Of a DNA stretch of 64,000 nt, positions 1 through 64,000 are shown one piece after another. Position numbers and translations under genes: made by a program. The first letter of the stretch is position 1. Every line of letters begins with the position of its first letter. Location of the stretch: positions 160,001 through 224,000 of the forward strand of contig CAVVXN010000001.1 in NCBI GenBank assembly GCA_963752285.1. Direction: 5' to 3'. This DNA comes from an uncultured Planctomycetota bacterium. Lineage in GTDB: Bacteria > Planctomycetota > PLA2 > JAEUHO01. The notes beneath the pieces were generated by a model. The model searched no databases and was not told the DNA's origin. It saw only the letters and a program-made list of their open reading frames with translations.

Positions 1-1092
1 GGCGCGCCGGGTCCGAAGCGGATCCTCGCGCTGGACGGCGGCGGCGTGCGCGGTCTCCTCTCGCTCGAGTTCCTCGCGCGCGTCGAGGACGTCCTCCGCG
101 CGCGCACGGGCCGGCCGGACCTCGTTCTCGCCGACTACTTCGACCTCGTCGGCGGGACCAGCACGGGCGCGATGATCGCGGGCGGCCTCGCCACGGGCAT
201 GGAGGTCGCGGCGATCCGCGAGCTCTACCTCACGGCCGGTCGCGAGGTCTTCCGGCGCCGCCGAATCCGGTTCTGGCACGCGCTCTACGACGAGCACCGC
301 CTCGAGCGCGTCCTGGAGGAGCGCTTCGGTGACGTCACCCTGGGCGACGACGCGATCCGCACGGGCCTGTGCCTCGTCACGAAGCGCGCCGACACGAACA
401 GCACGTGGCCGCTCGTGAACCACCCCGGTGGCCGGTACTACGCGTCGAACCGCCACATCCGGCTGCGCGACGCCATCCGCGCGAGCGCGGCGGCGCCGGT
501 GATGTTCCGACCCGCGAAGATCGAGATCGCGCCGGGCCAGTCGGGCACGTTCGTGGACGGGGCCGTCAGCGTCGCGAACAACCCCGCGCTCCTCCTGCTC
601 CTCGTGGCCACGCTCGCGGGCTATCCCTTCCACTGGCCGCTCGGAGAGGACCAGATCCTCCTCGTCTCCGTCGGCACCGGGGTCTGGGAGCGGCGCACCG
701 ACGCGCTCGCCATGGCCCGCGCGAACGCGTTCCAGTGGCTGGCGCACCTCCCCGACATGCTCATCCAGGACGCCGGCACGATGACAGAGCTCCTGCTCCA
801 GGCCCTGTCGAAGACGCCCACGCCCTGGGCCATCGACCGCGAGGTCGGCGACCTCGACGGCGAGCTCTGGTTCGGTCGGCCGGCGCTCTCGTACGTGCGC
901 TACAACGCGCGCCTCGAGCCCGACGCGCTCGTCGAGCTCGGCCTCTCTGACCTCGTGCCGCGCCTCGACAGCCTCCGCCGGCTCGCGGGCCAGGACACCC
1001 ACGACGACCTGGTCCGGATCGGCCGCGCCGAGGCGACACGGGCGGTGTCGCCCGACCACCTGCGTCCGGCGTTCGACCTGCCGGTGCCCTGA
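1..1092 (+). CDS. Patatin-like phospholipase (5' truncated by window edge)
   Basis: Frame is open from base 1 (GAPGPKRILALDGGGVRG); DGGG oxyanion loop, GTSTG nucleophile elbow, ASAAAP and catalytic DGA motifs. Confidence 0.9.
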   Translation, partial: GAPGPKRILALDGGGVRGLLSLEFLARVEDVLRARTGRPDLVLADYFDLVGGTSTGAMIAGGLATGMEVAAIRELYLTAGREVFRRRRIRFWHALYDEHRLERVLEERFGDVTLGDDAIRTGLCLVTKRADTNSTWPLVNHPGGRYYASNRHIRLRDAIRASAAAPVMFRPAKIEIAPGQSGTFVDGAVSVANNPALLLLLVATLAGYPFHWPLGEDQILLVSVGTGVWERRTDALAMARANAFQWLAHLPDMLIQDAGTMTELLLQALSKTPTPWAIDREVGDLDGELWFGRPALSYVRYNARLEPDALVELGLSDLVPRLDSLRRLAGQDTHDDLVRIGRAEATRAVSPDHLRPAFDLPVP

Positions 1093-1173
1093 GGGTCGCA
1101 TCGGCGGTCTCGACGGTCGCGCCGCAGCCCCGGCGCACGTCGCCGTCCTGGTACACCCCCGGGGGGAGGGCCC

Positions 1174-2499
1174 ATGGAGCACATCTCGTCCGAGCCGCCG
1201 CCGACGCGACGCGGCGGCGTCCTGGTGCCCGGGGAAACGGTCTCGCTCTCGGCGATGGTGCAGCAGGTGCGGCGCTTCGCGTGGGGCGGGTTCCTGATCC
1301 TCCGCCTCGACGACGGCTACGTGCAGGCCGTCTCGGACGACCCCCAGGCCCTGGAGGCGGTGACGGAGGGCGCGACGGTCCGCGTCAGGGGCGAGGTGCG
1401 CGCCGCCGACGTCAAGGCCGCGCACGTGACGAACCAGAAGGTCGAGATCGGGCTCCAGGAGATCGTCGTCCGGAGCGCCCCGACCGGTCTGCCCCCGGTG
1501 GACCTGCACAAGCCGGACCTCGACCTGACCCTCGAGGTCAAGCTCGACCACCGGCCGGTGTCGCTGCGCCACCCGAAGGAGCGCGCGATCTTCCGCGTCG
1601 CCGCGCGCCTCGGCCGCGCGTTTCGGAAGTTCCTCGACGCCGAGGCGTTCATCGAGATCCATTCGCCGAAGATCTGCTCGACCGGCGCCGAGGGCGGCGC
1701 CAACATCTTCTCGCTCGACTACTTCGGACGACGCGCGTTCCTCGCCCAGAGCCCGCAGTTCTACAAGCAGATGGGCGTCGGGATCTTCGGTCGGGTGTAC
1801 GAGATCGGCTCCGTGTTCCGCGCGGAGCCCCACGCGACGAGCCGCCACCTGAACGAGTACGTGTCGCTCGACTTCGAGATGGGCCCCATCGACGACTTTC
1901 GCGACGTCATGCGGATGGAGGCCGCGCTCCTCACGGACATGATGCGGGACGTGGCCAGCGACTGCGCCGCCGACCTCGCACTGCTCGGCGCGACGGTCCC
2001 CGACGTGCCCGCGACGGTCCCCTCGATCACGCTGGCCGAGGCGCACGAGATCGTCCACGACCGACACGGCAAGGACCACCGCGGCGAGCCGGACCTCGCG
2101 CCCGAGGAGGAGGAGCTCCTCTCCCGGACCGCCCGGGAGGAGCTCTCGAGCGAGTTCCTCTTCGTGACGCACTACCCGAGCGCGAAGCGGCCCTTCTACA
2201 CGTTCGACGACCCGGAGCGTCCCGGCGAGACGTGCTCGTTCGACCTCCTCTTTCGCGGCGTCGAGATCACCACCGGGGGCCAGCGCATCCACGACCACGC
2301 GGCGCAGGTCGCGAAGCTCGTCCGCTTCGGGCTCGACCCGGCCGACTTCGAGAGCTTCCTCCAGATCCACCGGGCGGGCATGCCGCCGCACGGCGGCCTC
2401 GCGATCGGACTGGAGCGCCTGACCGCGCGGCTCCTCGGCCTCGCGAACGTGAAGGAGGCGAGCCTCTTCCCGCGCGACGTGAACCGCCTGACCCCGTAG
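1174..2499 (+). CDS. aspS: Aspartyl-tRNA synthetase, archaeal/eukaryote-like (probably non-discriminating) type
   Basis: OB-fold N-terminus, AEGGA, LAQSPQFYKQ, motif 2 FRAE..RHLNEY, motif 3 GMPPHGGLAIGLER; 441 aa, with no GAD insertion. Confidence 0.9.
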   Translation: MEHISSEPPPTRRGGVLVPGETVSLSAMVQQVRRFAWGGFLILRLDDGYVQAVSDDPQALEAVTEGATVRVRGEVRAADVKAAHVTNQKVEIGLQEIVVRSAPTGLPPVDLHKPDLDLTLEVKLDHRPVSLRHPKERAIFRVAARLGRAFRKFLDAEAFIEIHSPKICSTGAEGGANIFSLDYFGRRAFLAQSPQFYKQMGVGIFGRVYEIGSVFRAEPHATSRHLNEYVSLDFEMGPIDDFRDVMRMEAALLTDMMRDVASDCAADLALLGATVPDVPATVPSITLAEAHEIVHDRHGKDHRGEPDLAPEEEELLSRTAREELSSEFLFVTHYPSAKRPFYTFDDPERPGETCSFDLLFRGVEITTGGQRIHDHAAQVAKLVRFGLDPADFESFLQIHRAGMPPHGGLAIGLERLTARLLGLANVKEASLFPRDVNRLTP

Positions 2500-2572
2500 C
2501 CCGGACCTGGGGAACGCCCGGGGAGGAGAAGGGGTCCGCCGGCCCCGCGCACCGGCTCGGCGCCGTCCCCGC

Positions 2573-2626
2573 GTTCACGACCTGTTCACGACCCGTGAAC
2601 GCGCGTTAATTTTCGACTCGCGAGTC
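2573..2626 (+). promoter_or_regulatory. Candidate regulator boxes upstream of the lipoprotein gene
   Basis: GTTCAC at 2573 and 2584 and inverted GTGAAC at 2595 (11-bp phasing); perfect palindrome GACTCGCGAGTC at 2615-2626. Confidence 0.4.
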
Positions 2627-2679
2627 AACAATCCCTTCACCGAAAGGGAACGCGCGATGAGGGACGCCGGGAGCGGCGC

Positions 2680-5538
2680 ATGCAGTCGTCCGTTCGGGCT
2701 CGGGGAGCCCTCGTCCTCGCCTTCCTCCTCTCCGCGGGATCGCTCGCCGCGTGCGGCGGCGGCGGCACCGGCGGCGCGACGCCCTCGGTCACCACCCTCC
2801 CGTCCTCCGGGCCGACGACCACGCCGGCCACCCCGCCCACGACCGGGCCGGTCACGTCCCCCTCCGACCCGGTGCCCCCGGCGAGCGAGCCGCCCCCCGC
2901 GGACGCGCCGCCGGCGGCCGAGCCCCCGCCCCCGACGACGCCGATCGAGCCGCCCGAGAAGCCCGCCGCGCTCCCGGCGTGGACGGGCCTCCCGGACGTG
3001 CGCGGCGTCGCGATCGACCCGACCGACGGGTCCGCGTGGGCGGTCTCCGCCGCGGACGGGACCCTGTGGCGGCTTCGTCCGGGCGAGATCCGGCCCGAGC
3101 CGCGCGGCACGCTCGCGACGGCGGGCGTCCGGGGTCTCACGGTGGACCCGATCGCGCACGTCCTCCTGGCCGTCGTGGACGGAGGCGGCACGCTCGACGA
3201 CCGGCTCGTCCAGATCGACCCGGACAGCCTCGCGACCACGCCGATCGGCACGATCGCGGGCCACGCGGGCGTCGAGGCGCTCGCGTACCACCCGCTCGCG
3301 GGGATCCTCTTCGCCGTGGACACCGCCACGCACGTCCTCCTCTCGATCGACGCGGGGACGGCGGACGCGACGGTGGTCGGCTCGCTCGGGGCCTTCACCG
3401 ACGTAGAGAGCCTCGCGCCGGACACCGGGAGCCTACGTCTCTTCGGCGTGGACCGCGCTCAGCGCGTCCTCGTCGGGATCGACTGCGCCACGGCCACGGC
3501 GACGCGCCTCGCCGACGCCCCGGCGTCGGTGGACGGCCTCGGCTACGACCCTGGCGAGCGACGCTTCCTCGCCGCGTCGGCGTCCGACGGCTCCCTCTCC
3601 GTCTACGACCCCATCGGCGCGTGGATGGACACCGCCGACATCCGCGGCCTCGCGACCGACCCCGACGCCGGCACGCTCTTCGGCTCGTACCCGCCGAACG
3701 GCCTGATCGTCCGCCTCGACCCGGCGACGGGATGGAAGCAGCCTGTCGGCTACGTCCCGGTGCCGCGTCTCGAGGGCCTCGCGTACGACGCGGCGACCCG
3801 GACGCTCTACGCCGTGTCGAGCGCGACCGCGACCGTGTACGCCCTCTCGCCGGACGACGCCGCGGTGCGCGCGAGCGTGGCCGTGAACGGCGCCGGAACC
3901 GCCCTCACGGGGCTCGCCGGGCTCGCCTTCGGGAACGGCGTCCTCTACGCGAGCGACCGCGACCAGAACACGATCCTGAGGATCGAGCCCGCGACGGGCT
4001 ACGCGAACGTCCTCGGCGCGCCGGTCGGCGCCGGCACGATCGAGGGCCTCGACTTCGACGCCGCCCAAAACCTCCTCCTCGGCTTCAGCAACGCCGCGCA
4101 CGCGTTCGTCGAAATCGATCCGTCACGCGCCGACGAGGCGCGCGTCGTGAGCCAGGGCGCGTTCGCCCGCGTGGACGCCCTCGCCTGGTCCGCGACGGAC
4201 GAGCGGCTCTACGGGACCGCGTCCGACCGGCACGAGCTGTTCGTCGTCTGGCAGAGCGAGGTCGCCCCGCTCGGTGTGGACGGTCTCGGCGCGCTCGTGT
4301 GGCAGAACGACACCAAGCGGCTCCTCGGGTTCGACGCGGCCAGCGCGACGATCGTGGAGATCGACCCCGACCTCGAGATCGCCCTTCCCGTCCGCGCGTG
4401 GCCGGGGGGCCGGCTCGACGCGATGACCTTCGATCCCGGTCGCGGCGTGGTGTTCGCGGTGGACGGCGGGACGGGCGACCTCTACGCCCTGGACGATGCG
4501 CTCCAAGCGACGCCCGTCGGCGCGCCGGGCGTCCTCGCCCAACAGGACGTGAGCGCGCTCGCGTTCGTCCCGGTGTCCGGACGCCTCTACGCGGTCTCCG
4601 GCACGACCGGCCGTCTGCTCGTCGTGGACGCCGTGACCGGCGCGGCGACCGAGGTGAACGAGGCGGGCCCGGGCCTCGGCTTCTCATCGATCCACGCGAT
4701 GGTCTTCGACCCCGCGACGGGCATGCTGCTCGCCGTGGACCGCACGACGCAAAGCCTGCTCCAGGTGGACTGGACGACCGGAAGCGCGGTCACGCTCGCG
4801 ACCGTCGAGCCGGCGCACGTCGGCGGCATGGCGATGCGCCCGGGCGCGCGGGCGATCTGGTTGTCCGACCAGGACCGTCTGGTCCGCGTGGACCGCTTCA
4901 CCGGAGCGACCGTCCACGCGACGCCGCTTCCGCCCGCGGTCCGGGGCGGGACCGCCGGGGTCGCGCTCCGTCTCCTGTGGCCCCGCGGCGACGTGCGCGC
5001 GGCGGCGCTCGACACCCTCGGCGTGGAGGTCGGGCCCGCGGACCAGGACCAGGACCTCGTCATCAGCCGTCGCGGGCGCGAGCTCTACCGCCAGGCGCTC
5101 GACCCGACCGACGTCGTGACGGTCTGTCGCTTCCCGCCCACGGTGCGCCGCGCGCTCGCGGTCGGCGACGAGGTGACGTGGGGCGTCGGCTCGGCCAAGA
5201 CGACGTTCCGCGTCGTCGCGGACGGCGGGACCTCCGCGGCCCTCGCGGCCGTCCTCTCGCACCCGACCGTCGCCACGCGTTCGGCGAACGAGCGGGCCCT
5301 CGCCCGGGCCTGGCTCCTCGATCGCCGGGGGCTCTACACCGAGGCCCTCGACGTGGAGCTGAGGACGCTGGCCCGGCCTTCGAGCCGTTCTCCGTACCTG
5401 ACCCTCGGTCTCCTCCGGACCCTCGGCCACCTCGGCCTGCTCGACACGCGGCTCGGCGCGACCGCGCTGGGCGAGGCCCGCGCCCAGAGCCCCGCCTGCC
5501 GGTTCGGCTCCGCGGTGCGCGCCTACGTCCGCGACTGA
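2680..5538 (+). CDS. Large lipoprotein with multiple beta-propeller repeats
   Basis: Lipobox LAAC-GGGG, Pro/Thr-rich linker, many GLAxDP..LYAV...L..IDP.TG repeats. Confidence 0.8.
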   Translation: MQSSVRARGALVLAFLLSAGSLAACGGGGTGGATPSVTTLPSSGPTTTPATPPTTGPVTSPSDPVPPASEPPPADAPPAAEPPPPTTPIEPPEKPAALPAWTGLPDVRGVAIDPTDGSAWAVSAADGTLWRLRPGEIRPEPRGTLATAGVRGLTVDPIAHVLLAVVDGGGTLDDRLVQIDPDSLATTPIGTIAGHAGVEALAYHPLAGILFAVDTATHVLLSIDAGTADATVVGSLGAFTDVESLAPDTGSLRLFGVDRAQRVLVGIDCATATATRLADAPASVDGLGYDPGERRFLAASASDGSLSVYDPIGAWMDTADIRGLATDPDAGTLFGSYPPNGLIVRLDPATGWKQPVGYVPVPRLEGLAYDAATRTLYAVSSATATVYALSPDDAAVRASVAVNGAGTALTGLAGLAFGNGVLYASDRDQNTILRIEPATGYANVLGAPVGAGTIEGLDFDAAQNLLLGFSNAAHAFVEIDPSRADEARVVSQGAFARVDALAWSATDERLYGTASDRHELFVVWQSEVAPLGVDGLGALVWQNDTKRLLGFDAASATIVEIDPDLEIALPVRAWPGGRLDAMTFDPGRGVVFAVDGGTGDLYALDDALQATPVGAPGVLAQQDVSALAFVPVSGRLYAVSGTTGRLLVVDAVTGAATEVNEAGPGLGFSSIHAMVFDPATGMLLAVDRTTQSLLQVDWTTGSAVTLATVEPAHVGGMAMRPGARAIWLSDQDRLVRVDRFTGATVHATPLPPAVRGGTAGVALRLLWPRGDVRAAALDTLGVEVGPADQDQDLVISRRGRELYRQALDPTDVVTVCRFPPTVRRALAVGDEVTWGVGSAKTTFRVVADGGTSAALAAVLSHPTVATRSANERALARAWLLDRRGLYTEALDVELRTLARPSSRSPYLTLGLLRTLGHLGLLDTRLGATALGEARAQSPACRFGSAVRAYVRD

Positions 5539-6254
5539 CCGCGCGCGCGGCCCGACACGAGGCCCCCCGTGCCGAGGACGAGGGAGGTCGTCCGGACGTC
5601 GTCGAACGCGGCGGCCGCGAGCGCCGCGTGGAGGTCCTCGGGCCAACGCGACGTACGGACCAGCGCTTCCAAGCGGCGGTCGAACGCGACCCGCCACTCG
5701 GGGAACGCCCACGGTCCGACGCGCGCGACGACCCGCATCCACGCCGTCCAGAGCGCGCGCGGCAGGGGGCTCCCGGGCACCGTGAAGTCGTGGAACGCGA
5801 CCACCGCGCCCGGGGCGAGGTGCGGGAGGAGGTTCGCCACGAGACGTCCTGCGTCCACGTACTTCGGGAGGTAGCTCGCGACGACCGCGTCGTACGGCCC
5901 GTCGAGCAGGACGTCCTCGGCGTTGCCCAGTCGGAGCGTGACGCGGTCGCCGAGCCGGGCGAACCGACGTCGGGCGACGGCGAGGTACTCGGCGGTCACG
6001 TCCACGCCGGTCACGCGCGCGCGGGGGCGTCGTTGCAGGAGCGCCTTCGTGACGATGCCCGTCCCGCACGCGAGGTCGAGCACGGTCCGCGCCCCGCGCG
6101 GCACGCACCGGAGCAGCGCGCGCTTCCACACCCGATCGAGCCCGAACGTCGTGAGCGCCACGACCCGGTCGTACGACGCCGCCGTGCCCTCGAAGAACGC
6201 GGCGACGAGCCCGAGCCGCTCCTCGGCGCCCGCCCCCTGCTCCGGCTCAGGCAT
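5523..6254 (-). CDS. Class I SAM methyltransferase (UbiE/MenG-like)
   Basis: YDRV..FGLD..WK N-terminus, VLDLACGTG motif I, GVDVT motif II; start moved to ATG 6254. Confidence 0.85.
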   Translation of the reverse strand: MPEPEQGAGAEERLGLVAAFFEGTAASYDRVVALTTFGLDRVWKRALLRCVPRGARTVLDLACGTGIVTKALLQRRPRARVTGVDVTAEYLAVARRRFARLGDRVTLRLGNAEDVLLDGPYDAVVASYLPKYVDAGRLVANLLPHLAPGAVVAFHDFTVPGSPLPRALWTAWMRVVARVGPWAFPEWRVAFDRRLEALVRTSRWPEDLHAALAAAAFDDVRTTSLVLGTGGLVSGRARGQSRT

Positions 6255-6327
6255 CGTCCGACCCCGCGCGTGACACCGCGCCGGCGCGGAACGAGAATGG
6301 CCACGCCCCGATCGGGGCAGGGACGTC

Positions 6328-7602
6328 ATGGGCGACATCGGCTCCCCGCAACGATTCCTCCTGCTCCTGGGGCTCGCGTTCTTCCTCGGGCTCGCGTTCG
6401 AGGGCTTCTACTGGAAGAGCGCGTCGAGCCGGCCCGGCGGCATCCGCACCTTCCCGCTCCTGGCCCTCGCCGGCGGCCTGCTCTACCTGCTGGAGCCGCG
6501 CTACGCCAGCGCCTTCGCCGTGGGCCTCGTGGTCCTCGGCGCGTGGCTCTACCCGTACTACCAGGTCGAGGTCTCGCGCGTGCCACCGGAAGGCACGCCC
6601 CCCGACGGGATCATGGTGCCGGTCGTCAACCTCGTGGCGTACCTCCTCGGCCCGGTGACGCTCGGGCAGCCGGTGTGGGCGGGCATCGGTCTGACCGTGG
6701 TGGCGGTCCTGCTCCTTCGCGCCCGCGAGCGGCTCCACGGCCTCGCGGCGAAGGTTCCGGGCGAGGAGATCATCACGGTCGGACAGTTCCTCGTGCTCAC
6801 GGGCATCGTCCTCCCGGTGCTCCCGCACGAGCCGTTCACCTCCCTCACCCCGCTCTCGCCCTTCCAGATCTGGCTCGCCGTCGTGGTGGTGTGCGCGCTC
6901 TCGTACGGCAGCTACCTCCTCCAGCGGTACGTGTCGCCGACGGGCAGCGTGCTCTTCGCCGCGATCCTCGGCGGCATGTACTCCTCCACCGCCACGACGG
7001 TGGTCCTCGCCCGCCGTGCGAAGGGCGCGCGCAGCCGGGCGAGGGGGCTCTCCGCGGGCATCGTCCTCTCGACGGCCGTGATGTACCTGCGGCTCGGCGT
7101 GGTCGTCGCGATCTTCGACACGGCGCTCGCCCTCACGCTGGCGCCCTACCTGATCGGATTGTTCCTCCTCGGCGCGGTCGCCGCGCGGGTGCTCCTCGGT
7201 CGGACCGTGCACGCGCCGACGTCGTCCTCCGAGCCGCCCCTTCTCCCCAAGAACCCGCTCGAGATCCCGGCGGCGTTGATCTTCGCCGTGCTCTTCCTCG
7301 TGCTGTCCATCGGAACGGCGTGGGCGCGTACCCACTTCGGGTCCACCGGCGTGTACGCGCTCGCGGCGGTGGTGGGCGTGGTGGACGTGGACCCCTTCGT
7401 GCTGAGCATCGCGCACCGGAGCGTCACGGGCCTCGGGCTCCCCGCCCTGGCCGCGGCGGTGCTGGTCGCGGCCTCTTCGAACGACCTCCTGAAGGCCGTC
7501 TACGCCGGCCTCTTCGGCGGCTGGCGGAGGATGCGCGGTCCGTTCGCGGCCCTCGCGGTCCTGGCCGTCCTCGGGTTCGTGTTCGCCCTCGTCCTGGCCT
7601 GA
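6328..7602 (+). CDS. MgtC/SapB-family membrane protein with DUF4010
   Basis: GGIRTFPL motif, GGMYSSTATT, KNPLE, many TM helices. Confidence 0.85.
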   Translation: MGDIGSPQRFLLLLGLAFFLGLAFEGFYWKSASSRPGGIRTFPLLALAGGLLYLLEPRYASAFAVGLVVLGAWLYPYYQVEVSRVPPEGTPPDGIMVPVVNLVAYLLGPVTLGQPVWAGIGLTVVAVLLLRARERLHGLAAKVPGEEIITVGQFLVLTGIVLPVLPHEPFTSLTPLSPFQIWLAVVVVCALSYGSYLLQRYVSPTGSVLFAAILGGMYSSTATTVVLARRAKGARSRARGLSAGIVLSTAVMYLRLGVVVAIFDTALALTLAPYLIGLFLLGAVAARVLLGRTVHAPTSSSEPPLLPKNPLEIPAALIFAVLFLVLSIGTAWARTHFGSTGVYALAAVVGVVDVDPFVLSIAHRSVTGLGLPALAAAVLVAASSNDLLKAVYAGLFGGWRRMRGPFAALAVLAVLGFVFALVLA

Positions 7603-7762
7603 GGTCCCGACGCCGGCTCCAGGGAAATCGGGCCGCGCGAGGGCCACGAGGGCGTATCCGCCCGTGCCGAGGCGGCCGCGACCCTCGTGATCCGACGCTC
7701 CGACCGGTCCGGTCGCTCGACCCGCTCGCTCGCGGCGCGGGACCCCCCGGCCGATGTCGTCG

Positions 7763-7915
7763 TCACAGCCAGCCGATGAGGAAGAGGACGAGCAGGAGCA
7801 CCAGGATGAAGCCGAGGGCTCCGCTCGGTCCGTACCCCCAACGACGGCTGTACGGATACGCCGGGAGCGACGCGAGCAGCACGACGAGGATGATCAGGAG
7901 GATGAGCCAGCTCAC
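7763..7915 (-). CDS. DUF3309-family small membrane protein (50 aa)
   Basis: GTG start with upstream GGAG; MSWLILLIILVVLLASLPAYPYSRRWGYGPSGALGFIL... matches the family pattern. Confidence 0.85.
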   Translation of the reverse strand: MSWLILLIILVVLLASLPAYPYSRRWGYGPSGALGFILVLLLVLFLIGWL

Positions 7916-8100
7916 GAGGCAGCTCCGTCGAGCCAGACGCGGCCCGCCGCGCCACGGACGTCGCGGGCCGGGAGCCCGGGCGACGTCCGCGGCCGGCGGA
8001 ACAGGCGCGCGATCGCGCGTCGTGTCGATAGGGCGCGGGCCAGCGTCACCAGCAGGAGGAAGGTGTAGAGAGACAGGCAGAGGAACAGGAACATTCGCAT
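7912..8100 (-). CDS. Putative small membrane protein (60-62 aa)
   Basis: MRMFLFLCLSLYTFLLLVTLA hydrophobic N-terminus; GGAG upstream; its TGA overlaps the DUF3309 GTG (GTGA). Confidence 0.45.
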   Translation of the reverse strand: MRMFLFLCLSLYTFLLLVTLARALSTRRAIARLFRRPRTSPGLPARDVRGAAGRVWLDGAAS

Positions 8101-8627
8101 CGCTCCGGGTCCCCGCACGGGACGCGCCAAGCCGGGCGCCGGGCCCCTCGGGCGGGACCAGCGACCCGTAGGCGCCCGCGCCGCGCCGCGGTTCCCGCCG
8201 CCTGCGGGCCGCGCGACGGGATCTTCGACCCGGGGAACGCGCGGCCCCGTCCTCGGATCGTCCCGCGCACGTCGCGCACGACCGGCCCGGATCCTGCCGT
8301 GCCGTGCCGTGCAGGCCTTGCCGACCGTCACCGCCGACGCCTCCGAGCGGCCGGATGGCCGCCCGCCCGGCATCGGGAGCGCGGTGCGCGTAGCGCATGG
8401 CTACGGACACCTTCGGCATCAGAGGCCGGCTGTCCGCCGCGCACGGGTGACCTCGGCCGCCCGCCGTATTCAGGTCGACCCTCGCGTCCTCGAGTCGTCG
8501 GAGCCTCGTCTTGGTGCGCGAGACGCGGGCCACCCCGTTCGCGGCACCCGGGTTGTGCCCACGACCCGCAAGGGGTAGGGTTCTCGCAGCTACCGTCTTG
8601 GTCTTGGCCGCTGGGGAAGGACGCATC

Positions 8628-9602
8628 GTGGCTCGATTCCGTTGGACCCTGGGATTGCTCGTCCTGGCGCTCCACGCCACGGCCTGCGGAACGGGCGGGC
8701 GTGAGCGGAGAGCCGTGGCGTACTGGGTGAGCTCTTCGAACGGCAGCGACTCGAGTCCCGGCAGCTCCACGGAACCCTTCCGGACCATCACGCACGCGCT
8801 CTCCGTCGTGAGTGTCGGGGAGATCATCAACGTCGCGCCGGGCGTCTACGACGTGAAGAACGGTGAGATCTTCCCGCTGGTCGTCCCCGTCAACGTCACG
8901 TTGCGGGGCGACACCGCCAATGCGGGCATGCCCACCGCCGGACAGGCGACCCTCGTCCAGGGCTCCGGGCCGAGCGGACTCCCGTCCCCGAGCACGGCCA
9001 CGCTGCGAGCGCTCGCCGGCGCGCGCATCGCCGGTCTCTACGTCGTGAACCCCGAGGTTGCAGATGGTCCGAGGCGTGCGATCGGAATCTTGATCCGCGC
9101 TGCGTTCGTCGAGGTGGACGCCTGCACGATCTCGGAATGCTCGGAGGGGATCATGTTCGTCGGGAGCCCGAGCACGGCCGCCGAGCCCACCCGATGCGTC
9201 GTGAAGCGAAGCCATCTCGTGGGAGACCTCGTCGGGATGGACGCGGACGTGTACAAGGCGACGGGCGTGCGCGTGGAGGGGAACCACTTCGAGGAGTGTC
9301 AAACGGGCGCCACGGCTGACGGCACGGGCGTGGACTTCGGTGGCGGCCCGCAGGGAAGCACGGGCGAGAACGTGTTCCGGTGCAACGACGTGCACATCCT
9401 TGCCTTCGGAGCCCAGATCGGGGACTTGAGGGTCGACCCGTACTTCCTCTGGGCCAGCAACAACCAGTGGGATCCCGCTCCTCCGCCCATCCTGCCCTTT
9501 CTGGAGACGAGCTTCACCCCGGAGACGGGCGAGATCGGCTACCTCCAGGGCGTGACCGTCATCGTCTTTCCCGCCTTCGCGGCCGCCCCCTGCCCGCAGT
9601 GA
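8628..9602 (+). CDS. DUF1565 / parallel beta-helix lipoprotein
   Basis: Lipobox ATAC-G; YWV..NGSDSSPGS..PFRTITHAL..GEIINVAPGVY..GEIFPL signature; start re-picked to GTG 8628. Confidence 0.8.
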   Translation: MARFRWTLGLLVLALHATACGTGGRERRAVAYWVSSSNGSDSSPGSSTEPFRTITHALSVVSVGEIINVAPGVYDVKNGEIFPLVVPVNVTLRGDTANAGMPTAGQATLVQGSGPSGLPSPSTATLRALAGARIAGLYVVNPEVADGPRRAIGILIRAAFVEVDACTISECSEGIMFVGSPSTAAEPTRCVVKRSHLVGDLVGMDADVYKATGVRVEGNHFEECQTGATADGTGVDFGGGPQGSTGENVFRCNDVHILAFGAQIGDLRVDPYFLWASNNQWDPAPPPILPFLETSFTPETGEIGYLQGVTVIVFPAFAAAPCPQ

Positions 9603-9830
9603 GTCGCGTCCCTTCCGCGCGGGGGCTTCCCCGCCCGTCCCGCACGGCCACCACGCACGCCAAGGCGGGCGCAGGGAGTTCCCGAGCTCGGGCGCCCGGC
9701 GGGGTTCGCGCCCCACGTTCCGACGGCCCGGGCACGACCGCTGGCTCCGAGCATCCACGTCGGGGCTGAACCCCGAACCGTCGGCGACGTCCAACGGAGG
9801 GCGCGACCTCACCGTCCGTGAGGACTCCCC

Positions 9831-11633
9831 ATGCGAAGTATCTGGCCCGTGTTCCTCCTCCTCGTGGCGGCAAGCGACGTCGAGGCCGCCCGCGAGCGGC
9901 AGATGGCCGCGGGCGCCCGGATCCGCCTCGAACCCGACCGTACGGTGTGGCGACTCGGCGAGAACGTGATCGTTCGCTACATCGTCGAGAACGCGAGCGA
10001 CGAGCCCTTCACCGTGGACTGGGGAGGGGACTCGCGCGCTATCCGGCCTATCCGCAACATCGTGCAGGTCTACGACGCGGACGGGAGCCTCCTCGAAGAT
10101 CCCTGGCCCGATCCCCCCTGCTTCGGGGGGCCAGGCGGCGAGAGCGAGGTCACGATGTCGAAGCCCCTCGTGATCGAGATCGCGGTGCCGCGCTACCGCG
10201 TCTTCGCGAAGCCGGGCACGTACCGCATTCGCGTCGCCCACGACCTGGGCTGGGACGCCGTCGAAGACGGCGGGCGGGACGCTTGGATGGATGGGTGGGT
10301 CCCCGCCGAGGACGATCCCCGGTGGGCCGAGACGACGATCGAGATCTTCGAGCCGCCGGCCGACCGCATCGACGCGGTCCTCGACGTGATGAGCGCTCAG
10401 CCCAAGCGCGGCGATCAGACCATGCTGCGGAGGAACCGCGCATGGTCCGACTTCCTGACGATCCGGGACCCCGCCTACCTCCCCGCGCTCGTGAAACGGG
10501 CGCGGGCTCGGGGGAAATGGGATCCGTGGTGGCTCGAGGGGATCCGGAGCATCGAGACGCCGGAGGCCACGAAGGCCCTCGTCCGTCTGCTCTCCGAGGA
10601 GACGAGCGAGGCCCGCGCGGCCGCCCTCCTGGACCGTGTGCCCCTGCCGGATCGCATGCCCGCCGTCATCGAGTCCATCTCCCCGGTAGGTCCGGACCGT
10701 TCCATCCAGTCGCGCCTCGTGGAGAAGGCCTGGCGCGAGGCGTTCGCGGAACCTGCGCGTGCGTGGGCGAGGAAGAACCTCGGTGGTCGCTACGCGGGGC
10801 GGATCCCGCACTACGCGGCGTACATCCTGGCCTCCGCGGGGACGCCCGAGGACCTGCCGGCCTTGGAGGACGGTCTCGACCAGGCGCTCCAGTACGCAAG
10901 CGCCGATCCCAAGCGGCTGGCCGACGCGTCCGAGCGCGGACGGCTGGCGATGCTCTACCTCGCGATCCGGCAGCTCTACCGGCGAGGGGCGAAGCCGCCT
11001 GCGGATCCCGAGAAGCCGTTCGAGATCGCCCTCGCGCTCCTCTGGATCCAGGAGAAGGGCGTCGAGGGACTGGCGCCCTACGCGAAGCAGGTGGAGGCGG
11101 GACTGACGCACGAAGAGACCGCCATCCGGGATCTCACGCTGCGATGCCTTCCCAGACCACTCCCCGATCTCGCCTTGGAACACCTGCCTGTGCTGCTGCA
11201 GGACCCGGACAGAGAGGTTCGCATCGGCGCACTCCAGGCCGTTGGAGAGACGAAGGACGCGCGGTTCCGGCCCCTCGTAGCGGCGCAGCTCCGGGCGGCC
11301 GACGACTCCGGGTGGATGTTGACGGCCGAGGCGGCGGCGGAGGCTGTCGGGCTCGACGGGATCGACCGCGCGCGCATCCACGTCGAGAGGCTCGGAGAGG
11401 CGTCGCAATTCGCCCTCCGGTTCGGTCAGCTCCTGTGGGTGGTCGGGAACGTGGGGTACAGCACTTCGGGCGTCCCCGACGCCGACGAGCGCGCCCGCTT
11501 GCAGAGAGCGTGGACGGCGTTCCTGGACGCGTACGGCGACGCCTTGCGGAAGGGGAAGCGCTTCTCGCCGACGGACCCGGAGGTCGAGCCCCTCATCCCC
11601 TCGACGCTCCAGATCTCTCCCTCGGAGCGCTGA
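9831..11633 (+). CDS. Secreted protein with Ig-like N-terminal domain and HEAT-like repeats
   Basis: GAGGA RBS, signal peptide, PGTYRIRV strand, LLQDPDREVRIGALQAVG repeat. Confidence 0.7.
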   Translation: MRSIWPVFLLLVAASDVEAARERQMAAGARIRLEPDRTVWRLGENVIVRYIVENASDEPFTVDWGGDSRAIRPIRNIVQVYDADGSLLEDPWPDPPCFGGPGGESEVTMSKPLVIEIAVPRYRVFAKPGTYRIRVAHDLGWDAVEDGGRDAWMDGWVPAEDDPRWAETTIEIFEPPADRIDAVLDVMSAQPKRGDQTMLRRNRAWSDFLTIRDPAYLPALVKRARARGKWDPWWLEGIRSIETPEATKALVRLLSEETSEARAAALLDRVPLPDRMPAVIESISPVGPDRSIQSRLVEKAWREAFAEPARAWARKNLGGRYAGRIPHYAAYILASAGTPEDLPALEDGLDQALQYASADPKRLADASERGRLAMLYLAIRQLYRRGAKPPADPEKPFEIALALLWIQEKGVEGLAPYAKQVEAGLTHEETAIRDLTLRCLPRPLPDLALEHLPVLLQDPDREVRIGALQAVGETKDARFRPLVAAQLRAADDSGWMLTAEAAAEAVGLDGIDRARIHVERLGEASQFALRFGQLLWVVGNVGYSTSGVPDADERARLQRAWTAFLDAYGDALRKGKRFSPTDPEVEPLIPSTLQISPSER

Positions 11634-11743
11634 CCGCAGGATTCTTCTCCGGCTGGGCGATTCCCCCTGCGCACCTGAACGCCGACCTCTGGACGGTCGC
11701 CTCCCTCGAGGCAGCGTGAGGCAGCCGGGCCTGGCCGGGTCCT

Positions 11744-12268
11744 TCATTTGGGGATGTCGTAGCGCTCCTCGAGCACGCCGCGGTGGTGGAGCTCGTGGCC
11801 GGCGATGATCCAGGCGATCGCACCGGTTTGAAACCCCACTTCGGATGCCGTACCGCGGCTCTGCCACTGCTTGTCCGAGAGAGCGCGAAACAGCGTCACC
11901 GTACTCTTGCGAATCGCGACGAGGTCCGCCAGGACCGCCGAGAACGGCTGCTCGTCGAAGCGCGATCCGTTCATCCAGATCTCCTGATCCATCCCGGGAA
12001 TGGCCTGCAGGTCGCCTCGAGAGAAGGCGAGGGCGCGGTAGGCAAACACCCGTTCACAGTCCGCGACGTGTCCGACCACCTGTTTCACGCTCCACTTGTC
12101 GCTTTGATATCGGAAGCCGGCCCGCGGTTCGTCGAGCGGCTCGAGGATCGCACGGGTCTCGACGATCTGCTTCTCCAGCTGTTCGACGACGTCGCCATCG
12201 GGGACTCTGTCGATGTAGGTGAAGTAGTACTCGTTGGTTTCGGCGGCTGTCGGGCGTCGCGTTCTCAT
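11744..12268 (-). CDS. DinB/YfiT-family metal-binding protein
   Basis: YY..YI..V, KWSVKQVVGHVADCERVF, GHELHH. Confidence 0.9.
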   Translation of the reverse strand: MRTRRPTAAETNEYYFTYIDRVPDGDVVEQLEKQIVETRAILEPLDEPRAGFRYQSDKWSVKQVVGHVADCERVFAYRALAFSRGDLQAIPGMDQEIWMNGSRFDEQPFSAVLADLVAIRKSTVTLFRALSDKQWQSRGTASEVGFQTGAIAWIIAGHELHHRGVLEERYDIPK

Positions 12269-12403
12269 GGCCCGAGACTACCGCTTCGATGAGCGGTCGA
12301 GGTGTCGCGGTGGTCGGCGCGTCCCTCGACGTCCTCAACGACCCGGCGGCGACCCAGCGACCGAAGAACTCCGCCGCCGGATCGGCGCGTAGCAGCGAGA
12401 ATG

Positions 12404-12493
12404 TGGCGGAGGGAGAGGGATTCGAACCCCCGGTAGGTTTGACCCTACGCCGGTTTTCAAAACCGGTGCCTTCGACCGCTCGGCCATCCCTCC
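12404..12493 (-). tRNA. tRNA-Ser(TGA), 90 nt, CCA encoded
   Basis: Acceptor stem GGAGGGA/TCCCTCC-G-CCA, anticodon arm CCGGT-TTTGAAA-ACCGG, long variable arm, GGTTCGAATCC T-loop. Confidence 0.97.
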
Positions 12494-12857
12494 GCGTTGT
12501 GGGACGCGGCCCATGCTATCGCGTGGACGGTCGCTCGCGCGGGCGCGTCGGTTCTCGCTCGGTGTCGAGTCGTCGAGGGGGCTCGCCCACGCCGTGTGCG
12601 ACGCGCAGGGGTGCACGAGGCCGTGATCCAGGGTCGAACGCGTCGTCGAGTGGGGCCACGGCGGTCCGTAGGGCGTGGCCGTACTCGAAACCCCTCCGGG
12701 AGCGCCGGGGGCTCGTCCGACCGTCGGTGGGACCCGAGGCCGGGGTGCGGCCTGGGACCGGCGCCGGGTGCGGGCCACGAGGGCCTGGGGAGACGGGACA
12801 GGCCTGAAATCTGGGCTCTCGGGAGTGTCCCCCCCATGTGTTCTCTTGTTGTTCGCA

Positions 12858-14378
12858 ATGAGCTGGCCCACCCACTGGTCGAATCCCGTCGCCGGCGCCT
12901 GGAGGGAGGACGAGGTCGTCGCGATGCTCCCCGAGGCCGTGAAGGAGGCGCGGGAAAGCCAGATGCGGCAGGCGCGGATCCTCGTGAAGGTGGACGTGTC
13001 GGGCCATCACCGAACGGCCGGCGCGGCGAGCATCGAAGGCTTCGCGCTTCGCTTCGGGCTGGGGCCGCGCGAGACGCGCGACCTCGTCCGTCTGGGGTAC
13101 CTCCTTCGGCGCTGCCCGGAGGCCGAGGACGCCTTCGTGAACGGCCGTCTGCCGCTCGAGTCGGCCGGTTGGCTGTACCTCATCCTGCAGCCCGTCGGCG
13201 ACTCTCCTCCGGACGCGCGCCCTGCCCAGGGCTGGCTTGCGCTGGCGTGCCGGACCGCGCCCCGCGACTTCGGGGACCTCGTCCGTCGCGTCCGTGCGCA
13301 GCTGCGCACCGGCAGTCGCACGCTTTCCATCTCGCTCCTCCTGGAGGAGGGGACGTTCGAGAAGTTCCGGCGCGCCAAGAAGGTGCTGCGGCACATGCGG
13401 AAGCACGCGGTGAGCGAGGACGAGCTGGTGGACGTCCTCTGCCAGGAGTTCCTCGACCGCCACGATCCCGCGCGCGTACCGTCCCGAACCCGGAAGGTGG
13501 TGCCGACCGATCGTCGCGGTCGTCACATCCCGGCGCACGTGCAGCGCGAGGTGATCGAGCGCGACGGGCTTCGCTGTTGTCACCCGGGCTGCGAACGGCC
13601 CGGGCCCTATCACTTCGGCCACATCGTTCCGTACGCCCTGGGGGGCGCGAACGACGCGGAGTCGATCGTCATCCAATGTTCCTGCCACAACGGGCTCGAG
13701 GAGGTCGGCATCGTCCGGCTCGTCGGCCCCGCGACGAACCTGGGGTTCCAGTACCGCTTCGGCGGCACGGACAAACCCTGGAGCCCCGTGGAGCGACCGT
13801 ACGGGCGTGGCGCCGAGGAACGCAGAGAGCGGTGGGCGCGGCTCCGGAAGAAGTACTACGCCGAGGGACGCCGGAATCCCGCCCTCCCTGCGCCGGGGGA
13901 GCCGTTTCGGCCCGAGCCGCCGCCCTCGACGGCAGTTCCGGCCGCCCCGGATCTGCCTGGCGACGACCCGCGCCGGTCGGAGATCCACCCGACCGCGCCT
14001 CCTCTGCAGGACACGGCATGGATCGTCGATCCGCTCGAGGCCGAGCCCGCCCGCGCCGAGCCGCGCGGTCGAGCCCACGCCGTCGCGGGCGTGCTCGCCT
14101 CGGAGCGAACCGGGCGCCCGTCGGACGATGGGCTCGAGACGGAGCCGCGCATCCCGATCCCGTATCTCGAGGCGCGCGATCCCGCGAAGCTCGATGGATG
14201 GCTGGAGGGCTGGTTCACGCGGTGGGCCGGAGGAGACGACGCATGCCAAGACCGCCTCGAACCGACGCCTGAGCCCGCCCGTACGCCTTGCGCGGCGGCG
14301 CCCGACGATCGAGCCGGGTGGCGGTCGGACGTTGGGGGACCTCGGGACCGGGGCGCACCGAGCGAGCATCCGCCGTAG
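12858..14378 (+). CDS. HNH-endonuclease-domain protein (DUF222/13E12-like architecture)
   Basis: RHIPAHVQREVIERDGLRCCHPGC...HIVPYALGG..CSCH; helical N-terminus; Pro-rich C-terminal tail; start uncertain. Confidence 0.75.
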   Translation: MSWPTHWSNPVAGAWREDEVVAMLPEAVKEARESQMRQARILVKVDVSGHHRTAGAASIEGFALRFGLGPRETRDLVRLGYLLRRCPEAEDAFVNGRLPLESAGWLYLILQPVGDSPPDARPAQGWLALACRTAPRDFGDLVRRVRAQLRTGSRTLSISLLLEEGTFEKFRRAKKVLRHMRKHAVSEDELVDVLCQEFLDRHDPARVPSRTRKVVPTDRRGRHIPAHVQREVIERDGLRCCHPGCERPGPYHFGHIVPYALGGANDAESIVIQCSCHNGLEEVGIVRLVGPATNLGFQYRFGGTDKPWSPVERPYGRGAEERRERWARLRKKYYAEGRRNPALPAPGEPFRPEPPPSTAVPAAPDLPGDDPRRSEIHPTAPPLQDTAWIVDPLEAEPARAEPRGRAHAVAGVLASERTGRPSDDGLETEPRIPIPYLEARDPAKLDGWLEGWFTRWAGGDDACQDRLEPTPEPARTPCAAAPDDRAGWRSDVGGPRDRGAPSEHPP

Positions 14379-14737
14379 CGCAGGCGAGGCTCCGTTTGCC
14401 GGCATGGCCAGGATTGCCCGGTCCCGGGTGCCAATTCGAGCCGGTGCGAGACCTCGGTCCGCGGCCGTCCGTCCCCCCTCATCGGCCCAGGTGCGGATGG
14501 GCATGCCGTATGCCTCCATCGGCGTCAGTGACGGAGAGCCCACGGCATGAAGAGCGAACGGACAACGATGGACTGAGCCGGGCCCGAGCGGGACGAGACC
14601 GCCGGACTGCCGACGACGGGGCGCTACGAGTCGGCATGCCGCCGTCCCGCTCGGGGGCTCGAGAGCGAGGGGTGCCCCGAGGTGGCGACACCTGCCCTCG
14701 CGACGAGCCGCTTTGCGTTTCGACGAGAGGAGATGTC

Positions 14738-14938
14738 ATGAACTGGGACCAAGTGAAGGGCAACTGGAAGCAGATCAAGGGCGAGGTGCAGCGTCAGTGG
14801 GGCAAGCTCACGGACGACGACCTCGCGCAGATCCGCGGCGAGCGCGAGGTGCTCGTCGGCCGGCTTCAGGAGCGATACGGGTTCGCGAAGGCCGAGGCCG
14901 AGCGCAGGCTCGAGGCCTGGGAGCGGTCCCGCGGGTAG
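14738..14938 (+). CDS. CsbD/YjbJ-family stress protein (66 aa)
   Basis: MNWDQVKGNWKQIKG..WGKLTDDDL..G.RE.LVG.LQERYG; GAGGAG RBS. Confidence 0.95.
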   Translation: MNWDQVKGNWKQIKGEVQRQWGKLTDDDLAQIRGEREVLVGRLQERYGFAKAEAERRLEAWERSRG

Positions 14939-15007
14939 CGGGTCCGTGGTGACGCCAGATGACCCGAATGCGGGATGGCACCGGCGGCTCGCGGGCGCGC
15001 GGGCGGG

Positions 15008-15052
15008 CGCGTTGCGAAGACACGCGTTGCAAAGACACGCGTTGCGAAGGCA
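15008..15052. repeat. 3 x 15-bp tandem repeat CGCGTTGC(G/A)AAG(A/G)CA
   Basis: Copies at 15008, 15023 and 15038; the array ends 7 nt before ATG 15060. Confidence 0.9.
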
Positions 15053-15059
15053 TTCGCCC

Positions 15060-15598
15060 ATGACGGACACCCGGCCGATCGTCGTGGTGACCGGCGCGTC
15101 CGCGGGCGTCGGGCGGGCGACCGCGCGCCTCTTCGCCCAGCGCGGCTACGACGTCGCCCTCCTCGCGCGAGGCCACGACGGACTCGAGGCCGCGGCGGAT
15201 GACGTGCGCGAACGCGGGGGCACGGCCCTCGTCGTCCCGACCGACGTGTCCGACGCGAACGCAGTCGAGCACGCGGCGGACCAGATCGAACGAAAACTCG
15301 GGCCGATCGACGTCTGGGTGAACGACGCGATGGTGACCGTGATGTCGCGCATCGTAGACCTCGCCCCGAAGGGCGTCCGTCGCGTCACGGAGGTGACCTA
15401 CCTGGGCGTCGTGTACGGGACCCTCGCCGCGCTGCGCCGCATGCGGGCGCGCGACCGCGGCACGATCGTGCAGGTCGGCTCGGCGCTCTCGTACCGCGCG
15501 ATCCCGCGACAGGCGGCGTACTGCGCGGCCGAATCGTGGCCGGAGTCGCCTTCACCTTCGCCGTGGCGTCGGCGCTGTTCTGGCTCGCGCGCCGGTAG
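15060..15598 (+). pseudogene. SDR oxidoreductase pseudogene (internal deletion plus frameshift)
   Basis: TGASAGVG and VWVNDA intact, but YCAAK is cut to YCAA|E at about 15530; a hydrophobic C-terminal tail IVAGVAFTFAVASALFWLARR* follows immediately in another frame. Confidence 0.75.
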
Positions 15599-15732
15599 CG
15601 GAGCGCGGGCAATGCTCCCGTCGTGAACCCTGCGGGCGCCCGCGCCCGCGGTCGCGCCCGCGGTCGCGGTCGTGGTCGCGGTCACGATCGCGTGAGGTGG
15701 TGGAGCAGCCCGCCCAGGCGCGCGAGCGGGCG

Positions 15733-16131
15733 TCAGAGGTTCGCGGCCTCGCGCATCACGTCGTCCGCGACGTAGATCGGCTTACCGACGGAGGTGGCGA
15801 GCGCGATCGCGTCGCTCGGCCTCGAATCGACCTCGACCACGGCGCCGTCGAGCCGGTGAAGGTGGATCTTCGCGTAGAAGGTCCCCTCCTTCAGGGACGT
15901 CACCTCGATCTTCTGGATGTCGGCGCCGGCGGCCTCGACGAGCGCGCCTGCGAGGTCGTGCGTCATCGGTCGGGAGAGCTTCACGCTCTTCACGAAACGG
16001 TCGATCGCCTGCGCCTCCTGGTACCCGATCACGATCGTCAGCTGACGCTCCCCCTCCTTCTCGCCGAGGGTGATGAACTGCTTGTCCCCGGTGTCGTTGA
16101 TCGTGATGCGCTGGAGCTCGACCTCGATCAC
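15733..16131 (-). CDS. Bifunctional nuclease family (DUF151) protein
   Basis: IVIG..EA.AI, RPMTHDL, GTFYA, DSRPSDAIALA. Confidence 0.92.
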   Translation of the reverse strand: MIEVELQRITINDTGDKQFITLGEKEGERQLTIVIGYQEAQAIDRFVKSVKLSRPMTHDLAGALVEAAGADIQKIEVTSLKEGTFYAKIHLHRLDGAVVEVDSRPSDAIALATSVGKPIYVADDVMREAANL

Positions 16132-16201
16132 GCGCCGCTCCTCGAGAGGGGGAACGGAGAGGAATCCTACCAGGGCGCCGGCCGCGGTGTTTCATATGGG
16201 G

Positions 16202-17254
16202 ATGCAAGGCACGCTGCCCTTGATCGAGGTGCGCCGAGGTGGGCATCTCGAGTCGGTCCACCGCGGGTCGCTCGTGGTGCTGGACGGCCGACGGACCGTC
16301 CTCTCGTACGGCGCACCTGCGACGCTCACGTTCTACCGCTCCACGAGCAAGCCGCTCCAGGCGCTCGTGGCCGTGACGAGCGGCGCGGTGGACGCGTTCG
16401 GCATGGACGACGCGGAGCTGGCCCTCGCCGCGGGAAGTCACAACGCCGAGCCACGGCACCTGGCGGCCGCGCGGTCCATCCTGGCGAAGGCCGGCCTCGA
16501 CGAGAGCGCGCTCCGGTGCGGCGGGCACTGGTCGATCGACCCGGACACCGCGTTCGCACAGCGCCGCGAGGTCGAGAAGCCCCCAGCGGTCTTCTCGAAC
16601 TGCTCGGGCAAGCACGCGATGATGCTCGCGACCGCGAAGCACCTCGGGCTCGACACCGACTCGTACCTCGACCCGGCGCATCCGGTGCAAGCGACGATCC
16701 GCGCGCACGTCGCCCGGCTCGCCGAGATCCCCGTGGAGGCGGTCGCCGTCGGGGTGGACAACTGCGGGGCCCCGGCATTCGCAGTCCCGCTCGCCGCGAT
16801 GGCCCGTTCTCTCTCGCGCTTCGCCGCGCCCGACCTCGAGCTCGAGCCCTCTCTCGCCGCGGCCTGCCGGCGCGTGGCGCGCGCGGCACGCGCCCATCCC
16901 CACATGATCGCGGGCCGGGGCCGCTTCGACACCGACCTGATGGTGAGCGCCTCCGCGCCGCTCGTCGCCAAGGCGGGCGCCGAGGGGGTGCACGGCTGGG
17001 CGGTGGTGGACCGCGGCCTCGCGATGGCCGTAAAGGCCGCCGACGGCCGCGACCGCGGCTATCGCCGGCCCGTCGTCGAGATCCTCGCGCGCCTGGGTCT
17101 GCTCACGCCGGAGGGGGCGGACGGGCTCCGCGACCGGCAGTGCGACGTCGTGATCCGGAACTGGGTCGGCCGCGAGGTCGGACGAACGGAACTCGCGCCC
17201 GACCTGGCCGGCGCGATCGCCAGGCTCGCGCCGGCGGGCGACCGGGTACGCTGA
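16202..17254 (+). CDS. L-asparaginase II (Rhizobium-type class 3)
   Basis: RG..ESVH.G, RSTSKPLQ, SHNAE..H, NCSGKH, DNCGAP, AKAGAEG; start may be 16196. Confidence 0.9.
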   Translation: MQGTLPLIEVRRGGHLESVHRGSLVVLDGRRTVLSYGAPATLTFYRSTSKPLQALVAVTSGAVDAFGMDDAELALAAGSHNAEPRHLAAARSILAKAGLDESALRCGGHWSIDPDTAFAQRREVEKPPAVFSNCSGKHAMMLATAKHLGLDTDSYLDPAHPVQATIRAHVARLAEIPVEAVAVGVDNCGAPAFAVPLAAMARSLSRFAAPDLELEPSLAAACRRVARAARAHPHMIAGRGRFDTDLMVSASAPLVAKAGAEGVHGWAVVDRGLAMAVKAADGRDRGYRRPVVEILARLGLLTPEGADGLRDRQCDVVIRNWVGREVGRTELAPDLAGAIARLAPAGDRVR

Positions 17255-17261
17255 GCACGGA

Positions 17262-18155
17262 ATGCGTCGCGTACGGACGCCCCCCCGGATCGCGCCTCGT
17301 CCGAAAGACGCCCACAAGGCATCGGTCGGACGCGTCCTGGTCGTGGGCGGGAGCCGCGACCTCGTCGGCGCGCCCACCCTGGCCGCGCTCGGCGCGCTGC
17401 GCGCGGGCGCGGGGCTGGTTCGCATCGCGGTCCCGGCCTCCCTGCAACGGGCGGTCGCGACGATCCGACCCGAGGCGACGACGGCGGGCCTCCCCGAGAC
17501 GGAGGAGGCGTCCCTCGCGCCCGCCGCGCTCGACGAGCTGCGGGCGATCCTCGACGCGTGGGACGCGGTCGTGCTCGGCCCCGGTGGCGGCCGCGCGCCG
17601 ACGACCGTCGTGGCCCTCGGCGCGCTCGCCTGCCGGATCGCGAGGCCGCTCGTGCTCGACGCCGACGGTCTCTTCTCGCTCGGCGCCGACCCGTCGCGAC
17701 TACGCGAGCGGCGCGAGGCGACGATCGTGACCCCGCACGAAGGCGAGGCGGCACGCCTCCTCGACACGACGTCGAGCCACGTCCGAGCCGATCGCGAGCG
17801 GGCAGCGCTTTCGCTCGCCGCGACGACCGGGGCGGTGGTCGTGCTGAAGGGGCCCGGCACGATCGTGACCGACGGCGAACGGCTCTTCACGTCGCGGCGC
17901 GGCGGGCCGTGGCTCGCGACGGGCGGAACGGGCGACGTCCTCTCGGGCGTGGTCGCCGCGTTCCTCGCGGGTCTCCCCGGCACCGGCGGCGACGCGTTCG
18001 GCGCGGCGTGCGCGGCGGTCGATGCACACGGCCGGGCCGGCGACGCGGCGGCGCACGGCCACGACCGGGGGCTCATCGCGACGGACGTCGCCGAGGCGCT
18101 CCCCGACGCGGTCGCCACGCTCGTGGGACCCGCGCGCGGTACGCGGAAGCGATGA
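17262..18155 (+). CDS. nnrD: ADP-dependent NAD(P)H-hydrate dehydratase (stand-alone YjeF C-terminal domain)
   Basis: HK..GRVLVVGGS..GAP, GAGLV, LDADGL, TPHEGE, LATGGTGDVLSG. Confidence 0.92.
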   Translation: MRRVRTPPRIAPRPKDAHKASVGRVLVVGGSRDLVGAPTLAALGALRAGAGLVRIAVPASLQRAVATIRPEATTAGLPETEEASLAPAALDELRAILDAWDAVVLGPGGGRAPTTVVALGALACRIARPLVLDADGLFSLGADPSRLRERREATIVTPHEGEAARLLDTTSSHVRADRERAALSLAATTGAVVVLKGPGTIVTDGERLFTSRRGGPWLATGGTGDVLSGVVAAFLAGLPGTGGDAFGAACAAVDAHGRAGDAAAHGHDRGLIATDVAEALPDAVATLVGPARGTRKR

Positions 18156-21100
18156 GGAGTCGCGTGAAGCGCGTCCTCACCGCGGTCGTCGTCGTCGTCG
18201 TTGGGGTGCGGGCCACCGCCGCGGCGAACCGCTACGCGCCGCTCCCCCCCGCGATCGCGGCGATCGAGGTGGCACCCGCGGACGCCGAGCGCGCAACGGC
18301 CGCGATGGCGGCGCTCGAGCGCGCGCTCCGGGCCGGGCGGGACCTGTCGGCGGCCGAACCCGACGCGCGCGGACGCGCGATCCGGGCCGCGCGGCAAGCC
18401 CTCGTGGGCCTCGGCGACGCCGGACTGGTGGCGGCGAGCCGCCGGCTCGAGGCGGGCGAAGTGCCCCCCGGGCTCGTCGCGGAGCTCCTGCCTGTGATCG
18501 GGGTGGCCGAGAATCCCGCCGCGGACGACGTGCTGCGCCTCGCCGCCGGCGAGCCGAACGCCGCCGAGCGCATGCTCGCGGCCGACGGACTCGCGTGGGG
18601 GCGCACGCACGCCGCCGTAGACGCGCTCGTCCACCTCGCCGAAGATCCCGTGCCCGGCGTGCGGAGCGCCGCAGAGCGCGCGCTCTTCGCGATCGACACG
18701 CCGCGCGCCGCGGAGGCGCGCGCCGCGCTGCCGCCCGAGACGACCACCGAAGCAGCGGCACGACGACTCCACGGGCACGCCGCGCGGGGCGACACGGCGG
18801 AGTCGCTCGTGGACCTCGCGCGGGCGAGCTGGGAGCACGGCCGGAGCCCGTCCGAGCGGCTCGAGGCGGCGGCGCTCCTCGTCACGGGGCGGTTCCGGGT
18901 GCCGCTCGACCTCCTCCTCTCCATGGTGCGCGAGCTGGGGACCGATCCCGTCGGCGCTACGGCTTCGCGCCTCGCGCTGGGCGCACCGCGGTTCGGGTAC
19001 GACCCGTTGCTCGAACGCCGGATCGCGATCCAGGCGGCGTGGCTCGTGCGTGCACACCCCGACGCGAGCGACGCCCTCCGGACCGAGATGCTCGGCCGGC
19101 TCGTGGACTGGCTCGCGCGACCGGCGGACGTCGATCCGTTCGACCCGCGGCCCGCGCCGGAGGTCGTGCTCCGCATGGTGCTGCCCGACTTCGGGGCGTC
19201 GATCGTGGAGCCCACGGTCGCGCGGCTCGTGGACGGCCGTTTCCACGACCCGCAGGAGGGCGTGTTCCTCTTGACGGAGGCGCTCCCGCCCGACGGCGCC
19301 GCGACCGCGCTCGGCCGGGTCCTCGACGCCACGCCGCCCGCGGCCGAGCCGGTTCGCGTCGCCGCCGTGGAGGGGCTGGAACGCATCGGCCGCGTGGGGG
19401 ACGAGGCGCTCGCGCTCCGTCTCACGGCGGCCAGCCAGCCCGACGGGCTCAAGCGCCGCACGGCGCGGGCGCTCTACGCCGAGCCGAAGCCGTTCGCGCT
19501 CGACCTGCTCGGCCGCTGGCTCGGCGGCGACGACCCGGTCCTGCGCGAAACGGCGATCGAGACGCTGGAGCGGAGACCCGGCATCGAGGCGCGCCGTCTC
19601 CTCGCGGCGCATCTGTTCACTGATCCCCTCCACTACTACCAGCGGCTGCACCACCTCGTCGAGCCGGCCGACGACCTCGCGTTCGATGTCCTCACGCGCG
19701 CGCTCGCGAGCCCGCAGCTCGGTCTGCGCGAGGCGGCGCTGGCCGCGCTGCGGACCGTGCCGGCGCTGTGGACACCGCACGGGCGCGCGCTGGTGCTTGG
19801 CTACGAGCCCCGCGCGGAGGGTCGGGAGGCGCGCACGCTCGAGCTCGAGGAGTGGCTGACCGCGCGGTTCGTCCTCGCGCGGGACACCGTGATCCCGTAC
19901 CTCCGCGCGGCGTGGCCGGAGCTCGTGCGCCTCGCGTGGGCGGACCGACCCGTGCGGAGCCTGCAGAGCTTCCGCGGCCCCGACGCGGACGCGGACGTCG
20001 TGGACCTCGTGCTCGAGAAGGTCGGTTGGGACGGCGCGAGGTTCAACGCGGACAAGGACATGTTGATCGCCGCGACGACGGCCCTCGCGGGGCGGACGGG
20101 TCACGAGGACGAGGAGCTCGACCGCGTGTGGCGCGCACTCCTCGAGCAGGACGACCTGGACGTCGCGATGAGCGCGGTGCGCTCGCTCGCGTTCCCCGGG
20201 CGCGGCGACCTGACGGCGCCCCTCCTCGGCGTGCTCGCGCGCGTGCGCGGCGACACGAACGAGAGCAGCGGCGTGAGCGACGTCCAGTCGGTCCTCGACG
20301 CCCTCGAGTTCCAGCCGGAGCCGCCGGTCGAGTCGGCGCTCGTCGCGCTGCTCCTCGACCCGCACGTGGAACCCTCGCTGCGCACCGAGGCCGGTCAGCG
20401 TCTCGTCGGTCGCGTGTCGGAGAAGGGCCGCGAGACGCTGGTCGCCTGGCTCCTCGACAAGGACGCGCCGAGCGCGGATCTCGGCGTGCAGCGTGTCGTG
20501 GCCCGAGCGGTGGGCACCGGCAGTGGACCGACGGTCCCGACTCGCTTCGTGAAGGCCCTCGAGGCGGGCGTCGAATCCTGGCTGGGCGACCCCGCGCACC
20601 TCGACCCGGACGCGCTGTACGAGCCCGACGACGCGCCGCGCGCCGCGCTGCTGACGCGCGTCGTGGCGTTCAGCGGCGACGACGACGCGATCGCACGGGC
20701 GGCGGCACTGCTGTTCCGACCGGGATTCGCGGTCTATGCGTGGCGCACGGTGGACCGGGGGTCGGCGACGCTCGCGCCCGCGGACGCGTCCGCCGCCACC
20801 GCGTACGGCCCCGAGGTGAACGCGCGCCGCCACCGCGGGGAGAGGGCCTACTCCGTCTTCCCGGACGAGGCGATCGGAATCCTCAACGCCCTGGCGGTCG
20901 TCCCCGACGACCGGCTCGACGCGGCGGTTGCGCGCGCGATCGGCGACGGCTCCGATCTCGTGTCGTTCCCCGACCTCTATCTCGACGTGGCCGTCGCGGT
21001 CCTCCACGACCTGAAGGAGGGCGACCACCCGAAGACCGCGGCCCGCCTCGAGGCGCTCGCGTGGCGACTCGCTCCCGTCGGCGGCGCGGCCGACTTCGGT

Positions 21101-21796
21101 CTCGCGTACGAGAGCGCGGGCCGGAACGTCGAGTCAGGTCGATTCGCAGAGGCCGCGGCCGACGAGGCGCGCGCGGTCGGCATCCTGGCGCGGCGCGACT
21201 ACGACGACGACCGCGGCTGGCCGTGGCGTCGCGAGCACGCACGCCTCGTCGCGATGCGCGCGGCCGCCGACGCTGCGGCGGGTCGGATCGACGACGCACG
21301 GCGGGGATTCGACGCGGCACGAGCGCTGAGTCCGTACGACCCGGCGGTCTTGGGGACGATTGCCGACCTCCTCGCGCGCCTGCGCCTCGACCTGGACGTG
21401 GCCCTCGCGGACGCGCTTCGCGCGACGACGCTCGAGCGGCGCATGAACCGGCTCGGCGAAGCCTCCACCGAGAACGGATGGGTCCTCGCGCGGGTGCGCC
21501 TCGCGCGCGGCGAGGTCCGCGAGGCCGCGGACCTGCTCGACGTGCTCCACCAGAAGAACCGCACGGACGCGCGGACCGCGAGCGGCATCGAGCTCGACTA
21601 CGCGCGGGCGCTGGCGCGGTCGGGCTACGAGTCCGACGCCGCCGCGGCCCTGACGAGGGCCCTGGTGGAGAATCCCGCCCTGGCCGAGAACGCGGCCGGA
21701 TGCGAGGCCTTCGCCACCTGGCGAACGGACGGGCGGCTGAAGAGGATCACCGATGCCGCGCAACGGGAGCGCGAAGCCCGCTCGATCGACGACTGA
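18152..21796 (+). CDS. Large secreted HEAT/TPR-repeat protein
   Basis: ATG overlaps the nnrD stop; signal peptide; DPVPGVRSAAERAL-type HEAT repeats and C-terminal TPR-like repeats. Confidence 0.75.
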   Translation: MRSRVKRVLTAVVVVVVGVRATAAANRYAPLPPAIAAIEVAPADAERATAAMAALERALRAGRDLSAAEPDARGRAIRAARQALVGLGDAGLVAASRRLEAGEVPPGLVAELLPVIGVAENPAADDVLRLAAGEPNAAERMLAADGLAWGRTHAAVDALVHLAEDPVPGVRSAAERALFAIDTPRAAEARAALPPETTTEAAARRLHGHAARGDTAESLVDLARASWEHGRSPSERLEAAALLVTGRFRVPLDLLLSMVRELGTDPVGATASRLALGAPRFGYDPLLERRIAIQAAWLVRAHPDASDALRTEMLGRLVDWLARPADVDPFDPRPAPEVVLRMVLPDFGASIVEPTVARLVDGRFHDPQEGVFLLTEALPPDGAATALGRVLDATPPAAEPVRVAAVEGLERIGRVGDEALALRLTAASQPDGLKRRTARALYAEPKPFALDLLGRWLGGDDPVLRETAIETLERRPGIEARRLLAAHLFTDPLHYYQRLHHLVEPADDLAFDVLTRALASPQLGLREAALAALRTVPALWTPHGRALVLGYEPRAEGREARTLELEEWLTARFVLARDTVIPYLRAAWPELVRLAWADRPVRSLQSFRGPDADADVVDLVLEKVGWDGARFNADKDMLIAATTALAGRTGHEDEELDRVWRALLEQDDLDVAMSAVRSLAFPGRGDLTAPLLGVLARVRGDTNESSGVSDVQSVLDALEFQPEPPVESALVALLLDPHVEPSLRTEAGQRLVGRVSEKGRETLVAWLLDKDAPSADLGVQRVVARAVGTGSGPTVPTRFVKALEAGVESWLGDPAHLDPDALYEPDDAPRAALLTRVVAFSGDDDAIARAAALLFRPGFAVYAWRTVDRGSATLAPADASAATAYGPEVNARRHRGERAYSVFPDEAIGILNALAVVPDDRLDAAVARAIGDGSDLVSFPDLYLDVAVAVLHDLKEGDHPKTAARLEALAWRLAPVGGAADFGLAYESAGRNVESGRFAEAAADEARAVGILARRDYDDDRGWPWRREHARLVAMRAAADAAAGRIDDARRGFDAARALSPYDPAVLGTIADLLARLRLDLDVALADALRATTLERRMNRLGEASTENGWVLARVRLARGEVREAADLLDVLHQKNRTDARTASGIELDYARALARSGYESDAAAALTRALVENPALAENAAGCEAFATWRTDGRLKRITDAAQREREARSIDD

Positions 21797-21812
21797 CGGT
21801 CGCACCGTACGT

Positions 21813-22820
21813 CTAGGTTCCTACCCGGTCGGCCAGCCAGACCAGCCAGTTCGTCAGCCATGTCTCGAGGTCCTGGACCTCCTTCGGGATGCCGTAGCCC
21901 TGGCGGGTCGTCAGCTCGTACGCCCCGAAGAAGAGGACGCGGCCGTTCGCGGGGTCGGACGCGATGAGGACCGGCAGCGTGGCCCCGCGGTCGGGTGAGA
22001 CCTCGAGCAGGGTCGCTGCGCCGTTGGCGACACTCTCGACCGGCCAGCACTGGCTCGTGCCCCAGGGCTTGTCGCCGGTGCCCTTGACGCCCCAGATCGC
22101 GCGGCTCCAGCGCGGCCACGCGACGAGGCGGCTCACGGGGTGCGTCACGCCGGGGTCCGTGACGCGGAAGGGCTTCATGCCGCCGAGCACCCCGGGCAGG
22201 GGCGAGCCTTCGAGGGGGAGGCTCTTCGCGACGGGGATCAAGGGACCGAGCACGGGGTTGTCGAGCATCGATCCGCCGTCGGGACGGCCCGGGATGGCGA
22301 GCAGGCCGAGACGGTGGTCGTGCACGCGCGCGGCGACCTCCACCCAGAAGGCCTCGGGGAAGCGGGCGACGTCGATCGCGTCGAGGACGAGCACGTCGAT
22401 GGCCTCCCCCTCGAAGATCGAGGCCTCGGGCATGGCGTCGAGGACGTGGGCGTTCTCGAGCGCGCCCGGCGGCGGCGCGCCGCTGCCGGAGCTCGGCGGG
22501 GACGGCTCGACCCACGCGGTGACCTTGACCTTCGGCTTGCTCCCCCACCACTGGGAGAGCGACGCGGGCACCCGCTCGACGTATCGCGTCAGCAGGAGGA
22601 CATGGAGCTCGCCGCCCACCGGGTACGCCTCGATCGGCGGTTGCTGCTCGGGCGGCGGGGCCACGAGCGTGGTCCCGGTCCCGGTCGGCGCGGTGGGCGC
22701 GGTGGCGGGGGTCTCACCGGACGGGACCGTCGGCGTCACCGGGGATCCGATGACGCCCAACGCGAAGAGCGCGGCGACGACGGCCGCCGCGATCACGAGC
22801 AGGATGACGACAGTCCGCAC
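21813..22820 (-). CDS. Membrane-anchored hypothetical protein, possible class-I glutamine-amidotransferase-like fold
   Basis: N-terminal TM, Pro/Thr linker, IDVLVLD..GLLAIPG..GRVLFFG pattern. Confidence 0.6.
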   Translation of the reverse strand: MRTVVILLVIAAAVVAALFALGVIGSPVTPTVPSGETPATAPTAPTGTGTTLVAPPPEQQPPIEAYPVGGELHVLLLTRYVERVPASLSQWWGSKPKVKVTAWVEPSPPSSGSGAPPPGALENAHVLDAMPEASIFEGEAIDVLVLDAIDVARFPEAFWVEVAARVHDHRLGLLAIPGRPDGGSMLDNPVLGPLIPVAKSLPLEGSPLPGVLGGMKPFRVTDPGVTHPVSRLVAWPRWSRAIWGVKGTGDKPWGTSQCWPVESVANGAATLLEVSPDRGATLPVLIASDPANGRVLFFGAYELTTRQGYGIPKEVQDLETWLTNWLVWLADRVGT

Positions 22821-22928
22821 CGGTGGTCCTCCCGAGGGCCGCTCCCCATCCAGCAGGCCGGGGGGCCCGAGGATACCGGCGATCGGACAGGGTCGGGCGC
22901 GGCGCCGCGGGGCGGGCTCGCGTGCCGG

Positions 22929-23054
22929 CTACGGGAACTTGCCGCCCTGGGCGCGACGACGGTTCACGATCTTGCGACCGCGGCTCGTCTTCATCCGCGC
23001 GCGGAACCCCACTCGCTGCTGCTTGGTCTTGGTGTTTCGCCGTCGGACGTGCAT
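22929..23054 (-). CDS. rpmH: 50S ribosomal protein L34 (41 aa; not in ORF track)
   Basis: MHVRRRNTKTKQQRVGFRARMKTSRGRKIVNRRRAQGGKFP; GAGGT RBS; TTGACT -35-like element at 23103-23108. Confidence 0.9.
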   Translation of the reverse strand: MHVRRRNTKTKQQRVGFRARMKTSRGRKIVNRRRAQGGKFP

Positions 23055-23143
23055 GGCCCACCTCGGTGCCGGGGGGGGGAATGTTCGCCGGGGGCGGGGC
23101 CGAGTCAAGCCCGCCCAGGCCTGGCGGCCCTACAATTCCGGCG

Positions 23144-23797
23144 ATGGAGACCGGCGTCTGCCCCGCGTGCGCCCGGCCGTACACGAGCGGTGAGGTCACC
23201 GGCCTCGGGATCCTGCGGTCGCGCCCGGAGGCGCGGGGCGGCCCGTACGTCGAGTTCTCCTGCCCGGGGTGCGGGCGACAGATCCTCTTGATCCCCCACG
23301 GAGAGGGCCGATTCGCCCCGCCGGGCGCCCCCCCGCCCGAGACGGTGCCGGCGGACCAGCGCCGGGTCCCTTGGGCAGGCCGGCGCGAGGCGCGCCGCAG
23401 GCCCGGGACGCCCGCCGCCGGACCCGCGCCGGAGGACTCCGCTCCGGAGCCGGTCGTCCTCCATCCCCCTCCCGCCGCGAAGCCGCCGCCATCGCCCGGG
23501 AGTGGGCCGCCGGCGTCGCCGGCGCGGACGGCCGGGCCCGAGGAGCGGGTCTCGGGCGGGGTCTCGGGCACGGGGGCGGCGGACCCCCCGATGACGGTCT
23601 CGGAGGCGATCGGGATCCTGGGCGTCCCGCTGACCGCCGACCGGAAGGAGATCGAGAAGGCGTTTCGCGAGAGGAGTCTCGCGTGCCATCCGGACAAAGT
23701 GGCTCACCTCGACGCCGAGTTCCAGGCGCTCGCGGAGCGGAAGTTCCGCCGGCTCCGGCAGGCGTTCGGGATGCTCGTCCCGAACGAGGAGTCGTGA
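23144..23797 (+). CDS. Zn-ribbon plus C-terminal J-domain protein
   Basis: CPAC..CPGC, Pro-rich linker, ILGV...EIEKAFR..CHPDK..AERKF. Confidence 0.85.
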   Translation: METGVCPACARPYTSGEVTGLGILRSRPEARGGPYVEFSCPGCGRQILLIPHGEGRFAPPGAPPPETVPADQRRVPWAGRREARRRPGTPAAGPAPEDSAPEPVVLHPPPAAKPPPSPGSGPPASPARTAGPEERVSGGVSGTGAADPPMTVSEAIGILGVPLTADRKEIEKAFRERSLACHPDKVAHLDAEFQALAERKFRRLRQAFGMLVPNEES

Positions 23798-23861
23798 TCC
23801 GGACCGGGCCGGACCCCGCCGGGCTGGTCAGGCGGCACGTACCCTGCTCAAATGCCGGTCC

Positions 23862-24812
23862 ATGAAGGTCCAGCGCTGTCCCTCCTGCGGGGCCCGCTTC
23901 AACATCGAGCGCCTCGGCCCCGGTGAGCGCTTCTCGTGCACACGTTGCGGAGCGAACGTGAACGTCGTCCAACCCGTTCGCTTCTCCCCGGGGCTCCTCG
24001 TCGCGGGGTTCCTCGTCCTCGGCTCGCTGTTCGTCTGGAGCCCGGTCGGGCGCTCGGCCGGTCTCGTCTGGCCCTGGGAGCAGGCCACGCAGTCCGGCGA
24101 GCTGACGGTGCTCGTCGGCGTCGTGCTCTGGGCCGCGATCGGCGTGTGGACCGTGCTCGCCTCGCTCGTGCCCGGCGCAGGACACCGGAGCCTGCCCCTC
24201 GTCGCGCTGGCGGCGGTGGCGCTCCTGTCATCGAGCTCGGGTCCGGGGCCGTTCGAGATTCGCGAATCGCGGCCGTTCGTCTGGATGGCCGGCGTCTCGG
24301 TCCTCGGGGCCGGCCTCGTGCTCGCGCGCCGCGGCGACACGACGCGGCTCGCGCGCGCGGTGCTCCTGGTCGGTGCGATCGCGGTGGCGGCCTGGTTCCT
24401 CACCACCTTCGACCCGAAGGGGCCGGGGCGCATCGAGAGCCTCGTCGGCGAGGTCGGCGAGGTCTTCCAGAAGCGACTGCGCCCGGAGCACCAGGGCCTG
24501 GACTACATCCTCGGGCACCTCGCGGGTCAGCTCGGGGTCGCGCTCGTCGCCGGGGGGGCGCTCCTGTACGCGTGCGGCCTCCGCGCGCGGACCTTCGCGC
24601 TCGTGCTCATGATCCTCCTGGTGACCGCGCTCCTCCTGCCGGGCGCCGCGCGGCTCGGCCAGTCGCTGCAGGGCGGTTTCGAATGGGCCGACGTGCGGCG
24701 GGTCGCGACCTCCGACGTCGGACAGGTGCTGGTGCTCGACGGACTGGCGCTCTGGGCGCTCCTCGTCTTCGCCGTGGCGGACCTCGTCGGGGCGAGAGGA
24801 GAGGTGGCGTGA
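23862..24812 (+). CDS. Multi-pass membrane protein with N-terminal Zn ribbon
   Basis: CPSC...CTRC followed by multiple hydrophobic segments. Confidence 0.75.
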   Translation: MKVQRCPSCGARFNIERLGPGERFSCTRCGANVNVVQPVRFSPGLLVAGFLVLGSLFVWSPVGRSAGLVWPWEQATQSGELTVLVGVVLWAAIGVWTVLASLVPGAGHRSLPLVALAAVALLSSSSGPGPFEIRESRPFVWMAGVSVLGAGLVLARRGDTTRLARAVLLVGAIAVAAWFLTTFDPKGPGRIESLVGEVGEVFQKRLRPEHQGLDYILGHLAGQLGVALVAGGALLYACGLRARTFALVLMILLVTALLLPGAARLGQSLQGGFEWADVRRVATSDVGQVLVLDGLALWALLVFAVADLVGARGEVA

Positions 24813-26029
24813 GCGAGGAACGGCACTTCGAGGTCGAGCCCGAGGCGGGGTCCCTGCCCGTCGAGAGGAAGACCCCCGTCTCGCGACCGCCGCTCCCGAC
24901 GTCCCGGCGCGGTGCCCGCACGGAGGCGGAGAGCGTCCCGCCGCTCCCGCTCGCGCTCCGGCCCACGAGCCTGCTCGTCGTCGGCTTCGTGCTCGCCGTG
25001 TTGACCTGGCTCGGGTACCAGAACCCGTTCTCGAACGTGAACCAGCCGATGCCCTACTGGCCATGGGACCTGTTCCGCTCGAACCTCGCGGGTGGCGGCG
25101 GTCTCTCGTTCACGTGGGACGCGTACCGGAGCGTCGGCCTCGTGGGCGGGCTCGTCGTCCTCGGCTTCCTCGTGCTCGCGATCGCGCGCTCGGGACCGCG
25201 CCGCGCGGTGGCGATCTGGGTGTTCGTCGTGATCGCGGCGGTCCTCTACTGGCCGGATCCCGAGCGTGACATCGGGTTCCCGTGGGAGGTGGCGAGCGTG
25301 CTCGCGGCCGCGTTCGGCGCGGGCGCGGTGCTTCGGGCTCGGGGCGGACGGGTCCGCGAACGCGCGCTCCTGGTGGCAGGCGCGATCGCGCTCCTCGCGC
25401 TGCTCCTCCTCCCGCGCATCGACGAGTCCACGTGGAGTCCGCTCGGCTGGACGGCCGTACGACCGATCGTCGAGGTCGTGACCGGGTCGCGACCGGTGGG
25501 CTTCGACCACCTCCTCACGACCGCGAGCGGACTCCAGCTCGTCGGCCTCGCGCTCCTCTTCGTCGCCGGGGTGGTGGGCCTCCTCGGCCTCGGCGGCCGC
25601 TGGCTCGGGGCCGCCACGATCGCCGTCGCCGTCCTCACGGCCTTCGCGCCCCCCCTCGCGGCCCACGCGTTCGGCATCCCGGCCGCGCCCGACTCGGCCG
25701 CGCTGCCCGACCTCGTGTCCTTCACGTCGCAGCCGCGCTGGCTCGCCGACCTCGGGCTCGCCCTCGCCGCGGTGGGGACGCTCCTCGCGCTCGTCCGGGT
25801 CCGACCGGGCGTCGCCGTGGGGGCGGCCGGTCTCGCGGTGTGGATCCTCGCGGTCGTCGCGGCGACCACGGCCTACCGCCTGGGCGTGGAGGGCACGCGG
25901 AACTCCTCCGTCTTCTTCGGGGGTCTCCTGCCGGGCAGCCTCTGGCTCGGCGCGGGCCTCGGCCTGGTCATCGCCCCCATCGCGGCGGCGCTGGTGGACG
26001 GGGGACCGCCGAGGACCCGGCCCCGCTGA
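24809..26029 (+). CDS. Multi-pass membrane protein, apparent paralog of the upstream gene
   Basis: GTG overlaps the upstream TGA, with GGAGAGG RBS; many TM helices. Confidence 0.75.
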   Translation: MSEERHFEVEPEAGSLPVERKTPVSRPPLPTSRRGARTEAESVPPLPLALRPTSLLVVGFVLAVLTWLGYQNPFSNVNQPMPYWPWDLFRSNLAGGGGLSFTWDAYRSVGLVGGLVVLGFLVLAIARSGPRRAVAIWVFVVIAAVLYWPDPERDIGFPWEVASVLAAAFGAGAVLRARGGRVRERALLVAGAIALLALLLLPRIDESTWSPLGWTAVRPIVEVVTGSRPVGFDHLLTTASGLQLVGLALLFVAGVVGLLGLGGRWLGAATIAVAVLTAFAPPLAAHAFGIPAAPDSAALPDLVSFTSQPRWLADLGLALAAVGTLLALVRVRPGVAVGAAGLAVWILAVVAATTAYRLGVEGTRNSSVFFGGLLPGSLWLGAGLGLVIAPIAAALVDGGPPRTRPR

Positions 26030-26186
26030 AGGGGGACCGGACCGACCCGACCGCGGTACGCGGATCCGGCTCGGTCGCCTTCCCGGCCGCGCGGCGCGTG
26101 GGCTGGTACCTTGCGGACGTTTCCAGGAACAGAGGCCCGACCGCCTCTTTGCGCCCGCACCCCGCGGGACAGGGAGACCTTCCGAC

Positions 26187-28028
26187 TTGATGCTCGTTCG
26201 CGTCACCTTCCGCGGCGAGGTCCGCGAGGTGCGGAGCACGGCGTCGAGGGTCGTGCTCGGCCACGGTCCCGGGGCGGACGTGTCGCTCCCGGAGGCGGGC
26301 TGGGCCCCGACGGAGGCGATCCTCCACCACGCCGGGACGGACGTGCGCCTCGAGCGGCCGGGCGGAGAGGCGCTCCGCCTCCGGGTGGGCGACGAGGTCC
26401 GGCTCGGCCGGGCCCGGGTCTCGCTGTTGGGTCTCCTCCCGCGGGAGGCCGACGCCCCGGCGGCGCCCGGGGCGCCGGCCCTCTTCGGCGGGTACGAGAT
26501 CGACCAGCCGGCGGGCGCGCCGTTCCACCTCGTGGACGAATTGGGCCCCAGCCGGGGCGATCGACCCACCCGGGCCGCCCCGCCGCCGCCCGCACGCACG
26601 GGCGGGGCGCCCGCCGGCCCGGCGCGCCGCGGGCCCGACCGCGTCGCCGGGTCCCGGCCCGCGGCCGAGGCGTCGAGACCCGCGTCCCCGGCCTCCCCCC
26701 CGGCCCCGGCCACGACCGGCGGGGGGTCCCCCGCCGCCGCCCCGGCACCGCGGCCGGAGCCCGAGACGCGGGGTCGGGTGCCCCTCCCCCGCCCGGCCGC
26801 CCACGCCTTCGGCGAGACGAGCTTCGGCGAGGAGATGGTCCGCCAGCTTCGCCGCGCACCCTACCTGACGCTCTCCGTCGCGTTCCACGTGCTGGTCGTC
26901 GTGGTCCTCGCCCTCGTCCAGTCGCACGCGCCGCGGCCCGAGACCGAGCGAGGTCCGCTCGTCGCGCGGCTCGTGGAGCCGCGGCTCCTCGAAGCGCCCG
27001 AGGTCTTGCCCGAGGTCGAGAAGGTCCCGTCGATCCCCGACCCGTCGCCCGCCGAGGTCGCCGACCCCGAGCCGCCGACGCCCCCACCGATCGAGGAGCC
27101 GCGGCCCGAGCCGAAGGACGAGCGTCTCGACGCGCTGGAGGACGGTACGGTCGCGCCGCTACGCGTCGGCGTGGCGCCGTCGCTCAGCGCGATCGACGCG
27201 GACCGCGCGAAGCGTGCTCCGAAGCCGGCGAAGGTGGACCTCGCGCGCGCCTTCGGGAAGGCGGATCGCGACGTCGTGAACCGGCAGGTCGCGGACATGA
27301 TCCGCTCCGAGCTCGGCGTCGGCTCCGGCGGACGGGGCGACCCCCTGGGGACGCTCGCGCGGCACGACATCCTGGTGGTGACGGGCGACTGGGACCGGAT
27401 CGGGAGCGTGCTCGAGGCCCTGCGTCTGCCGTTCGAGACGACGACGCCCGTCCGCTTCGCGAGGGACGGGGGCGACCTCCATCGCTGCAAGATCATCTTC
27501 TGGAACTGCGGGAACGCGCTCGAGCCCGTCCTCCTCGCCCAGGCCGCGCGGCGCGTCCGCGCGTTCGTGAAGAACGGCGGGTACCTCTTCACGAGCGACT
27601 GGTGCGTCGGAAACCTGCTGATGTTCGCGTTCCCCGGTCTCCTCGCAACGCAGGGCCAGTGGAACCCGATGCCGGAGATGGTGATCGGGATCCGTCCCGC
27701 GAAGGGCGCGATCGGAGACCCGCTGCTCGATGGCGTGTTCCACCCGGGCGTCGAGGGACGCTGGTGGCTCGAGAACACGTCGTTCGACGTGCAGGTCAAC
27801 GACACGGAGAAGGTGAAGGTCCTGATCGAGAGCCCGGAGCTCGCCTCGCGACTCCGGAGGAGCAGCGCCGTCGCGGTGACCTTCCCGTACGGGAAGGGAC
27901 GTGTCCTCCACATCGCCGGGCACTACTACCAGGAGGAAGGGAACCTCGCCGGCACGATCTCTGCGCATCGACTCGCGATGAACTTCGTGCTGGAGCGGCT
28001 CGCAGAGGGAACCGACCGACGGCGCTGA
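26187..28028 (+). CDS. FHA-like N-terminal domain + TM + Pro-rich linker + class-I GATase-like C-terminal domain
   Basis: VVLGHGPGADVSL..LRVGDEVRLG; LSVAFHVLVVVVL TM; IIFWNCG..FVKNGGYLFTSDW..YGKGRVLH..GH. Confidence 0.7.
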   Translation: MMLVRVTFRGEVREVRSTASRVVLGHGPGADVSLPEAGWAPTEAILHHAGTDVRLERPGGEALRLRVGDEVRLGRARVSLLGLLPREADAPAAPGAPALFGGYEIDQPAGAPFHLVDELGPSRGDRPTRAAPPPPARTGGAPAGPARRGPDRVAGSRPAAEASRPASPASPPAPATTGGGSPAAAPAPRPEPETRGRVPLPRPAAHAFGETSFGEEMVRQLRRAPYLTLSVAFHVLVVVVLALVQSHAPRPETERGPLVARLVEPRLLEAPEVLPEVEKVPSIPDPSPAEVADPEPPTPPPIEEPRPEPKDERLDALEDGTVAPLRVGVAPSLSAIDADRAKRAPKPAKVDLARAFGKADRDVVNRQVADMIRSELGVGSGGRGDPLGTLARHDILVVTGDWDRIGSVLEALRLPFETTTPVRFARDGGDLHRCKIIFWNCGNALEPVLLAQAARRVRAFVKNGGYLFTSDWCVGNLLMFAFPGLLATQGQWNPMPEMVIGIRPAKGAIGDPLLDGVFHPGVEGRWWLENTSFDVQVNDTEKVKVLIESPELASRLRRSSAVAVTFPYGKGRVLHIAGHYYQEEGNLAGTISAHRLAMNFVLERLAEGTDRRR

Positions 28029-28056
28029 TCCCGGACGCGCGGCGCGCGGTCCGACC

Positions 28057-28941
28057 TCACGCCGCGTAGACGACGAGGACCCCGACCTGCGAGGCCACGA
28101 GCAAGAGGTACATGCCCACCCAGGCGGGGTGGCCCCTCCTTCCCGCGGCGAGGCCCTCGGGGTCGCTCAGGAGGAAGTACGCGGTCACGAGACCGAGCGA
28201 GGCGAGCGCGCCGGCGAGCGCCCAGAGCCGGCCGGCGGACGGCGTGAGCCAGCCCAGCGCGCCGAGCCCGGGGTACGCGAGGAACGGCAGCACGAGGAAC
28301 GGCGCGATCCACCGCGCGGCCCGGCGGGCGCCGAGGCGCACGGGGAGGGTCTCGCAGCCGTGCGCGCGGTCTCCCGCGGCGTCCGCGAAGTCCTTCGTCG
28401 CGGCGGCCCCGAGTACGAAGAGGAACGCCACCAGGCCGAGCGCCCACGGGTCGGCCTGCGTGGGCACCGCCACCACGGACCAGCCGGCGACGGGCACGAG
28501 GTAGCCCCGGGGGATCGCGATCGTCAGGAGGGCGAGCGCGGTCTTCCGCTTCGTACGGAGCGGCGGCGCGCTGTAGATCCAGGTGCCGAGGACGCCGGCC
28601 GCCAGGCACGCGAGGAAGCTCGGCGACGCGAGCGCGCCCGCGCCGAGGCCGAGCAGCGCGAGGGCGTCGCCCGCGCGGAGCGCTCCGCGCACCGAGACCC
28701 GGCCCGCGGGGATCGGGCGGTGCGGCTTGTTCTCCCGGTCGATCTCGGCGTCGAACGCCTGGTTCCAGGCGTTGCTGGCGGCCGTCGCGAAGAGCGCACC
28801 GGCGAGCGCCGCCGCGAGGTGCCCGGTCGCCCAGGGGCGGTGGAGCGCCGCGGCGGCCGCGCCGGCCGCGGCCGCGGTCCCCACCACGGGCGCCAGGAGC
28901 GTGAACGGCCTCGCGAGGGCGACGTACGGACGGATCGCCAA
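28057..28941 (-). CDS. UbiA-superfamily prenyltransferase
   Basis: ARPFT, NAWNQAFDAEIDRENKPHRPIPAG, YSAPP, KDFADAAGD; TTG start inferred. Confidence 0.9.
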   Translation of the reverse strand: MAIRPYVALARPFTLLAPVVGTAAAAGAAAAALHRPWATGHLAAALAGALFATAASNAWNQAFDAEIDRENKPHRPIPAGRVSVRGALRAGDALALLGLGAGALASPSFLACLAAGVLGTWIYSAPPLRTKRKTALALLTIAIPRGYLVPVAGWSVVAVPTQADPWALGLVAFLFVLGAAATKDFADAAGDRAHGCETLPVRLGARRAARWIAPFLVLPFLAYPGLGALGWLTPSAGRLWALAGALASLGLVTAYFLLSDPEGLAAGRRGHPAWVGMYLLLVASQVGVLVVYAA

Positions 28942-28955
28942 GGCCGTTCTCGCCT

Positions 28956-30011
28956 CTACACCGAGGCCTTCACGCAGCGGAACCCGATCGTCTCGTACTT
29001 GTCCTTCGGGGCCTGGCCGAGATGGATGTCGGCGCGCAGGAGGGACGGCGCGTCGTTGTAGCAGCCGCCCTTGATCAGGTTCACGGTCTCGCCGCCGTCT
29101 ACCGCGGTCGTCCGCGTCCACTCCCACACGTTCCCGACCATGTCCACCACGCCGAACGGGCTGCTCGTGTCCGGGTGGTCCGTCACGGGGTCGGTTCCGC
29201 CGGTCAGGGCGTCCTTGCCGTAGCAGGCGCGCCCGTTGGCCGGCTCGTCGTCACCCCAGGGGTACAACCTCCCGTCGGCGCCACGACACGCCTTCTCCCA
29301 CTGCTCCTCCGAAGGGAGCTGCTTCCCCACCCACCGGGCGTACTTCTCGGCGTCCTGGACCGAGACGCCGACGACCGGGGCATCGGGGTGGTTGAAGCGC
29401 TCGTCGTCGCGGTAGCGGGGCCATCGGTACCCGGTCGCGCGGCAAAAGGCCTCGTAGTGTCGATTCGTGACGGGGAACTTGTCGATGAAGTAGTCGGCCA
29501 GATGCGTCGCCTTCTTCTCCATGCCGAACAGGAACGTCCCGCCCGCCACGCGCATCATCGGCCCGTGGTCCTCGACCTCCTCGACGACGTGGGGCGCGAC
29601 GACCGCGACCGTCGGAACCTGGACCGGCGCGGCCTGCGCGCCGCCGAGGTCGGGCATCGGCGGCGCGGGGTCGAGCTGGAGCGGCGTGTCGGTCTCGGAC
29701 GCCCAGTCCTCGACGTCGAGAATCCGGTCGTCCACCGCGTCCCACTCCTCGCCGCTGATCGCCTGGTAACGCTTCAACCAGAAGTAGGAGCGCAGGAAGC
29801 AGCTCTCCTTCCGCGACTCGTCCTCCTGCTCGAAGCCGACCTCGAACCAGAGCACGCCGGGGAAGTAGCTCTCCGAGACGTCCGCGTCCTCGCGCTGGTA
29901 GTACTCGTCGAGGAGGCGCGCCGCGCTCTCGTCGTCCAGCTCGCCGTGGTCGCCCGGCTCGATGTACTTGCTGTACACGTATTCCTGGATGGCCCGGATC
30001 TGTTCGTCCAC
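28956..30011 (-). CDS. FGE-sulfatase (SUMF1/EgtB-like) domain protein with acidic N-terminal domain
   Basis: PVTNRHY..F, HPDAPVVGVS, LPSEEQWEKACRG..YPWG, DMVGNVWEW, IGFRC; GTG start with GAGG. Confidence 0.88.
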   Translation of the reverse strand: MDEQIRAIQEYVYSKYIEPGDHGELDDESAARLLDEYYQREDADVSESYFPGVLWFEVGFEQEDESRKESCFLRSYFWLKRYQAISGEEWDAVDDRILDVEDWASETDTPLQLDPAPPMPDLGGAQAAPVQVPTVAVVAPHVVEEVEDHGPMMRVAGGTFLFGMEKKATHLADYFIDKFPVTNRHYEAFCRATGYRWPRYRDDERFNHPDAPVVGVSVQDAEKYARWVGKQLPSEEQWEKACRGADGRLYPWGDDEPANGRACYGKDALTGGTDPVTDHPDTSSPFGVVDMVGNVWEWTRTTAVDGGETVNLIKGGCYNDAPSLLRADIHLGQAPKDKYETIGFRCVKASV

Positions 30012-30556
30012 GAGAAGCCTCGCCCACGGTTGCCCGCCGCAGGGCGACGGGAATCCCCCACCATAGCCCGTGGGATCGGCGACGGCAGGGAATCGCCTGG
30101 GGGACCGGGTCGGGGCCACGTCCCGGAGCGCGTCCGGACACAGGCCGGGACCGCCGCCGGCCGCACCCGCCCGGCCGACATCGGGAGCCCCCAAACGAGC
30201 GCCGGGACGGGGACGTATCCCACGTGCCCCGTGCCGACCCGAACCTCGCGCCGACCTCGATGCCCCCTCGCCCAGATCCGCGTCCCTCGTTCGACCCGGA
30301 AGGACACCCGCCTCGGACACCCGGGCCTCGTCGCGACCGCCCGCGGCCCTGCGGTGTCTAAGTATGCGGATCGAACGATGGAACGCCCGCCCACCCCCAC
30401 CCCCGCCCGAGCCCTCCGGCCGGACGACCCGTCCGGTCGCTCCCCGCACGGATCCGGGCGGGCGGAGGCCCGCGTGCCGTCTCTCCGTCTTGCGTGCGAA
30501 CGTCCCGCCGCCGCCCGCCGGGGCCGGCGACGCGACCCGGCAGCGCCCGTCCCGAC

Positions 30557-30573
30557 CTGGCATGCCCCTTGCG
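30557..30573 (+). promoter_or_regulatory. Sigma-54 (-24/-12) promoter
   Basis: CTGGCATGCCCCTTGCG has exact GG-N10-GC spacing and ends 31 nt before ATG 30605. Confidence 0.65.
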
Positions 30574-30604
30574 AGGCATCCATCACAGCCCAGGAGGCCA
30601 TCCC

Positions 30605-31021
30605 ATGAAAGGCAAGATCTTCACCCCGGACGAGGCCAACCGGATGTTGCCCCTCGTGTCCCGCATCGCCGACGACGTCGTGGCCACCTACAAGCTGGTC
30701 CAGAACGCCCTGAAGGCCCTCGAGGCCGAGAAGGCCCGGGTCGAAGCGTCCGAGACCCCCGAGATCGAGTCCCGCGTCGCGGCGCTCGACGAGGACGTCG
30801 CGCGACGGCTCGACCGATTCCAGGTCCTGATCGAGGAGATCGAGGCGCTCGGCGGAACGGTGAAGGACTACGAGCGCGGTTGCATCGACTTCTACGGCGA
30901 AGTGGACCGCGAGATCGTCTACCTCTGCTGGCAGCGCGGCGAAGACTCGATCCGCCACTGGCACCGCCTCGAGGAGGGCTTCGCCGCCCGGCGCGAGATC
31001 CCCGTGGCGACGGCCGCCTGA
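30605..31021 (+). CDS. DUF2203-family protein
   Basis: FT.DEAN.MLPLV, VKD...G.IDF, VYLCW..GE..I.HWH..GFA.R; AGGAGG RBS. Confidence 0.92.
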   Translation: MKGKIFTPDEANRMLPLVSRIADDVVATYKLVQNALKALEAEKARVEASETPEIESRVAALDEDVARRLDRFQVLIEEIEALGGTVKDYERGCIDFYGEVDREIVYLCWQRGEDSIRHWHRLEEGFAARREIPVATAA

Positions 31022-31053
31022 AGACGCACCCCTCCCGCCCCTGAGCCGGGCTC

Positions 31054-31093
31054 GAAGGCCCCGCGTGGTCTATGACCGCGCGGGGCCTTCTTC
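31054..31093 (+). terminator. Hairpin, probable intrinsic terminator
   Basis: GAAGGCCCCGCGTGGTC-TAT-GACCGCGCGGGGCCTTC, a 17-bp stem with one G-U pair; weak U-tract. Confidence 0.65.
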
Positions 31094-31209
31094 GTCGGGG
31101 GCCAACCCCGGATTCCGGCGCACCCCCCGGCCGCCTGGGGCCGAACGGACGGCGACCCTATACTCTGGCCCCTTCCAGGCGCAGGTCCCGCGCCCATCCG
31201 GAGAGAGCC

Positions 31210-32469
31210 GTGGACGAGCTGCTGAGCCCCGAGAACCTCGCCTGGCGTGCGAAAGCGCGCGATCTCGCCGATCGGGTGATCCGGCCGAAGGCCGCCCACT
31301 ACGACCGTATCCAGGAGTACCCCTGGGAGATCAAGGACGCGCTCTGCGAGGCCGGGCTCATGGGGGTCTGGATCCCCAAGGAGTACGGCGGCGGCGGCGC
31401 GGGCGTCCTCGACCTCTGCATCGTGGTCGAGGAGCTTTCGAAGGCCTGCGGCGGCGTCGGTGTCCTGTTCGCGGTGAACGCCCTCGGCTCGTTCCCGATC
31501 CTCCTCGCGGGGACGGAGGAGCAGAAGCAACGCTACCTCCCGCGGATCGCGAAGGGCGAGAGCCTGATCGCGTTCGGCCTGTCGGAGCGGAACGCGGGCA
31601 GCGACGCGGGCAGCCTCACGACGAAGGCGGTCCAGGACGGCGACGCGTACGTCCTCGACGGCGACAAGAAGTGGACGACGAACGGCGGCGCCGCGGATCT
31701 CTACACCGTCTTCACCGTCACGGACCCCGTGTCGAAGAGCCGACGGATCTCCGCGTTCCTCGTCGAGAAGGGCGATCCCGGGTTCGAGATCGGCCGCGTC
31801 GAGGACAAGATGGGGATCCGGTGCGTACCCGTCGTGGAGCTCCACTTCCGCGGCTGCCGCATCCCCGCGGACCGTCTGCTCGGCGGCAAGCCTGGGTTCG
31901 GCTTCAAGCACGCGATGATGACGCTCGACCACGCACGCCCGGGCGTCGCCGCGCAGGCCGTGGGCCTCGCGCAGGGCGCGCTCGACCTGGCCTCGGTGTA
32001 TTGCACCGACCGCGTGCAGTTCGGCGTGCCGATCAGCAGCTTCCAGATGGTCCAGGGCATGCTCGCGGACATGGCGTCGCGCGTCGCGGCGGCCCGGGAG
32101 CTCGTCTACGCCTCCGCCCGCCTGATCGACCAGGGCGCGACGGACATCACGAGCGGCGCGGCGATGGCGAAGCTCTTCGCGACGGACGTGGCCATGCAGG
32201 TCACCACGGACGCGGTCCAGCTCTTCGGCGGCTACGGCTACATGCGCGACTACCCCATCGAGAAGTTCATGCGCGACGCCAAGATCACGCAGATCTACGA
32301 GGGGACGAACCAGGTCCAGCGCATGGTCATCGCCCGCCACGTCATCAAGCGGGCGCGCTCCCTGGACCACCTGAGGCCGTTCATCCCCCTGCCGGACCAC
32401 CCGAACACCGAGGCGGAACGCGCCAGCGAGGGGCAGCCCGCCTCCTCGGCCCCCGCGTCGGCCGGCTAG
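31210..32469 (+). CDS. Acyl-CoA dehydrogenase
   Basis: FGLSE..AGSD, GDKKWTTNG, KMGIR, RVQFG, GGYGY, IYEGTNQVQR. Confidence 0.95.
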   Translation: MDELLSPENLAWRAKARDLADRVIRPKAAHYDRIQEYPWEIKDALCEAGLMGVWIPKEYGGGGAGVLDLCIVVEELSKACGGVGVLFAVNALGSFPILLAGTEEQKQRYLPRIAKGESLIAFGLSERNAGSDAGSLTTKAVQDGDAYVLDGDKKWTTNGGAADLYTVFTVTDPVSKSRRISAFLVEKGDPGFEIGRVEDKMGIRCVPVVELHFRGCRIPADRLLGGKPGFGFKHAMMTLDHARPGVAAQAVGLAQGALDLASVYCTDRVQFGVPISSFQMVQGMLADMASRVAAARELVYASARLIDQGATDITSGAAMAKLFATDVAMQVTTDAVQLFGGYGYMRDYPIEKFMRDAKITQIYEGTNQVQRMVIARHVIKRARSLDHLRPFIPLPDHPNTEAERASEGQPASSAPASAG

Positions 32470-32496
32470 TCTTTCGGGCCCCCGCGAGAGACCCTC

Positions 32497-34011
32497 ATGC
32501 AACCCGATTCCCGCACGCCGACGGGCTTGGCCCTGGACGCGAAGACGATGAGGCGGATTCGCACTGGCCTCATCGCGCTCGGCGTCGTCGCGGTCATCGT
32601 GATCGCCTGGCTCGTCGTCCGCACGATCCACCACGACCGCGTCCTCGGTCGCTGGGACGAGCTGGCGCGCCTCGAACACGACTACGACATCTCGGTTCAG
32701 GACGACCCGCTCTTCGAGGACCCGACCGGAACGTACTCGGAGCGGCGCGACCACTACATCAACGCGCTCGAGGCGTTCCTGCCCCGGGCCGAGGAATCGG
32801 ACGACGCGCTCGCACCGCAGGTCCACTACCTGATCGCCTCGCTCTCGACCGACCAGTTCTACTCCGCGCGCGACCCGCTCCAGTCCGACGTGCGCGAGAA
32901 GGCGTACGCGAAGGCGATCCAGCACTGGGAGATCCTCCGAGACCGCTATCCCGACTTCCAGGGCAACTGGATGCGCTTCCAGCCGCCCGGACACACGAGC
33001 ATCGTGCGCATGGTGATCTCGACCCTCGAGGCGAACCACGACTGGGCGAAGCAGAACTTCGCGCGCGAGGTCGCGCCCGAGCAGGACGTGGTCGTCGTCC
33101 TCCGCACGGAGCGCGGCGACATGCGCCTCGGCCTCTACTCGAAGGAGGCGCCCGAGCTCGCGAAGCGTTTCCTCGCTCGCGTCGTGAACGGCGAGTACGA
33201 CGGCACCTCGTTCTACGCGAAGGAGGACACGGGCTCGGCCGACGAGCCCGTCGAACGTACGATCCGCGGGCTCGACGCGCGTTCCCGCGGCCTCGCCCCG
33301 TTCGACGCGGACGCCGTTCGTCCGCTCGCGACGGACGTGCCGCCCGAGGATCCCGTCATCCCCGCGCCCTCGCGCTTCTCGGTGGCCGCCGCAAAGGGCG
33401 TCGTCGCGGCATGGCACGACCCCCACGACCTCTACGACGGTGCGGCGGCGATCCTCCTGTGCGTGGACCGCTCACCGGCGGTGGACTCCATGTTCTCGCC
33501 GCTCGGGCGGCTCCTCGACGAGCCGTCCCGGGCTACCGCCTCCCGGATCTTCGAGGGCAAGACCTGGTACGACCAGACGGAGCCCCCGAAGAACCTGAAG
33601 GAGATCGGCACCTTCCTCCGCGCGCCCGTGGTGGTGGTCAAGGCCCTCGCGTATCGCGACGGGAAGCTGATCCTCCCGGAGGGCACCCCCTCGGCCAGCC
33701 GGGTGCCGCCGGAGGCCTCCGAGGAGACGCTCGAGGGCATGAAGCGCGACCAGTACCTGAAGGAGCCCCCTGCCGAGCCCGCGCCGCCGAAGAAGTCGGC
33801 CCCCGGGGACGAAGGCGCGGGCGGCGAGAAGGGCGCGGGGGAGGGCCACGAGGGCTCCACGCCCGGACCTGGGAAGCCCTCCGACCAGGGCCCGGCTCCT
33901 GGCGGCGAGAAGGCGCCGGGCGCCTCCGACGCGCCCCCCCCGCCGACCGACGGCGAGAAGGGACCCGAGGGCGACCACGGCGCGGGCGAGACGCCCGGCG
34001 ACGGGAACTAG
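32497..34011 (+). CDS. Membrane-anchored protein with degenerate cyclophilin-like domain
   Basis: N-terminal TM, helical region, VVLRTERGDM.LGLY..EAP..A.RF...GEYDGTSF; disordered tail. Confidence 0.65.
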   Translation: MQPDSRTPTGLALDAKTMRRIRTGLIALGVVAVIVIAWLVVRTIHHDRVLGRWDELARLEHDYDISVQDDPLFEDPTGTYSERRDHYINALEAFLPRAEESDDALAPQVHYLIASLSTDQFYSARDPLQSDVREKAYAKAIQHWEILRDRYPDFQGNWMRFQPPGHTSIVRMVISTLEANHDWAKQNFAREVAPEQDVVVVLRTERGDMRLGLYSKEAPELAKRFLARVVNGEYDGTSFYAKEDTGSADEPVERTIRGLDARSRGLAPFDADAVRPLATDVPPEDPVIPAPSRFSVAAAKGVVAAWHDPHDLYDGAAAILLCVDRSPAVDSMFSPLGRLLDEPSRATASRIFEGKTWYDQTEPPKNLKEIGTFLRAPVVVVKALAYRDGKLILPEGTPSASRVPPEASEETLEGMKRDQYLKEPPAEPAPPKKSAPGDEGAGGEKGAGEGHEGSTPGPGKPSDQGPAPGGEKAPGASDAPPPPTDGEKGPEGDHGAGETPGDGN

Positions 34012-34128
34012 TCCGACCCGGTCCCCCACCGTGGGACCGCGCCCGCGCCTCCTCGGTCACGACGACACGGTCGTCACCGAGCGCGCCCGGTAGAACTACA
34101 TATGTAGTTTGTTCCCGGCGCGCGGCCG

Positions 34129-35034
34129 TCAGGCCCCCAGACGCTCGAGGAGGCGATCGAGGTCGTCGGGATCGTGGTAGTGCACCTCGATCCGACCGCT
34201 CTTGCCCTGCGTCCTGATCCGGACCTGCGTCGAGAGGGAACGCTCGAGGCGCGTCTCGAGGTCCCGCAGGTAGGGATCCTCACCTCGGGCGCGCCGCCGC
34301 CCTACCGTGGGGCCCGAACGTGCCCGTCGCTCGATCTCGCGGACCGACAGGCCGCGCTCCACGGCCAGGCGCGCGAGCGAGAGCCGCCGCTCGGTTCCCT
34401 GGGCCTGGAGCAGCGCCCGGGCGTGGGCCCCGCTGAGCCGCCCCTCCTCGACCCACGCCTGGATCTCGGAGGGGAGGTCGAGGAGCCGAAGGATGTTCGC
34501 GATCGTGGTCCGTGCCTTCCCCACGCGGCGCGCCACGTCTTCCTGCGTGAGCCCGAAGTTCCGGAGCATCGCATTCATCGCCCGCGCCTTCTCCATCGCG
34601 TTCAGGTCCTCGCGCTGGAGGTTCTCGACGAGGGCGAGCGTCTGCATCTCCTCGTCGCTGGCCCGGCGGACCAGCGCCGGGATCCGATCGAGGCCGATGC
34701 GTTCGGCGGCGCGGAGGCGGCGCTCGCCGGCGATCAGCTCCCAACCGCCCGTCGGGGAAGGACGCACGACGACCGGCTGGATGACCCCGTGCTCCCGGAT
34801 CGATGACGCGAGCTCGTCCAGCGCCTCCTCCGCGAATGCGGTCCGAGGCTGGAACGGATTGCGCCGGATCTCCCCTACGGGCAGGGCGCGCGTTCCGATT
34901 TCGGCCCCCTCGCGCGCCGCATCGGCCGCCTCGGGAGGGGAAAACGACCGTCGCTCCACCGCGTCCGGGCTCGTCGTCTCGGGGGTCGCGCCGAGCAGGT
35001 TCCCCAGCCCGCGCCCCAGTCGCTTCGGTCGCAT
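34129..35034 (-). CDS. parB: Chromosome partitioning protein ParB
   Basis: KRLGRGL ParA-interaction motif, NPFQPR, IAGERRLRA, ENLQREDL, HTH, HARAL; AAGGAG RBS. Confidence 0.95.
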   Translation of the reverse strand: MRPKRLGRGLGNLLGATPETTSPDAVERRSFSPPEAADAAREGAEIGTRALPVGEIRRNPFQPRTAFAEEALDELASSIREHGVIQPVVVRPSPTGGWELIAGERRLRAAERIGLDRIPALVRRASDEEMQTLALVENLQREDLNAMEKARAMNAMLRNFGLTQEDVARRVGKARTTIANILRLLDLPSEIQAWVEEGRLSGAHARALLQAQGTERRLSLARLAVERGLSVREIERRARSGPTVGRRRARGEDPYLRDLETRLERSLSTQVRIRTQGKSGRIEVHYHDPDDLDRLLERLGA

Positions 35035-35150
35035 CGCCGTCTCCTTCCGTCCCGGGGTCCGTCCCGAGATCGTGCGCCGGCCCGGATCGGCGGTGCCTTC
35101 CGGGCGCCCGGAGGGCCGGTCCTCCCGAGGGGGCCGGCCCGCCTCGTACT

Positions 35151-35186
35151 CGTCTTCCTGCCGGTCTTCCTGCTCGTCTTCCTGCC
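35151..35186. repeat. 3 x 12-bp tandem repeat (C/G)GTCTTCCTGC(C/T)
   Basis: Read directly from the sequence upstream of parB. Confidence 0.8.
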
Positions 35187-35293
35187 CGGGGCCGCGGCCC
35201 GACGTCGCCCCAAACGGCGGCGGTGAGACGCGCATCGCGGCACTCTCTGACTTCGGCTCGCGGGTCGCCCGAACGCAGCCCGCACGCAGACGA

Positions 35294-35309
35294 TGTTCCC
35301 CGGGGAACA
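35294..35309. promoter_or_regulatory. parS-like palindrome 1, TGTTCCCCGGGGAACA
   Basis: Perfect 16-bp palindrome upstream of parB; differs from TGTTCCACGTGGAACA only at positions 7 and 10. Confidence 0.8.
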
Positions 35310-35488
35310 GACCCATGCTGCCCGAAGGGGAGGACACGCGCCGGCGCCCGGCCCCCCGCACGCCAACGAGGTCGCTGGGCCCGTGCGCCCGGAGAACACG
35401 GACCTCGACAGGGCCACAGCGCCCGGACCCGCAATCCCCTCCGGCGTCGCGCCGGCACGGACCTCGCGACCTCCCCGGTACGCGAGGA

Positions 35489-35504
35489 TGTTCCCCGGGG
35501 AACA
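35489..35504. promoter_or_regulatory. parS-like palindrome 2, TGTTCCCCGGGGAACA
   Basis: Identical second copy 195 bp from the first. Confidence 0.8.
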
Positions 35505-35519
35505 CGGAGGGGGCGTACC

Positions 35520-36254
35520 ATGCGCTCCCGCCTGGGGACCGCCGTGGCCTGGACGCTCGACACCCTCCGCCGCGCCGCCCGCTCGCCCTCCGCCTGGGGC
35601 CTTGCCGTTTGCGGCCTCGTCGCCGGGTGGGCCGGTATCGCGCTCTCCGTCCTGGCTCTCGGAGCCGCGGAGGCGCAGGCCGCGTCCCTCCTTCTGGCGA
35701 CCGGCCAGGCGTGGGCCGTGATCTTGGTGCTCTGGGTCCTCACCCGCCTTCTCGAGGAGGACCGCGCATCCGCGTTCACGGCCGCCTCGGACGCAGCCCG
35801 CCCCGGCCGCGGTGGGCGCCTGCTGGGTCGGTGGGGGGGCTCCGTGCTCGCGGCGGCCCCGACGGCGGCGCTCGTCGCGTCCCTGCCCGGGTGGATCGCC
35901 GGGGCTCCGGCTCCAAATTTCCTATGCTTGTTCCTTACAAGCATTGTCCTCGCCGCCGTGGCCGGAGCCTGGGCGCTGCTCGTGGGGGGCGCGGGCGGCG
36001 GGCCCTGGCCCTTCCTGGTCGTCCTCGGCCTCTGGGCGGTGGGCCACCTGCCCTTCGGGGCGCCGGGCGTCCTCGGGGGGCGGGTCGGACGGGTCGTCGG
36101 CGCCGTCCTGCCCGGTCCGCTCCCGGCGGCGCCGTCCGCGGGGTCGCTCCTCGGGAGCGCCCTCGTCGTCGCCGGGCTCCTCCTGCTCGCGCTCGCGATC
36201 GCGACCCGCGGGATGCCCGTGCCGGCCGCGCGGCTCCCCGCGCGCACCGAGTAG
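35520..36254 (+). CDS. Membrane protein, ABC-2 permease-like
   Basis: GGAGG RBS; AVAWTLDTLRRAAR start, about 6 TM segments, RP..R..LLGRW.G loop. Confidence 0.6.
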   Translation: MRSRLGTAVAWTLDTLRRAARSPSAWGLAVCGLVAGWAGIALSVLALGAAEAQAASLLLATGQAWAVILVLWVLTRLLEEDRASAFTAASDAARPGRGGRLLGRWGGSVLAAAPTAALVASLPGWIAGAPAPNFLCLFLTSIVLAAVAGAWALLVGGAGGGPWPFLVVLGLWAVGHLPFGAPGVLGGRVGRVVGAVLPGPLPAAPSAGSLLGSALVVAGLLLLALAIATRGMPVPAARLPARTE

Positions 36255-36278
36255 CCTGTGCCCGCCCGGGGGGGGTCG

Positions 36279-36998
36279 ATGCGCTACGGGATCTTCGGCG
36301 ACGTCCACGCCAATCTCGCCGCACTCGAGGCCGTGCTCGGCGCGCTCGAGACGCACGGCGTCGATCGCTACGTCTTCCTCGGCGACCTCGTGGGCTACGG
36401 CGCCGACCCGAAGGCGTGTCTCGACATCGTCCGCGCGCTCGACCCGTTCGTCGTCGGCGGCAACCACGACTGGGGCGTCGGCGGCCGGCTCGGGCTCGCC
36501 TGGTTCAACCAGGCCGCGCGCGCGGCCATCGAGTGGACGCAGACCGTCCTGCCCGTGCAGGACCAGATGTGGCTCGCCTCCCTGCCGCTCGTCCGTCGGT
36601 TCGACGCGTTCACGATCGCGCACAGCACGCTGCACGAGCCGCAGCTGTTCGACTACCTGTTCACGGCGTACGACGCGTATCTCTCGTTCCGACACCTGAC
36701 GACCCCGTTGGCGTTCGTCGGGCACAGCCACGTTCCCGTGACGTTCTTCGACGGCAACCCGATTCGCTACACGACCGCGACGGAGGTGACGCTCGACGAA
36801 CGACGCGTGATCGCGAACGTCGGCAGCGTGGGCCAACCGCGCGACGAGAATCCCGACGCCGCGTTCGGCGTGTACGACGAGGCCGAAGCGCGCATCGTGG
36901 TGCATCGGGTCCCGTACGACATCGAGGCGAGCGCGAGCAAGATCCTCGACGCGGGCCTGCCGCCGATCCTCGCCGAGCGACTGCGCGTCGGGCGATGA
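36279..36998 (+). CDS. Calcineurin-like metallophosphoesterase
   Basis: DVHAN, GDLVGYG, GNHD, GHSH, NVGSVGQPRD. Confidence 0.93.
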   Translation: MRYGIFGDVHANLAALEAVLGALETHGVDRYVFLGDLVGYGADPKACLDIVRALDPFVVGGNHDWGVGGRLGLAWFNQAARAAIEWTQTVLPVQDQMWLASLPLVRRFDAFTIAHSTLHEPQLFDYLFTAYDAYLSFRHLTTPLAFVGHSHVPVTFFDGNPIRYTTATEVTLDERRVIANVGSVGQPRDENPDAAFGVYDEAEARIVVHRVPYDIEASASKILDAGLPPILAERLRVGR

Positions 36999-37006
36999 GC
37001 CGCGGG

Positions 37007-37477
37007 TCAGGCGCCGAGGCGCTCCGCACGCGCCGACGCGAGCGGGACCTCGCGAAGTCCGCATGCGCGACGGCTCCACGCGCGGACCACCGGAGCGACG
37101 CCGGCCCCACGACCGACGATGACGAGGAGGGGGAGTCGTCCTTCCACGCCCTCGGCCGCCGCGAGGCCCTCTCGGTCGCCGTGGCCGGGCGCGGCCGGAC
37201 CCGCCAGGTGTCCGTGCCAGTAGCCGACCACCTCCGCGTCGTCCGCGCGCGCCTCGCGCTGGATCCGTGCGTGGTCCTCGGGCGCGACCAGGAAGTTCGA
37301 TCCGGGGCGGGGGTGGGCGTTACGGGCCTGCGGGGCCTCGCGGATCCTGGCCGTCCCGGCGGTCGTCCGGCCGAGGAGGAGACCGCACGGCTCGCGACCG
37401 CCCGCGGCGGCGTACGCGTCGAGGATGCTCCGCACGGCGGAGGGGCGGATCCAGGCCCTGACGATCGGGCGGGTCAT
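37007..37477 (-). CDS. JAB/Mov34 (Mec-like) metalloprotease
   Basis: EPCGLLLG, VVGYWHGH...PGHGD (variant JAMM motif). Confidence 0.8.
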   Translation of the reverse strand: MTRPIVRAWIRPSAVRSILDAYAAAGGREPCGLLLGRTTAGTARIREAPQARNAHPRPGSNFLVAPEDHARIQREARADDAEVVGYWHGHLAGPAAPGHGDREGLAAAEGVEGRLPLLVIVGRGAGVAPVVRAWSRRACGLREVPLASARAERLGA

Positions 37478-37610
37478 CGAGATCGGGTCCCCGGGGCGGC
37501 CCGGCGACACGGGGATCGTACCGCCGCGCGGGACCCGGGCCGTCCGTCGTTCCGGGGCGCCCTCTCGCGCGGTCCGTAGAATCGCGGGTTTCGTCCTTCG
37601 GGAGACCGAG

Positions 37611-38114
37611 ATGAGCGAAGAGGCGGAGACCATCTTCAAGTTCACCGCCGAGGGCATCGACCTCGAGTTCTCGGGCAGCGAGGCCTTCGTCGAGAAGCAG
37701 GTCGAGCGCTTCCGCGCCTTCCTCGAGGGGGCGGTCGGCCAGGCGGCGAGCGCGGCCGGCGTGCTGACCGTCACCGAGACCGGCGCCGAGCCGGGAGAGG
37801 GCGACAAAGGGCCCGAGTCTCTCGTGGACTTCTACGCCGCACGCCCGACCCGCGAGGGACGCGGCGCCATCCAGGACCGCATCCTGCTCTTCATCTACTA
37901 CCTCCAGCGCGTGCAGGGCAAGCAGGCCGCGTCCAAGGAGGACATCGCGTGGTGTTTCCAACAGGTCGGCCTGGGCGTGCCGAAGAACCTCTTGAACGCG
38001 CTCGGCAACATGAAGCGCAAGCTCGGATACCTCGACGGGGGCGGACGTCGTGGGCTGTACAGCCTCTCGCAGAAGGGCGAGCAGTACGTGACGGAGCGCT
38101 TCGCCGCCGTCTGA
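37611..38114 (+). CDS. Hypothetical protein, probable C-terminal winged helix
   Basis: GGAG RBS, TAGAAT -10-like element; LEFSGSEAFV N-terminus; PKNL.NAL...GYL...GLYSLSQKGEQYV. Confidence 0.7.
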   Translation: MSEEAETIFKFTAEGIDLEFSGSEAFVEKQVERFRAFLEGAVGQAASAAGVLTVTETGAEPGEGDKGPESLVDFYAARPTREGRGAIQDRILLFIYYLQRVQGKQAASKEDIAWCFQQVGLGVPKNLLNALGNMKRKLGYLDGGGRRGLYSLSQKGEQYVTERFAAV

Positions 38115-38145
38115 GCGCCGCCGATCGCGCGCGCGCGACGGGCCC

Positions 38146-39306
38146 TCACTCGGCCGTCAGGATCTCTCGCGACGCCTCGGCCTCCGGGAGGAGGTCGCGG
38201 AGCACGCCCGAGAGCACGTCGAGCCCCGCGTCGGTCGCACGAAGCGTGGAACCGGCGCGCACGAGCAGACCCGTCGCGACGTGCGTGTCGATCCGCTCCG
38301 CGGCGCTCGCCTGCAGGTCGTGACCCGTGTGCTCGCGGATGCGACGCAGGTCGACGCCGCGCACGAGACGCAGGCCCATCATCAGCGCCTCGAACGCCTG
38401 GAGCGCGGGCGGCGTGGTCTCACGCCAGGCCGTCGCGTCGCCCGTCTCCTCGATGCACCGCGCGTAGCGCGCCGGGTCGTCCACGTTCTTCCAGCGCCGC
38501 GGCCCCTCGTGCGAGTGCGCACCGGCGCCGAGGCCGATCCAGTCCTCGTCGAGCCAGTACGCCACGTTGTGCGCGCACTCGGCCCCGGCGCCGCGCGCGA
38601 AGTTGCTGACCTCGTACCGATCGAACCCCGCCGCGGCGAGGCGCTCGATCGCGAGGTGCAGGTGCGCGAGGTCGCGCGTGTCGTCGGGCGCGGCGAAGCG
38701 TCCCTCGGCCGCGCGCCGGGCGAACGCGGTGCCGGGCTCGAGCGTCAGCACGTAGGCGCTCACGTGCTCCGGCTCGAGGTCGAGCGCGCGCGCGAGGTCC
38801 CGTTCCTGGTCGGCGAGCGACTGCCCCGGGATCGCGAGGATCAGGTCCACCGAGAGACGTTCGATCCCTCCGTCCTTCGCGAGAGACGCGGAGCGCACCG
38901 CGTCCCGCGCGTCGTGCGCCCGTCCGAGCGTCGCGAGGAGCCGGTCGTCGAACGACTGGACGCCGAGGCTCAGCCGGTTCACGCCGAGCGCGCGAAGCAC
39001 GCGCACCTTCTCGCGGTCGAGGGACCCCGGGTTCGCCTCGATCGTGATCTCGGCGCCGGCGCCCGGGTCGAGCACCTCGAAGAGCCCGTCGAGGAGTCGA
39101 TCGAGCCGCGCGGCGTCGAGGTGCGTCGGCGTACCGCCGCCCACGAACACCGTCCGGGGGGCGGCGCCGCGCGCACGCCGGCGCGCCTCCTCGAGGAGCG
39201 CCGCGACGTAGGCGCCCTGTTCGCCGTCGCGCCCCGCATGCGAGTTGAAGTCGCAGTACGGGCACTTCGAGGCGCAGAAGGGGACGTGGACGTACACGTG
39301 GCGCAC
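38146..39306 (-). CDS. hemW: Radical SAM heme chaperone HemW (HemN-like)
   Basis: YVHVPFCASKCPYCDFNS, GGGTPT, EANP, HVSAY, YEVSN, HN..YW. Confidence 0.9.
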   Translation of the reverse strand: MRHVYVHVPFCASKCPYCDFNSHAGRDGEQGAYVAALLEEARRRARGAAPRTVFVGGGTPTHLDAARLDRLLDGLFEVLDPGAGAEITIEANPGSLDREKVRVLRALGVNRLSLGVQSFDDRLLATLGRAHDARDAVRSASLAKDGGIERLSVDLILAIPGQSLADQERDLARALDLEPEHVSAYVLTLEPGTAFARRAAEGRFAAPDDTRDLAHLHLAIERLAAAGFDRYEVSNFARGAGAECAHNVAYWLDEDWIGLGAGAHSHEGPRRWKNVDDPARYARCIEETGDATAWRETTPPALQAFEALMMGLRLVRGVDLRRIREHTGHDLQASAAERIDTHVATGLLVRAGSTLRATDAGLDVLSGVLRDLLPEAEASREILTAE

Positions 39307-39376
39307 GACTCGGCTCCGTGGAGCGCCGAGGATGCGGTGGGGGGGAGGGGCGCGGGCGCGCCGAGACGACGAGCGC

Positions 39377-40237
39377 CTACCTCGCCCGACCGCCGTTCAC
39401 GTGACGGGACCCGGCGCCGCCCATCTCGCGAGACAGCCGTGCGAGGGCCTCGTGCTCGAGCTGGCGGACGCGTTCTCGCGAGATCCCGAGGACGCGGGAG
39501 ATCTGCCGGAGCGTGTGCGCCGTGTCGTGGTCGCCCAGGCCGAAGCGGAGACGGAGGATCTGCGCCTCGCGCTCGGGCAGACGATCGAGCAGCTCGAGGA
39601 CGCGCGCGCGGTCCATCGTGCCGTAGTCCACCAGGTCGGGTCGCTGCGCACGCGGGTCCACCAGAGCCTCGACGCTCTCGAAGAGGTTGTCGAGCGACAC
39701 GGTGTCGCCGCCGGCGGAGGCCCCGTGGTAGAGGCGCAGGAGGAAGCGCTTGCGGGGCACCGGCGGCTTCAGCGCCAGGACGAGCTCCTCGTCCCGCGGC
39801 GAACGACCGTGCTCCTGCTCGAAGCCCCGAGCGAACGCCCGCCACCGCGAGAGCTCTTCCGCCATGTAGCTCGGGATGCGCACGGTCTTGCCGGTGTTGT
39901 TGATCGAGCGTCGGATCGCCTGCCGGATCCACCACGTCGCGTACGTCGAGAAGCGCGTCTCCCAGGACGGGTCGAACTTCTCGACCGCGTGGACGAGGCC
40001 GATGTTGCCCTCCTCGACCAGATCGGAGAGCGAGATCCGGTGGTGGCGGTACCGCTTCGCGACCGAGATCACGAGCCTCAGGTTGGCGCGGATCATCCGG
40101 TCGCGGGCGTCCCAGGCCTCCCAGGTGTCGCCCTGGATCACGTGGGCGAGGTGGCGCTCCTCCTCGGCGGTGAGCAGGGGGTACCGGCGGACCTCCTGGA
40201 GGTACGTCTCGAAGTCCGGGTCGCCTCGCCCTTCCAT
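39377..40237 (-). CDS. Sigma-70 factor, RpoD/RpoS-like, lacking region 1.1
   Basis: YLQEV..YPLLTAEEE, ANLRLVISVAKRY, RFSTYATWWIRQAI, SRERVRQLE. Confidence 0.93.
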   Translation of the reverse strand: MEGRGDPDFETYLQEVRRYPLLTAEEERHLAHVIQGDTWEAWDARDRMIRANLRLVISVAKRYRHHRISLSDLVEEGNIGLVHAVEKFDPSWETRFSTYATWWIRQAIRRSINNTGKTVRIPSYMAEELSRWRAFARGFEQEHGRSPRDEELVLALKPPVPRKRFLLRLYHGASAGGDTVSLDNLFESVEALVDPRAQRPDLVDYGTMDRARVLELLDRLPEREAQILRLRFGLGDHDTAHTLRQISRVLGISRERVRQLEHEALARLSREMGGAGSRHVNGGRAR

Positions 40238-40327
40238 GGGGTCGCCACCTTCCGGCGCCGGGGGGGATCGGCCCCGGACGCTCGCCCGGGTTCCCGTTCG
40301 GCCAGATCGCGAGCCTACCTGAACGGT

Positions 40328-41500
40328 CTACTGGTCGGATACCTCCCGCCCGGCGGTCGCCGGAGCATCCGGGGGGAACGTCCCTTCCAGCACCGAGGCG
40401 TAGACGGCCTCGTACTGGGGGACGACGGCGTCCCGGGAGAAACGCTCCACCGCGGAGCGCCGAGCGGCCGCCTTCAGGCGGGCGAGCCGTTCGCGGTCCT
40501 CGAGGAGGTCCGCGGCCCGTTCGCCGAGGTCGTCGATCGCCTCCTCCGGCACGAGGAGGCCGTCCACGTCGTCCCGGACGACCTCGGGCAGGCCGCCGGC
40601 CCGCGTCACGATCGGCACCACGCCGCAGGCCATGGCCTCGAGCGCGGCCAGGCCGAACGACTCGTACTCGCTCGGGAGGAACAGCACGTCCGCCGCGGGC
40701 AGGAGCGTCTCGACGTTGGCCTGGGCGCCGAGGAATCGCGTGCTCGACCGGAGCCCGAGGTCCCGCGCGCGCGCCTCGCAGGGCGCCCGATCCGGGCCGT
40801 CGCCGATCATCAGGAGCGTCGCCGGACCGCGCGCCCGCACCCGCGCGAAGGCCTCCACGACCTTCACGGCGCGCTTCACGGGGCGGAAGTTGCTCATGTG
40901 GACAACGACCGGCTCACCGCGCGGGGCGAAGCAGGTCTTGACGCTCGGCGAGACGTCGGGACGGAACCGCTCGGGGTCCACGAAGTTCGTGATGACCTCG
41001 ATGGGGCGGTCCACGTCGAAGATGCGTCGGGTCTCCTTCTCGAGGTAGCTCGACACGCAGGTGACCGCGTCGCTCGCGAGCAACGCGTGGCGTGTCACGC
41101 GCGCGTACGAACGGTCCTGGCCCACGATGGTGATGTCGGTTCCATGGAGCGTGGTGACGACCGGGAAGGGCCGCGGTTTGAGGATGTCCTTCACGAGCAG
41201 CGCCGCGATGGCGTGCGGGATCGCATAGTGCACGTGCACGAGGTCGAGAGACGCTTCCTCGGCGACGTCCGCGAGGCGCGAGGCGAGCGCGAGGTCGTAC
41301 GGGGGATAGCGGAAGAGCGGATACGAGGAGACCTCGACCTCGTGGAGCCGGATGTGCTCGTCGAAGACATCGAGGCGCGCGGGCGGCGCGTACGAGACGA
41401 GGTGCACCTCGTGACCGTGGAGAGCGAGACCGCGGCCGAGCTCGGTCGCCACGACGCCCGAGCCGCCGAAGGTCGGATAGCAGACGATGCCGATCCTCAC
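40328..41500 (-). CDS. bshA: N-acetyl-glucosaminyl L-malate synthase
   Basis: IGIVCYPTFGGSGVVATELG, YPLF.YPPY, HVHYAIPHA, TTLHGTDIT, SNFRPVKR, ESFGLAALEAM. Confidence 0.96.
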   Translation of the reverse strand: MRIGIVCYPTFGGSGVVATELGRGLALHGHEVHLVSYAPPARLDVFDEHIRLHEVEVSSYPLFRYPPYDLALASRLADVAEEASLDLVHVHYAIPHAIAALLVKDILKPRPFPVVTTLHGTDITIVGQDRSYARVTRHALLASDAVTCVSSYLEKETRRIFDVDRPIEVITNFVDPERFRPDVSPSVKTCFAPRGEPVVVHMSNFRPVKRAVKVVEAFARVRARGPATLLMIGDGPDRAPCEARARDLGLRSSTRFLGAQANVETLLPAADVLFLPSEYESFGLAALEAMACGVVPIVTRAGGLPEVVRDDVDGLLVPEEAIDDLGERAADLLEDRERLARLKAAARRSAVERFSRDAVVPQYEAVYASVLEGTFPPDAPATAGREVSDQ

Positions 41501-42237
41501 AGCACCGCCCATCCGCGCTTGCGGAGTGCCGAGACTGGATCGTCGAGCGCGATCACCCGCTCCGCGACGTACGGCTCCGCCCACGCCGCGCCGACGCGCG
41601 CGCCCCAGTACGCGAATCGCGCCTCGTACCGCCGCATGAAGTCGGGCGAGGAGAGGTTCGTCGCGGGTCCGCCGTCGGAGGGCCGCCCGAGCTGCGACGC
41701 GTAGCAGCTCACGAGCTCGCGCCGCCGCTCCCAAACGTCCGACACGTCGATCACGAACGTCGGCGGCGGCTCGAGGTGCCCAAGGTAGTGGAGGATCGCA
41801 TCGGGACGGTGCGGGGGGAGCCCGTCCACGTCGATCCCGGCGATGGTGGAGAGGTAGTACGCGCGCTTCACCAGCGCCGCGCCGGCCACGTGGTCGGGAT
41901 GGAGGTCCACCGGCGCGGGCGCGAGCACGACGCGCGGGCGCCAGCGTCGGATCGCCGCGATCGCGGGCCGCGTCGCCTCCGGCGTCGCGACGACGGCGCC
42001 GTCGGGAAGCCCGAGGTTCTCCCGCGCGACGAGTCCCATCAGCTTCGTGGCGCGCGCCGACTCCGCACGCCGCGTCTCGGGAGTGCCCCGGCTGGCGGAC
42101 TCGCCCGCGGTCAGGTCCACGACGACCGTGCGGCGGCCCTCGTCACGAAGGCGGAGCATCCAGCCCCCCGCGCAGAGCTCGACGTCGTCGGGGTGCGGGC
42201 CGAAGGCCAGCACGTCGATCGGCTCGGGTCTCTCCAA
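41497..42237 (-). CDS. bshB1: Bacillithiol biosynthesis deacetylase
   Basis: HPDDVE, DLTAGE..SRGT..R..E, HPDH, CYASQ; 4-nt overlap with bshA. Confidence 0.92.
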   Translation of the reverse strand: MERPEPIDVLAFGPHPDDVELCAGGWMLRLRDEGRRTVVVDLTAGESASRGTPETRRAESARATKLMGLVARENLGLPDGAVVATPEATRPAIAAIRRWRPRVVLAPAPVDLHPDHVAGAALVKRAYYLSTIAGIDVDGLPPHRPDAILHYLGHLEPPPTFVIDVSDVWERRRELVSCYASQLGRPSDGGPATNLSSPDFMRRYEARFAYWGARVGAAWAEPYVAERVIALDDPVSALRKRGWAVL

Positions 42238-42248
42238 GGTCCTGCCTC

Positions 42249-43907
42249 CTATCCGCCCGCGCCGAGAAGGTGCACCAGATGGTGGCCCTCGGCGAGCGGA
42301 TCGAGGCCGGCGAGCCCCTCGCGAAACGCCTCGACCCCGTGCCGGGCGACGAGCGACAGAGGCGAGAGGACCCGCTCCTGGGGGCGATCGCGCGGCCAGA
42401 GCCAGTCGTGGAGGCGCCGGCGGCGGTCCGCACCGACCCCCCGGTCCCGGTCGAAGGCGGCGAGGACCGACGGGGCCGACTCCCGCGCCGCCCCGGCGAC
42501 GCGCTCCCCGGCGCGGGCGAGCGCGCGGGCCACCTCGCCACCGCCCTGCACGTAGGGGCGAAGGTCCTCAGTCTCTGTCCCGAGGCGCGCGGCCCACGCC
42601 GCGAGCGCGCGCTCGAGCGCCGCGCGCTCCTCGGCGTCGGGGACCGCGGACCGGTCCAGGAGCGCGGGGTCCGAGAGCAGAGCCGCGAGGTCGAGACCGA
42701 ACGCCCGGACGTTCTTCTCGATCTTCGGCTCGAGCCAGGTGGCGGCGGGACGCGGCACCGCGAGCGAGGGTCCGAGCCCGACCGCGGGGCGGGCCGCGGC
42801 GACCTCGGCGTGGTACGCGAGCTCGGTCGGGCCGCCGACGTAGGCGAGCACGGGGAGGAGGAGGTCCTGGACGAGGACGCGACCGGCGGCGTCGCCGGAC
42901 GCGAGGAACGGATCCTCGCGGATGCGCCGCGCCACCTCCGCCACGTCGAGACCCGAGGCGCGCCCGCGGAGGAGGACCTCGCCCCCCGGGGTGACGGTCA
43001 CGCGGAGTCGGGGGCCGCCGCGCTCCTCGCGGAGGAAGAGCGGCGCCTCGCCGGGCGCCGGGGCGAGCGGCGCGGCGAGCCCGGCCGCCTCGAGCGCGCG
43101 GCGGGCGCCGTCGAGCGCCGCGCGGACCTCGGCGTGGCGCTCGAGGAGGCGCGCGAGCGCGTCGCCCGCGAACGGCAGGAGGACCGGCGGCTCGACGATC
43201 ACCAGGCCCGCGTCGCCGAGGAGCGACGCGAGCTGGCGCGCCGACCACGTCGCCAGGTCCTCGCCCTCGTCCGGTTCCGGCAGGGACGCGAGGGCGGCGC
43301 GCGCGCGTTCGGTGTCGGGTAGGATGCCCGCCACCTCCTCGCGGAGCGCGGCGGCGGCCGCGCGGTCCACGGTTCGGTCCATCAGGCTCCGCCCGTCGGC
43401 CTCGCCAGGCAGCGAGAGACGGCGCGGACGCCCGTCCCGGTCGAGGAGGCACGCGCGGTTCGCCTCGTCGAAGTCGTGGTCCTCGGAGGCGAGCCAGAAG
43501 ACCGGTACGACGGGCCGACCGTCGAGCGCGGCGAGACGGCGCGCGAGGTGGATCGCGCCCGCCGCCTTGTGAAAGGTCATGAGCGGCCCGCCGAGGAGGC
43601 CGGGCTGCTGTCCCGTCACCACCGCGACGGCGTCCGGCTCCGCGAGCGCGCGGGCCGCGGCGACGGCGCGCGGCCCGAGGCCCAACGCGGTCTGACGGGC
43701 CGCGACGGCCAGGACGAGGTCGGCCGGCGGACGCGAAGCCTCCCGCCGCGCCCGGGTGAGCGCCGTCCCCCAGGCCGCGTCGTCCCTCGGCAGCACAGGG
43801 AGGAAGCGCGACGCCGGACCCTCGCCCCGGAGCAGCGCGGCGGGGAACGGGCCGGGCGACGGCGCGCGGTCCGGCGGGATGCGCTCGATCCGGGCCGCCT
43901 CGCCCAC
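42249..43907 (-). CDS. bshC: Bacillithiol cysteine-adding enzyme
   Basis: VVTGQQ.GL.GGPL...K, PVFWLASEDHDFDE, YVGGP.E.AY, PQER. Confidence 0.92.
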   Translation of the reverse strand: MGEAARIERIPPDRAPSPGPFPAALLRGEGPASRFLPVLPRDDAAWGTALTRARREASRPPADLVLAVAARQTALGLGPRAVAAARALAEPDAVAVVTGQQPGLLGGPLMTFHKAAGAIHLARRLAALDGRPVVPVFWLASEDHDFDEANRACLLDRDGRPRRLSLPGEADGRSLMDRTVDRAAAAALREEVAGILPDTERARAALASLPEPDEGEDLATWSARQLASLLGDAGLVIVEPPVLLPFAGDALARLLERHAEVRAALDGARRALEAAGLAAPLAPAPGEAPLFLREERGGPRLRVTVTPGGEVLLRGRASGLDVAEVARRIREDPFLASGDAAGRVLVQDLLLPVLAYVGGPTELAYHAEVAAARPAVGLGPSLAVPRPAATWLEPKIEKNVRAFGLDLAALLSDPALLDRSAVPDAEERAALERALAAWAARLGTETEDLRPYVQGGGEVARALARAGERVAGAARESAPSVLAAFDRDRGVGADRRRRLHDWLWPRDRPQERVLSPLSLVARHGVEAFREGLAGLDPLAEGHHLVHLLGAGG

Positions 43908-43913
43908 GACGCC

Positions 43914-44696
43914 TCAGCGCACCCGGCGCGCCACGCGGATCCAGCGCGGGGCGTCGGCGTGGAGGGGATTCCCCTCGAAGTCGCCGTACGGCTCTCCCTC
44001 GACCGCGAATCCCGCTTCCTCGAGGAGCGCGTCGAGCTCGGACGACGTGTAGAGCCGGACGCGCTCTTCGTAGCTCCGCTCGACGTGCCCCGTGTCCCGG
44101 AGCATCGCCGTCACCGTCTTCCGAACGACGGGGCCTCCGGGCGTGCTCTCGTCGATCTCGCGCTCGAGGCGGAAGCGGTAGCGACCACGCGTGATCTCGG
44201 TGACGGGCTCGAGCGCGCGACGGACGGCGTCGGCGTTCAGGTAGTCGATGAGGAACCGCCCGCCCGCGACGAGCGCCCGGTTCACGCCCTGCATGATCGC
44301 GAGATCGTCTGCTCGCTGCTCGAAGTACCCCAACGACGTGAAGAGCGACACCGCGGCCTCGAACTGCATGAAGAAGGGGAGCTGTCGGATGTCCCAGCGG
44401 ACGTAGTCGGGCGCGCCGGGGAGGTCCGCGCTGCGCTCGCGCGCCTCCTCGAGGAGTTCCGCCGACAGGTCCACGCCGGTCACCTGGAGTCCGCGTCGTC
44501 CGAGCGCGCGCGCGTACCGGCCGGCGCCGCACGCGACGTCGAGCACGCGCTGCCCCGCGCGGAGCCCGAGGAGGCGCAGGATCTCGGGCGCGTGCCGCTC
44601 CGCCTCCTCGTCGTCCCGGTGGGGGTAGAGGTGGAGGTACAGGCGGTCGAACGCCCGGACGAACCAGGGCGCGTCAGACACGGACGACGGCGGCAT
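43914..44696 (-). CDS. Class I SAM methyltransferase, candidate N-methyl-bacillithiol synthase (NmbA-like)
   Basis: WF..FD.LYL.LY.HRD..EA, LDVACGAGR, SLFTSLGYF, E.VRLY; AAGGAGG RBS; ends 6 nt before the bshC start. Confidence 0.8.
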   Translation of the reverse strand: MPPSSVSDAPWFVRAFDRLYLHLYPHRDDEEAERHAPEILRLLGLRAGQRVLDVACGAGRYARALGRRGLQVTGVDLSAELLEEARERSADLPGAPDYVRWDIRQLPFFMQFEAAVSLFTSLGYFEQRADDLAIMQGVNRALVAGGRFLIDYLNADAVRRALEPVTEITRGRYRFRLEREIDESTPGGPVVRKTVTAMLRDTGHVERSYEERVRLYTSSELDALLEEAGFAVEGEPYGDFEGNPLHADAPRWIRVARRVR

Positions 44697-45558
44697 GGAG
44701 CTCCTCCTTGGCGTGGCGCGCGGCGGCGGCGACCGCGTCGCGCCAGGAGCCCGAGGCGACGGGCGGATGGATGATGCTGCGGGACGCATTCACGATCATC
44801 CCGCTGCCGTCCGGGCGGCAGCCGGACACCACGTCGGTGGCGGTGGCCCCCTGCGCGCCGTAGCCGGGGACCAGGAACCCTGCGTCGGGCAACAGCGCGC
44901 GGAGCTCGGCGAGCGCCTCCGGGGCCGTCGCACCGACCACCGCGCCGACGGGGGGGAAGCCGGACCCGCCGCCTCCCGCGCGCGCGCCCAGTCGCTCGAC
45001 GAGACGCGCGGTCTCGACGAAGAGCGGCCGGCCGGACGCTCCGACCGGCAGCTCCTGGAGGTCGCGCGCGCCGGGGTTGCTCGTCCGCACGAGCACGTAG
45101 ATCGCCTTGCCGTTTCGGGCCGCGACGTCCACGAACGGCTCGAGGGCGTCGGCGCCGAGGTACGGGTTCACGGTGATCGCGTCCACCTCGAGGTCGCCGC
45201 CGGGCTCGAGGTGACCCGCGGCGTAGGCCGCGGCCGTGCTCCCGATGTCGCCTCGCTTCACGTCGCCGATCACGGGGACGCCGAGGCGACGTGCCTCCTT
45301 CAGGATCGCGACGTACGCGCGAAGCCCCGCGAGGCCGTGCGCCTCGAAGAACGCGATCTGCGGCTTCACGCAGGCCGCGTGCTCGCGCGTCAGCTCGAGG
45401 ATCTCGCAGCCGAACCGGGCGAGGATCGACTCGACGTCGCCGCCGGCGCGCCGGCGGACCTCCTCCGGGATCTTCTCGAGGCGCGGGTCGATGCCGACCG
45501 CGAGGATCGTCTCGCGGCGCTGCCGGGCCTCCTCCATCCGCTCGAAGAACGCGCTCAT
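44674..45558 (-). CDS. pyrF: Orotidine-5'-phosphate decarboxylase
   Basis: VGIDP, KPQIAFFE, DVKRGDIGST, VRTSNPG, VVGAT, PGYGAQG, NASRSI. Confidence 0.95.
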   Translation of the reverse strand: MSAFFERMEEARQRRETILAVGIDPRLEKIPEEVRRRAGGDVESILARFGCEILELTREHAACVKPQIAFFEAHGLAGLRAYVAILKEARRLGVPVIGDVKRGDIGSTAAAYAAGHLEPGGDLEVDAITVNPYLGADALEPFVDVAARNGKAIYVLVRTSNPGARDLQELPVGASGRPLFVETARLVERLGARAGGGGSGFPPVGAVVGATAPEALAELRALLPDAGFLVPGYGAQGATATDVVSGCRPDGSGMIVNASRSIIHPPVASGSWRDAVAAAARHAKEELHAAVVRV

Positions 45559-45646
45559 GGTCCGCGTGACTCTACCGCCGCGCGGCGCGACGCCCCCGCC
45601 GAGCCCGAGCCCCCGGGCCTCGCGGCGGCGTCCGGCCGCGCGGCCC

Positions 45647-46357
45647 TCATCGCACGACGCGCCCCGACGCGCGCGGGCGCGCGCCCGCGCGACGGAGGAA
45701 CGCGGCAACGATGCGCGGCCCGAGGGGCGTCAGGTAGCTCTCGGGATGGAATTGGACGCCCTCCACGGGGTGCGATCGATGGCGGAGCGACATCACGTCG
45801 CCCTCGCTCGACCACGCGGTGGCCTCGAGGCCCCGGCCCGGTCGCGCCGGATCCACCACGAGCGAGTGGTACCGCGCCGCGGGGAAGGGCGACGGGAGGC
45901 CGCGGAGGAGACCGGCGCCCTCGTGCCGGACCAGGTCGGCGGACCCGTGGAGCGGGCGGCGCGCGGTCGAGATCCGTCCGCCGTACGCCACGGCGATCGC
46001 CTGGTGGCCGAGGCAGATCCCGAGCACCGGGACCCGGGGCCCGAGGCGCCGGATCAGCTCGACGCTCACGCCCGCGTTCTCGGGGCGGCCGGGGCCCGGC
46101 GAGATCACCAGCGCCCGCCAGGCGCCGCGGGCGAGCTCCGCCGCGGAGGCCTCGTCGTTGCGCACGACCTCGACGGGCTGGCCGAGCTGTACGAGGAGGT
46201 GGACCGCGTTCACGACGAAGGAGTCGTAATTGTCGATCACGAGAACGCGCGGACCGCGCGGGGGCCTGTCCCCCTCGGTGGTCCACGACCGTGGAGCCCT
46301 CGTGGAGGAGGCGACGCAACCCGTTCCCAGTCCACGCTTCCCGCTGTCTCGTGCCAT
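45647..46357 (-). CDS. Anthranilate/ADC synthase component II (TrpG/PabA)
   Basis: IDNYDSF, SPGPG.P, GICLGHQ, RYHSL, QFHPES; start uncertain. Confidence 0.9.
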   Translation of the reverse strand: MARDSGKRGLGTGCVASSTRAPRSWTTEGDRPPRGPRVLVIDNYDSFVVNAVHLLVQLGQPVEVVRNDEASAAELARGAWRALVISPGPGRPENAGVSVELIRRLGPRVPVLGICLGHQAIAVAYGGRISTARRPLHGSADLVRHEGAGLLRGLPSPFPAARYHSLVVDPARPGRGLEATAWSSEGDVMSLRHRSHPVEGVQFHPESYLTPLGPRIVAAFLRRAGARPRASGRVVR

Positions 46358-46522
46358 GGTGGAGAACGCGCTGCGCCGGGGCGGGGAGGAGCACACCGAC
46401 CGCGCGCGCGCACCCCGCGACGCTCCCAGGTCGAACGTGTCCTGGATCATCCCTGCGGGCTCCCGGTCCCCCGGCCGGCGCGCGCTCGCAGCACACCGGG
46501 CGGGGCGGCCTACGATACGCCG

Positions 46523-47674
46523 ATGTCGATCGAGCCCCGCGTCTACCTCGATCACGCCGCGTCCACGCCGATCCGGTCGGACGTCCTCGCCGCCGTCACC
46601 GAAGCGCTCGCCGCACCCGGGAACCCCGGGAGCGCGCACGCGGAGGGCCGCGCGCAGAAGGACCGTCTGGAGTCCGCACGGAGCCGGGTCGCGGCGGCGT
46701 GGGGCGCGCGGCCCCGCGAGGTGGTGTTCACCGCGTCCGGAACCGTCGCGGCACAGCTCGCACTGGTCGGCGCCGCGCGCGCGGGGCGCGCGCGCTCGCC
46801 CCGCGTCGTCCTCTCCGCGATCGAGCACCCGGCGGTGGCCGACGCCGGCGACCTCCTCGCCGCCGAGGGGTTCGAGGTCCTACGGGTCCCGCCCGACGCG
46901 GACGGGCTCGTGCCGGCGGCCGCCTTCTCGGGGGCGCTGGAGGACGGCGCGGCGGTGGCCGCGCTCCTCCTCGCGAACCACGAGACCGGCGCGGTCCAGC
47001 CCGTCCTCGAGGTCGCCGCCTCCGCGCGCGCGCGGGGCGTGCCCCTCCTGGTGGACGCCTGTCTCGGACCCGGGCGCGTCGCCTCGCGCCCCGCCGACCT
47101 CGGCGCCGACCTCCTGGTCGCCTCGTCGCACAAGCACGGCGGCCCGGCCGGCGTGGGCCTCCTCTACGTGCGACGGGGCGTCCGGCTCGAGCCGCTCTGG
47201 CGCGGGGGACGGCAGGAGGAGGGGCTCCACGCCGGTACGGAGGCGGTGGCGCTCGCCGTGGGCGCGTCGATCGCGATCGAACGGGCGATCGAGGAGACCG
47301 ACACGCGCGCGTCGCGCGACGCGGCCCTCCTCGCCGAGGTGCTCGCCGCGCTCGCGGACGTGCCGCGCTGGCGCCCGGTCGCGCCCGCGGCGCACACGCT
47401 GCCGGGCTGGGCGACGATCGAGGTCGCCGGCGTCGAAGGCGAGGCGGCGATGATCAACCTGGACCTCGCCGGCGTCTCCGTAGCGACGGGCAGCACGTGC
47501 GCGCTCGGCGCCGCCGAACCCGCAGCGTCCCTCCTGGCGATGGGCTTCACGCACGCGCGCGCGGCGAGCACGCTTCGTATCACGACCGGTGAAGGCGTGA
47601 CCACGAACGGCGCGCGACGTGCAGGTCGGGCGCTTCGAGACACGATCGAGAGGCTCCGGCGACTCGCGAGATGA
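46523..47674 (+). CDS. Cysteine desulfurase (IscS/NifS class)
   Basis: YLDHAASTP, GNP.S.H, EHPAV, NHETG, SSHK (PLP Lys), GSTC (catalytic Cys). Confidence 0.9.
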   Translation: MSIEPRVYLDHAASTPIRSDVLAAVTEALAAPGNPGSAHAEGRAQKDRLESARSRVAAAWGARPREVVFTASGTVAAQLALVGAARAGRARSPRVVLSAIEHPAVADAGDLLAAEGFEVLRVPPDADGLVPAAAFSGALEDGAAVAALLLANHETGAVQPVLEVAASARARGVPLLVDACLGPGRVASRPADLGADLLVASSHKHGGPAGVGLLYVRRGVRLEPLWRGGRQEEGLHAGTEAVALAVGASIAIERAIEETDTRASRDAALLAEVLAALADVPRWRPVAPAAHTLPGWATIEVAGVEGEAAMINLDLAGVSVATGSTCALGAAEPAASLLAMGFTHARAASTLRITTGEGVTTNGARRAGRALRDTIERLRRLAR

Positions 47675-47937
47675 CGTTCGCCTGCGAAGGCGGATTTCCG
47701 GGCTTCCGTCGAGACGCATCGTTCGACGCCCTAGAACACGCCCCGGGCGACACTTGGTTGACGACCGAAGTGGACGCGCCTACGTTGCGCGCCTCACGCT
47801 CACGTCGAGCAGGTCGCAGCCGAGGGACTGCGACCCTCGCATCGCGAGCGACGTCGGTGAGTCGGGGACACGCACGGGCAGGGTGCGGGTCGTCGTCGGG
47901 TGTTTCGAGGCGGGCGGGATCGGAACGGAGGCTACGC

Positions 47938-49362
47938 ATGGGCGAGGTGAGCGTGCCGGTGGACCGTCGTCGAGGAAGCGACGGGTTCTCTCGGCTCCTC
48001 GAGGCGATTCGCAAGCGGGTCAACAAGCAGCAGTACGCGACGTGGTTCCAGCGCACCACGCTCGTGAGCTGGGAGCCCGGCCATCTCGTGATCGGCCTCC
48101 CCAACCGGTTCTACGAGGAGTGGTTCCAGCGTCACTTCCGCGGTCTGATCGAGCGTGCCGCGGAGGAGCTCGGCGAGGCGCCGATGCGCGTGGGGTTCGA
48201 GGTCGTCGAGGGCCCGCCCTCGGCGGGCGACGAGGCGGAGGCCCGCACGGCGCCCGCGCGGGCCCCCTCTCCCTCGTCGCCCGAAGCGTCGGCGGCGCCA
48301 GAGCTCGTGACCGCGCCCGCCGCGGCCGCCGCCGGGTTCGGCCTCCGTCTGAACGAGCTCTACACATTCGACAACTTCATCATCGGTCCGAGCAACCGTG
48401 TCGCGGCGGCAAGCGCCCGCGCGGTCGCGAACGATCCCGGGCGCGCGTACAACCCGCTCTTCCTGCACGGCTCGGTGGGGCTCGGCAAGACCCACCTCCT
48501 CCACGCCGTCTGTCACGCCTTCCTCTCGGGCCGTGGTGGGCAACGAATCTGCTTCCTCTCGTGCGAGGAGTTCACGAACGAGTTCGTCCAGGCCCTCCAA
48601 CGACACGATCTGGAGACGTTCCGACAGCGCTTCCGCAACGTGGACCTGCTCGTCATCGACGACATCCACTTCCTGGTCGGGAAGGAACGCATCCAGGACG
48701 AGTTCTTCCACACCTTCAACCGCCTCTACCAGACCCATCACCAGATCGTGCTGTCGAGCGACGCCCCGCCGACCGAGATCCCCACCCTCCAGGACCGCCT
48801 CGTCAGCCGGTTCAAGTGGGGTCTCGTGGCGAACATCGACAAGCCCGAGATGGAGACGCGGATGGCCATCGTCCAGCGCAAGACGAACCTGCTGGGCATG
48901 GCGGTCCCGAACGACGTGGTCGAGTTCATCGCGGCGAACTTCAGGAACAACATCCGCGAGCTCGAGGGCGCCCTGCACAGCGTGACGGCGCGCGCGGGCG
49001 TCCTGAACGTGCCGATCGACCTGACCCTCGCCCAGGAGGCGCTCGAACCGTCACTCCTCGGGGGCCGGCCCCCGATGACGCTGGACCGCATCACGGAGGC
49101 CGTGGCGGCGCACTACCAGGTCAAGATCTCGGACCTGCGTTCGAAGCGACGGAGCCGGAGCGTCTCGACCCCCCGGCAGATCGTGATGTACCTGGCGCGC
49201 GAGACCACGGACCTCTCGCTCGATGAGATCGGCGATCACTTCGGTGGACGGGACCACAGCACGGTCCTCTACGCGATCCGCCGGATCCGGGACCAGGTCG
49301 AGTCCGACACGCGTTTTGCCGCCGAGGTCGGCCGCCTCCGGGACCGCCTGGGCGCCCGTTGA
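47938..49362 (+). CDS. dnaA: Chromosomal replication initiator DnaA
   Basis: YTFDNF, YNPLFLHG.VGLGKTHL, IDDIHF, NIRELEG, GGRDHSTV; GGAGG RBS. Confidence 0.98.
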   Translation: MGEVSVPVDRRRGSDGFSRLLEAIRKRVNKQQYATWFQRTTLVSWEPGHLVIGLPNRFYEEWFQRHFRGLIERAAEELGEAPMRVGFEVVEGPPSAGDEAEARTAPARAPSPSSPEASAAPELVTAPAAAAAGFGLRLNELYTFDNFIIGPSNRVAAASARAVANDPGRAYNPLFLHGSVGLGKTHLLHAVCHAFLSGRGGQRICFLSCEEFTNEFVQALQRHDLETFRQRFRNVDLLVIDDIHFLVGKERIQDEFFHTFNRLYQTHHQIVLSSDAPPTEIPTLQDRLVSRFKWGLVANIDKPEMETRMAIVQRKTNLLGMAVPNDVVEFIAANFRNNIRELEGALHSVTARAGVLNVPIDLTLAQEALEPSLLGGRPPMTLDRITEAVAAHYQVKISDLRSKRRSRSVSTPRQIVMYLARETTDLSLDEIGDHFGGRDHSTVLYAIRRIRDQVESDTRFAAEVGRLRDRLGAR

Positions 49363-49828
49363 TGCCGGGTGCCGCGGGCCGCACGCAGAAGCCCTTGTCT
49401 CCCAAGGGCTTGAGGGTGCACCGTGCCCTCTCCGAGGTGCGGCCTGCCCACGCCGGGAGCGTCCGATTCCGGTGGAGAACCGGGGAGCCGCGGGGAGGCC
49501 GGTGGGGAGAGCGCGCGGAGTACCGTGACCCGGGTCGCCGGGGGGCTCCGGAAGGGCTGAAATCCCTGTCTCTCCACCCTCGGGACCGTACAATGTGGGA
49601 CTCTTCCCCAGCGCCTTTCCACCGTCGCGACACACGTCGCAAATCGTTGGCGGCCAAGGGCTTCGAAGGACGCGCCACGGTGGCGATCGGGAATCCGACG
49701 CGGATCGAGACGACGACGACGAACCATCTATCTCCTTCTCTTCGTACCCGTCGGGAGAAGGCTCGGACGAGACGGGCGGACCGATGCGAGGTACCCCCCT
49801 CCGCGTCGCCGTCGAGGGGGTCCTCCCA
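49363..49828. other. Candidate oriC
   Basis: 466-bp dnaA-dnaN gap with degenerate DnaA-box-like 9-mers, paired CAA-N4-TT motifs and trinucleotide runs. Confidence 0.6.
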
Positions 49829-50932
49829 ATGAAGGTCACGCTGCCCACCGCCCGGCTCGTGGACGCCGTCGGTCACGCCGCGAGCGTCGCCGCGTCGAAG
49901 AGCCCGAAGCCCTCGCTCGAGTGCGTGGCGCTTACCGCCGACCCGAGCACGGGACTCTCGCTCGAGGCGACCGACCTCGACGTGGGCGTCCGCATCCGCC
50001 TGCCCGAGGCGGACGTGGCGGAGGGGGGCACGGTCCTGGTCGCGGCCGGTCGTCTCGCGTCCGTGCTGCGCGAGGTCCAGGACGAGGAGACCACGCTCAC
50101 GGGGGACGAAGGTGGCCTCAGCCTGCGGACCGGTCGCAGCCAGTTCCGACTGCGCGGGGACGATCGCGAGGGCTTCCCCGAGATCCCCACGTTTCCCGAG
50201 GAGGGCCGGCTGACGGTTCCGGGGGAGACGCTCCGCAACATGATCCGGCGCACGGCCTTCGCCACCGCCAAGGAGGCGGGACGCTACGCCCTGCACGGCG
50301 TGCTCTTCCTGGCGCAGGGCGGACAGCTCGAGCTCGTGGCGACCGACGGTCGCCGCCTCGCGCGTGCGGTTCGGCCTCTCGACGCCTCCTCGGACGCCAC
50401 CCTGCGCGTGATCGTCGGTGCGAAGGGCCTCTCGGTCCTGGACCGTGTGATGGGGACGCCTGCCGGCGACGTCGCGATCGCCTTGGGCGAGCGCCAGGTG
50501 CTCTTCCAGGTCGGGGGCACGCTCCTGGTGAGCCGGTTGATCGACGGTTCCTTCCCGGCCTACGAGGACGTGATCCCGCGCACGAGCACCGGCATGCTCC
50601 GGATCGGCGCCGCGGATCTCGCGGGGGCGCTCAGGAAGGTGCAGCTGCTCACGACCCGCGACGCGATCTCCGTGCAGTTCGAGATCGCGCCCGAGACGCT
50701 CACGATCCGGTCGCGTGCCGCCGAGGTGGGGGAGGCGCGCGTCGAGGTACCCATCTTCTACGAGGGCGACCGCCTCCAGCTCGGGTTCAACCCGCTCTTC
50801 CTGAGCGACGCCCTGAAGGTCATGGACCCGGCCGCCGAGGTGCGGTTCGAGTTTTCGGACGGCAAGGCCCCCGGCAAGCTGACCGACGACGACGCGTACG
50901 TCTACGTCGTGATGCCGATTGCGCTCGAATGA
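49829..50932 (+). CDS. dnaN: DNA polymerase III beta clamp
   Basis: ATDLDV, RYALHGV, VATDGRRLA, SRLIDG.FP.Y..VIP, GFNP, YVVMP. Confidence 0.97.
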   Translation: MKVTLPTARLVDAVGHAASVAASKSPKPSLECVALTADPSTGLSLEATDLDVGVRIRLPEADVAEGGTVLVAAGRLASVLREVQDEETTLTGDEGGLSLRTGRSQFRLRGDDREGFPEIPTFPEEGRLTVPGETLRNMIRRTAFATAKEAGRYALHGVLFLAQGGQLELVATDGRRLARAVRPLDASSDATLRVIVGAKGLSVLDRVMGTPAGDVAIALGERQVLFQVGGTLLVSRLIDGSFPAYEDVIPRTSTGMLRIGAADLAGALRKVQLLTTRDAISVQFEIAPETLTIRSRAAEVGEARVEVPIFYEGDRLQLGFNPLFLSDALKVMDPAAEVRFEFSDGKAPGKLTDDDAYVYVVMPIALE

Positions 50933-51345
50933 CGGCGGCTCGCGCATGGAACGCTCCCACGGGACGCCCCGCGCCGGGGGAAGCACGGACCCGGATGAAC
51001 AAGCGACGACGCCACATTGCATCCGTCGGCGAGCTGCTGGGCCCCGCGCTCCGCGACCTCGGCATGCCGTCGGCGCGGCTCACGAAGCGCGTGCTCGTCG
51101 CGTGGGCCCAGGCGGCCGACCCCGCCTGGCGGGACGACGCCACGCCCCTCCGCCTCGACGGCGGCGTCCTGGTGGTCGGCGTCCGCTCGTCCGCGCTCCG
51201 CCAGGAGCTGACACAGTTTCACCGCACCCGACTGCTCCACGTCCTCAAGACGGCGCTTCCGGACGTGCCGCTCGTGGGGCTCCACTTCGGCGTCTACGAC
51301 CAGACGCCGCCGGTCGGGGGCTCAGTACCCGGAGACGATCGATGA
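50929..51345 (+). CDS. dciA: DciA/DUF721 helicase-operating protein
   Basis: Lies between dnaN and gyrB with ATGA overlaps at both ends; W..AA...P....GVLVVGV.SSALRQEL; alternative start at 50995. Confidence 0.8.
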   Translation: MTAARAWNAPTGRPAPGEARTRMNKRRRHIASVGELLGPALRDLGMPSARLTKRVLVAWAQAADPAWRDDATPLRLDGGVLVVGVRSSALRQELTQFHRTRLLHVLKTALPDVPLVGLHFGVYDQTPPVGGSVPGDDR

Positions 51346-53858
51346 CGCCCGAACCCGCTCCCCCCGTCGAGACGACCGGCGACGTCGGCGCCACGCCCGG
51401 CGGGGTGTCCGCCGATCCGGCGGCCGCAGGCGACGGAGGCTACAACGCCGACACCATCCAGGTCCTCGAGGGCCTGGAAGCCGTTCGAAAGCGCCCCGGT
51501 ATGTACATCGGGGACACGAGCTCCCGCGGCCTCCACCATCTGGTCTACGAGATCGTCGACAACGCGATCGACGAGGCGATGGCGGGCTACTGCAAGAACA
51601 TCAGCGTGCGCGTGACGGCGGACAACGGCGTCGTCGTGACCGACGACGGCCGCGGCATCCCGACCGACATCAACAAGTCGCAGGGGATTGCCGGCGTCAC
51701 GATCGCGTACACGAAGCTCCACGCGGGTGGGAAGTTCAACAAGGGCGTCTACAAGGTGAGCGGTGGCCTGCACGGCGTCGGCGCGAGCGTCGTGAACGCT
51801 CTCTCCGAGCTCTGTGAGGTGGAGGTCTACCAGGCCGGCCACATCCACTTCCAGGCGTTCGTGCGGGGTCGCCCGCAGGCGGACCTGGAGCGCCGCGGCA
51901 AGACGGAACGCCGGGGCACGAAGGTCTACTTCAAGCCCGACCGTCAGATCTTCGGAGAGTACCGGTTCGACACGAACCTGCTCACGAACCGGTTGCGCGA
52001 GCTCGCGTTCCTGAACCGTGGGGTCCTGATCCGATTCGTAGACGAGCGGGGCGACCCGCCGGTCGAGCGTGAGTTCCGCTTCGAGGGGGGCATTCAGGAG
52101 TTCGTCCTGCGCCTGAACGAGGGGCGCCGTCCGCTCCACGACGACGTCATCTACGTCGAGGCCGAGCAAGACAACGTGGTCGTCGAGATCGCGGTCCAGT
52201 TCCACGACGGCTACTCGGAGAACGTGCAGGCCTTCGCCAACAACATCCCCACGCACGAGGGGGGCACGCACGTGTCGGGCTTCCGCACGGCGCTCACGCG
52301 GAGCCTGATGAACTACGCGCGGCGCGAGAACCTCTTCAAGGCCACCGACAAGCCCTCCGGCGAGGACTTTCGCGAGGGCCTGACGGCCGTCATCAGCGTG
52401 AAGGTGCCCGAGCCGCAGTTCGAGGGCCAGACGAAGACGAAGCTCGGCAACAGCGAGATCGAGGGCATCGTGGCGACGGTCTGGGGCGAGGCGCTCAAGA
52501 CGTACCTGGAGGAGCACCCCAAGAACGCGCGCAACATCCTCGACAAGGCGATCCAGGCGTACCAGGCCCGCGAGGCGGCGCGGAAGGCGCGCGACCTCGT
52601 GCGGAGGAAGGGTGCGTTGTCGTCCGGTGGCCTCCCCGGACGGCTCGCGGACTGCTCGAGCCACGACGTCGAGACCACCGAGCTCTTCCTGGTGGAGGGC
52701 GAGTCGGCCGGCGGGTCGGCGAAGGGCGGGCGCGACCGCAACACGCAGGCGATCCTGCCGCTCAAGGGCAAGATCCTGAACGTCGAGAAGGCGCGCATCG
52801 ACAAGATGCTCGCCCACGAGGAGATCCGTTCCCTCATCACCGCGCTCGGCACGGGCATCGGCGTCGAGGACTTCGACGGGTCGAAGTGCCGGTACGGCAA
52901 GATCATCATCATGACCGACGCGGACGTGGACGGAAGCCACATCCGCACGCTGCTCCTCACGTTCCTCTTCCGTCACATGCGCGAGCTGATCGAGATGGGT
53001 CGCATCTACGTGGCCCAGCCGCCGCTCTTCAAGCTCTCGCGCCGGAAGCACGAGGAGTACATCTTCGACGAGCGCGACCTCGAGCGTCGCCTCGAGGAGC
53101 TCGGCGCCGGGTCGCTCACGCTCGAGAGCTCCGGGATGAACGGGTTCGAGCCCGTGACCGGTCCGCGGTTGCGGAACCTGGCGGAGGCCCTCGCTCGCAT
53201 CCAGGGCATCGCGCGCTCCATCGAGCGCCGCGGTCTCCCGCCGGGCGAGTACCTCGCGGAGGCCGCCGGCGACGGCACGCTTCCGGTCGCGTTCGTCACG
53301 AGCGCCCGCGCGCCCGAGAACCGGGTCTTCGCCCGGTCCGAGGAGGACATCACGCAGTTCATCGACCAGGAAGAGGCGATGATCGGGCGCGAGGCGCGCG
53401 TGTTCGAGAAGGACGAGAAGAACGGATCGGCCGCGGAGGCCGACGTCGTCGTGACGCGGATCTACGAGCACGTGGAGCTCGAGGACCACGTCCGGGTCAT
53501 CCTCGACTTCGGGCTCGACCCCCGCGACTGGAAGGGTGGCGCGGAGGCGCGGTACGTCCTGAAGGTCCAGGATGGGGAGCCGATCCTCCTCAGCTCGCTC
53601 GAGGACGTGCTGGTCCACGTCCGCAAGGCCGGCCAGCGGGGCGTGGACGTGCAGCGCTACAAGGGACTCGGCGAGATGAACCCGGACCAGCTCTGGGACA
53701 CGACGATGGACCCGACCAAGCGCACTCTGCTCCGCGTCAACCTCTCGGACGGCGCGGAGGCCGACCGCCTCTTCAGCCTGCTGATGGGGGAGAGCGTCGA
53801 GCCGCGGCGCCACTTCGTCGAGCAGCACGCCCTCGACGTGCAGGACCTCGACATCTGA
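51342..53858 (+). CDS. gyrB: DNA gyrase subunit B
   Basis: EAVRKRPGMYIG, LHAGGKF, VEGESAGG, MTDADVDG, QRYKGLGEM; long Toprim insertion. Confidence 0.98.
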   Translation: MTPEPAPPVETTGDVGATPGGVSADPAAAGDGGYNADTIQVLEGLEAVRKRPGMYIGDTSSRGLHHLVYEIVDNAIDEAMAGYCKNISVRVTADNGVVVTDDGRGIPTDINKSQGIAGVTIAYTKLHAGGKFNKGVYKVSGGLHGVGASVVNALSELCEVEVYQAGHIHFQAFVRGRPQADLERRGKTERRGTKVYFKPDRQIFGEYRFDTNLLTNRLRELAFLNRGVLIRFVDERGDPPVEREFRFEGGIQEFVLRLNEGRRPLHDDVIYVEAEQDNVVVEIAVQFHDGYSENVQAFANNIPTHEGGTHVSGFRTALTRSLMNYARRENLFKATDKPSGEDFREGLTAVISVKVPEPQFEGQTKTKLGNSEIEGIVATVWGEALKTYLEEHPKNARNILDKAIQAYQAREAARKARDLVRRKGALSSGGLPGRLADCSSHDVETTELFLVEGESAGGSAKGGRDRNTQAILPLKGKILNVEKARIDKMLAHEEIRSLITALGTGIGVEDFDGSKCRYGKIIIMTDADVDGSHIRTLLLTFLFRHMRELIEMGRIYVAQPPLFKLSRRKHEEYIFDERDLERRLEELGAGSLTLESSGMNGFEPVTGPRLRNLAEALARIQGIARSIERRGLPPGEYLAEAAGDGTLPVAFVTSARAPENRVFARSEEDITQFIDQEEAMIGREARVFEKDEKNGSAAEADVVVTRIYEHVELEDHVRVILDFGLDPRDWKGGAEARYVLKVQDGEPILLSSLEDVLVHVRKAGQRGVDVQRYKGLGEMNPDQLWDTTMDPTKRTLLRVNLSDGAEADRLFSLLMGESVEPRRHFVEQHALDVQDLDI

Positions 53859-54042
53859 GCGGGATCGATCCGCGGCGCCCGAAGGCGCCTTCCGGGTCCC
53901 GCTATGTGCCGGTCGATAGGGCCTCCGGCCGGGACCGCCCTGCCGCCGACGCCCCTGAGCGGCCGCGGCGCTCCCCGCCCCCTCCGCCGGCCCCTCATGT
54001 CGGGCGGGGGGCGGGTCGATAGGGACCGCGGAGATCCGCGTC

Positions 54043-54570
54043 ATGGACAGCCCCAACCGGTTCGAGCGCCGCAGCCTCCGCGACGTCCTGGTCGCCCAGG
54101 GGTTCCTCACGGACGAGCTGGCCGACGAGCTCGTGAACTCCGCCCGCGAGGAGAACGAGCCCTTCGGAGCGGTGGTCGTCGAGGCCGGGCACCTGACGGC
54201 CTGGGACCTCGCCAAGATCGTCACCCTCCACTACAACATGCCGTGTCTCCCCCTCCACGAGTTCACGTACGACGCCGTGCTCGCCGACGGGCTCCCGGCG
54301 GCCACCCTGTACCAGTACCAGGTGCTTCCGGTCGGCCGGTTCGGGAAGGCCCGCTCGTTCGCCGTGGTGGAACCGCCCTCGCGCACGTTGCTCGACGCGC
54401 TCACCGAGTCGTGCGGTTCGCACCTCTTCTTCTTCGTCGCCGAGGCTCCCGAGATCCGCCGGCTCCTGTCGGAGCACGTGAAGGTCGTGGACCCGAGCGC
54501 CGACGCCTCGTGGCAGGACGTCTTCGACGCTGCCGAGGAAAACCTGGTCGGCGACAAGAACGACGACTGA
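54043..54570 (+). CDS. Stand-alone GspE/PilB N-terminal (MshEN/T2SSE_N-like) protein
   Basis: LRDVLVAQGFLT and FGAVVVEAGHLT tandem motifs, then Y.VLP alpha/beta subdomain; no ATPase domain. Confidence 0.7.
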   Translation: MDSPNRFERRSLRDVLVAQGFLTDELADELVNSAREENEPFGAVVVEAGHLTAWDLAKIVTLHYNMPCLPLHEFTYDAVLADGLPAATLYQYQVLPVGRFGKARSFAVVEPPSRTLLDALTESCGSHLFFFVAEAPEIRRLLSEHVKVVDPSADASWQDVFDAAEENLVGDKNDD

Positions 54571-54621
54571 TCGTCGCCGCGTCCTTGGCCCGCGCGCCTC
54601 CGCCGGCGTCGCGGCCGGAGA

Positions 54622-54990
54622 TCAGACCGGGGGCGGCTCGTCCGCGGCGCCGGCGGCTCGTGTCCGCGGGACCTCGCGCGGAGGCGGCTCGGTCGGGGCC
54701 GGGCGCGGCGCGTCGCCCTCCGTCGCCTCCGGGGCGGCCGTCGTCTCGCTCGCCGGCTTCGTCCCGCGGGCGGGCGGCTTCGGCCGCGGCTTCGAAGTCC
54801 TCGCGTCGAGCCCTCGGATCTCGTTTCGGAGGGGCGTGGTCGCGTCCTCCAGGCCCTGCTTGAACTTCGCGTACGACCGACCGAGGTTGTGCATGACCTC
54901 GGGAAGCCGACCGCCGAACACGAGGAGGGCGACGAACGCGACGAGGAGGATCTCCCCGCTTCCCACCGAGAGCATCGCGATCGGCGTCAT
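54622..54990 (-). CDS. tatA: TatA/TatB-family translocase subunit
   Basis: G..EILLV..VALLVFG.RLPEV..NLGR....FKQG; ATGA overlap with the upstream gene. Confidence 0.85.
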   Translation of the reverse strand: MTPIAMLSVGSGEILLVAFVALLVFGGRLPEVMHNLGRSYAKFKQGLEDATTPLRNEIRGLDARTSKPRPKPPARGTKPASETTAAPEATEGDAPRPAPTEPPPREVPRTRAAGAADEPPPV

Positions 54991-57900
54991 CGGGTCGCGC
55001 CCCGGAGGATGATCTCGGTCGGATCGACCTCCTTCAGGTTCCCGGTTTGGAGATCGATGACGATGCGGCGCTGGCGGCTCACGATGCTCGGGTTCTCGTC
55101 GGGACCGCGCTGGAACGCGAGGTCGCGCGTCCCTTCGCCGGTCAGGATCGCCATCGAGTGTACGACGTCGAGTCGGAAGCGGTCGCCCCAGATGCGGATC
55201 CGCTTCTCGGCCTGACCGACCTCGAAGACCGTGTGCGGTCCCGAGGCCTCCACCTCGCGCACGTCCGCGCCCGCGCGGGACAGGAGGTCGTTCCCCGCCA
55301 CGGTCAGGCGGTCGGCCCACAGGGTCGCGGGCGCGCCCCAGTCGGCCCCGGGGGCGCGTCGGACGAGTCGCCGGATCTCGATCGGGCCGTCCGACGTCAG
55401 CTCGCGGGGGTTCACCTCGATCGGCGCGCTGCACGTCACGGTGAAGCGCTCCCAGGTCGAGGCCGCGCGGTCCCGCCGGATCAGGACGGCCACCGCGGGG
55501 ACGCCCGGCGAGGACGAGGCCTCGAGACGTTCCGGGCCGTTCGTTCCGAGCCACAACGTCAACGTCGGGGCCCAGACCTCGTTCCGCGCGTCCTCGGGGC
55601 CGAAGATCGCCTGGGCGCGCGGCGTGCCGTCCGCGGTGGCCTCGTGGTGGACGGCGTCGTACGCGATGCGCCGGCCCTGGATCGTGCCGTCGGGTCCCTC
55701 GAGCTTCGCCTGACCGATGGCCTCGAGGCCGACGAGACCGTTCGCGTCGAGGCGCGCGGAGAGCCGGTCGGACGTGAGGTCCCAGCGCACGCGCTTCGGC
55801 GGCGGCGCGCCGGCCGCGGCGGGGCTGCGCGTGGGCCGCGCACCGCCCCCGCCCAGGCTCGCGACGCCGCCCAGCGGCGGCGCCGTCGGCTCGAGGACCG
55901 TGCGCCGGAGGCTCACCTGCAGCGTGTCGGCCCGGATCTCGTCCACCGCCGTCGTCGCGGTGGCGAGCTCGGCCCGGACATCCCCTTCGATGCGGATCTC
56001 CTGGTCGGCGTCGAGGCGGGGCCGCCGAGGTGACGGCGACAGGCGAGCGCGGATCTCGATCCGCCCGCTCGTCGTGACGCCGATGGTCGTGGGCGAGCCG
56101 ACCTCGGGCGACCGCAGACCGAGGGCCCCGAGGCCGACGGAGCGCGGCGCGTCCATCGCCACGTAGACCGAGGCCGAGACGCCGCCGTCCGCCGTGACGA
56201 TGCCTTCGGCCCGTTCGAAGCTCATGGATCGAGCCGCCACGGTGTGGCGCGGTCCCGACGGATCGCCGACCGCGACGCGCGCGGGCGCCGTACCTCCACC
56301 GAGGAGGCGCGCCCGGTCCGAGATCCGGTCGTACGCGAGCGCGGCGCCCTCGATCCGCACGGGCAAGCCGACCGTCGCTCCGCCGAACGAGGTCGTCGCG
56401 ACCACGTCGCCGTCCGCGCGCAGGCTCTGGAGCACCCAGGACTCGCGCTCCCTCGTCGGCGTGGCGACCCCGTCACCCGTCTTCCCGGCCGCACCCGGTC
56501 CGTGGCCGCCCAGCAGGCGCTCGCCGCTCCTCAGTCCGTGGAAGGCGAAGCTCGTCCCGGGACCTTCCGCGACGACGACCGGCTCGTCGGAGTCGAGGTG
56601 CTCTCCGACCAGCCGGTCCGTCGTGCCGCTCATCCGCGTTCCGCCGAGCCGGACGTTTCCGAGCAGCGCGAACGAGGTCGCGACGAGACGCTCCCCCGAA
56701 CCGGCCGGTCCCAGGCCCTCCGGCCGAGTCGTCTGTCCGCCGGTCGGCGGGACCTTCTCGAGGAGGAGCGTCAGCTCGTCGCCCTCGAGGCGGTCCCAGT
56801 CGTCGGCCAGGCCGACGTCCTCGCGCTCGAGGCGCGCGCCCTTCTCGAGGACGATCCTCAGGTAGTCCTCGGGTCGGGCTCCAGGACCGATCTCGACCGG
56901 GTCGGGCGTCTCGATCCGGGCCGACTCTTCGGCGCTCGCCCGGAGCGTCCCCATGGGCTTCGAGAGCGCGACGCCCTGCAGGGGAACGTCGCCGTGGAGC
57001 TCGATGCGCGGCTCACCGAGGAGGATGCTCGTCGCGGTCCCGTCCTCCATCACCTCGTGGTGGAGCTTTTGCCCCGCGAGCGAGACGAGGTAGCGACGCC
57101 CGCGTTCGGTGACGTCGGGATACTCCACGACGACGCCGCCCTCGGCGTCGAACGTGTCGAGGTGCCAGCGCGGCCGCGGCGCGCCCGCGGCCACGACCCC
57201 GCGGTGCGCGACGACGAGCGTCCGCTCCGCGTCGAGCGTCCGGCCGCCCTCCTGCTCCGCGTGGACGTGGTGTTCGAGCGACGCCCGGAGCGTCTCCCGG
57301 CCGAACGCCTCCTCCCGCGTCAGGACCGCGCCGCCCTCGGCGGTCACGAAGCCGGGTTTGAACCCCTCGCCCCCGAACGCGAGGAGGGGCCGCCCGTCGG
57401 CGCCCGCGAGGTCCTTGAGGATGCGCAGCGTGACGTCCTTCATCACGTGCACCTTCTCGTGGCCGTTGTCGCGCTCGAGCTCGAGGTCGCGGCCGGCGAG
57501 CGAGAAGGCCTCGTGCCGCACCTCGAACAAGCCGCGGCCGTGCGCACGGCCGCGCCCGGGCTCGAGCTCGACCTCCTGGCCCTCGACCGTGATCCCCTCC
57601 TCCAGGTCCTGGAGCAGGAATCCGCCCTTCACGGTGAGGGTCGCGTCGCGGGACGCGGAGCGCGCCTTGCGGTCCGTGAGGCTCAGCCCTTCGCGGAGCC
57701 ACTCCGCCTCGGCGAGCGGCGCGACGACGTACCAGCGCAGGATGCGGGCCCGTGCGCCGGGCCGTCCCTCGATCAGCCCGCGTGCCTCCTCGACCGTGCG
57801 CGGCTCCCGGTAGACCGACACGCGCACGTTCACGGCCTGGAGGGCCTGGCGGTCGCTGGCCCGCGCGCTCGCCGGCCGCACCTCGCGCGCCTCGATCTCC

Positions 57901-58181
57901 TGGCGCACGAAGTCGGGCACCACGATCGACGCGCCCGTCACCGGGTCGGTCACCTTCACGGGCTCGGGATCGCTCGCGAGCCGGAGGCCCTGCGCGCCGT
58001 GGATCGCCACGGGGTCGCCGTTGGGCGGGACGATCCGCGCGCCGGGGTCCGTGCCCGCGGGGATGTCGGGAACCGACGAGCCCTGCCCCGACGCGCGAGA
58101 CCGCGCGGGCGCCCACGTCACCGAGTAGAGCACCGCGATCGCGGCGACGTGGACGAGCAGGACGAGCGCGAGCCGCCGCAT
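54987..58181 (-). CDS. Large membrane-anchored LptC/LptA(OstA)-like beta-jellyroll repeat protein (1064 aa)
   Basis: N-terminal TM; repeated A.G.V...G..L.YD segments; directly downstream of kdsC. Confidence 0.65.
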   Translation of the reverse strand: MRRLALVLLVHVAAIAVLYSVTWAPARSRASGQGSSVPDIPAGTDPGARIVPPNGDPVAIHGAQGLRLASDPEPVKVTDPVTGASIVVPDFVRQEIEAREVRPASARASDRQALQAVNVRVSVYREPRTVEEARGLIEGRPGARARILRWYVVAPLAEAEWLREGLSLTDRKARSASRDATLTVKGGFLLQDLEEGITVEGQEVELEPGRGRAHGRGLFEVRHEAFSLAGRDLELERDNGHEKVHVMKDVTLRILKDLAGADGRPLLAFGGEGFKPGFVTAEGGAVLTREEAFGRETLRASLEHHVHAEQEGGRTLDAERTLVVAHRGVVAAGAPRPRWHLDTFDAEGGVVVEYPDVTERGRRYLVSLAGQKLHHEVMEDGTATSILLGEPRIELHGDVPLQGVALSKPMGTLRASAEESARIETPDPVEIGPGARPEDYLRIVLEKGARLEREDVGLADDWDRLEGDELTLLLEKVPPTGGQTTRPEGLGPAGSGERLVATSFALLGNVRLGGTRMSGTTDRLVGEHLDSDEPVVVAEGPGTSFAFHGLRSGERLLGGHGPGAAGKTGDGVATPTRERESWVLQSLRADGDVVATTSFGGATVGLPVRIEGAALAYDRISDRARLLGGGTAPARVAVGDPSGPRHTVAARSMSFERAEGIVTADGGVSASVYVAMDAPRSVGLGALGLRSPEVGSPTTIGVTTSGRIEIRARLSPSPRRPRLDADQEIRIEGDVRAELATATTAVDEIRADTLQVSLRRTVLEPTAPPLGGVASLGGGGARPTRSPAAAGAPPPKRVRWDLTSDRLSARLDANGLVGLEAIGQAKLEGPDGTIQGRRIAYDAVHHEATADGTPRAQAIFGPEDARNEVWAPTLTLWLGTNGPERLEASSSPGVPAVAVLIRRDRAASTWERFTVTCSAPIEVNPRELTSDGPIEIRRLVRRAPGADWGAPATLWADRLTVAGNDLLSRAGADVREVEASGPHTVFEVGQAEKRIRIWGDRFRLDVVHSMAILTGEGTRDLAFQRGPDENPSIVSRQRRIVIDLQTGNLKEVDPTEIILRGATR

Positions 58182-58184
58182 CGG

Positions 58185-58703
58185 TCAGGCACCGCCGAGG
58201 GACACGAGGATCTCGTCCCACGCGCCGAGCTGGCGGAGGAGGGTCTCGATCGCTTCGCGGACCGCGCCCCGGCCGCCGGCCGTGCGACACACGTACGTCG
58301 CGACCTTCCGGACCTCCGGGTCTGCGTCGGCCGGCGCGGCGCTGAAGCCCGCCCGCCGCATCGGCGGGAGGTCCGTCAGGTCGTCGCCCACGTACGCCAC
58401 GCCTTCCCACGCGAGGCCGGCGCGCTCCCGCAGCCGGTCCACGGCCGCGAGCTTGTCTCGCGCCCCCTGGACGACCTGTTCGATCCCGAGCTCGCGCGCC
58501 CGGCGGTCCACCGCCGGCGAGGAGCGCCCGGTCACGATCGCCGGCACGACGCCCGCCCGGGCGAGGAGCTGGATCCCCGCGCCGTCCCGGGCGTGGAACG
58601 ACTTGAGCTCCGACCCGTCCGCGCCGTACGTGATGGTCCCGTCCGTGAGCGTGCCGTCCACGTCCATGACGAACAGTCGGATCTTCAACGACGGGGCGGG
58701 CAC
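58185..58703 (-). CDS. kdsC: KDO 8-phosphate phosphatase
   Basis: DVDGTLTDG, K.F..RDG.GI, TGR.S, GDDLTD, GGRGAVRE. Confidence 0.92.
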   Translation of the reverse strand: MPAPSLKIRLFVMDVDGTLTDGTITYGADGSELKSFHARDGAGIQLLARAGVVPAIVTGRSSPAVDRRARELGIEQVVQGARDKLAAVDRLRERAGLAWEGVAYVGDDLTDLPPMRRAGFSAAPADADPEVRKVATYVCRTAGGRGAVREAIETLLRQLGAWDEILVSLGGA

Positions 58704-58970
58704 GGGCGAACGTCCTCGCGAGGGAGAGAACCGAGATACTAGATCGGCCGGTCGTGGTCCGGCCCCCGGGATCCGAAGCCCTGGGACCACGAGGGACCCT
58801 GCGGGCGGGCGGGGCCCCGGCCCGTAACTCCCGCGTGGGCCTTTGGTTGGGCCCGGATGGGGCCGCGCGCGGTCCCGGGGCGGCTCGTGCCCGCGCCCCG
58901 GACCGGGGCCGCGGACGATCACCGGGCCTCAACACGGGGCGCCAGGGCAAGGCGGATAGACTCCCGGCCG

Positions 58971-60728
58971 ATGGAGGAGCTCCGCGTCGATCTCGAGACG
59001 TTCCAGGGTCCCCTGGACCTCCTGCTCCACCTCGTGCAGCAGGAGGAGGTGGATGTCCAGGACGTTCCCCTGGCCCGGGTCGCGGACCGTTTCCTCGAGA
59101 TCTGCCGGAGCCAGGTCGAGAAGCTCGACGTGGACCAGGCGGGCGAGTACCTGGTCGTGGCGAGCCAGCTCCTCGTGCTCAAGAGCCGGGCACTCCTGCC
59201 GCGCGACACGCCGCTCGACCTCGAGGAGATCGACCCGCGGCTCGACCTCGTCCGCCAGCTCCTCGAGTACCGCGGCTTCAAGCAGGTGGCGGGCGAGCTG
59301 GGCCGGCGGGCGGGAGACGAGGAGCTCCGTGTGCCGGTCCAGGTCGCCACCGAGCGCGTCCAGGCGGGCGAGGAGGAGCCGGAGCTCGAGGTCGATCTCT
59401 ATGCGCTCGTCCGCTCGTTCCAGCGGCTCCTGCGCGAGACGGGGGAGGACGCGGTCGTGGCGGTGCCGCGCGAGCGGCTCCCGATCACGCACTACGTGGA
59501 GATCATGTTCGACCGGTTGAGCGCGGCCGGCGGGCGACTCACGTTCACGGAGCTCCTCGGTGGAGGTCGCGACCGCTCGTACGTGATCGGCGCGTTCCTC
59601 GCGCTGCTCGAGCTGATCAAGCTGAGGAAGATCCTCGTCCTCCAGGACGGCTTCGGCGAGATCCAGATCGAGGTCCGCGAGGACGCGCTCGAGAGCGAAG
59701 CGGGCGGGGAGGCCGGCGCCGCGACGCGGGCCATCGAGCAGCCGGAGCTCGGCGGAAGCGGGCGGCTTCGGCTCGTGTTCATGGGGAGCCCGCGGTTCGC
59801 GGTGCCCTCGCTCCAGAGTCTCGTGGGCGCCGGCCTCGCGCCGCAGCTCGTCGTGGTCCCACCGCCGCGACCGGCCGGGCGCGGGCAGCGGCGCCGCGAG
59901 GTGCCCCTCGCCGAGGAGGCCGAGCGGCTCCAGCTCCCGATCCACCGCACGAGCGACGTGAACGGCCGCACCTCGCGCGAGGCGATCGAGGAGACGACGC
60001 CGGACGTGATCGTGACGGCGGGCTTCGGCCAGAAGCTCGGGAGCGCGCTCCTGAGCCTCCCGCGCCGGAGGTGCGTGAACCTCCACGCGAGCCTCCTTCC
60101 GCGCTACCGCGGCGCGAGCCCGATCGTCGCGGCGCTGCGCGAGGGCGCGACGGAGACGGGCGTCACCATCTTCGTGATGGACGAGGAGCTCGACCGCGGC
60201 CCGATCGTCGCGCAGGCCGCCCTGCCGCTCAGAGGCGAGGAGACGTCGGACGAGGTGGCCGAGGCCCTCTCGAAGCTCGGCGCCGACCTCCTCGTCCGGA
60301 CGATTCCCGCCTACGTGGACGGCGAGATCGAGCCCCAGCCCCAGGACGCGTCCCTCGCCACGTACGCGCGGAAGCTCGCGAAGGAGGAAGGGCAGATCGA
60401 CTGGTCCCGCTCCGCGCGCGAGGTCAAGGACCACGTGCGCGCGATGACCAGCTGGCCCGGCGCGCAGACCGCGTGGCAGCCCAAGGTGAAGCACGAACCT
60501 CTCCCGCTCGTCGTCACGAAGGTCGAGATCGTGAGCGAGGCCGGCGAGGCGTCCGCGTCGGGGGCCGCGCCCGGCGCGGTGCTCTCGGCCGAGCCGGAGG
60601 GCCTGGTCGTGCAGTGCGGCCTCGGGAGGGTGCGCGTCACGCGACTCCGCCCGACCGGGGGTCGCGACATGGCGGTGAAGGAGTTCCTGAACGCGCGCCG
60701 GGTCGTCGCGGGCGACCGGCTGACGTAG
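58971..60728 (+). CDS. ScpA (SMC kleisin)-methionyl-tRNA formyltransferase fusion
   Basis: N-terminal FQGPLDLLLHL, A..L..KSR.LLP, FLALLEL (ScpA); C-terminal VFMGSP.FA, NLHASLLPRYRGASPI, ETGVT..M..LD.G, WPGA (Fmt); no intervening stop. Confidence 0.88.
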   Translation: MEELRVDLETFQGPLDLLLHLVQQEEVDVQDVPLARVADRFLEICRSQVEKLDVDQAGEYLVVASQLLVLKSRALLPRDTPLDLEEIDPRLDLVRQLLEYRGFKQVAGELGRRAGDEELRVPVQVATERVQAGEEEPELEVDLYALVRSFQRLLRETGEDAVVAVPRERLPITHYVEIMFDRLSAAGGRLTFTELLGGGRDRSYVIGAFLALLELIKLRKILVLQDGFGEIQIEVREDALESEAGGEAGAATRAIEQPELGGSGRLRLVFMGSPRFAVPSLQSLVGAGLAPQLVVVPPPRPAGRGQRRREVPLAEEAERLQLPIHRTSDVNGRTSREAIEETTPDVIVTAGFGQKLGSALLSLPRRRCVNLHASLLPRYRGASPIVAALREGATETGVTIFVMDEELDRGPIVAQAALPLRGEETSDEVAEALSKLGADLLVRTIPAYVDGEIEPQPQDASLATYARKLAKEEGQIDWSRSAREVKDHVRAMTSWPGAQTAWQPKVKHEPLPLVVTKVEIVSEAGEASASGAAPGAVLSAEPEGLVVQCGLGRVRVTRLRPTGGRDMAVKEFLNARRVVAGDRLT

Positions 60729-60741
60729 CGAGGAGGGCGCG

Positions 60742-61191
60742 GTGCAGGGCTTTCAGCGGCTGCTGGTCCCCATCGACTTCTCGGAGGTCTCCGAACCGAC
60801 GCTCGACATGGCCGTTCGTCTCCTCGCGCCCGACGGCGTCGCGACGCTGCTCCACGTGGTCGAGTGGCTGCCCGTGGTCACGGAGGGGGCGTTCGGCGTG
60901 TATCCCCACCGGCGCGACATCGAGCAGCTGAAGCGGCTCTCGCGCGAGAAACTCGAGGCGTACGCGAAGGCGCGTGAGGGGGTGGGCGTCCGTGTGAAGG
61001 TGGGCGAGGGGAAGCCCGCGACCGTGATCCTCGAGGAGGCCCTGGCCTTCGACCCCGAGCTGATCGTGATCGGCTCCCACGGGCGAAGCGGCCTCGACCA
61101 CCTCCTGATCGGATCGGTGACCGAACGCGTCCTGCGGAAGAGCGAGACCGCGGTGCTGGTGGTCCGCGCCCCGGGCACGCCCGCCGCGTAG
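60742..61191 (+). CDS. Universal stress protein
   Basis: LVPIDFS, LLHVV, IVIGSHGRSG...LIGSVTERVLR. Confidence 0.95.
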   Translation: MQGFQRLLVPIDFSEVSEPTLDMAVRLLAPDGVATLLHVVEWLPVVTEGAFGVYPHRRDIEQLKRLSREKLEAYAKAREGVGVRVKVGEGKPATVILEEALAFDPELIVIGSHGRSGLDHLLIGSVTERVLRKSETAVLVVRAPGTPAA

Positions 61192-61350
61192 CCCGCCCGC
61201 GACGCCGGTCGCACCCGTTCCGCGCCGGGAATCCGGGCTTCGCGAAGGAGGGTGTCGAAGGTCCGGGTCCCTGGTCGATAGGGAGGAGCCCCGGTCGATC
61301 CGTGCCCCGACCGGCCGCGGGCGCGGTCCACGGTGGGAGGGGGAGGCGCG

Positions 61351-62472
61351 ATGAACCTCGATCGGATGGCCCTGAACGCCCTCTCGCGCCTCGACGCCGC
61401 GAGCCGGGTCGGGCGGGACCGCCCCGCGGACACCCGGTCCCCCCAGGACCGGCTGCCCCCCGGGCGCCACCGGGTGCTCTTCCAGGCCGCGCCGGTGGCC
61501 ATCCTGCTCTGCGACCCCCGCGGGCGGATCCTCGACGCGAACGACGAGGCGGTCCGCCTCTCGGGCTGGCCGAAGGACGCGCTCCGGCGCACGACCGTCC
61601 ACGCGATCGTCGCGGCGCCGCCCCGCGCCGAGCGCACGGGGCCCTCGTGCGGCGGGTGCTGGGACGGCCGGTTGGAGCACGCCGAGGGGCCGCCGCGTCC
61701 CGTCCGCGTGCTCGAAGGCCGCCCGCTCGGCGGCGAGGACGGCCCGCGACCGATGTTCCTCCTCGACCTCGGCGACGAGCGAGTCGCCCAGGACGCGGCG
61801 AAGGAGGAGGCCGAGGTCGAGACGATCGCGACCATGGCCCGCGGCGTTTCGCACGAGCTGAGCGGTCTCCTGACCACCGTGCTCGGCTACGTGGACCTGC
61901 TCCGCCCGCACCTCGAGGCGGGCGGCTCGGGGCCGATGTTCCTCGACGACCTCTCCCACGCGCTCGACTCGGCGGTGGGGCTCGCGCAGAGCCTCGGCGC
62001 GCTCTCTGTGCGCGACCCGGTCACGCCCGCGCCGGTCGCGGTCGCCGACCTCTTCGCGCGCCTCGTAGAGCCCGTCACGCAGGCTCTCGGTTCGGCCGTG
62101 CGCCTCGCGCTCGACATCCCGTCCGACGTGCCCGACGTGTCGGTCGATCCCGACCTGGTCTCGGCGGCTTTCGTCGCGGTCGCGCGCGGGACCCGCGCGG
62201 CGCTCGTGCAGGGGGGCCGGTTCGAGGTCCGCGTCGCCGCCGTGGACGCGACGAGCGTGGAAGTGCTCCTGTCCGACACGGGAAGCGCGGTCGATCCGCG
62301 TCAGGCGCACGCGGTCTTCGTCCCGTACGCCCCCTACCGCGCGGACCAGCGCGGCGCGGGTCCCCACCTCGCCGAGGCGCGTGGAGCCCTCCGGAGGACC
62401 GGTGTCGGGATCGAGCTCGACGCGATCGGGGTCCGGGGTCTCTCGCTGCGGGTCCGGTTCCCCCGGAGCTGA
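61351..62472 (+). CDS. PAS + HisKA + degenerate HATPase protein
   Basis: LFQAAPVAI..D..GRI..AN PAS domain; GVSHEL H-box; DTG and F boxes present, N and G2 boxes degenerate. Confidence 0.75.
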   Translation: MNLDRMALNALSRLDAASRVGRDRPADTRSPQDRLPPGRHRVLFQAAPVAILLCDPRGRILDANDEAVRLSGWPKDALRRTTVHAIVAAPPRAERTGPSCGGCWDGRLEHAEGPPRPVRVLEGRPLGGEDGPRPMFLLDLGDERVAQDAAKEEAEVETIATMARGVSHELSGLLTTVLGYVDLLRPHLEAGGSGPMFLDDLSHALDSAVGLAQSLGALSVRDPVTPAPVAVADLFARLVEPVTQALGSAVRLALDIPSDVPDVSVDPDLVSAAFVAVARGTRAALVQGGRFEVRVAAVDATSVEVLLSDTGSAVDPRQAHAVFVPYAPYRADQRGAGPHLAEARGALRRTGVGIELDAIGVRGLSLRVRFPRS

Positions 62473-62789
62473 GACGCAGCGGGCACGGCGGCGGAGATGT
62501 CGGGGGGCCGGGATTCGCTCCCGACCCCCCGTCCCTGTATCGGTCCCCTCGGGGTCACCCGACCCCGCGGAATCCAGAGGCATCGCCGTTCGGTCTCACC
62601 CACCGAACGGTGGCGATTCTCACACGCGACGTACCGCATGGCGTGCCGCGGGGACCCGAGGAACGTAAGTCGGTTCCCCGCCACGTGTTGTGCCCCTGCG
62701 CGGCCGGCGCGGCCCGGGCACGCCCGTCGCGCCCGGAGGACACGCGTCCTCGGGCGCCGACGGCGCGCCCGGCGGCTACGATCCGCGAG

Positions 62790-63794
62790 GTGGACCTCCC
62801 CCCTCGCCCGGCGACCCGACTCCCGGGCCGCCTCGTCCCCTCCGTTGCCCTCCTCATGGTGCCGCTCGCGGTCCTGCTCGGGCCCGGGGCCCGGATCGGC
62901 CACGCCGAGGCGACACCCTCCGTGACCGTCCGCTGGGACGCGGGCCTCGAACGGCTCGGACGGGCGGCCGAGGAGGTCGTGCCGGGGATCGCGCGCGAGG
63001 TCGAGCGCCGGCTCGGATGGACCTACGAAGGGAAGCCGCCGGAGGTCTTCCTCGTTCGTGGCGCCGACCGGATGAGCGAGGTCGCGAGCGCGGCGGTTCC
63101 CTCGTGGGCGGTGGGGGCGACCGTGTCGGCCGACGCGCGGATCGTCGTGCGCGCCGACCTGCTGGCTCTGGGGTACGGGGGCGGGCTCGTGCCCGTGCTG
63201 CGCCACGAGTGGGTGCACCTGCTCTGGGGCGCCCACGCGGGCCCTCGGCGCCGGCTCCTACCGCTGTGGGCGGAGGAGGGGGTAGCCGAGGAGATCGGGG
63301 GCGGGGTGAGTGTGGACCAGGGCGCCGCACTCGACCTCGCGGTCACGTTCGGAAACCTGATCCCCTTCGACGAGCTCCAGACGTCGTTCCCCGCGGACGG
63401 CCACGACGCCGACCTGGCGTACAAGGAGAGTCGGAGCTGGGTCGCGCACCTCGCGTCGCGCTGCGGGTGGTCGGTGTGGCCCGAGATCCTGTCCGACCTC
63501 GTGTCCGGCCGGGCGGACGCCTGGGCGCGCGGCGGGAGCCCCTTCGCCGCGGCGGTCCGGCGGCGGAGCGGGCTCTCGCTCGGGGAGTGCGACTCGCTCT
63601 GGCGGCAGGCGATCGAGGCCGAGGCGCGGCCGTGGTTCCACATCTTCCTGCGCGACCTGCCGGGGCTCCTCTTCAGCCTGATCGGCGTGGCCGCGATCGT
63701 CGGATCGGTGGCGTTCTTCCGCCGTCGTCGCCGGGAGATCGAGCGTCTCCCCGACGACGCGGTCCCCCCGGTCGGTGGCTCCGGCCTCGGGTAG
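62790..63794 (+). CDS. Peptidase MA-like (gluzincin) membrane-anchored metalloprotease
   Basis: VLRHEWVH, PLW.EEGVAE, LAY.ES; C-terminal TM followed by RRRRR; start uncertain. Confidence 0.85.
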   Translation: MDLPPRPATRLPGRLVPSVALLMVPLAVLLGPGARIGHAEATPSVTVRWDAGLERLGRAAEEVVPGIAREVERRLGWTYEGKPPEVFLVRGADRMSEVASAAVPSWAVGATVSADARIVVRADLLALGYGGGLVPVLRHEWVHLLWGAHAGPRRRLLPLWAEEGVAEEIGGGVSVDQGAALDLAVTFGNLIPFDELQTSFPADGHDADLAYKESRSWVAHLASRCGWSVWPEILSDLVSGRADAWARGGSPFAAAVRRRSGLSLGECDSLWRQAIEAEARPWFHIFLRDLPGLLFSLIGVAAIVGSVAFFRRRRREIERLPDDAVPPVGGSGLG

Positions 63795-64000
63795 GTCGCC
63801 AGGGCGCGACGCGGGGGAGGTTGGGGCGGGCCTGCCGTCGGCGGCGAAGAAGGCGGGGACCCAGGGCACGCCGAGCGGACAGACCCGCCCCGTGATCGTG
63901 ACCACGAGGAGGGCGACAGCCTGGACCCCGATCTGCTGCAGGACGAGGTGCGAGGCTCTCATGCCCTGGGAATCGCACGACCCGTGCCGGAGGCCTCGCC

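Follow-up and report, generated by a model that had tools for sequence, protein, structure and literature searches.

A probable variant of chromosomal parS and its likely ParB partner in an uncultured planctomycete

The chromosomal centromere parS appears to have been rewritten in an uncultured Planctomycetota bacterium (GCA_963752285.1), in which two copies of a variant palindrome are likely the host centromere, bound by the sole ParB through a retained Arg173 and a remodelled Gly200-Ala201 (Caulobacter numbering). Relative to canonical parS, both arms have C in place of A at base 6, a base change that recurs across unrelated lineages. The variant sites stand in for canonical parS at the orthologous parB locus. 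As judged from the comparison of genomes, the recoding of chromosomal parS is real, lineage-wide and repeated, and is accompanied by matching ParB changes. The parts of this reading are not equally firm: a centromeric role of the two palindromes is very likely, a contribution of residues 200-201 to site choice is probable, and a strict orthogonality of the variant pair with respect to canonical parS is less likely, indeed doubtful.

Two variant sites upstream of a single parB

The window, meaning the whole stretch of 64,000 nucleotides that was analysed, contains parB on the minus strand (34129-35034), encoding a protein of 301 aa with ParB_N, HTH_ParB and ParB_C domains; PF02195, PF17762 and PF23552 all score above cut-off, and no other full-length ParB was found in the host assembly. 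Two copies of TGTTCCCCGGGGAACA, neither of them assigned to a strand, occupy the gap between parB and a divergent ORF. Copy 1 (35294-35309) lies 260 bp upstream of parB and copy 2 (35489-35504) precedes by 15 bp the start codon (ATG, 35520) of the divergent ORF, for which neither Pfam nor NCBIfam gave a match. The positions and the identical sequence of the two palindromes, already reported in a preliminary description of this DNA, were verified.

These copies are the only exact ones in the assembly (4,640,562 bases in 5 contigs, 89% complete), in which the nearest other match has two mismatches. Two exact copies were thus observed against an expectation of 0.0007 under an order-3 and 0.0016 under an order-5 Markov model; shuffles of the window, a weaker test with up to three mismatches allowed, reached two sites in 5 of 100 cases. 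The same assembly (4.64 Mb, 89% complete) holds neither canonical parS nor the Noc site (NBS): the canonical consensus TGTTNCACGTGAAACA, from which both host sites deviate at base 6 of each arm, has no copy, and NBS has none with up to three mismatches. At 89% completeness, a canonical site may have escaped the assembly. The genome-wide count proposed in the preliminary description therefore gives two variant sites, near dnaA, against zero canonical ones, and the two outcomes that it had named as contrary to its reading, dominant canonical sites or a scattered palindrome, were not seen in the host genome. Its statement that standard searches would miss the site also holds, in that an exact search for canonical parS returns nothing in the host assembly. 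A generic repeat was ruled out for the host genome.

Caulobacter residue numbers were transferred by aligning the host protein with the ParB of structure chain 6t1f. Arg175 (34510-34512, minus strand) corresponds to R173, to which PMC7383237 ascribes the reading of guanine 1, and is retained. Ala203 (34426-34428, minus strand) occupies the position of the conserved Gly201 and faces base pair 6. Both codons had been singled out in the preliminary description and are correct; Gly202 (34429-34431, minus strand), at position 200, is a second ParB change that was absent from it. At the four specificity positions (173, 179, 184 and 201) the host ParB reads R-I-D-A. The Ala172 of GKAR was rejected as a determinant, the same Ala being present in Thermus Spo0J and in G015, a genome with a canonical site. 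The GERRLRA arginine patch (34708-34728, minus strand), a CTP-binding motif according to PMC7333895, is intact, with GERR retained in 27/27 ParBs of the host family, and so is the LGRGL peptide of the N-terminus (MRPKRLGRGLGNLLG).

The variant sites are 12.5 kb from the origin-region marker dnaA (47989-49347, plus strand; family match above cut-off), with dnaN and gyrB as further context markers at 49786-53858 on the plus strand; gyrB scored above cut-off, and dnaN was recognised by tblastn (E 2e-29) and had no NCBIfam match at 1e-10. Contig C1 has a weak GC skew, the cumulative minimum of which is 1.8 kb from the variant sites, and a DnaA-box scan of 110 kb gave a single box and did not locate oriC. 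No Walker-A gene or parA accompanies parB in any of the 27 host-family loci (approximately 4 kb each). A ParA candidate, unlinked to parB (C2:321261-322142), shares 38-47% identity with ten operon-linked ParAs, and an SMC gene is located on contig C5. A second, more distant ParA-like gene is present in the host at G000:C2:235844-236740.

Site types in the host order

The host order comprised 40 genomes, 38 of them with a ParB match. In all 20 listed genomes of the order with both genes on one contig, parB and dnaA are 11.9-15.8 kb apart whatever the site type, and this constant distance indicates that the parB locus is orthologous across the order. Within the host family, 13 of the 27 parB loci carry TGTT(C/T)CCCGGG(G/A)AACA and seven carry GACTCCCGGGAGTC; the others comprise four loci with canonical parS, two with mixed or half sites and one siteless locus on a short contig. 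A pattern covering both cores gave 30 matches in the 13 CCCGGG genomes of the family (28 CCCGGG, 2 half and 0 canonical sites), 27 of which adjoin parB.

The GACTCCCGGGAGTC sequence has 23 matches, in 7 of the 40 order genomes, and every one is at most about 2 kb from parB. Ser175 and Ser177 are common to the seven ParBs concerned and occur in 0 of the 20 other ParBs of the family. One of these genomes (G002) also has a single canonical match, on a different contig. The GACTCCCGGGAGTC clusters by parB (L010, L012, L013, L016, L017, L019 and L020) represent the most diverged state.

Among the 11 ParBs of the sister family, six combine canonical parS with Arg173, and four have CTTTCCACGTGGAAAG by parB (L036, L037, L039 and L040) together with Pro, Ala or Ser in place of Arg173. 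For one of the 11, with Pro at 173, no site was found, and none lies within 12 kb in G034 (Pro173). Among genomes with a called site, base 1 is altered in 4/4 that have lost Arg173; it is altered in 0/200 that retain this residue. As to base 6, G007 and G024, which branch separately from the Ala clade, have CCCGGG-core sites with Gly201. G004 carries Gly200-Ala201 yet has three canonical sites, and the Ala201 ParB of G012 is accompanied by a canonical site and two half sites.

The variant site and ParB residues in other phyla

Species genomes were scanned for variant sites in pairs, at spacings of 23-53 bp only, and gave at least 80 loci in approximately 40 genomes. The Chloroflexota among the matches listed number 26; they were picked by DNA alone and their ParBs were identified afterwards. 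Position 201 of these ParBs is Ala in 21, Arg in 3 and Thr in 2, and Gly in none, and canonical parS is present in 2 of the 26 genomes. Three Chloroflexota ParBs with R173/R201 pair with a mixed site, TGTTTCCCGGGAAACA. For the control, 111 Chloroflexota were drawn phylum-wide, of which 92 had a ParB and 89 were retrieved besides the centre genome; 88 of these 89 ParBs have Gly201 (1/89 non-Gly), and 68 are accompanied by canonical parS. One control genome with Gly201 (G186) has seven variant and no canonical sites.

The Chloroflexota variant pairs are not beside parB; they are flanked by an NYN gene and a methyltransferase gene. Their distance from dnaA is 16-18 kb in G086 and G081. In G079 and G080 they lie 680 kb or more into contigs that carry no dnaA, and dnaA was not found in three other Chloroflexota genomes with a variant pair. 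In one relative with canonical sites, a parS pair adjoins dnaN, and 2 kb separate it from this methyltransferase gene.

In the Acidobacteriota, three variant sites precede parAB in two Terriglobia, whose ParB has Ser201. Of 57 ParBs in a Terriglobales sample, 51 have Gly201 and two non-Gly ParBs have a canonical site. Four non-Gly Terriglobales (G224, G228, G238 and G251; L336-L339) showed neither site type and no palindrome by parB, possibly reflecting a further site type or parS loss. Acidobacteriota that combine Ser201 with canonical sites diverge below the two variant genomes of the phylum, which fits a change of the protein first and of the site later. G091 (Ser201) carries 36 variant sites across contigs in addition to three canonical ones. 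Scattering of parS-like pairs round the chromosome was observed in the Terriglobia G091, G092 (L057, L058 and others) and G261, the last with 45 canonical sites.

A metagenome scan yielded 29 loci, 24 of them with Chloroflexota gene context and two with parB. One of these two belongs to the host Planctomycetota family. The other is contig L388 (39% G+C), with two sites before parAB, dnaA 2.6 kb off and an Ala201 ParB that has at most 49% identity to every ParB of the comparison set.

The palindrome was also met in tandem repeats. A Nitrospirales contig contains at about 142-173 kb an array of some 30 kb with a 46-bp period (L086-L096, L110-L115 and L122-L123), many units of which carry CGTTCCCCGGGGAACG, and the genome concerned (a 16-Mb assembly) gave no ParB match at 1e-25. 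The variant palindrome is likewise found within tandem units of 41 bp in Polyangiaceae (L133) and 21 bp in Treponema (L117), away from parB. All three were rejected as origins of the site, being generic repeats, and Treponema was kept only as a doubtful case. In a Gemmatimonadota genome (G089, L172), half-changed sites, TGTTTCCCGTGAAACA, precede parA alongside a Gly ParB, and a full variant pair is on a separate small contig.

Across 232 ParBs, a set that includes kin, so that its counts are not independent, canonical sites accompany Gly201 in 144 cases and another residue in 4, and CCCGGG-core sites accompany Gly201 in 4 and another residue in 45; the remaining ParBs have a base-1 variant (4), a mixed site (3) or no call (28). 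In a tree built without the trait columns, the host family, the 26 Chloroflexota and the Acidobacteriota each formed a supported group of their own. A single clade of the Planctomycetota and Chloroflexota ParBs was rejected (p-AU 1e-5, on 48 of the 232 rows), as was the passage of one recoded parB from either of these groups to the other. Six origins of the CCCGGG site, four non-Gly and two Gly, were counted by eye on the trees. With a non-Gly background of 7/175 in ParBs not chosen by site, the non-Gly residues in 3/5 origins outside the discovery clade give p 6e-4 (3/7 and 2e-3 with two doubtful cases), values that, like the origin count, are post hoc and were obtained with data already seen. 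A tree-based independent pairs test of position 201 against site (5 pairs, median p 0.5) was not significant. In a scan of all columns, loss of Gly201 ranked first and gain of Gly200 second; Gly200 is found in 43/49 CCCGGG genomes, 1/148 canonical genomes and 0/175 ParBs not chosen by site, and is absent from the Terriglobia variant genomes and from L388.

The covariation of Ala with CCGG cores anticipated in the preliminary description thus survives in a weakened form. Loss of Gly201 does accompany CCCGGG across separate phyla (45/49 vs 4/148), but Ala is neither necessary, four genomes (G007, G024, G186 and G027) having CCCGGG with Gly, nor sufficient, given the canonical sites of G004 and the mixed ones of G012, and the pair test lends no significance. 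A strict Ala-to-CCCGGG rule is refuted by these exceptions in both directions and, because they run both ways, Ala201 is probably permissive or biasing rather than a strict switch. It is hence rather doubtful that Ala201 makes ParB specific for CCCGGG and blind to canonical parS, yielding the orthogonal pair that the preliminary description had considered possible. Such a switch is difficult to reconcile with G004 and G012, with the 36 variant and three canonical sites next to Ser201 in G091, or with the library variants of PMC7383237, where Ser or Thr at 201 often confers dual parS/NBS specificity, even though Arg201 variants favour cytosine 6 in the same work. The absence of canonical sites from 13/13 variant genomes of the family and 24/26 Chloroflexota would suit it better, as would the narrow site tolerance described in PMC5450999 for a Gly-type chromosomal ParB, which was left unbound after symmetric site changes except those at 1/16 and 5/12.

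At the other extreme, the parS core may have drifted, neutrally or under G+C pressure, on a tolerant ParB, leaving residues 200-201 as a lineage marker with no effect on DNA choice. This is unlikely: the variant exists at 39% G+C (L388), TTT/AAA arms are kept in contigs of 47-66% G+C, the high-G+C sister genomes retain the canonical core, and non-Gly residues stand at 7/175 in ParBs not chosen by site against 4/6 origins. The G+C content of the host genome (73%), the four Gly ParBs with CCCGGG cores and the outcome of the pair test are the observations that drift would explain most readily.

Relation to known systems and possible mechanism

That the palindromes could be operators of another regulator, or serve chiefly the autoregulation of parB and its divergent neighbour rather than segregation, is suggested by the position of both sites in a divergent promoter region, one of them 15 bp from a start codon, by their number (two), by the unlinked parA, and by the location of the Chloroflexota pair between NYN and methyltransferase genes. 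This is very unlikely, as related genomes have canonical parS at the same place, the site type follows ParB residues at two separate positions, site spacing ranges from 27 to 195 bp, and ParB retains an undamaged CTP motif and LGRGL peptide; autoregulation would, moreover, be compatible with centromere function. A Noc-like nucleoid-occlusion system is barely conceivable, despite the CCCGGG core and a best NCBIfam score of the host ParB to the Noc model (218.7 bits, below the cut-off of 315), given two sites only, both near dnaA, Arg rather than Gln at 173, the absence of Lys or Arg at 179 and 184, and no second ParB in the assembly.

The host system resembles the chromosomal ParB-parS of Bacillus, Caulobacter and Thermus in the three domains, the GERR motif and R173 of its ParB, in a palindrome of 16 bp near dnaA that has GTT/AAC arms and CG at its centre, and in the presence of ParA-like and SMC genes in the genome. 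It differs from them by C instead of A at base 6, Ala instead of Gly201, Gly at position 200 and an unlinked parA. With the Noc-NBS system of Bacillota it shares the CCCGGG core and the replacement of Gly at position 201; unlike Noc, it keeps G1 and R173, lacks Q173, K179, K184 and R201, has two origin-proximal sites rather than many spread ones, and its ParB is not a duplicate beside a normal ParB. Our verdict is that the recoded pair probably works like ParB-parS, departs from the canonical consensus and from Gly201, and is not Noc.

The engineered ParB-to-Noc intermediates RTAR, RKAR, RXXS, RXXT and RRXA, described in PMC7383237, similarly combine R173 with a changed residue 201 and a site in which features of parS and NBS are mixed. 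In contrast to these, the host ParB is of natural origin and seems to be the sole ParB of its cell. Lys or Arg at 179 or 184, termed permissive in that work for the full switch to Noc specificity, occurs in 0/27 ParBs of the host family, and position 200 is outside the four positions varied there. Natural altered 16-bp parS-like palindromes with matching ParBs are known from the Bsr systems of Burkholderiales secondary replicons (PMC5450999); those systems belong to plasmids and secondary chromosomes under compatibility pressure, whereas the host pair is at the dnaA locus.

In earlier work, chromosomal parS is termed common to all species with one conserved sequence (PMC5450999, PMC7022226), Gly201 is termed absolutely conserved in extant ParB (PMC7383237), and the parS consensus and its difference from NBS are set out (PMC7022226, PMC7333895). 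No published report of the exact strings, the variant or the lineages was found by a search from whose reach sequences in figures and supplements were excluded. According to PMC7383237, R173 bonds guanine 1, G201 offers no side chain, and R201 of Noc bonds guanine -6; the natural ParB set agrees with this code at both positions 173 and 201.

On the preferred reading of the palindromes as a variant centromere, ParB would load at the two sites, clamp with CTP and spread, and may cooperate with SMC and the unlinked ParA-like protein encoded on contig C2. A small side chain at position 201 would lie over base -6, where, on steric grounds, guanine could be easier to accommodate than the methyl group of thymine, and a poor fit against this methyl would lead to a relaxed or biased base-6 choice. 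The residue at 201, aided by Gly200, might in this manner relax the choice or tilt it toward C:G. The site would then drift to CCCGGG and, in one sub-clade, onward to GACTCCCGGGAGTC, the ParB change being permissive or biasing and presumably no absolute switch.

Repeated natural changes in a sole ParB would provide a living series in which an essential protein-DNA pair shifts its specificity while no spare copy exists. Predictions of mutational order drawn from the ParB-to-Noc library become directly testable on it, and the natural path seems to proceed without permissive lysines. Genomes of this kind would be scored as parS-less by exact canonical searches. If the pairs are orthogonal, they would add to the tools for locus labelling and partition.

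A more far-reaching reading, tentative when its three claims are taken jointly, is that the centromere code of the primary chromosome, regarded as near-universal, was rewritten at least six times, one order having passed through four states (canonical, CCCGGG, GACTCCCGGGAGTC and CTTTCCACGTGGAAAG); that residues and bases would correspond as 173 to base 1, 200-201 to base 6 and 175/177 to bases 2-3; and that the end states might be mutually orthogonal, reached without gene duplication or the permissive lysines of the laboratory landscape.

Two further observations concern the host genome. A second DnaA-like gene, below the family cut-off, is located at G000:C5:932316-933605. The window also carries, at 40328-43907, a bshA above cut-off next to genes that by eye resemble bshB and bshC, which would make this a bacillithiol cluster in a member of the Planctomycetota.

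Follow-up and report, generated by a model that had tools for sequence, protein, structure and literature searches.

The gene for the kleisin ScpA is fused to that for methionyl-tRNA formyltransferase in one family of uncultured Planctomycetota

Introduction

Can one bacterial polypeptide serve both as a kleisin and as the enzyme that formylates initiator Met-tRNA? The window analysed here, a stretch of 64,000 nucleotides from an uncultured Planctomycetota bacterium (GCA_963752285.1, CAVVXN010000001.1:160001-224000), carries a single gene whose product begins as ScpA and ends as methionyl-tRNA formyltransferase (Fmt). We know of no biochemical connection between the activities of these two proteins. 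A preliminary description, made from the DNA alone, offered two readings of the gene: a physical or regulatory coupling of chromosome organisation to translation initiation, or a lineage-specific operon collapse. Is the fusion real, how could it have arisen, and what might it do for the cell? The fusion is real and conserved, it is the sole copy of both functions, and its diagnostic residues are intact.

Results

One reading frame spans both modules

The gene is one open reading frame with no internal stop, running on the plus strand from an ATG at 58971 to a TAG at 60726–60728 (ORF list and translation; Table 1). The ORF, together with the Pfam and NCBIfam profiles, bears out the early view of a complete ScpA, a linker and a complete Fmt in a single frame. 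An upstream ATG at 58857 is not supported as the start: the alignments with relatives begin at the first residue encoded from 58971, which is therefore the likely start. The 585-residue product forms a cluster of its own in the public protein collection.

The flanking genes belong to other families (Table 1). The universal stress protein gene downstream is probably co-transcribed with the fusion. At the G018 locus (L045), the end of a protein similar to the HAD-family phosphatase lies upstream of the fusion on the opposite strand. A consensus scan of 58600–61400 returned no promoter-like and no terminator-like site (shuffled sequences gave 0.0 and 0.6); in DNA of 74% GC such a scan is uninformative.

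Table 1. Features of the fusion locus, in window coordinates
Feature	Position	Strand	Basis or remark
Whole scpA-fmt fusion gene	58971..60728	+	585 codons + TAG stop
ScpA (kleisin) module, residues 1-236	58971..59678	+	Pfam, solved chains, AF2
Acidic linker, residues 237-266, including the lost fmt start-codon position	59679..59768	+	Alignment, AF2
Semi-conserved short helix in linker, residues 249-256	59715..59738	+	Alignment, AF2 (low confidence)
Methionyl-tRNA formyltransferase module, residues 267-580	59769..60710	+	TIGR00460, 1fmt_A match, AF2
Putative catalytic N370 (60078-60080), H372 (60084-60086), D408 (60192-60194)	60078..60194	+	Alignment with 1fmt_A
Fmt C-terminal (tRNA-binding) domain, residues 468-576	60372..60698	+	Pfam Formyl_trans_C
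Universal stress protein gene, 14 nt downstream of fusion	60742..61191	+	Pfam Usp, E 6.7e-34
HAD-family phosphatase gene, divergent, upstream of fusion	58185..58700	-	Pfam Hydrolase_3 + Hydrolase

Both modules are complete

The N-terminal module is a full-length ScpA. The Pfam profile SMC_ScpA (PF02616) matches residues 21–234 over positions 1–230 of its 232 (E 1.8e-28; 100.5 bits against a cut-off of 24.6), and residues 1–156 match the solved ScpA chains 3w6j_A (E 3.1e-24), 4i98_A (E 2.6e-19) and 3zgx_C (E 8.3e-18). An AF2 model built on an alignment of 99 fused proteins (mean pLDDT 84.6, pTM 0.62) predicts a C-terminal ScpA domain at residues 172–235, with helices at 172–185 and 202–217, strands at 221–225 and 231–235, and block-mean pLDDT of about 81–91. 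In the B. subtilis complex it is the C-terminal winged-helix domain of ScpA that binds the SMC head. Model confidence is 81–91 at both ends of the module and low in its middle, which fits a region that takes its fold on ScpB. Across the 99 aligned proteins the ScpA part has many invariant columns. The half falls below the NCBIfam ScpA equivalog cut-offs (PRK00104 sub-models; best 154.7 bits against 315); these appear to be narrow lineage models, which limits the naming and leaves Pfam family membership unaffected.

The C-terminal module is a full-length Fmt. Formyl_trans_N matches residues 292–445 and Formyl_trans_C matches over profile positions 1–99 of 100 (E 2.6e-21), while TIGR00460, the NCBIfam equivalog profile for fmt, reaches 235.3 bits (cut-off 201.5) along profile positions 2–308 of 315. 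E. coli Fmt (1fmt_A) aligns over chain residues 3–313 (E 1.6e-59), and its N108, H110 and D146, which we take to be the catalytic residues, line up with N370, H372 and D408. None of the 99 fused proteins departs from H372 or D408, and N370 is kept in at least 90% of them. The Fmt motif that had been called intact, VNLHASLLPRYRG, is present in the translation. The loop PRPAGRG aligns with DRPAGRG of the E. coli enzyme, and its G303, R304 and G305 are invariant in the 99 proteins; Fmt uses a basic loop and its C-terminal domain in tRNA recognition. The AF2 model has pLDDT of about 91–98 in nearly every block of this module.

The fusion is the only copy of both genes

The assembly that contains the window (4.64 Mb in five contigs, 89% complete) has no second scpA and no second true fmt, which answers the preliminary description's suggestion to look for further copies. 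The ScpA profile has a single match, the fusion gene, and the fmt profile exceeds its cut-off at that gene only. A second formyltransferase match reaches 49 bits over profile positions 76–188 only, and by coverage and score we judge it to be probably a PurN-type enzyme rather than an Fmt. With one match for each function, the cell would rely on the fusion gene for both, a reading that applies to a genome of which 11% is missing. The partner genes are also single: smc (SMC_prok_B, 900.5 bits), scpB (SMC_ScpB, 167 bits) and def (Pep_deformylase, 150.9 bits) all lie on contig C5, outside the window, so that neither scpB nor def is a neighbour of the fusion, as had been noted from the DNA.

The open frame is conserved throughout one family

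Is the junction shared by relatives? The GTDB class of the source genome comprises a single order, whose 40 species genomes fall into two families, f1 (29 genomes, the source included) and f2 (11 genomes); all genomes compared are metagenome-type assemblies. In f1, which comprises 16 genera, the frame is open across the junction in 27 of the 29 genomes, the gene is cut by a contig end in two and it is split in none. The ScpA plus Fmt architecture, for which a search of related genomes had been proposed, is thus found throughout f1. The whole 585-residue query is matched in one frame in 26 of the 29, with 53–73% identity in the 25 besides the source, a degree of conservation well beyond what chance would give. 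Contig ends truncate the gene in G008 (a fragment spanning the junction, residues 128–584), G044 (linker and Fmt, with the frame open to the contig end) and G018 (cut at residue 195).

The fused proteins also group together by descent. A quick maximum-likelihood tree was built from the Fmt part of 43 rows, with L010, L020, L043, L045 and L047 excluded; its 20 fused rows fall into a single clade (SH-aLRT 100). The f2 sequences group with those of family f55 (G148, G101; SH-aLRT 97) and the fused clade sits in a polytomy, so a sister relationship of f1 and f2 is not seen in the gene tree itself. Taken over the genomes and the tree, a genuine, vertically inherited ScpA–Fmt fusion confined to the one GTDB family f1 is well supported.

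The architecture is already in the databases under the name of one half. The public protein collection contains the three-domain architecture in about 100 distinct clusters at 90% identity, drawn from several sources; those that carry a name are entered as ‘methionyl-tRNA formyltransferase [Planctomycetota bacterium]’. Because the annotation names the enzyme only, automated surveys would score such genomes as lacking ScpA. Two known families are combined here in a new domain architecture, present in databases but under-annotated.

A search of all proteins returns the same lineage

We searched all 1.84 billion representative proteins with HMMER and inspected the best 150 matches for fusions. 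P0076 (614 residues, 669 bits) is the only full-length ScpA plus Fmt representative among the matches listed. P0108, P0122 and P0157 are shorter and match only stretches that span the junction, at 50–64% identity; other high scorers cover the ScpA part only (P0125) or are stand-alone Fmts at about 200–390 bits. We estimate that an independent ScpA–Fmt fusion, at the levels of identity typical of distant relatives, should score well above Fmt alone, and none from outside the lineage is among the best 150 matches of this search.

The literature points the same way. The preliminary description knew of no published ScpA–Fmt fusion, and our search of the full-text literature agrees: the portions of text it returned hold no description of an ScpA–Fmt or kleisin–formyltransferase fusion, though the proteins themselves are deposited as Fmt. 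In those same portions, papers that mention ScpA and a formyltransferase look like gene-list mentions. For Planctomycetes, ScpA and SMC together, the excerpts returned included a phylogeny review (PMC7203096).

The fusion has an unfused counterpart in f2 and across the phylum

Neighbouring separate genes suggest how the fusion arose. In 10 of the 11 f2 genomes fmt follows directly after scpA on the same strand (G035 yielded scpA only). The two genes overlap by ATGA in G030 and by GTGA in G025; in G028, G031 and G032 the scpA stop (TGA or TAG) is followed by three nucleotides and then the fmt ATG, in frame. In all five junctions read, the f2 ScpA ends in a tail of 25–35 residues, rich in Pro, Ala and Glu, at the place of the linker. 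Since the f2 genes overlap or abut and the tail is already there, the loss of one stop codon or a small indel would yield the fusion.

The gene order extends well beyond this class. We sampled 121 Planctomycetota genomes, of which 110 have an ScpA match and 99 have both genes placed, and paired the genes by hand. In 30 of the 99, drawn from 15 of 70 families, scpA precedes fmt on the same strand by at most 1.6 kb: two are fused, 14 lie within 130 nt, three at 180–450 nt and 11 at 600–1,550 nt. In another 12 genomes the genes share a contig but are separated by more than 50 kb, and in 57 they are on different contigs. By this comparison the scpA-to-fmt order is older than the class. Its presence in 15 of 70 families suggests selection for co-expression and, instead of being neutral, may have a functional link behind it.

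These two observations, translationally coupled genes in f2 and a gene order widespread in the phylum, give good support to a lineage-specific collapse of an old, coupled operon. Of the two readings first offered, the fusion's restriction to one family favours this one.

The linker is acidic, variable and carries a short helix

The linker had been described as a Gly/Ala/Glu stretch ending in GGSG; it covers approximately residues 237–266 and ends GGSGR. Over the alignment of 99 fused proteins it is 27–45 residues long (median 30), rich in Ala, Glu, Asp and Gly, and has a net charge of -3 to -13. The linker and a loop inside ScpA (residues 121–135) are the least conserved parts of the protein. 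The AF2 model gives it pLDDT of 55–59 over residues 241–260 and predicts, with low confidence, a helix at 250–256. The helix is semi-conserved (of 99 proteins, D or E at 249 in 81, A at 251 in 78, L or I at 255 in 96, D or E at 256 in 86), and its motif is not seen in the five f2 ScpA tails. It could be a docking or a cleavage element.

Would the two modules work together, or be made apart?

The fusion might reflect a real functional coupling. Fmt could be carried on SMC–ScpAB, giving nucleoid-tethered formylation or tRNA-linked targeting of condensin, or the supply of kleisin could be tied to the capacity for translation initiation. We think this unlikely. The tight ATGA and GTGA overlaps of f2 and the proximity of scpA and fmt in 30 of 99 genomes and 15 of 70 families would fit it, but the same sample holds the many Planctomycetota in which the genes lie far apart (the 12 and 57 genomes above), and in G039 a thioredoxin gene stands between scpA and fmt, so that the link behaves like operon membership rather than an obligate pair. 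Retention of the fusion in all informative f1 genomes, across 16 genera and down to 53% identity, also speaks for coupling; against it, no independent fusion turned up among the best matches from 1.84 billion representative proteins. The linker cuts both ways, with a family-specific, semi-conserved helix and a narrow range of lengths on one side and an acidic, variable and poorly predicted sequence on the other. A complex prediction for the ScpA module (residues 1–240) against the Fmt module (265–585) scored 0.00, gave no answer and speaks for neither side.

The single frame might instead yield two proteins, through proteolysis of the linker or internal initiation near codons 269–271, in which case the fusion would be genetic only. 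This seems to us very unlikely. The linker is exposed and poorly structured in the model, and its semi-conserved motif could be a processing site. Initiation at the ancestral fmt ATG was considered and rejected: residue 266, which aligns with the f2 start Met, is Met in none of the 99 fused proteins and Pro in 81, and in the window it is a Leu (CTT). The first internal GTG had been placed inside the first Fmt strand; it is codon 269 (59775–59777), in strand RLVFMG. Of 20 loci searched, 13 could be read at this codon, and eight of them have GTG, a possible start, but four have GTC and one ATC. M271 (ATG), five residues past the lost start, is invariant in all 99 proteins, which would suit a start; yet Met is also the commonest residue at the equivalent position of stand-alone Fmts (52 of 117), so that its conservation can be explained without any role as a start codon. 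Moreover, a start at 269 or 271 would drop most of the first β-strand (RIVF; 268–272 in the model) of the Rossmann-like fold, and none of the 13 junctions has a Shine–Dalgarno-like purine run upstream.

That two separate genes were joined by mistake during sequencing or assembly, through a lost stop or an indel, is exceedingly improbable. The genome is indeed a metagenome-type assembly, 89% complete. A search of public sequencing runs gave five DNA runs with word shares of 0.05–0.20 and no RNA run; in four of the five, no high-identity contig covers 59668–59795 and only short pieces match elsewhere on the gene, which speaks neither way. But the same open junction recurs in 26 other, independently assembled f1 genomes, which would all have to share one error, and in the approximately 100 distinct clusters of proteins drawn from several public sources. 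The fmt start codon has been replaced too, beyond a mere loss of the stop.

Discussion

We consider it likely that this is a genuine, inherited bifunctional gene of operon-collapse origin, with two independently working modules on one polypeptide. The fusion would have arisen once, at the base of one family in an uncultured class of Planctomycetota. Comparison with f2 suggests an ancestor in which scpA stood immediately upstream of fmt and in which overlapping or directly adjoining stop and start codons coupled the translation of the two. Thereafter scpA would have lost its stop codon and fmt its start codon, and the pre-existing disordered C-terminal tail of ScpA would have become the acidic linker of about 30 residues. 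In the cell, the N-terminal module would be the only kleisin, bridging the SMC dimer with ScpB, and the C-terminal module, as judged from its sequence, would be the only Met-tRNA(fMet) formyltransferase. If the modules act independently, as we infer, the main effect of the fusion would be obligatory 1:1 co-synthesis rather than a new joint activity, and it would fix a co-synthesis that translational coupling already gave.

Operon and fusion can also be read together. Both may reflect a physical or regulatory coupling in which Fmt rides on SMC–ScpAB, an affinity for initiator tRNA places condensin, or the supply of kleisin is tied to initiation capacity, with the linker helix as a docking element; we rate this reading as quite unlikely. 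As a ‘Rosetta stone’, the unremarked phylum-wide scpA-fmt operon of Planctomycetota hints at co-regulation of chromosome segregation and the start of translation.

The locus encodes a naturally occurring kleisin whose C terminus carries a 35-kDa enzyme, an arrangement kept through the whole history of a bacterial family. Such long retention of a sole copy suggests that the SMC–kleisin interface would tolerate the load. A load at this position would be plausible, since C-terminal fluorescent-protein fusions of B. subtilis ScpA are reportedly functional. The fusion also offers a natural construct for structural work on SMC complexes. Both halves belong to well-known families, and no new kind of system is revealed.

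How does the fusion compare with its known counterparts? With the stand-alone ScpA of SMC–ScpAB (3zgx_C, 3w6j_A, 4i98_A) it shares a full-length SMC_ScpA match, the N-terminal domain and a genome with a single smc and a single scpB. It differs in bearing a 320-residue enzyme on its C terminus, beside the domain that would bind the SMC head, in having no scpB adjacent to its gene, and in scoring below the NCBIfam ScpA equivalog cut-offs.

With E. coli Fmt (1fmt, 2fmt) the second half shares an end-to-end alignment, the N/H/D residues, the SLLP motif, the basic PRPAGRG loop, the C-terminal domain and a TIGR00460 score above cut-off. Unlike the E. coli enzyme, the fused Fmt has no start codon of its own and is preceded by ScpA and a linker. 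A def-fmt operon is the usual arrangement, with def as the usual upstream neighbour of fmt; in the window's genome def is on another contig instead of before fmt.

The scpA-fmt pairs of f2 and other Planctomycetota share gene order and strand with the fusion, and 33–41% identity over both halves. Where the fusion has its linker, the f2 ScpA has a disordered, acidic, Pro-rich tail. In contrast to the fusion, the f2 pairs keep their stop and start codons and lack the semi-conserved linker helix.

The closest parallel as an event is the fusion of Fmt to deformylase. P0169 (508 residues) and P0233 (485 residues), two further matches from the search of representative proteins, combine Pep_deformylase with Formyl_trans_N and Formyl_trans_C, whereas a Pfam search of the window's protein finds no deformylase domain (PF01327). 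In both cases the N terminus of Fmt has been joined to the product of the upstream gene, the same kind of operon collapse. The difference lies in the partner: deformylase works in the same pathway as Fmt, whereas ScpA is a chromosome-organisation protein without a known pathway link to it.

The scpA–fmt gene pair

The association between scpA and fmt extends beyond the fused family. The two genes lie on the same strand, with scpA no more than 130 nt upstream of fmt, in 14 of 99 sampled Planctomycetota genomes; when the distance is relaxed to 1.6 kb, the count rises to 30 of 99, drawn from 15 of 70 families. Loci with scpA directly upstream of fmt (genome:contig) include G148:C53, G101:C4, G125:C33, G100:C52, G124:C12, G065:C14, G144:C287, G062:C175, G118:C7, G142:C8 and G094:C8. 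The pair appears to be a phylum-wide and previously unremarked one in Planctomycetota. One genome, G039, carries a thioredoxin gene between scpA and fmt (Table), and the same insert may be present in genomes of other families that have scpA–fmt gaps of 600–850 nt.

At E ≤ 1e-10, our query gave no ScpA match in 11 of the 121 Planctomycetota genomes of the phylum sample. These genomes cluster by family (matches in 0/2 genomes of f10, 0/3 of f23 and 0/2 of f46), and in such lineages the kleisin may have diverged or a different type of condensin may be present.

Coordinates of features (window positions unless a locus is named)
Feature	Position	Strand	Remark
ORF, 1064 aa	54987-58181	-	N-terminal hydrophobic stretch; no Pfam match at E ≤ 0.001
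Linker helix of fusion	59715-59738		fusion residues 249-256
Universal stress protein gene	60742-61191	+	begins 14 nt past fusion stop codon
ORF with PAS domain at its start	61333-62472	+	next after universal stress protein gene
Thioredoxin gene, G039 (locus L044)	1627-1953	-	between scpA and fmt
Locus L048, with stand-alone Fmt-like gene	G042:C106:2500-6300		
Locus L049, with stand-alone Fmt-like gene	G044:C153:1700-5500		

Variation among fused and related proteins

The acidic linker of the fusion is variable except for a short, semi-conserved helix (Table). Position 255 within this helix is leucine or isoleucine in 96 of the 99 fused proteins, and the helix was not found in the ScpA tails that we read from the sister family.

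Two of the six genomes of one fused-family genus have, besides the fusion, a complete, stand-alone Fmt-like gene (L048 and L049). These are 41–42% identical to the fused Fmt and form a separate long branch of their own in the Fmt tree; they could represent a second paralogue, or could stem from lateral transfer or from contamination.

Library protein P0108 (345 aa) spans only fusion residues 132-442, comprising the end of ScpA and the Fmt N-domain, despite its location on a 459-kb contig. This copy may carry a frameshift or have been mis-called.

The representative library also contains two Def–Fmt fusions, P0169 and P0233, in which Pep_deformylase is joined to Formyl_trans_N and Formyl_trans_C. 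They represent the collapse of a def–fmt operon, in parallel to the scpA–fmt fusion.
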